Part shown: positions 1 to 64,000 of the stretch, in pieces
How positions within the stretch are numbered: the first letter of the stretch is position 1
Layout: every line of letters starts with the position of its first letter
NCBI GenBank assembly: GCA_951406725.2
Contig: OX597820.1
Location: forward strand, 63,116,001-63,180,000
DNA: 64,000 nt
Direction of reading: 5' to 3'
Source of the DNA: Octopus vulgaris
Lineage: Eukaryota
Notes under the pieces: model-generated
Databases searched by the model: none
Told to the model about the DNA's origin: nothing
The model's input: the letters and a program-made list of their open reading frames with translations, nothing else
Translations under genes and position numbers: made by a program

Positions 1-29020: not shown

Positions 29021-30093
29021 AAATAATCAGACCAAATGTTTGTCATTTCGAGCCACTCACCTAATGAGTAATTCTGCTAAATTTGGTGAAAATCCGTTCG
29101 GCCGATTTCCAGTAATTTTGCAAAAATACAAACAATCAAACTGTTGTGTGGATGCCCTCAGACGATGAAGTAGACTAGCCAGCACGTAGATATAGAGGGA
29201 GAAGTCTAGACTTAGAGAGTAGTAGTAGTCGGAGTCGAGTTGAGTAGAAGGCATCCGAACGTGCGACGTAACACAAACAGAGAAAGACCAGTGTTTGCAA
29301 CGCCTTGCTTTTGCTTACGAGTAATTAACACAAATATAATTTTCATTTATCGACTCTGAGTCTATATTTTTGCAAGTGAATCTGGTGTCTCACATGAACA
29401 TTCCCTTTTCTCCAATACTATGTATACTTAACCGGTATCTTTTAAAAATAATCTGCCTGAATATTGTTTCACAAATTTATGTAGAAAGAAAAATACCTCT
29501 GAAAAACCAAGGGAATTTATGTGAGCTTATCGGGTATACCATCCATAAAATATGGAATCCGAATTCACATTCCACTGTGGTTTTCAGGAATAGGTATTCT
29601 GGTAAATCTTTACCGATGTCAAAGTAAGTAGCTGCAAATAATAAGTGAACCGAAACCGTTTTAAATGGTCTGGAGCATATTTCCATACTGTACACAAAGT
29701 CATAAGCACGTGCATATATATAGTGAGATATGAATATAACCTTTCAATCTGAAACTACATAGAAAACTTGTGGAAGAAAGTATGATACGCGAAATAAATA
29801 TATAAATATATATGTAGGAATACGTATATGAATGTGTGTATATGCACATCACAAACGCTCTCTTACACACACATAGATACATAAAGATATGTATATATCT
29901 TTATACATATCTATCTATCTCTATATGTGTGTGTATGTGTGTCTGTCTGTATGTATATATATACATACATACACATAAATATATATATGACTGAGTATAT
30001 GTATCATATGTATATAAACGCACATACACAAACACAAATTCGTACCACACAAACACACGCACGTGTGTACACACACTCACACACTCACACACA

Positions 30094-30149
<56 letters not shown>

Positions 30150-30784
30150 CATGGTTAAATCAATCAATCGATAGATAAACAGATAGCGATATAAATAAAT
30201 TGTTAGATGGATAAGAATCTCTTAATAAATTGCGTTTTATTGCAAAAGAAAAAAAGAAAAAATACATACATATAATAAAATCGAAGTCAAGTATTCGCAT
30301 TTGACTTTATCCCAATGTCTCCAAAAATATGCTACAAAAGAATGATTTTTAATAAATGTCAGCCCAGCACAATGAAATTTCGATATACCAAAAGTTGGCA
30401 ATTATAGGATATCTTGCTGTGAAAGGGAACATATATATTTTTCACAGGTCAAATAACAACAAAAACAGAAAACATTCGTTATTGTCTAAGAGCATCAGCA
30501 TGAGAAAAAGTAATGAATTTTTTGAAAATCCATATTTGAATTCACATGTTTCCTAGAGTATAATTCTAGGTATTTCTTCAGTTCAAAATTAGCAATCAAC
30601 AGGTGCCGGGATGTATTGGGAAATTTCTATGGAATTATTGATCTATCTAACACCTTTATTTTTATGAATAACGATTGGTTCAACATAAATGGTAAATTTT
30701 GAAATTTACTGAAAACTATTTCTATATTTGCACATATACACAAGTATGCATATATATATATAACATACACAAATAGAGACGAAA

Positions 30785-30846
<62 letters not shown>

Positions 30847-31135
30847 GTCAGTAAAATCTGCTCTAAAATATCGAACAATACGGGATTATTGAGGAATATT
30901 ATTGTTTGCATTGTTGTAGGTGTATGTATGTTTTTGTGTGTGTGCATGCTTGTGCGCACGCGTGTGTGCGTGGGAGCGTGTTGCGAGCTTGTGGGAGTAA
31001 ACGGTTGAATGTAAAGAATACACTGTCAAGAAGAATTTAAAATATGCTCTACTGATCATCAACATATATTTACGAAAGCTGAAACCTCGATTTGTTGATT
31101 CTCTGGTAGATGGAAAGAGAACGAAGCCCATCGTG

Positions 31136-31166
<31 letters not shown>

Positions 31167-32471
31167 TTATTTATGTGTGTATGTGTGTGTGTGTGTTTAT
31201 TCCCCGTCTCCTCTTGCTTGTCCCCCATGACCTCATGACTACTTGCTTCGTTTCTTTTCTTGAAACGGCCTACGTTGTGAGAAGTATGTGAAGGACCGGT
31301 CGGACTATCATTTTCTTACGTATTGTTGTGAAAGAAAGTGGTAGAAGAAAATCTGGTACATGATGATGATGATGCATTTGCATCTTTCTTCCATTTGCTT
31401 TTGTTAATGCTTTATGAGGAGAAAGACAATTAACCATGACAGTTTCCTGGTCCTTCAGCGATGATTGGAGGGAGAGGCACCTTTATCTAAAAGCCGGTGA
31501 TCTGACACAAATTAATTACAGCACAACAAACAACAGTAAACTCACTTATGCTATGTATAATATCCGCTACTCAAGAGCAAGAACGGACTCTGTGATGGGT
31601 TTCCACTTGCTTTCTGATTATCACAGATCAAATCATGTCCATAATGTCTACCGTCTTGCATTTTTTATCAAAGTGAATGATTAATATCCTAAATTATATA
31701 GTTGCGAATCTAACCTCTTAATCAAACAGAAAAGCTAAATTATGAATTAACTGCTTAATATTTAAGAGCGTCAGAGTTTTGATGACATCAACCTTATAGC
31801 ATGATCATTAAGTATTAAGTAGTTAATTTGTAAACAGGATTTCATAAACTACTTCGATTTTGCCTTTGGTTTGCAAGTGGATTTATTATAAAAGAGAATA
31901 CAGAGAATTTACAGTAAATATAGAATAAGGCCCAATATACTGTACAGAAACGTAAACAGTACAAACTGGAACATATGATCACGAGGAAAGAATTCGTTAC
32001 GCATGATATTAATTGCTGTTTGATAGTAATAGTTGGTTAGTTCTAAAACGCCCAGGTTGAGCATCAATGGACAGAGGCGTTTCGGATATGGATATTTTGT
32101 CTTCTTATTTCCAAACTTAGTCTACCATGGGGAACATTATCCAGGGTATGCCAATTTAAAACGGTAGATTAATTTCTAATGCAGATTTGACTTCTAGAAG
32201 TTCAGACAACCAAATGAAATTTCGTGTGTCAGGCAATTACCCTCATTCCCCTTAACTCATAACACGTCGCTCATAAAAATGTCGAAACACACCTTACATT
32301 ATGTAGCCTTGCACATAGACTACAAATGTGACGGTCATAGCTGGAACAGCTTTTGTTTTATGTTACCTAGAACAGTGTTGCACAGGAGATAATCAATAAT
32401 TCTCACATGCACGTATGCGTGTATCATTGTATCATAGTGAAAAAAAATATATATGTATATATATTTATGTG

Positions 32472-32513
<42 letters not shown>

Positions 32514-32521
32514 TCTCTCAC

Positions 32522-32555
<34 letters not shown>

Positions 32556-32594
32556 ATATATACATATATATATTTTATATATATGTATATATAT

Positions 32595-32642
<48 letters not shown>

Positions 32643-32989
32643 CTCTCTCTCTATATATATATGTCGTATATATATATATGTATGTATGCATGAGTGTATT
32701 TGTTCGATCGTGTATGTGTATGTGTAGGTATATATGTCAACGTGAGTACTAAGCTAGCATAGCAGACAGAAAAGGCAGAGGTAGCTGTGTGTATATATAT
32801 ACATACATATATATAGTCATATATATATATCTTCATATATATACATAAATATAAACACACACACACATATATATATATATATACATATATTCATGTTATA
32901 GTATATATATATATATATTTATAATATATATACATATAGTTATAGTATATATATATATATGTAAATATATATACATATATATATATATA

Positions 32990-33067
<78 letters not shown>

Positions 33068-35010
33068 TTATACTACATATATATGTACGTATGTGTATTC
33101 ATGCCTAGTCTCACCATATTTTGCTTCTTTTCTCTGTCTGTCTCTTTCGTTTTATCTCCTCCACCACCTCCCGCCCAGCCGTCCATCTATGCTCTTCTGT
33201 ATCTTTTATATTTTTCCATCACAATATCACCACAGCCTGCTCTACCGTTACTATTGACACACACCGTCCACTAACGACATCAAAGTACCTATTATTCTTG
33301 AAACGAACCCAATAAACAAACATCACACAAACAAATACAAAAAACCTAAACATACGTATCTCTTAGCCATGACAGATATTAACACACATAAACACAAACA
33401 TACACGCACACACACATGCGTACACACGCATGTAACCTTTGTACCTAAGACATTTGTATATTGATTGGTCTTGCCCCACACATCACAGTCCCTTTGTTGT
33501 TGTTGTTGTTGTTGTTGTTATTGCTGCTGTTATTGTTATTGTTATTATTGTTGTTCTTCTTATTGCTATTATTATTGTTAGCCGGGCTTGTGTCCGTCGT
33601 TATTAATCACACATCAGTCATCGGTGACGGCCATGAATCTATTGTCTAAATTATTCTTCAATAATTCTACAATCCACAACCGAGTCTGAAGTCCCTACAG
33701 CAACAAGAATAATAATAATAACGCCACCCCTCACTACCACCAATAACACCAACGACACCAACAATAACACACAAACACACAACTCTACAAATGGGATTTT
33801 GTAACTCTTTCATTTGTTATATTGTTTTCCTTTCTAATACTTTCTTTTTTTTTTTGCCTATTTATTTTTTGAAACAATTTGTCCTGAATTCTTTGTTGTT
33901 TTTCTCACCGTTTCGACGCGTCCGTTGATTGGTTACTTCGCATGAGATGACGAGGCTTTCATTGAATTAATATTCTTGATGTCAATGTTATATCTCCTGT
34001 TGGATTTTTTGTTTTGTTTTGTTTGTTCTATACATCGTATTGTTTTTGTTTTATTGTACCGCTTTGGTTTTTGCATTTCACCGCCAAACCACAAAGTAAA
34101 CTTCATCATCAATACCATCTTTATCATCGTCATCATCATTATCGTCGTCGTCGTCGTCTCCACCATTATGATGATCGCCACCACCATCACAACCACCACT
34201 AGCACCACCACCGCCATCAATATCACCACCACCACCACCACCACCACCACCATCACCTCCACCACCACCATCATCATCTTCATCATCATCATCATCATCA
34301 TCATCATTACTACCACCACCACAAACATCTCTACCACTCTCACCACCTTCACCACCCACAATACTGTCTTCACCACTACTATAACCTTCATTATCACCAA
34401 CATCATCATCATCATCCCCATCCTAACCATCGTCGCTATTATCAACATCATCAACATATCATTATCCTCAACGCCATCATCATGATCTCATCATCATCTT
34501 CAGCCTCCTCCTCACCCTCCTCCTCATCGTCATCATCATCATCGTCAACATCACCCTCACGGGCGGAGACATGCCCATGGTCATCTTCATTACAATATCA
34601 TCATTAACATTGTCCTCATTAATACATGAATTTAGGGTTATCAACGTAAACATATTTGTTGTTACCATGATCTTATGATGATGTAGGTTTTCATTGTTTC
34701 AGTAAAAGCCTGTTCTGGCTAAGCAGACGTGCATCCGGGCATATATGCTTTCTTTTCTTTCGAGCATCTATTTAGGAACTCATTCTAAAAAACAATATGG
34801 TAGATTATGATTAGCAGAATATTTAATTGCTTTTTCAATTATCTATTGTTGCAGATATGAATAATTTAACGTGCGTTGATCCCGTGGTTGTTTTGTTAAT
34901 ATATTTAGTCCAGAATACAATTGTCGATTAATTCGAACCTAGTAATTTTCTCAACATTTAGAGAAACCAAAGATGAGATATACATTTGCCCACTTCTAAT
35001 ATATTGCACG

Positions 35011-35045
<35 letters not shown>

Positions 35046-35086
35046 AGGTTTGTGTGTATCTATGTGTGCGTATACAAGGATGTATG

Positions 35087-35250
35087 TTAGGCGGAGGCGT
35101 GGTTATGTGTGAAGAAGCTTTCTCCACAACATCATGGTACTGGAGTAACTCGCACTGTGTAGAACATAGGGCAAGTTTCTTGTACTACAGTCTCGGGTCG
35201 TCCAAAATCTTGTGGATATGGTAGACGGAAACTGAAAGAAGCCCAGCATG
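35087..35250 (+). mobile_element. SINE family B 5' fragment
   Basis: ggcgtggttatgtgtgaagaagc...gtagacggaaactgaaagaagccc is the reverse complement of the family B core at 47770-47924. Confidence 0.65.
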
Positions 35251-35265
35251 TATATGTATATATAT

Positions 35266-35322
<57 letters not shown>

Positions 35323-36315
35323 TACACATATATATGTATATATATATATATATATATGTATATGCTTTCTTTTTTAATATTGCGCTCTGGCATTGCAGAC
35401 ACCATTATATATGCTGATGGTGTCTGCAATGCCAGAGCGCAATTTAAAAAAAAAACCATACTCTTAGACACGCATTTATTACCTTAAACATCTACTGCTA
35501 GATACTCTTACATTACATAAAACTCATTTACTTACTTCGCCTTCTTTTTCTCGACTTTGCTTGCTCCTACCTCCTTATATTGTTTCCCTTATCATATTTT
35601 ATGCACGTGTGGATCTATGTTGCAATGCGTTCATAATTAATTACAACAATTTTTTTAAACAACGAGTGTTGGTATGTTTACATCAGCGTAAACATACCAA
35701 CAGTTCGGCGAAATAGTGCGATAGGATAAGCATCAGGCTTAAAGAAAAATGAAATAATGGGGTTTATTCGTTTGACTATGATTCTTCTAGAAGGTGCTCC
35801 AGCATGGCCGCAGTCTAAAGAGTGAAATACACAAAAGGAAAAGCAAAAGGAAAAATATGATTATCTCTGATCGGGTATCAATCTCTACACAGACATTTAT
35901 AATGCTTCACAGAATTGTGTAATGCTCCAAAGAGCACTTCACCCTAAAAGCTAAAATGTAGGCATAACGAAAATACAATTATGGATATTCAACAATCAGA
36001 CTTGACGGTTTTCTGCTTGTTTAAAACTAGATTTTTCCAGGGGAAACGCACGCGCGCTCATTTGTGCGTGCATGTGTGTGTGTTTTATCTCCTTGAGGGT
36101 TATAAAGAATAATATGATACGCGTTAGTAAAATGTTTCTGTGAATATTATTTGAAAACAGTGATGAATAAAATTCAAATCGAAAAGGCGTAAATTTATTT
36201 GATACAACCCCGGGAAGCACCCCGAGATTGTTAACCCATTAAACGAACAATATATTTATCTAGCAACTCAAATCACCTTCCTACAAAACATAGGACATAT
36301 TACACACAATATTCT

Positions 36316-36706
36316 TTTCTACTCTATATACAAGGCTAGAAATTTTGGGGGAGGAATCCAGTGGATTAGATCGACCTTAGTACGCCACTGGTTTATCGTT
36401 CCCCGAAAGGATGAAAGTCAAAGACGACCTCGGCGGGATTTGAACTCAGAACATGAAGACAGACGAAATACCTATTTCTCTACTACCCACAAGGGGCTAA
36501 ACGCAGAGAGGACAAACAAGGACAGACAAACGGATTAAGTCGATCATATCGACTCCAGTGCGTAACTGGTACTTATTTAATCGACCCCGAAAGGATGAAA
36601 GACAAAGTTGACCTCGGCGGAATTTGAACTCAGAACGTAGCGGCAGACGAAATACCGCTAAGCATTTCGCCCTGAGTGCTAACGTTTCTGCCAGCTCGCC
36701 GCCTTA
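36316..36706 (-). mobile_element. tRNA-derived SINE family C with partial internal duplication and probable TSD
   Basis: Minus-strand head aaggcggcgagctggcagaaacgttagcac...gagttcaaattcc. The block gaaaggatgaaag...cctcggcgg.atttgaactcagaac occurs twice. Flanks attacac(a/c)caatatt at about 36299 and 36709. Confidence 0.85.
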
Positions 36707-38740
36707 GCATTACACCCAATATTAGCATCTCTATCCGTTAACAGATTACCAGGCGTTTCTTGGATATTCGCAGACATACTTTGAACTTACAGCTATAATC
36801 CATGCGACTGGTTTCCTCACCATTCCTGCTTACTGAATTTAATTCATTCTAACTCGAGGCAATTTGTAGAATGTACTTTACAACGGTGTCATGCCTAAGG
36901 AGCAAATCCAAATCATTTTGATTGAGAAGCGAATTCTCGTATTATTGCATCATGCCTAAGTTCAATGTCGTTATCGCAATCCTTTGACCGCTAATCCGAC
37001 CCACCATAACTCCCAAGACATTCATCTCTCACGACATCGTGATTTTTATCATCTTTCTCAACGTCTTCGTCACCGTCATAGTCGTCAGCATCAACATTAC
37101 AATCATCATGATCGTGAACGTAATCATCATCGTTATCGACTCCGCCGCCATCAAAACCACCACCACCACCACCACTAATATCGCCATCAGCAAAGCCAGC
37201 CACAGCAGTGTTGTTACCGTCGGCGTTATCGTCGTCGGCTTCCTCTTCATCATCATCATCATTGCGGCCACGGTCGTCGAAATTTTTGCTAAAATATCAA
37301 ATGTATTAAACCCACCAGACCGCAATGGTCGCCAGTTAAAAAAAAAGAAAATAATAAACAGTAATGAATGCAATAAATATAACTAAAAGAATGAACAAAG
37401 AAAGTGTTTGTTTTTATTGCTAGGCTTGTTGTTGTTGTTATTATTATTATTACTACTACTCCTAATACTATTGCTACTACTACTACTACTGCTACTACTA
37501 CCGCTGTTGCTGTTTGATTAGTCTGTGGTAGGTCGCTACATGCACTGCAGTACAGTTGCAGTTGAATAATGAAGCGTGAAGCTGTGACTCCCTCACATCT
37601 GATCTGTGAAACTGAAACAGTTCAAAATGAGGAAAGAAGAAAGAAGGAACTACAAAAAATATATAATAAATAATATAAAAAGAAGAAAAAAGAGAGGGAG
37701 AGAAAGAGATGGAGAGTGAGTGATGCAGGGAAAGTGAGACAGAAAAAGAACATTAAAATGTCAAAAGTCAAAAGTAACGAACAGAATTTTAATTATGTCC
37801 TGCTGGCTTTCATTATTTAATTAATCATCTATTCGGGCACCCTCCTTCTATCATTATCTGGAACTATCATTATTTTTTTTTTAGCCAAAACTAATAAAAA
37901 TATAGGACGAAGAAAAAATTAACCGGAGGAGATAAAATTTGTAATGAGATAACTTCGCTATGTACCGTATGAAGTGAATCTTTGGAGAAAAAACAGAAAT
38001 ATTTAGGAAGGCTGTACATGAAGATGAGTACATTCATAAAAGAGTGTGAAACATAGTTAACTCCGCTAAGATCATGGTCAGAACTAGTTTATATATTTCA
38101 GGATGGACCTGTATTCGAAAAAAATAAATACAGTTGAATAAGGAGAAATCAATTAAAATGCTGTAGAGTAATTATATTATATTAAATAATTTTTTGTTCA
38201 GCGTAATAGCCATGTCTTTTCGAATAAATGAAGTGTATTTGAGTAAACTGTAAATGAAGATGGCTTGTATGACGGAAAATGTATTTTGAATAAAGAAATG
38301 TTCGTGTAAGATGGTATTGAGGCACGTTTTGGCCATATTTTGAAGGAAAGAAGCGTGAAGCAATAAGCACAAGCTGAATTCCGCAAAGCAAAAGTTTAAA
38401 ATGTATGTAGTAAGAAATGGTTTATCGGGTATGCATCAAGATATCCACGGTAGAATTAGTTTGTAGTAAGATCTTCGATTGTGGAAACTAAGCTTATTTC
38501 AGAAGGTCCCCAAAGGACACAACAGTGCGAATTGCTTTAATGCTTGCAACGAGAATTTAATTCATTTAATTATGAGGGTTGAAGCCCGACACTTTCTGTG
38601 TATATAAAGAATGTTGCAAGGTCGTGAATTTTGTAACCATTCGTATACTGATTTACACAAGCTCTAACACACACACACACACACAGACATAGACACACAC
38701 ACACACAGACATAGACACACACACACACACAAACACACAA

Positions 38741-38772
<32 letters not shown>

Positions 38773-38784
38773 ATATATACACAT

Positions 38785-38823
<39 letters not shown>

Positions 38824-38835
38824 TACATTCATATA

Positions 38836-38895
<60 letters not shown>

Positions 38896-39756
38896 CATAT
38901 ATATACGTGTGTGTTTTTGTGTGTGTTTTTCGTGTGTGTGTGAGTTTGTGTACGCGTATGTGTATGCATATTTATGTGTATAAAATATACATAAATGTAT
39001 ATTTTTATAAACATGTTATTTGATTGAGATACGGGGTGACATCTCCAAAACTATAAATATTAATTATGAATTATATATACAAAAAGCAAATGGTAATCAA
39101 TCATTTAGAAAAAAACATGCAAAATTTATGCACAGTATTCAGTGCATACTTCGGTAAATCGCTAATACGTTAGACCGCCATAATTTCCGCTATCTTTCAC
39201 CTTCAAAGGCTTAGGTTATTTAACCAACGTACCTTGTAGTTTAGCTCGAGATCTCATTGAACATAATATCATGAATAATGATGAATCCTTCCTCACTTCA
39301 CTCAGTGTCATTACAGTGTGTATCCGTCTCTATAATACGTGACACACATGTGTCCATGCATATGTGTGTGTGTGTGGGGGGGGTGTTTGCATCTGATCAT
39401 TGAGGTAATTTTTAGACACGTTGTATAAATTAGTAAATGGTTCTAACATAGTAATGAGGCGAGTAGTCGAGCAGAGCGACTAGTAATAAATTTTGAACCG
39501 TACTCGAAGCAATGGCTGGAGGATTTGACATTGGCTTTTTTCGAACACAGAAAGTAAACAGCAGACACAAATACCGGAATGTGTTAGGCTTCCTTATGAT
39601 TTTGTCAATTCGTTGCCTCTGCAAATATGAAAGCAAATGATTGAAAATCTACAAATGTCAATGCACATGTGTGTGTATGATATATGAATTTTTATATACA
39701 CACATACATGCATGTACACACATATGTATATGTGCGTCGGTGTGTATGCATATATA

Positions 39757-39853
39757 CGAGGGGTGTATGAAAAGACTTGAGCCTCAAGATAACAAAACAT
39801 GGTATGACACTTCTGATGAAGGTAAAAGACTCAAAATTTTGATACACCCCTCG
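39757..39853. mobile_element. 97-bp mariner-derived MITE with TA TSD
   Basis: ta|cgaggggtgtatgaaaagacttgagcct ... agactcaaaattttgatacacccctcg|ta form TIRs of about 27 bp. Confidence 0.85.
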
Positions 39854-39884
39854 TAAGTCCAAACACACATTTACACGTATGTGT

Positions 39885-39990
39885 AGGCGCAGACGTGGCT
39901 GTGTGGTAAGAAGCAAGCTTCCCAACTATCTGGTTCCGGGTTCACTTCCACTGCGAAGCATCTAGAGCAAATGACTTCTCCTATAATATA
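39885..39990 (+). mobile_element. SINE family B head fragment, truncated where the fold-back element begins
   Basis: aggcgcagacgtggctgtgtggtaagaagcaagcttccc...ccgggttca. Confidence 0.7.
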
Positions 39991-40033
39991 AGCAACAGGG
40001 ATATGCAGTACCCAACAAGGATATGCAGATGTA

Positions 40034-40127
40034 ATGCAGTACGATCGTTTCATGCAACTCCATTTAATTGAACAATGCAATCATTTCATTACATCAGTTT
40101 GAAATGTAGAGCAATCGTCAGCTGCAC
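40034..40127 (-). ncRNA. Type I hammerhead motif with long stem II and palindromic stem III
   Basis: Minus strand: GTGCAG-CTGACGA-(about 63 nt foldable)-GAA-ACGATCGT-A-CTGCAT; GUA cleavage triplet. Confidence 0.8.
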
Positions 40128-40262
40128 AAAGACATAGAATTTAATTAAATCAGAACAGAAAGTCACATTAGTATAATTTTACCTAAGATCTCCAAGAAGT
40201 TAAGGCGACAGACAATGAACATGAACCTACAACATCATAGTCTTACCTACAACTATGTCTTT

Positions 40263-40356
40263 GTGCAGCTGAAGATTGTTCTACATTGTAAATTGATGTA
40301 ATGAAATTATTGCATTGTTCAATTAAATGGAGTTGCATGAAACAATCGTACTGCAT
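40263..40356 (+). ncRNA. Type I hammerhead motif with long stem II
   Basis: GTGCAG-CTGAAGA-ttgttct...gagttgcat-GAAAC-aatc-GTA-CTGCAT. Confidence 0.78.
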
Positions 40357-40473
40357 TACCTCTGGATATCCTTGTTGCCTATTTTGACGTTAATCACCTT
40401 ATTTTGAAATTGTATGGAAAATAGAAAATACTGTACTAAATTCTGGTGCTTCAACTTAAATACCATAGTCATC

Positions 40474-40629
<156 letters not shown>

Positions 40630-40936
40630 AAGAGATAGGTGGATAGATAAATACATATACAAACACACACATATATATATATATATAAATCATGCAGTGC
40701 ACATAGATATCCACTACGCCTCTCAATTTGTCTAAGCATTGAAAAGTAAAAGTAAAATAAAAACTGAAGCGTATGAAATAGTATTTCATAATACAATGTA
40801 ATAGAAATTCCATTGATTTGAGACCACCAACAGAGAGTTTCTGGATTGTGTTATTGGCAGATGTAATCATTGAAATGAAAATATGTAGACATTTTTGTGG
40901 TTGTCATGTTGTTGATAGTTGTCTTGAAAGCATGGC

Positions 40937-40970
<34 letters not shown>

Positions 40971-41311
40971 TTGGATGTAATAGTTTTGTATGTGATGACA
41001 ATGTTGAGGCTGAAAAATGATTATATTGATGGTGTTTTGGTAGCTACAATTGTAAGTTTAATAAAAAGACATGGTTGTCTTGTTCTTGTTTTCTTTGTTG
41101 TTGTTGCTGGTATTAAGATGGCGGATTTGATGTCATTATGGGTGGCAATAGAAAAGAAGACGATATGAGATTATAATTAGCAATGTTGCTCTTGTTCATG
41201 GAGGATATGTTTTGTATGTTAGTGCTGTAGTTGCTAGCAAATCTGAAGTTACAAATGTGGAGTTGCTATGATGAAATATGTTTGTTCCTCTTGTTGTTGC
41301 TGCTGCTGTTA

Positions 41312-41356
<45 letters not shown>

Positions 41357-44198
41357 GTGATGATGGAGAGGTGGAGGGGAGAAAGTGGGGAAGGATGAAG
41401 AGGTCTCGCATCAAACGTCTTCCAAACATGACTATCACGTCTTTTATTCAGACACAATTTATTTAAGACTCCGTTATCCTTCTTTTCCTCAAAAGTTTGT
41501 TCTGTGTTTTCAAAGAGGTTTTTTTCTGCAGTTTCAAGCAGGTTGTGTGTCTACTTAGAGGTTGCCTCAGTTGTTTATTGCTTTGATTTTTACCGATTTG
41601 TTTCTGTTTTAGAATCATAACCGCATGCGGCAGGCATAAACTATGATAAAATTCATTCCAGCTTTGACCATACTGCCGGTTTTCTCTATATCCGTAAGTC
41701 ATGACCACGTTATCCAATGTCTCCATTTCTAAGACAATTGAGAGTAATTTCAAGGAAATTCGGATGCTATTTCTAACAGCCTGAGAGACGAAACAATTCG
41801 CTGACTCAAGGAAATTTTAATAATTGTAAATTGAGAAAATTTTCTTTGTGTCAATAATGTCATATTAATTTGTCACTTGCTGTAAGCTTTCATAGTGTTT
41901 GTATACTTGATGTTATTGCTGATATTTGTATTGCGGTTGTTTATCTTGTGACCCGCAGTGATCCAGCGGAATTGTGATCAAAAGGAAATCAATAGTTTCA
42001 TCATCGATTTACGATTCAGTCTTCCATTTCTTGACCTCTGAAGTTGTACTGCATTATAGATATTGTAGTTAAATATTAATCACCAAATATTAAATTGAAA
42101 TAATGATTTAGCTGTAAATCCTTTGATTTCTCAATGTGATAATTATTTACATCGTAATTTCCTCGAATAAAACCACATTAATCACTCGTCTTTGCTAATT
42201 ATCTGGGATTTTTACTGATATCTCTGTGGTATATATATCATTTATCCTGAAAAAATTAATGCCGATGATGTGTCGCGTTTCTTTTGAACATTTGAGTTAA
42301 ACGACGAACGTGAAACGACGTTGGAATCAATAAAACTCCTCCTCGAAGAAACCCATCATCAAAAGACTATCAGTTATGACCATCCATTCATTGTTGTTAT
42401 TATCAGATACAGTACATCCGGGATTCCATTGCTTCATGTGTTCGTGTTTGAAGTAGAGGAAATCCCCACATTTCTCTATATGGAAAGATCTGAGAATCAC
42501 TTCACTCAACGTCTTCTTCACCGATGTATGGTTTGAAAGTGATTTAGTTGTTATATCTAGCATGTCGTTGAATCATATCTGAAGTATATCTGGTAGATAC
42601 TTGTATATCTTTATATTCTATCTTATTTCAAACCAGGTGTATGTTTGCTATTTATAATACTTCGGTTAACTTCAGGTGATTACTGATGGTGCGCTATATC
42701 GCATGAAGGTGAGACCAAAGAAGTTGATACATAGATTTTTGTTTTGTTTAGTCGCAGATCGGCTCTGATCTGTCAGACATATTTTCAAAGGTGTTACAAC
42801 CTTCACCATCTCGTCTTTTCTTCCTATATAGCATAAAGAAGATTGAATCTTGCAATTTATCTTTCCTTTTATAAGACAGTAGTGAAAGATTTTAGTGAAA
42901 TTTGTATGCTATTTCTCGTGGTTTGTTGAAATTATTTAGCCCTAGGCCAACCATGACGTCGCAGATTAATGATCAAAGAAATCTAAATGCACACATCTGT
43001 TATATTTTACTTTTCTTTTTTCGTGACTCGAGTCTGGATTACAATACTCAATTTCCTTTTATTAAGACAACCGAGTGTTTAGTTTGCGGAAGAGTTCACT
43101 GTGCTTCCTAGAAGGTCGGGTAGATTTTAGAGGATTCTCTCGATGGTTCATCACTAAATATATTGCAATGAGAGTGGGCAAAACTAGTTAAGCGACATAC
43201 AAGGAGTAAAAAACACCACAACGAGCACTCATAAGCTTTTCTTAACCGCAATGTCATATCTTTTGGCGATTGTGTTGCAGTAGTACTTTTCTCCTAGACG
43301 AATCCTGTCCCATGTAGAGACTTTGAACACTGCTACTCAGATATGTATAACATATCTCAGTTATGCAATCTCTACCTTATTTACAATAATAATTAACTGT
43401 ACGTAGGAAATATTTTATAACTTATGCTGTTGATTGTTTTCTACCGTCAGGACATTGTAACAGGCTTTTGCCTTATTCAGATGGTAGTGATGAAAAAAAG
43501 ATTATTCCATTTGATTTCTCTCTTCCCTGTTAGATTTTCTGGAATACAGTAATAAATGCCTCTTCTGCTGGATTCGGAGCCTTCACATCTATAATCTCAT
43601 TTATGCATACCACAAATTTTAACTTCATTGGCATGTCACAGTTAGTGACCAAGATGTTACTATATATCTTATCTATGTGAATTAACGAGGCATTTTGTCA
43701 TTACACTTCCTTTACTTATGTGTTTCTATGATCTTATGTCAAATTAGTATTGTTTATTGCCTTTAAGCCGCTACAATTTATTTGTTTTATAGACCGTATC
43801 TGCCTATGTACAATGTAATGCATTGTTGATAGCCATGAGTGGTGGATTTTTCATTTAATATTTCAAGAACTTGTATAATCTATATATATTTATGCATGTA
43901 TGATCCAGGATGTTGATTGATGTTACAATTCCACCAGTCATCGAAAGATTCCTAACTGCTAAATAAATGTGGCACGCTCATCTTTATTCCTTACATCATT
44001 TTATTTCATATTCCGCAATGGATAAAATATTCATATAAACGGTACATTTCACGGATATTCAGTTTGCATTGAATATTTTTGGATTAACATGACGATATAT
44101 ATATATATATATATATAACTGTGTTGTTAGTGTGTGTGTGTTGCATTGTGTATGTATACATGAATATACTAATATATGTATGCGTGAATGTTATATAC

Positions 44199-44274
<76 letters not shown>

Positions 44275-44879
44275 GTGTGTGGTGACGTTCAACAAATAGT
44301 GGAGCGCACGATCAGACAAAAGTAAAGATATGGCCGTAGTCTAATGACTGAAAAAAGAAAAAAAGAAAAAAAAAGAAAAAATATAATTACTAATAAGACA
44401 CTCACCCCCCTCACACACACACTAAACCTTGTGAAATTCAGCTACTTAGATTTTCTTGGGGCCAAGCATTAAATATATTTCTTCATGGTGATATCATCGT
44501 CAGAACATAAATCAGTGAATAGCAAATATTAACGGGCTTTTAAGAAGGTCGAATATTTTGTAATATAACATTGGGAAGTGTTATGGTGATTTATGGTTAA
44601 ATCTCACGAAAATATACTTTGAAAACTACGGACATGATGAGAAAAATTCGGTTTTTCATACTCATACAATCCATTATAAATCCATTATGAAAAATCTACA
44701 ACGAAAATGACATAAAACTCATACAACAACACTGGGGGGCAATGAAAACGAAAGCTTATTGTCCATACCTACAAGGTTTTGTTATTCTTTTCATATGGAA
44801 GTTGAGAAACGATATGCAAATCAAGAGTTAAATAATGTTTTGTAAAATTTGTTTCCTCTGGAAATTTGATTTGGAAAAT

Positions 44880-45400
44880 CTTAAATCACAATGGACTACA
44901 TAGAACAGGTATTAGGTTTGTCGTTCAGCCGACCAATAAAACATAACCTATTGATCTATCATCAAATTGTTGATACCGTCACAACTATTTGTCTTGCAGG
45001 AATTTGGCACCAATAGTGAAACGCCTATCTCGCAAACAACAACAACATCAGTACTCTCGAAGCCAGCATTGACAATTTCAGGATCTACAATAACTGTGAG
45101 AACATTACCACCAATAATAGCCCGTCTGATGAAGAAATCACTTCTTGTCCGTTGCTGGAAACCACCTTCAAACAACGTATAACATTACCAATCATTACAA
45201 TGGGAAATTGCATTAGTTGAAAGATATTCTCAATTTCTCACAGGAAGCACGCGAGGAAAATAAGGAAAACTCTCCCATCCAGCGATAAAGAAGTGTTCAC
45301 TCCAGTGACAGAGAACTGAAGATGGTAAAGAAGAGTTCCCTGTTGGATGATGTGGTCGACATGAAATTTAGTCTTCACCGAAACGGAAACCAGACTGTCA
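44880..45400 (+). mobile_element. Penelope-like element 3' end: GIY-YIG C-terminal remnant followed by a degenerate hammerhead (45306-45400)
   Basis: ORF 44967-45182 ends ARLMKKSLLVRCWKPPSN (cf. R..KESLLI...KP.LN). Downstream is CTGAAGA-t-GGTaAAGA...TCTTcACC-GAAAC with flanking tgacag/ctgtca. Confidence 0.55.
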
Positions 45401-46034
45401 TAAATGCTATTTCAGAATATTTGTGTGATAGGATTTGCTTGAATATATTAATCATTTCTATTGCTGGCCTGATATTTTGCGGTCTTTGGGTAGTCGATTA
45501 CATCTAGACAAGTGCTCAACCTATCGGCCCCAAAAGGACAAAATGGCAAAGCCGGCATTTAAACTCAGGAGGTAAATATATTTAATGTGCAACAAATGAA
45601 TATGATCAGATATACTAGGGTTAATCTAAAGGAAGACTCTTTATAAAAAACATCTCTTCATATGCTTACAAATGAGTTAGCGACCTCTCCATTATATATT
45701 CAATTAGACACATCTGGCATTGCTGTCTTCTTTTTCTTCTTTCTCCAATCAGGACTCACGCCATTAACCACAAAGAACAATCTCTAATTCGAACCTACTC
45801 TAAGCTCCTAAGAATGCGTGTGGAAACTTGAAGATCCACCCACCACACGCGATAGTCTGGCGGTTGCACGGGCGCGAAAGCTACATTGTTATCCTCATTT
45901 CGTAAACGGTGGGTTTTAACGGGTGGAGAGCTGATCCATCCTGGGGTATGGAGGATTCGCAATCTAGACTAGGGTCTGAAAATTTACCACACCATAGTGC
46001 GTTATATCATGGTTCCTCGGCTTTGTGGCAGAAG

Positions 46035-46230
46035 TAGGAAGAAAGGGTGAGAAAAAGTTGTGCTGAAATAGTTACAGCGGGGTTCCCCCCCCCCGTCGGT
46101 GCCACGCGGAGCTTAGGTGTTTTTGCTCAATAAACACGCACAATGCCCGGTCTTACGACCGCGTTCTTACGACCGCGTTCTTACGACCGCGAGTGCGCTG
46201 CCCTAACCACTGGGCCATTGCACCTCCACT
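46035..46230 (-). mobile_element. SINE family A 5' part, with a local 14-bp triplication
   Basis: ...gctcaataaacacgcacaatgcccggtc...ccctaaccactgggccattgcacctccac; tcttacgaccgcg occurs three times. Confidence 0.8.
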
Positions 46231-47278
46231 CGGCATTACTGTAAGACGGTAACAAACAGAAATGTTAGTTTGTAAAACAAAATAACTTATGGCTTTTAGT
46301 GATGGCCTTTTGATTTAATTTTCCCAATGGTTATCTTTTTTTTCATTATTCTGATGTCGATAAAATAAAGTCCCACTTAAATAATAACTTCAATTTTATC
46401 AGTTATTTCCCTCCCTCAAATTGCGTCTTTTTTCTAAAATTAAGCTATCATGGCAATGAATTATTTCAAGATGGTAAGCAAAGAGAAGTTTGTTAGACTA
46501 CCAGAGAAAATAACCTGTAGTAGTCATGGTTATTTAAGTAATGGGTTCAAACCCTGTCGAACTATACTCTGATTTCATTCGTTCGTGGTTCATAAGTATA
46601 TTTTCCCAAATTTTTGGCTTTGTGCATATTTAGCAACAAATATCTAAGTGTTATTCTCTATTATAAACGTAACAATGAAATATCTGGAGAGATCTACATG
46701 GAAGTCATCCTAGACATTGATACAATTCAATAACATTAAAGCAACTTGATATTTCCTCCCTTGTCTGTACCTTAATGCCACATGTCGATATCTTTGAATA
46801 ATGGCTTTAGGTAATTTCATTGAGAAGTCAGTAAGTTTCTAAACCGACTCAGCTTCTTTCTTCCATAAGAAATTATAATCACTTGTGGTGCTTCATCAAT
46901 TATTTATCATTATTGTCACTGATGTCATGAAAAATGACGCTGGGGTTTTGGCTTCTTCGTGTGTGAATGTTTGAACGCCGGAGATACAGTTTGTATGCTA
47001 ACGCTCAATAGAAGTAGCTTCACTTTGCGATGTCAAGTTTTCAGATACCTGGAGGTTATTTGGAATATCATCACAATTGTTCGCATTAAGTTTGAATTGT
47101 AGTGACATGTACATACATACATGCATACATACATACATACATATATATATATGTACATATATATATATAGAGAGAGAGACACACACAAACACATATAAAT
47201 ATATGTATATATATGTATATTTATACATATATATATATATATATACATATGTGTGTGTGTTTGTTTATATATATATAT

Positions 47279-47332
<54 letters not shown>

Positions 47333-47494
47333 TACTGATATTTTTTTAATATTTCTTATATATTATATATGTAAAGTATATTATACATGTATGTATATTG
47401 TTATAATTGTCCTTTTAGTAAATAAATAAATAAACATAATATAATGTCTAAAAGTTGATCTCCTCTTATTCCTCTGTCTCTTTCTCTGTGTTTT

Positions 47495-47924
47495 TCTCTT
47501 TACTTGTTTCAGTCATTTGACTGCGGCCATGCTGGAGCACCGCCTTTAGTCGAGCAAATCAACCCCGGGACTTATTTTTTGTAAGCCCAGTACTTATGTT
47601 ATCGGTCTCTTTTGCCGAATCGCTAAGTGACGGGGACGTAAACACACCACCATCGGTTGTTAAGCAATGCTAGGGGGACAAACACAGACACACAAACACA
47701 CAGACACACAAACACACAGACACACATATATTTATATGTATATATATATATATATGTACATATATAGGACAGGCTTCTTTCATTTTCCGTCTACCAAATC
47801 CACTCACAAGGCTTTGGTCGGCCCGGGGCTATACCAGAAGACACTTGCCCAAGATGCCACGCAGTGGTACTGAACCGGGAACCATGTGGTTGGTTAGCAA
47901 GCTACTTACCACACAGCCACTCCT
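47495..47924 (-). mobile_element. Near full-length tRNA-derived SINE, family B
   Basis: Minus-strand head ggagtggctgtgtggtaagtagcttgc...ggttcagtacc, internal (CA)/(TA) tract, tail ...cagtcaaatgactgaaacaagtaaag. Multiple copies in the window. Confidence 0.9.
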
Positions 47925-48193
47925 TCACTATATATATATATATAGTGAAGGCGCATGGCTCATTAGTAAGAGCAAATACACTCTATTTCATTTTGTTCTA
48001 GTTCACTCTCAGTTGTAGAAAGGAGTCGTGACGTCACTGATGCCAAGCTGTATCGGCCACTGACTTTCCCTCGATGTCGTGGTGAGGGAAACCAGTAAGC
48101 ATAAACAACCCTGCTTGGACTTGTGCCTCGGAGGGTAGCTTTCCGGGTCATTCATGACCGAAGGAGATATATCCTATTCTTTTATCCTTCTAT

Positions 48194-48510
48194 TCTCTTA
48201 TTTGTTTCAGTCATTTGACTGCGGCCGTGCTGCAGCACCGACTTTAGTCGAACAAACGGAAACTTGGACTTATTATTTGTAAGCCTAATACTTATTCTAT
48301 GCGTCTCTCTTGTCGAACCGCTACGTTATGGGGTTGTATACACACCAATATCGGTTTTCAAGCGATGATGGAAGGGACAAACACACACAAACAAACAAAT
48401 ATATATATATATACGATGGGCTTATTTCAGTTTCCGTCTAGCAAATCTACTCACAAGGCTTTGGTCGGCCCGAGGCTATAGCAGAAGGCACCTGCCCAAG
48501 GTGCCACATA
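48194..48510 (-). mobile_element. SINE family B, 5'-truncated copy
   Basis: Collinear with 47495-47865. Confidence 0.85.
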
Positions 48511-48559
48511 GCAGGAAGGCATAACAAGCATCTGAAGCCATATGCATTATTTTATATTA

Positions 48560-50290
48560 TTCTTAAATTTGTTGCGGCCTTACAGCCGTTTCTGTGATGT
48601 CCCAAATGATAGGCGAGTATGACTGAATATGTGGTACTCCGTCATCAGAGACAACTAAAGAAAATATAAAAGATCTGGACATGGTCATATTCAGATAAAA
48701 GATCTGGACGTGGAAAATTTGCAGATAATAAACAATGAAATAAAAGTGTAGAGAGTAAGAAAATAAGGAAATAAACTTCACATTTTTTAGAGGGTATGGA
48801 TATTAGTCCGTATGATCTAAGGTAAAATCCAAGGTAAATCCAGGTAGCATTACAACAAAGTGTGAGTATTATGATTACAACATAAATATCTAGGCAATAT
48901 TTTGGCAGAAATGAGAATGGTGTATTCATATCGTGATGGCAGGTTTGTGAGAGAATGACCATAAAAGTGGCTATTGAGCAAAGTGGAAGGAGAAAGAGAA
49001 AGAGAAAGAAAATAGAAAGAACGGGAAAGAGATGTTAATGTGGAGAGAGAGAGAAATGAGGTAGCGTGTGGAGATAGAGAGAGGAGGAAGTGACAGAGTA
49101 TTAGCAAGTATTGGCTAGAAGTATTGGCTAGAAGAATATAAATAATGAAATAAAAGAAATACTAAAATATAGAGTAATACATATAAAAACTAAAAATATA
49201 TAAAATGAAAATATATGAAATAAAAATAAAATATATAAAAAGTAGAATTTAAAATAAGAATATGAATAAATTGTAAAAATAAGGGAACAGATAAAAGAAG
49301 AGAGGAAGAAGATCATAAAAAATAAAAGGATCAAAGAGATTACGAAAAGAGATAAAGTGAATAATAGATGCCGGCACCATTCCTCAAGTTTAGGGTTGGA
49401 GCAAGAGGTCAAGCAGTAAGTATTTGTGTCTGTTAAATAGATCAAGTTCGAGTTGGTTATGGTCAGTAGTTATAGATATATTCCTACATATGGGGCTATG
49501 AATACATTTTAGGATGAATGGAGAGGCAGGCATGAATGGAGAAAGCAGTTAAATATTTAATTGTTTAGGAATAAAAGTTACAGTTTAGGATTTGGAGATC
49601 TAAGAGGTTAAGGTTTAAAGTTTAGGAGATTAAATTAAAACCACCCGGTTTAAAGTAAAGAATTAAGTTATCTTCTAATGTTCTAGGGATAGACATCGGT
49701 ATATTATAACGAGCATGGAAATATGCAAGTAAGCTTTATGTGGGAAGGGTAAGTTTACACTTGGACTTGTGCAAAAATTTAAATGTGCGGAAAAATATGT
49801 TTACAAATTGTGAATGCTTCGTTATATTGGTTGAATAATTGTGGTGAGTTATGAGTTAAATTTTGGAGGGCCTCCTTTAGGCAGAGTCCACAGGTGGAGC
49901 GCTGGCGTAATATGGAATACCAGAATCCATTATAGCCCAGGATGTCCTATACTGTATTTTCCTATTAATTAGATGGTGTATGTGGCTGGCTACGAATGTA
50001 GAGTTGTTATGCTCTTTATATATTTAAACGAGTTTAAATGACAGAATATATTTGTTGAAAGTAATGGTAGATCCGATATAGTAGATAGAGGAATTACTTA
50101 ATAAGTTCTAGACAGTGTATTTGTATACCACATTGAAGCTTTTGCAATGGACTTGCAACGGGCAATCGGTCCCAGACCTGCAGCTGCAACTTTTTGTTCT
50201 AAGTTGGTCTGTTGGAGAGAGGGCTGAAGTCATGCGATTTATGGACAAGTTGAAGGCTAGGGTTGTATTAGGTGCTCATATTATAAGTAA
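48560..50290 (-). mobile_element. Penelope-like element 3' portion: GIY-YIG endonuclease remnant (about 49797-50200), low-complexity 3' region and terminal hammerhead
   Basis: Minus-strand translation across frameshifts: CSCRSGTDCPLQVHC..FNVVYKYTV...YYIGST...HLNSFKY...STFVASHIHHL...SWAIM...PY...CGLCLKEAL...LFNQYNEAFTICKH, the PLE GIY-YIG signature. An HHR-like motif lies downstream on the same strand. Confidence 0.85.
48577..48652 (-). ncRNA. Degenerate type I hammerhead motif in PLE pLTR
   Basis: Minus strand: GTCT-CTGATGA-cggagta...catcaca-GAAAC-ggct-GTA-AGGC; base of stem II is eroded. Confidence 0.65.
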
Positions 50291-50312
50291 TGCTGTCAAT
50301 AGTAGTAGCACT

Positions 50313-50692
50313 GTAGAGGCGCAATGACCCAGTGGTTAGGGCAGCGGACTCGCGGTCGTAGGATCGTGGTTTCGATTTCCAGACCGGGCGATGTGAGTGT
50401 TTATTGAGCGAAAACACCTAAAGCTCCACGAGGGATGGTAGTGATCCCTGCTGTACTCTTTCACCACAACTTTCTCTCACTCTTACTTCCTGTTTCTGTT
50501 GTACCTGTATTTCAAAGGGCCGGCCTTGTCACTCTCTGTGTCACGCTGAATATCCCCGAGAACTACGTTAAGGGTACACGTGTCTGTGGAGTGCTCAGCC
50601 ACTTACACGTTAATTTCACGAGCAGGCTGTTCCGTTGATCGGATCAACCGGAACCCTCGTCATCGTAACCGACGGAGTGCTTCCATCCATCC
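50313..50692 (+). mobile_element. Full-length tRNA-derived SINE, family A, with 12-bp TSD
   Basis: A/B-box head, (tcca)n tail, TSD agtagtagcact at 50301-50312 and 50693-50704. Confidence 0.92.
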
Positions 50693-50740
50693 AGTAGTAG
50701 CACTATTAGTATTAGTAGCAGTAGTAATATTAGTAGTAGC

Positions 50741-50777
<37 letters not shown>

Positions 50778-51540
50778 GTAGTAGTAGTAGTAGTATTAGT
50801 AGTAGTAGTAGTAGTAGTAGTAGTAGCTACAGCAGCAGCAGTAGGAGTAGTAGTAGTTGTTGTTATATTAATATTAGTAATAGTAGTATTTTCATTGGTA
50901 GCAGTATTTGTATTATTGTTAATATTGTAAGTATATATATATATATATATATATATGTGCGTGCGTGTGTGTGTGTATGTATGTGCGTACGTCTGTATGT
51001 CCGAGTGTGTATGTGTGTATCAATAAATGTATTAGTATCATTAATGCGTTGTATAGTTTATAGAACAGTTCTACTTCAAACAAAACGATGCAGATCGATG
51101 ATCAAATTGTTTTGCAGCCAAAAGCAGACTATATATTTTCAGATTGGGATTCCGACGCCCAAAAGTTTTTTTCCTATTATTATTGATACAGAGAATACTT
51201 GCAGAAATTCCTCGGCTAGTTTTAGGCCATAGTGTCACTCATTAACTTTCACGCACCCAGTTATAATTTCCTGTTATTTCCAACATAATCTTTTGGTTAA
51301 TCTCTTGAAAACCTTGTATCTTTCCTTCGCTCATCTGTTGTCTTTAACTGTTTTCCCATTCAGGCTTGTACAACATTGTTTTAACTCACACCAGCAATCT
51401 TAGTTTACCTTCTTTCATGGTCATTATTTCGTCATTCATTATTCAAAATCTCTTAGCTCCATTACCTAAATTAATTCATTTTTCCCGCTTTTTTTTTATT
51501 TTCCTCCGTCGTTCCTGATACTCCTTTACTCTTTTACTCT

Positions 51541-51765
51541 TTTATTCTTTTCCTTGTTTCAGCCATTTGACTGTGGCCATGCTGGAGCACCGCATTTATT
51601 CGAGCAAATCGAACCCAGCACTTATTCTTTGTAAGCCTAGTACTTATTCTATCGGATTCTTTTGCCGAACCGCTAAGATACGGGGACGTAATCACACCAG
51701 TATCAGTTGTCGAGCGATGTTGGGGGGGTCAATCACAGACACACAAACATACACACACACACACA

Positions 51766-51823
<58 letters not shown>

Positions 51824-51865
51824 CCTGTGGTTGGTGAGCAATCTACTTACCACACAGCCACTCCT
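51541..51865 (-). mobile_element. SINE family B with internal deletion
   Basis: Tail and head match 47495-47924; the core segment is missing. Confidence 0.85.
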
Positions 51866-52493
51866 AAGCCTTTCTTTATTCTTACTTCTTATTTCTTCTC
51901 TTGGCTTCTTTCTCAATCTTTCCTTGTATTTACTCTGCCTTTCAAGATTCAATCCTGGTTGTCATGCTCTATGATCATTGTCTACCGTCATACAACATAA
52001 GCTATTTCGGTAATGAAATAATTTAGGAAACATTTTAAATCTTATATTCGGAACATTCATATCTAGGATATACCGTTGCATATATTTTAAGAAGAAAGTT
52101 AGGAACATGGCTATTAATTTATAAATGATTGAATAGAGATATAGAAATTTACTTGCTACGTGTAGACATACACGTACGAACACACACACATATGTGTGCA
52201 TAAAAATGGTGGTGCACACATCATCCTCCACCATCCAGTTTTATAAACACAGCTAATTTTCGTATCTGTGTGTGTATATGTGTGTGAGCCAATAACGACG
52301 TGTATGAGTGATTATATTTGTACGTGCCAGTGGCAATCATCGGAGTTTCTCTCCTTCACTCTCTTTTGCGTTCGCTTTCTCTGCCGCAGAATTACATTTT
52401 TCATTTACTTTCTACTGCGCCACAGACGTTTTACCCTATCCTTTGCGCATTAATACCATAGTTAATTACTGATTTTTCTGTCTTGCTATACAG

Positions 52494-52525
<32 letters not shown>

Positions 52526-53149
52526 ACGTATACATACATGTAAGTGTAGATATAGATAAATTGTGTCCATGTTTGTATATATATATATATATATGTTTGG
52601 GTGTGTGTATATGTGTATACATTTGTATGTACCCCAACATGCTTACACACACTTTCGAATGCACATACATACATAAACACACTTAATGGACGCAACCCAC
52701 ATTATACTACAGTTCACTGTAGATGAAAGATGTATAGCATATCATTATTTTCTCAGCACACAGACAGTATATTAACTTTTGATGAACGAAACGTGTTAAG
52801 TTTAAATAAATAATATACTCTGCGATGAGTGATCACTTCCATCTTCCATTTATAAATATTGCTATTAGACATTCATACAATCATGCAGATATGTATGTAT
52901 GTACGCATTTTCTGGCAGCACGTTGAACCGTTCTTGCTCCTTGAATGATGAAATATCTGTAAGGTTTTAGAACGTAACTGATTTTTCTAGTGCTCCTGAG
53001 TCTCGTGTCCGGTCCCAGCATGGAATCACAAGGCAAAGAAAAGTTACTGTGTATTGTACATGTATGCTGACGTCGCTCACTCCTTTACACACATGAGGGT
53101 TGGTCCCCTTATAGGAATTACATAAGTGTCCTCGAATGTTTCAACGGAA

Positions 53150-54055
53150 ATGCCTGAGCCACATCTTGAATATTGGCTGGTCATTGCGGTCTCTTGGGAG
53201 GAGCCGACACCCTGGGCATAGAGCCGATGGCGTACAAACATCTTTCTTCAGATGAATGATCAGAAAATCTCTAAGCAGATGCTATATGATAAACATGTTT
53301 GTGGAAATCACCTGCAGCAGAGACTAATGCTAAACTTAATCGAACTGATCGGGAGCAGAAGGCCAGTGTCATGAATAGGGAGTATTATTTCGAAGCCCTC
53401 ACATCCGTGAAAAGGACGTGGAGAACCGGTCAGGTAGACTCAGCCAACTTGTATTTCCTGTCAACACTTCTATACGCCTGTGGTATTTGGATGCTGTACC
53501 GCCGTGACTTCAAGCGCCTCGAACGCTTCCAGCAATTCCAGCCTCGACAGATTCGATGGGAAGATCACATTAGAAACAACAAGTTTCTTCGTCGCGCTTC
53601 ACTATCAAGCGTCGAAGCCACCATTCTTCGTCATCGTCGCCACTGGACGAGTCCTGTCCAGCGTATGGAGCACTCTCGTCTCCTGAGGATCATGCTTTAC
53701 GGAGAACTTGCAATCGGAACAAGACTCAGAGGAGGCCTGAAATTCCGTTTTAAAGACCAGCTCAAACGCATCCTGGCTCAAACTAACATCCAGCCATCCT
53801 CATTTGAACCGACTGCCATGGAAAGTACGGCCTGGAGGACTGCCGTCCGAATGAAAACCTAAAACGCAGGATAAGAAAGGAGCGTATTTAACATCTTCGA
53901 CCCACATCGACCATCCTGTGCGAATTCTGTCCATGACTCATTCACCACCGACTCCAAAGTCACATTCGGCACAAACATCTGCTGAGGAGACTGGAAAAAA
54001 CTGACGAAACCAATCCTCGGATACGAGCTGGAACCGAATAGTAGTAGTAGTAATA
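53150..54055 (+). mobile_element. RTE-clade LINE 3' fragment(s) (RT C-terminal region) with (TAG)n tail
   Basis: ORF 53299-53862: STLLYACGIWMLYRRD.KRLERFQQ...IRWEDHIRN..LRRA...RMEHSRL.RIMLYGELA.G.R.RGG.K.RFKDQLK, typical of RTE/BovB-like elements. Confidence 0.9.
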
Positions 54056-54061
54056 ACCCTT

Positions 54062-54240
54062 TGCTCCTTTAGGCGCAAAGCCTAAAATTTTAATGGATGG
54101 TGAGAGTGGATTACATAGATCATAGTTCTCCACTGGTACTTATACCATCGACCACAAGACATAAGATGTAAGGTCGAACTCGTCGGACAGATTAACGTTA
54201 AACATTTTAGCCGGCGCGCAAACGGTTCTGCCACCCTATC
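54062..54240 (-). mobile_element. SINE family C, diverged fragment
   Basis: cactggtacttat...aaggtcgaactcg...cggcgcgcaaacggttctgcca. Confidence 0.55.
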
Positions 54241-56149
54241 CTGCAAAGTGAATTTAGTGGGGTATTTTTTGTGCATATGTGGAAAATTATATGTTGAATA
54301 CAGTAAGTGAAAAATGAAAATAAATATGAATAAATAAATTGTGAGTGTAATAATTGCGTGTAGGAAATATATTTTTTTTTAGATAGACGTAAAAATTAAT
54401 CATGTATGTTGATGGAGTTGTAAATAAAATATGCAATTATTATGAAGTGAAGAGCACGCGTGAGACAAAATGACCTAAATATGAGGTAGAAGATATGTTT
54501 TAGCGTTGGAAATGGAGACAGAATCCTGAACGTCTGTAGCATGGAGAAAGTCTCATTAAAAGAAAAAAAAACATTTCATATTGATGGAATATTTTGTATA
54601 TTTTTTTACGTCTGATTAGGGAAAAAACTTTACAGCACACACATAGCATACGGTTAGTCAACAATATTGTTAATATATAGAAAACAAAAACCTGGAATTA
54701 TCACACAAATCGCCATAACTATAGAACCTAAACAAATTGCTTCTTTCTTAAATTTATGCATGTCTCGCCCTGCCTGTAAACCACTTATTCCGTTTAATAT
54801 TTACAGATCAGAACTTGACTGACGCCTACGTATACACTGCACAAAAACCGAATAGTGAGTAGTCAGTAAGCAAATTATAAAAAAAAAAAAACTGCTATCA
54901 TTTGGAGGGATATTGTATATTAGACTATGCATTTTAGTCACTCAATTCCCTATATTTATATCCAATAACTTATTGACGTGTTCTGTAGTACAGCGTAGTT
55001 TTTAAAAGTTTATAAATAGCATTGACATTAGCGGTTAAGAGGACGCACGCTTTCAAATCAGGATTGAAACTCGTACAGCTGATTTCTATTCTCTAGTCTA
55101 TGAAAATAGTGTATTAGAAGTAAACTTAGTTACGTATCAGCTTATATACTCGTTTTCCCCTAACACTATGGATAGATAATCTGTACATACAGGTTTGGAA
55201 AAATACAAATCCTAAGCGCATCAGTAATTAAATATTATACGAAGTAGTTGTCAATAATACGATGTAATATGCAAATCAGTCCATCTGATTTACTTAAGCT
55301 TAATTAGCTAGAAATAATGGGTTAATGAGCAATGATCCTAATTTCCGCATGGTGGTGACATCTAAACCTAAGTTTGAAGTAAATGCGACTGATATTTTTA
55401 CTGCCCATGAAACGGAGTAAAGACAAACTGTTTACAAGTGTGACATAAAATTTTGTTTGCATCTGTGAAGTATTATGTATTCATACTTCAGGTAAGTCTT
55501 TCTGAAGTGTGTGCAACATGATAGCAAACAGTATAATACTCACATCAGCTCTGACAACCAATATCTAATATTCATGTCTATTAGATTTTATTAATGTTTG
55601 CTATGTTCCACCAATATAAATTTACTGTGGATCTTTATTCCTGGCTGTTACGGAGGAATCATTGATCGGAAGAGACAAATGATTAAACATGATGCAGGCA
55701 TTTCCATTACATCTTATTTTCAGACAGTATATCTAGAATCACATTAAGATTGTACAATGTAATTTAAAAGAAATATCAAAGGTTATAGATGCCTTGATGC
55801 AGTTCGAAGTTGATCGGGAAAATTCTATGACAAAAAAGTATTCCAGTCGTGACTCTCACTTTGATTTTAAGGCTGTAAGTACCTCAGATTCTGTTATTCA
55901 AAATATCATTTCTTCTTTATAAGAAATATAGATTTAGCCTCTATATCTTGCACAAGAAAGCCATTTAGATAATCCATCACCAGCTTCATAATTTGATAGA
56001 ATATCAAGTTTGATACACAAACACACACAAAAAAAGTGCGCCTGTGCATGCGTGTATGCATGCGCTTACGCACGCGCCACAGTTATATATCATGTGGAAG
56101 AGTTGAACGACTTCAGAATTTGTTCCTTTAGACAGAGTTTCTTTCTTTT

Positions 56150-56452
56150 CGCCCTTTTCAAGCTTAACGAGGCTCGTGGGCCCGGTTTTCCGGTTTCTGT
56201 GGCGTATGTGTCCCCCCAAGCTGGACGGAACGCCAGTCCATCACAGCGTTACTCAAGAAACAGGAAGAAAGTGTGTGAGAAAATTGTGGGGAAAGAGTAC
56301 AACAGGGGTCGCCACAAACCCCTGCCGGAACCTCGTGGAGCTTTTAGTTGTTTTCGCTCAATAAACACACACAACGCCCGGTCTGGGAATCGAAACCGCG
56401 ATCCTCTGACAGCGAGTCCGCTGCCCTAACCACTGGGCAATTGCGCATCCAC
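56150..56452 (-). mobile_element. SINE with family A head and a different (RTE-tail-like) 3' body
   Basis: 56255-56452 matches family A; 56150-56255 (cccggttttccggtttctgtggcgtatgtgtccccc...cgccagtccatcacag) is unrelated to the family A tail. Confidence 0.75.
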
Positions 56453-56604
56453 TTAGACAGAGCTAATCTGTGATTAATACAAACATGGTGATTGCTCCAC
56501 AAATGAATGCCGTCTCCATGTGTTTCTTCCTAGTAAAGGGCCTTTCTTACATCCTATGACGTCTCTGATGACTATTCAGCCCCACTGCAACACTGGAAGG
56601 TCCG

Positions 56605-56975
56605 AGGCGCAGGCGCAGGTGAAGATGTGTGGTAATAAGCTTGCTTCCCAACTACATAGTTCTAGGTTCAGTCCCACTGCGTGGTACCTTGGACAAGTGT
56701 TTTTAATATAGACGAAAAAAAAACACACACACACACACAACACAAATACACCCAAACGTGCGCCTTTCTGCCTGTGTTTGTCTCCCACCACCGCTTGACA
56801 AACGGTATCGATGTGTTTACGTCTCCACAGCCCAGCGTTTCGGCAAAAGAGCATGGTAGGATAAGTTCTAGGCTTTAAAAAAGTATAAGACTTGGGGCCA
56901 CTTTACTCGATTAAAACCCTTAAAGACCATACCCCTGCATAGCCGCAGTCAAATAATTGAAACAAGTCAAAGATA
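56605..56975 (+). mobile_element. SINE family B-related, diverged
   Basis: gtgtggtaataagcttgcttcccaac...ggttcagtcccactgcgtgg...gccgcagtcaaataattgaaacaag. Confidence 0.8.
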
Positions 56976-57319
56976 GGAGGGAGACGAAAGCTGTAAATTA
57001 CTTTGCGCATTCAACCGGTTACGTAAGCATACATCACCACTGTTTCATCGGCGAAGGACTTTTAGTTGACGGAATGACAATTGAGGTAACCTTAAAGAGA
57101 TGGCTATACACAATTTGATTCATTATAGTGATAAATACCTGAACGTCATGGATTTCACTACCTGGTTCCCTGTGCTTTGTACCTAGTGACTAGTCGAAAG
57201 GACATGGTATAAAACTCTACGATTATGTCCCTCACTCTCAGTGATTTTGCTGAGTCCCCTGTTATCGGGGTGTTCAGACGATGGTCAGCACATATGCAAG
57301 TTTACCTATAACTATTCTG

Positions 57320-57516
57320 ATGTTACGTTCCACAACGTCTCGCGATGGGTGAAAATCCGCGAAGTAGAAACTGAACTGTACGTTATATATATATATATGT
57401 ATTTATAATCTGCATATATTAATTTTACTATAATTTGCAAAACAATACCACGGAGGAATCGATGGAAGCTTAAGTAGTAAACCGTGATAGGAGAACCTAG
57501 ATATGGCGAGGCACTA

Positions 57517-57519
<3 letters not shown>
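57320..57519 (-). mobile_element. Tigger/pogo-like MITE, diverged inverted copy
   Basis: cgcgatgggtgaaaatccgcgaagtagaaac and ccacggaggaatcgatggaagctt are reverse complements of parts of 58246-58680. Confidence 0.75.
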
Positions 57520-57554
<35 letters not shown>

Positions 57555-57618
57555 TTCTAATATAAGGATACGTTTTCGAAAAAAACTTTATCAATGACCA
57601 GCTTATTAAAATTACTTT

Positions 57619-57675
<57 letters not shown>

Positions 57676-57769
57676 GTGTAATAAATAAAATATATGCATA
57701 CATACAAACATATATGTACGTACCGACATCTACATGTATATATACATGCATATATAAATATATATACGT

Positions 57770-58231
57770 ACAGGACACCACAAGAAGACGTAAAAATCAA
57801 CAGAAACGAAAACGGAAAAGCCATTTTGTTACAACAGAAGGACAGAGACGTGGAACAAGACGAAACGAAAACGGGAAAATAATTATGTACAGCAGAAAAA
57901 CGAAGTACAGGACATGCTGCACAAGGAAAAATCCCCTTCATCAGCTGTCGCTAGCAGACATAGCGTGTTTCGAAGGCAAGACAGAACACGTCTGGTCATG
58001 CGACGCCTTCGTACGAGAGAATTAAAGTAAAATAGCCTCGTAGAGGGGTAAAACGAGCAAGAAAAAATGTAACACAAAAAGGGACGTAACAAAGAACTGC
58101 ACAAAAAAATACAAGAAGAAAATAATACAAAATTAAAGATACATGTACAAGAAAATACAAAACGAGAATTAAATTACAATACGAGAAATCAAAATAAACA
58201 GGAGAACAAACGAAAAAGACGAACGAAGGCC
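57770..58231 (-). repeat. Purine-skewed interspersed element between (TA)n tracts, with permuted hammerhead-like boxes
   Basis: Sharp (TA)n boundaries. Minus strand contains ccttc-GAAAC-acgctat-GTC-tgctagcgacag-CTGATGA-agggg. Confidence 0.45.
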
Positions 58232-58359
58232 TATATATATATATACAGTAATCCCTCGACATATCTTGGTTCACCTATCGCGGTTAACTATTCAAGCTTC
58301 CGTCGATTCCTCCGTGGTGTTGTTTTGCAAATTATAATAAAATTATAATAAAATTAATA

Positions 58360-58566
58360 AGATGCAGCACGGATTTTTATCAGTGAACAGGTCGCGGCCT
58401 TATAGCGACGAAAATATTTTGACAAATTAAACTTAAATATTGTAGTGAATCGAACGGCTTTTGTGTATTTCTTAAAAGGCTTACAAACATCTTCCACGCT
58501 GCAATTGTTTTCGTTCCTGCACACCATCTCAGATCAAATGACTTGCTATGCAAGTACATCACCGTA
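58360..58566 (+). mobile_element. 207-bp non-coding retroelement-like insert with variant hammerhead, 13-bp TSD
   Basis: TSD aataaaattaata at 58347-58359 and 58567-58579. Homologous copies at 62775-62967(-) and 62968-63090(+). Confidence 0.85.
58376..58426 (+). ncRNA. Minimal type I hammerhead-like motif with G3:C8 core (GUGAACA)
   Basis: TTTaTCA-GTGAACA-g-GTCGC-ggccttata-GCGAC-GAA-AATATT-T-TGAcAAA. Confidence 0.7.
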
Positions 58567-58744
58567 AATAAAATTAATATATATATATATATAATATACA
58601 GTACTGTTTCTACTTCGCGGATTTTCACCCATCGCGTGATGTTTTGGAACATAACATCCGAAATCGTCGAGGGATTAGTGTATATTGCTATGCAGTTAGG
58701 TTTATGTCGGGTCATAGAGTAAGCAATGGTTTCGCATCAATCTA

Positions 58745-58802
<58 letters not shown>

Positions 58803-58907
58803 TACAAACATATTTATATGAATATGGGTGTGTGTGTGTGGGGGGTTGAAAGCGTGTGTATGAGTATATGTATATGTGTGTGTGTGCACGGGCGCGTAGG
58901 TAGATAT

Positions 58908-58933
58908 ATAAGTAGATAGACAGACAGACAGAC

Positions 58934-59015
<82 letters not shown>

Positions 59016-59077
59016 GTAGATAGATAGATAGATAGATGGATAGATAGAGAGATAGATAGATAGATAGAAAGATAGAG

Positions 59078-59138
<61 letters not shown>
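58908..59138. repeat. (GATA)n tetranucleotide microsatellite, one of very many simple repeats in the window
   Basis: Direct reading. Confidence 0.95.
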
Positions 59139-59519
59139 TACTAGTCGGTACACTTTACTTATGCTTATAGAGTAATGAAGAATTTTCGATAATAATTGCC
59201 TGGTATTTCTAGGAGATCGAACGACCCAGAATCATTACATTTGCTGACGCAATTAAATATTCTATCTTTAATTTTCAGTATCGAAGTACAGGAAAGAGTC
59301 AGTGTCCGTTTGATCAATTTGTTAAGAACACTTCTTTGAAGTTGTTCACCACCTTCTATCCTTTTATCGATTTTTACTTGAACTGGTATTTTTATCGATC
59401 AATGCTTGGTAGATTTTCATGATGGCATATTTGTCTTTTTGCTTCTATTTTTAGTGTTTTTGTCTTTTCCATTGACCCCATTTAAATATTCTCTTCAGCA
59501 TTACATCACCTTCTAATAT

Positions 59520-59780
59520 TGGTTGCAAATTTTGGCCCGAGAGCAGTAATTTTGGTACGTATTTCATCGGCCCCGAAAGGATGAAAAGCAAAGTCAACCT
59601 CGAGCTGAAATAAATGTATGTAGGGTTAGTCGATTACATCGCCCCAAGTGATTGCCTGGCACTTATTTTATCGACTACGAAAGGAAGATATACTAAGACG
59701 ATCGCTCGGAATTTGAACTCAGAGCGCAATGCTGGAAAAATGCGTAGAAGCATTTTGTCCGGCGTGCTAACGATTCTATC
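59520..59780 (-). mobile_element. SINE family C, diverged/duplicated fragments
   Basis: ccccgaaaggatgaaaagcaaagtcaacctcg and ggaatttgaactcagag...cggcgtgctaacgattct. Confidence 0.65.
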
Positions 59781-60760
59781 ATAAGAATCCATCCTCTTCT
59801 AGGCAAAAATGCTTGAAATGTTAGGTAAGAGCGATGCGGCACTGTGTGTGTTTATTATATATTTCTTGTGTATTCTCGATTGCTATAGTATTTGTATTTC
59901 TCTCCACATTTTGTGCAACTGAATTGCGTTTCTCAAGGCAGAAATAAAATTATTTTTCACACAGAAACATTTTACTGGAAATGAAATTCTGAATAACCGA
60001 AGTAGTCATAAATATCTCCCACCGTGAGTTACACAAACATTTTTTGTGATAGTTCTGTTTTTTGTTAATATATTTCAACATTTTAAAAATTCGTCTTTAG
60101 CGCTGAGGGTTGTGATTTCCTTTGTTAACAACGTATATAATTTTAGAGTCGATTTATCATAGCTTCCATTTTCAGCATTATTACACAGGCATCGTCATTT
60201 CTCGGATTACACGAAGAAGCTTACCGAAATGCTTACAAGTCAATGCTCTTGTCTCTTCCGATCCTATCATTCACTAATTACGGTGGTTAATCTCTGATTC
60301 TCGATAACAATATATTGAAGTTCTTGATGTATATCGTTTGTATTTATATCTGACACAACTGTACATGTCCGTGCGCCTAAATAAAAAGCAATATTTGCTT
60401 TAATTTCTTCTTAGTGACACGAAATAAGAGATAAATATAGCTCTATGCCTATAGGTTCGTGATCTATGCATGTCTCAATTCCATTGTGCAAGTTCATTTC
60501 TATGATATCTTCAAATGGTAGTTTCTATAGATTATATTCCATCGTGAATAAAATGTTATATATTGCATTGAATAGTTGTTTTAAATTCTTTCATCCTTTC
60601 ATTTGAAATCTAAAGCAATTGGCTACAAAGTTTTCACTTACATTCTATATATTGTTAGATTTTCCATATTATTGAAATGTCCAAAATTCCTAATATCCCA
60701 AAATAAATTTGCATAAGCTGAGGCAACATTTGTCAGCATTCTATTTACACACATATATAA

Positions 60761-60870
<110 letters not shown>

Positions 60871-61404
60871 GTGCGCAAGAATGTATTTCACTTAATTTAT
60901 AAGATATTTACAATATTATGTATTCAATTCCTGAATTCTTATTATTGATTTCTAACATAGCTCCAACATCTCAAAATTAATAGGAAACAGAGTTGATTAG
61001 ATCGACCTCAATAATCAAGTAAGTGTTAGTTCGTAGCCCACGGAAGAATATAAGGTCAAATCTAAATCTTCGGAATTTGAATACTGAATTTAAAGCTGCA
61101 TCACCAAATATCACATGACAATTTGCATCCTCTACCGATTCTTCGAAACTACTACCTCTCCGAACTGAATAGTATGAGCAATTCATCACCTAGAGCGATG
61201 CAATAGCAGACTTGGTAAGGTGGCAGAGAAAATGCTTTCTTTATTGAAATATCTAAGTTTTCAATTCCCTCGCTTTTGCCTATCACAATGTAAGGTTTCT
61301 GATTAAACACTTGCAATATAATGGAGATAAACTTCTATACGTTCTCCCGTGATGAAGTGAATATATGAAGACTACTGAGTGGGCATCGGGAGATTGTAAA
61401 GATA

Positions 61405-61434
<30 letters not shown>

Positions 61435-61437
<3 letters not shown>

Positions 61438-61835
61438 AAAATGGGACAAGAGCGCAAAACATCCAGACAGACGATACAAAGAAAACAAGGACGTGTCATT
61501 TGAAATTTTCTATCTTCAGTCGAGTTCCAGATTATTTTTGTAATTTCGACTGGTAATACACGAGAGAGATCCAATCTGGCCAGCCCCAAGGAAAAACTAA
61601 TCTAAGAGGATTAGGTTCCTTGGAAGAAAGCAACGAATGTATACGAAAACAAGGACGGAAAAAAAACAGAGAAATGTTACTCAAATACAAATTCAGTTAG
61701 CAGGACATAACAACAGTTGTTTTTAGACTAAGGACAAATTAAATTAAGCTGGCGTTTGTGGAACTAAAGCCTTACGGCAGGAACATAGGGTTTAACAGGC
61801 ACCTGGAGGAATATAGATGTTGCACGGATTGTAGT
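61435..61835 (-). repeat. Interspersed non-coding element between (TA)n tracts, possibly PLE-derived
   Basis: Complex sequence with sharp (TA)n boundaries and a composition like the neighbouring HHR elements. Confidence 0.4.
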
Positions 61836-61836
61836 A

Positions 61837-61904
<68 letters not shown>

Positions 61905-61993
61905 GGTAAGATAACAAAAGAAAGAAAGAGACCTCAATATTATGTAAATAGAGGAAATTTATCTATACAATATGTTACATTACTCGGTAGTCA

Positions 61994-62056
61994 AGATAAA
62001 ACTCTGAGTTTCAGATGCCGAAGTGGAAATCCACAACACCATCTCTTCGGTTATCT
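61994..62056 (-). ncRNA. Mirror copy of the hammerhead motif at 62639-62701
   Basis: Exact reverse complement within the palindrome. Confidence 0.7.
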
Positions 62057-62638
62057 GGCTATTTGAAAACGTTATGAAAAAATACCGTTAAAAATGAAGG
62101 GAAATTACTCTGTTATAACTCTGCTTTGCCTGCGTACTTATACATCGCTCGCATTTTTCGTCATAAAAATTATATAAAAATACATAAAAATATATAAAAT
62201 ATATAAAATCTTCTTGGGACATAACACAGAAAGCATGTTCTATCCGTTTTCTTTAGGGGACCAAAAACGTAACAGAAATTTAGTCACATGTGGGCATGAT
62301 CCGAAAAGCTCTGTCCTTGTATTTAGACCTGGCTTATCTGGAAAAGCAGCTTAGACCCTACCACATGTCTAAATACAAGGACAGAGCTTTTCGGATCATG
62401 CCCACATGTGACTAAATTTCTGTTACGTTTTTGGTCCCCTAAAGAAAACGGATAGAACATGCTTTCTGTGTTATGTCCCAAGAAGATTTTATATATTTTA
62501 TATATTTTTATGTATTTTTATATAATTTTTATGACGAAAAATGCGAGCGATGTATAAGTACGCAGGCAAAGCAGAGTTATAACAGAGTAATTTCCCTTCA
62601 TTTTTAACGGTATTTTTTCATAACGTTTTCAAATAGCC

Positions 62639-62701
62639 AGATAACCGAAGAGATGGTGTTGTGGATTTCCACTTCGGCATCTGAAACTCAGAGTTTTATC
62701 T
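62639..62701 (+). ncRNA. Type I hammerhead motif (U4 to C variant)
   Basis: AGATAA-CCGAAGA-GATG...CATC-t-GAA-ACTC-a-GAGT-T-TTATCT: perfect 6-bp stem I, near-palindromic stem III, GUU triplet. Confidence 0.7.
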
Positions 62702-62723
62702 TGACTACCGAGTAATGTAACAT

Positions 62724-62774
<51 letters not shown>

Positions 62775-62777
<3 letters not shown>

Positions 62778-63088
62778 GGAGATATACTTGCATAGCTAGT
62801 AACTTGATCTAAGATCGTGCGCTAGAGCGAAAACAACTGCAGCGTGGAAGGTGTTTTGAAGCCATTTAAGAAACACACAAAACCGTTAGATTCGCTTCAA
62901 CATTTAAATTTAATTTGTAAAACTATTTTCGTCGCTTTGAAACCGCGACCAGGTCACTGACAAAACTGATGCAGCACGAAGTTTTGTCAGTGAACAGGTC
63001 GCGGTCTCAAAGCGACGAAAATTTAAATGTTGAAGTTAATCTAACGGTTTTTGTGTGTTTCTTAAATGGCTTATAAACACCTTCCATG

Positions 63089-63090
<2 letters not shown>
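62775..63090. mobile_element. Head-to-head inverted pair of the 207-bp G3:C8 hammerhead family, flanked by (TA)n
   Basis: 62775-62967 is the reverse complement of 58372-58566; 62968-63090 is a forward copy starting gatgcagcacg and truncated at (TA)n. Confidence 0.88.
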
Positions 63091-63150
<60 letters not shown>

Positions 63151-63156
63151 TATATA

Positions 63157-63870
63157 CAGGGTGCGATGAGAAGTTGTCACTATTTTATATTTTTTATTAC
63201 GCTCACATTGTTTATTTTTTATTTTGTCGACTACAGTGTATAGTAGAGTCCATTGAGAGTCATCTGTGAGAAAAACACCCCCGTTACGTAATTCACCAGC
63301 TAAAGCATCCAGTTAACGCCATGATGTTTGGAGTAATCGCCAGTGATGGCGACGTTATGCCTCCATTCACCTTCCCACACGGCCTCAGAATCAATACGGA
63401 TGCCTGGAGGAGGTAGTGCTGCTCTGCCTAAAGATGGTGGCAACTGGAAGACCCTATGTCTGACAACAGGACTCTGCACCATGCTACGCAAGCAGGAGAA
63501 CCCAGACATGGCCGATAGACAATTTCTGCGACCACATCACCCCTAACGTCTGACAACCTAACTCCCCAGACTGTAACCCCCTTGATTATTATTTGTGGGG
63601 CACAGTTCAGCGAGAAACCAATAAAACTTCTTGTAACACCACAGATGAACTGAAGGCAAGGATTATGGCAGCACTCGCCAACATAAACAAGGTGACCGTC
63701 CAGAAGAGCTGCATAAGATTCCGAAGTTATTTGGAAGCAGTGCGTAAAGCCAATGGCGATTTCATTTACTCTTTAGCATTTTAAGATATTTTTCTATAAT
63801 TTTGGTAAATATATCTGTTAAAATGAGATGTCAGTGTTATTTTCATTTTTACCGTAATTTAGACGAGAGT
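63157..63870 (+). mobile_element. Degenerate Tc1/mariner-superfamily (maT/DD37D-like) transposon fragment
   Basis: ta|cagggtgcg left end. Translation KHP...MMFGVIASDGDVMPPF.FP.GLRIN...QQDSAPC...PNSPDCNPLDYYLWG.V.RETNK...CIRFRSYLEAV..ANGDFI. Confidence 0.88.
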
Positions 63871-63947
63871 TTATATATATATACACAGAGATAGATAGAT
63901 AGAGAGAGAAAGAGAGAGGGAGAGAGAGTGAGAATGATACATTGCAC

Positions 63948-64000
63948 AGTCGGTTACGACGACGACGGTTGCAGTTGATCCGATCAGCGGAATATCCTGC
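63948..64000 (-). mobile_element. SINE family A 3' end (runs off window)
   Basis: gtcggttacgacgacgacggtt.cagttgatccgatca matches 27625-27680. Confidence 0.7.

What the first reader, a model, noticed from the sequence alone, without database searches (positions are those of the whole stretch)
58360..58566. Mobile 207-bp element with a compensatory G3:C8 hammerhead core (GUGAACA)
Seen: TTTGTCA-GTGAACA-g-GTCGC-N9-GCGAC-GAA-AATATT-T-TGACAAA (consensus of three copies). G3 and C8 are present in all three (58383, 62990 and the minus copy GTGACCT), and GTCGC/GCGAC is invariant while the loop varies. Known: C3 and G8 form a tertiary Watson-Crick pair in the active HHR, and a double swap can rescue activity, so standard CUGANGA searches would miss this motif. 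A 13-bp TSD and insertion into a MITE show it moved as a unit. Both forward copies begin at the same gatgcagcacg, implying a defined 5' end. The predicted triplet UUU is suboptimal.
Basis: partly seen in the sequence, partly recalled or inferred. Interest (0 to 1): 0.85.

Follow-up and report, generated by a model that had tools for sequence, protein, structure and literature searches.

The report
Natural G3:C8 hammerhead in Penelope retroelement
This 207-base repeat is the end piece of a Penelope-type jumping gene, present in thousands of copies in an octopus-like genome, and it carries a hammerhead ribozyme fold whose key C-G core pair is flipped to G-C, a likely still self-cutting form that I found in print only as a lab-made mutant.

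Summary
Real, and better supported than the window alone shows. The 207 bp are the pLTR and first 30 codons of a Penelope-like element (pLTR, RT + GIY-YIG ORF, pLTR; unit 4.26 kb). The motif is its only hammerhead-like fold and has every published hallmark of PLE minimal hammerheads except the literal CUGANGA. G3:C8 stands in 93 of the first 100 of 6,523 matches and in an older, decayed lineage. Homologous octopus PLE families have C3:G8; related PLEs in metagenomes have U3:A8 or C3:G8. The pair stays Watson-Crick in all 11 aligned representatives. Natural U3:A8 is published; natural G3:C8 was not found in ten searches, but one key paper (Lunse 2017) was unreadable. Cleavage is untested, and no insertion ends at the predicted cut. 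Corrections: the two other window copies are arms of one insertion and are both damaged; U17 is ordinary for PLE hammerheads. Side findings: short copies often carry an untemplated G at the 5' end (likely a copied cap), and inverted pairs nearly always join a +207 arm to a +149 arm.

The parts
58360..58566 (+). pLTR / 5' leader plus first 30 codons of a Penelope-like element, inserted as a short copy
   Evidence: 93-95% identical dispersed copies; flanks the ORF as a direct repeat in L097 (3220-3424, 7481-7682)
58360..58360 (+). +1, inferred capped transcription start; also the A of an AG that ends a 3'-splice-site-like stretch in long copies
   Evidence: 5' ends cluster here; untemplated G at -1 in 21 of 27 copies
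58376..58426 (+). minimal type I hammerhead fold; stem I 58376-58382 with 58420-58426 (A-C mismatch at 58379 in this copy)
58383..58389 (+). core positions 3-9 with G3 (58383) and C8 (58388)
58390..58409 (+). extra nucleotide between 9 and 10.1, then stem II (G10.1-C11.1) with variable loop
58410..58419 (+). G12 A13 A14, six-base palindrome as helix III, U17; predicted cut after 58419
   Evidence: numbering as in PMC4209133
58476..58566 (+). start of the RT/GIY-YIG ORF; dead in this copy (start codon changed, one stop)
   Evidence: intact start in L098:2970
58347..58359 (.). left target-site duplication (13 bp)
58567..58579 (.). right target-site duplication (13 bp)
58246..58680 (.). host element with short terminal inverted repeats and TA flanks (MITE; the Tc1/mariner-pogo label is recalled, not tested)
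62775..62967 (-). long arm (ends at +207) of one inverted two-arm insertion; A9U and damaged stems
62968..63090 (+). short arm (starts at +2, ends near +142) of the same insertion; G3 at 62990; 17-nt deletion after GAA

Best explanation
The 207-bp unit is the pLTR and ORF start of a Penelope-like retroelement (RT plus C-terminal GIY-YIG), and it carries the homologue of the PLE minimal hammerhead with its 3:8 pair exchanged from the usual C-G to G-C, which likely still cleaves slowly, as a dimer or with protein help, after 58419. Shown: element structure, position of the motif, Watson-Crick covariation at 3:8 and in all three helices across lineages, two preferred 3' ends (+149, +207), a fixed 5' end with an extra G. 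Inferred: the element is transcribed from a capped start at +1; the ORF protein nicks AT-rich DNA and starts cDNA inside its own RNA at +149 or +207; copying the 5' leader up to the cap gives the thousands of short copies, and two cDNAs primed from opposite strands, one from each start, give the inverted pairs. The templates of these copies were uncut, so cleavage does not make the insertion ends. Its likely role is to process the full read-through RNA, which holds two hammerheads (5' and 3' pLTR) that can pair through the palindromic helix III. A predicted G3-U17 wobble would damp the monomer further.
For: Element: pLTR runs into a 1025+-aa ORF; direct pLTRs 4261 bp apart; Pfam GIY-YIG E 1.4e-4. 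Only hit of a relaxed descriptor in the 5.1-kb unit, both strands. G3:C8 in 93 of the first 100 of 6,523 matches with 3, 7, 8, 9 left free, control 1 (hand tally); G3 57/58 and C8 57/58 in copies anchored outside the motif. Old lineage: with 3, 7, 8, 9 free, 21 matches give G3 16, A3 4, C3 1 and C8 16, T8 4, G8 1, the single C3 being with the single G8; its stem I, stem II, helix III and N7 differ from the young lineage yet keep the pairs. Sister octopus family (54% aa identity, 100/100 joint clade) has C3:G8; related PLEs L372, L373 have U3:A8, L377 C3:G8. Pair count on 11 representatives: 3:8 paired in 11 of 11 (CG 5, GC 5, UA 1); 85% of cells paired, 0 of 500 shuffles as high, slid controls 24-45%. 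The engineered C3G/G8C double mutant partly restores cleavage in a PLE hammerhead (PMC11167929). Ends.
Against: No cleavage data. No 5' end at +60 to +62 and no 3' end there among 71 copies. The double mutant is only partly active in the published tests. Folding predicts G3 pairing with U17 in the monomer, and the double-hammerhead form scores -28.8 against about -30.8 kcal/mol for two monomers. The 11 representatives are related and hand-picked, the G3:C8 change is one event on the tree, and L372 was dropped from the count because MAFFT misaligned it. Within the young family core and flanks are equally conserved. Pfam scores are at or below cut-off (GIY-YIG 22.5 vs 22.6 bits; RVT_1 E 0.052). 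Nine of 12 metagenome relatives showed no hammerhead, mostly with short flanks, but L371 had about 880 nt of 3' flank.
Confidence: 0.65

Rival explanations
1. The motif descends from the PLE hammerhead but no longer cuts; the fold, 3:8 pair included, is kept as a structural signal (protein binding, translation or promoter element).
For: Insertion templates are uncut; hammerhead mutants do not affect insertion in vitro and no RNA-seq reads end at the cut in the anole element (PMC11167929); predicted G3-U17 trap; published minimal hammerheads are very slow (PMC4209133).
Against: The 3:8 pair belongs to the active conformation (PMC3884650), so keeping it Watson-Crick through two changes, with U4 G5 A6 A9 G12 A13 A14 fixed and only N7 free, is what selection for catalysis predicts.
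Confidence: 0.28
2. The fixed 5' end at +1 comes from RNA processing at a spliceosomal 3' splice site, not from a transcription start.
For: Long copies show a branch-point-like CTAAC, a pyrimidine run and AG directly before ATG; the Drosophila virilis Penelope intron ends at helix I of its hammerhead (PMC4209133).
Against: Short copies keep the AG that splicing would remove, show no shared upstream exon, and carry G where long copies have C or T. No joint was listed in contigs, but the repeat was skipped there, so splicing of longer transcripts is not excluded.
Confidence: 0.15
3. The motif is a chance look-alike inside a MITE or other DNA transposon; the inverted pair at 62775-63090 would be its terminal inverted repeats.
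For: The window pair looks like an inverted repeat; the window copy folds no better than shuffles; no Rfam hammerhead hit.
Against: The repeat is continuous with an RT/GIY-YIG ORF; arms are unequal with variable junctions; duplications are long and variable; homologous families have textbook cores at the same place.
Confidence: 0.02

Closest known systems
[quoted passage not shown]
   Same: Place in the pLTR, extra nucleotide between 9 and 10.1, G10.1-C11.1, palindromic helix III, U-rich 5' flank, U17 common; the Crassostrea row has the same four-base helix III and U17 as the old lineage here.
   Different: The rows of Fig. S3 that I saw start with CUGA or UUGA, none with GUGA; here the core is G3:C8.
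Natural U3:A8 hammerheads (Perreault 2011, PMC3088659, section 8 read; Schistosoma mansoni PLEs in PMC4209133)
   Same: A natural double change that keeps 3:8 Watson-Crick.
   Different: U3:A8 needs two transitions and keeps pyrimidine-purine order; G3:C8 needs two transversions from either known state and reverses the order.
PAc / Poseidon_Ac of Anolis (Frangieh 2024, PMC11167929; parts 1-2 of 4 read)
   Same: pLTR overlaps the ORF start; two internal RT starts define a tail; AT-rich targets; both strands extended; hammerhead not used for insertion ends; engineered C3G/G8C partly active.
   Different: Here G3:C8 is the wild type; the tail is about 58 nt, not 30-40; the ORF starts about 56 nt after the predicted cut; the RT-EN linker has a C-x3-C-x2-C motif, described for Neptune and Nematis rather than Poseidon (PMC8557442, passages).
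Non-LTR retrozymes of animals (PMC7229834, passages; bioRxiv 10.64898/2026.07.22.740005, part 1 of 5)
   Same: Short non-coding hammerhead-bearing repeats tied to PLE pLTRs.
   Different: The copies seen here are dispersed single or inverted two-arm insertions that match the 5' end of an autonomous element, not head-to-tail arrays.

Membership tests
Canonical EN+ Penelope-like element | Single ORF with RT and C-terminal GIY-YIG | tested here: met
   L100:3971-7045 open for 1025 aa with RT motifs visible; Pfam GIY-YIG E 1.4e-4, just under cut-off, RVT_1 weak; 73 homologues at E<=1e-30
Canonical EN+ Penelope-like element | Direct pLTRs flanking the ORF, overlapping its start | tested here: met
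   L097 and L098
Canonical EN+ Penelope-like element | Inverted 5' copy and a tail on one end only | tested here: met
   34 of 59 distinct insertion patterns inverted; tail about 58 nt
Canonical EN+ Penelope-like element | Intron in the pLTR / 5' UTR | tested here: inconclusive
   acceptor-like sequence before +3; no donor identified; no joint in contigs, repeat skipped
Neptune/Nematis-type PLE | CX2-5CxxC linker before the endonuclease | tested here: met
   C-x3-C-x2-C seen by eye in the L100 ORF; motif definition from PMC8557442
Neptune/Nematis-type PLE | Placement among named clade references in an RT tree | not tested
   the tree has no named references
Minimal type I hammerhead | Literal core CUGANGA | tested here: not met
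   G3 and C8
Minimal type I hammerhead | Watson-Crick pair between positions 3 and 8 | tested here: met
   11 of 11 representatives, three pair types
Minimal type I hammerhead | U4 G5 A6, A9, G12 A13 A14, A15.1-U16.1, H17 | tested here: met
Minimal type I hammerhead | Stem I, stem II with G10.1-C11.1, extra nucleotide after 9, palindromic helix III | tested here: met
Minimal type I hammerhead | Self-cleavage after position 17 | not testable with these tools
   needs an in vitro assay or raw RNA reads; only contigs were offered
Non-LTR retrozyme | Head-to-tail arrays of hammerhead-bearing units | tested here: not met
   70 loci on one chromosome show single or inverted two-arm insertions; arrays elsewhere were not searched for

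The most novel reading that the evidence does not exclude
An active natural hammerhead with the purine-pyrimidine-reversed G3:C8 core has run a successful retroelement lineage for a long time, so the 3:8 pair has taken three Watson-Crick forms within one PLE clade and a whole class of GUGANCA ribozymes is invisible to current descriptors. The same family records PLE mechanism in vivo: cap-terminated cDNAs of the mRNA leader, akin to strong-stop DNA, joined in pairs from two fixed internal priming sites.
Probability: 0.4. Interest if true: 0.72.

Novelty: new variant of a known kind. Interest (0 to 1): 0.55.

Why it matters
It adds the natural counterpart of the classic C3G/G8C rescue experiment and shows which descriptor change is needed to find more such ribozymes. 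Keeping the pair through two transversions argues that PLE hammerheads are under selection for the active fold, not passengers, which is an open question. The family also gives thousands of genomic records for testing how PLEs prime and end cDNA.

Tried and rejected
Rfam scan: no hammerhead hit at E<=10. Expression: no RNA holder listed; the four runs laid were contigs, so no start, end or cut could be read, no splice joint was listed and the microsatellite was skipped; the core letters appear in loose ends of three runs with three organism labels, which shows presence only. My first idea of a second fixed 5' end about 330 nt upstream was wrong: copies extend further. My first idea that the 5' end is a splice product was lowered by the extra G. 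Foldback of one cDNA explains the inverted pairs less well than two primings, since arms pair +207 with +149. Copy-level conservation is uninformative because copies decay neutrally. Literature: ten searches gave no natural G3:C8; Lunse 2017, Przybilski 2007, Martick 2006 and Hammann 2012 are not held, and supplement file 1 of PMC4209133 was not searchable. Earlier findings of this scan: nothing for the sequence or the G3:C8 words; eight other PLE notes did not bear on it.

Full report
Observation. The motif lies at 58376-58426 as described, with G3 at 58383 and C8 at 58388. The pattern has three matches in the window and none in 100 shuffles. The 13-bp duplication is exact, and three empty copies of the host element carry the site once. 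The other two window copies are damaged and belong to one insertion. The 58360 copy has a stem I mismatch and does not fold better than shuffles. Rfam reports no hammerhead in 57500-64000.

What the repeat is. The window lies in a 2.8-Gb genome; the closest named homologue of the element's protein is annotated Octopus vulgaris, so I call the genome octopus-like. A 35-base internal pattern has 3,967 exact matches, control 0. Walking upstream from longer copies led through about 1.3 kb of microsatellite-rich sequence to a GIY-YIG and RT reading frame. Walking downstream, the last 90 bases of the repeat run straight into the same ORF. L097 holds the full unit: pLTR, ORF, pLTR, 4,261 bp apart. L100 has 1025 open codons with a C-x3-C-x2-C linker. 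So the finding is the pLTR and ORF start of a canonical Penelope-like element, Neptune/Nematis-type by that motif only.

Is the motif a hammerhead? A descriptor that leaves positions 3, 7, 8 and 9 free finds only the two pLTR copies in 5.1 kb, both strands, and hits 0 to 11 of 2000 shuffles of the pLTR. The motif has the four traits that Cervera and de la Pena list for PLE minimal hammerheads, and U17 is frequent in their alignment. Intact copies fold into stems I and II with z -2.3 to -3.4. G3:C8 is the family state: 93 of the first 100 of 6,523 matches, none C3:G8 (hand tally), and 57 of 58 at each position in copies anchored outside the motif. In those copies the flanks are as conserved as the core; only loop II and a few scattered sites are polymorphic.

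Covariation across lineages. (a) An older lineage, whose copies are about 30% decayed, also has G3:C8. With 3, 7, 8, 9 free, 21 matches give G3 16, A3 4, C3 1 and C8 16, T8 4, G8 1; the one C3 goes with the one G8 and belongs to a canonical family. Against the young lineage its column majorities differ at N7, in loop II, at a stem I pair (G-C for U-A, columns not fixed by the pattern) and in the length of the helix III palindrome (four bases for six), and at 14 of about 77 downstream columns. (b) Other families in this genome have C3:G8 in the same frame: 175 matches to one pattern, with downstream sequence alignable to this pLTR; a tree of that downstream part separates G3:C8 from C3:G8 copies with support 0.97. 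(c) The sister family with intact 1312-aa ORFs, 54% identical in RT/EN, has C3:G8 and C9. (d) Of 12 related loci from metagenomes, three show a hammerhead after the ORF: two U3:A8, one C3:G8. In the protein tree the G3:C8 family (100/100) and the octopus C3:G8 family (98/94) are sisters (100/100). Labels there are by family: the single motif copy of L315 reads G at 8, and those of L318 and L325 were not seen. The tree does not tell whether C:G or U:A was ancestral. On 11 aligned representatives (L372 left out, misaligned) the 3:8 pair holds in all, 11 of 16 pairs show double changes, 0 of 500 shuffles reach the score and slid controls fall to 24-45% paired. These rows are related and chosen by me, so this is support, not a probability.

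How the element moves. Among 71 copies anchored inside the repeat, 27 start at +1 to +4, none at +60 to +62; 27 end at +144 to +153 and 41 at +199 to +209 (ends are uncertain by a few bases). Of 59 distinct insertion patterns from 70 loci, 34 have an inverted second arm, and in 30 of these one arm ends at +200 to +207 and the other at +144 to +153 (hand tally). This matches the anole element in vitro, which extends both strands and starts cDNA at two internal sites. Of 27 copies that end exactly at the AG of +1, 21 carry G at -1, where long copies have C or T and flanks have 12% G (two of them share one flank, and some G can be read as part of the duplication or the inverted arm). In a second sample, 33 of 41 non-C copies of one subfamily have G (hand tally; it overlaps the first on chromosome C1). 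I read this as a copied cap, hence a start site at 58360. One search found no paper on this for PLEs. The same place resembles a 3' splice site, and an intron ends at helix I in Drosophila Penelope, so both uses are possible.

What the ribozyme likely does. The short copies run through the predicted cut, so their templates were uncut. A full transcript would hold two hammerheads that can pair through the palindrome, as proposed for PLE motifs. Energy calculations neither favour nor exclude this form, and they show G3 pairing with U17 in the monomer, the mirror of the C3-G17 trap; one paper notes, as data not shown, that a G3-C8 variant works better with G17 than C17. Both G3:C8 lineages have U17, while the sister has U17 or C17. 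I give about 0.93 to homology with a compensatory swap and about 0.65 to residual cleavage.

Novelty. Natural U3:A8 is published. G3:C8 appears only as an engineered, partly active double mutant in what I could read. Ten searches found no natural case, but Lunse 2017, a large survey of PLE-associated variants, could not be read, nor one supplement file of the 2014 paper. Verdict: new variant of a known kind, interest 0.55.

Noticed in passing
L313:1442-5377 and L274 (hammerhead at L274:2152-2201, -): A young sister PLE family with many intact ORFs of about 1310 aa has C instead of the conserved A9 in its hammerhead core; the metagenome locus L373 also has C9, with U3:A8.
   Followed up: partly
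L274, about 25 nt upstream of the hammerhead: The sister family has a perfect GTAAGT donor-like site just before its hammerhead, where this family has an acceptor-like site.
   Followed up: no
L176, L179-L185 and similar: In the commonest canonical family the 3' strand of stem I does not pair in register right after position 17 (a few extra bases precede it); either a longer helix III or a decayed form.
   Followed up: no
P0069: About 150 aa of this element's ORF (66% identity) lie inside an annotated Octopus vulgaris F-box/LRR gene model; exonisation or an annotation error.
   Followed up: no
window 61957-62738: 375-bp arms, 99% complementary, 32 nt apart; a young fold-back element or an assembly feature.
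   Followed up: no
window 9502-12453: 715-bp arms, 99% complementary, 1.5 kb apart.
   Followed up: no
window 63158-63870: Looks like a Tc1/mariner transposon remnant (read by eye, label recalled).
   Followed up: no
window 57315-57519 (-), 11163-11373 (+): Two more copies of the host MITE, both without the insertion.
   Followed up: yes
loci, e.g. rows with CTGATGA/CTGACGA cores and a four-base ACGT helix III: Further unrelated minimal hammerhead families with canonical cores occur in the fetched flanks.
   Followed up: no
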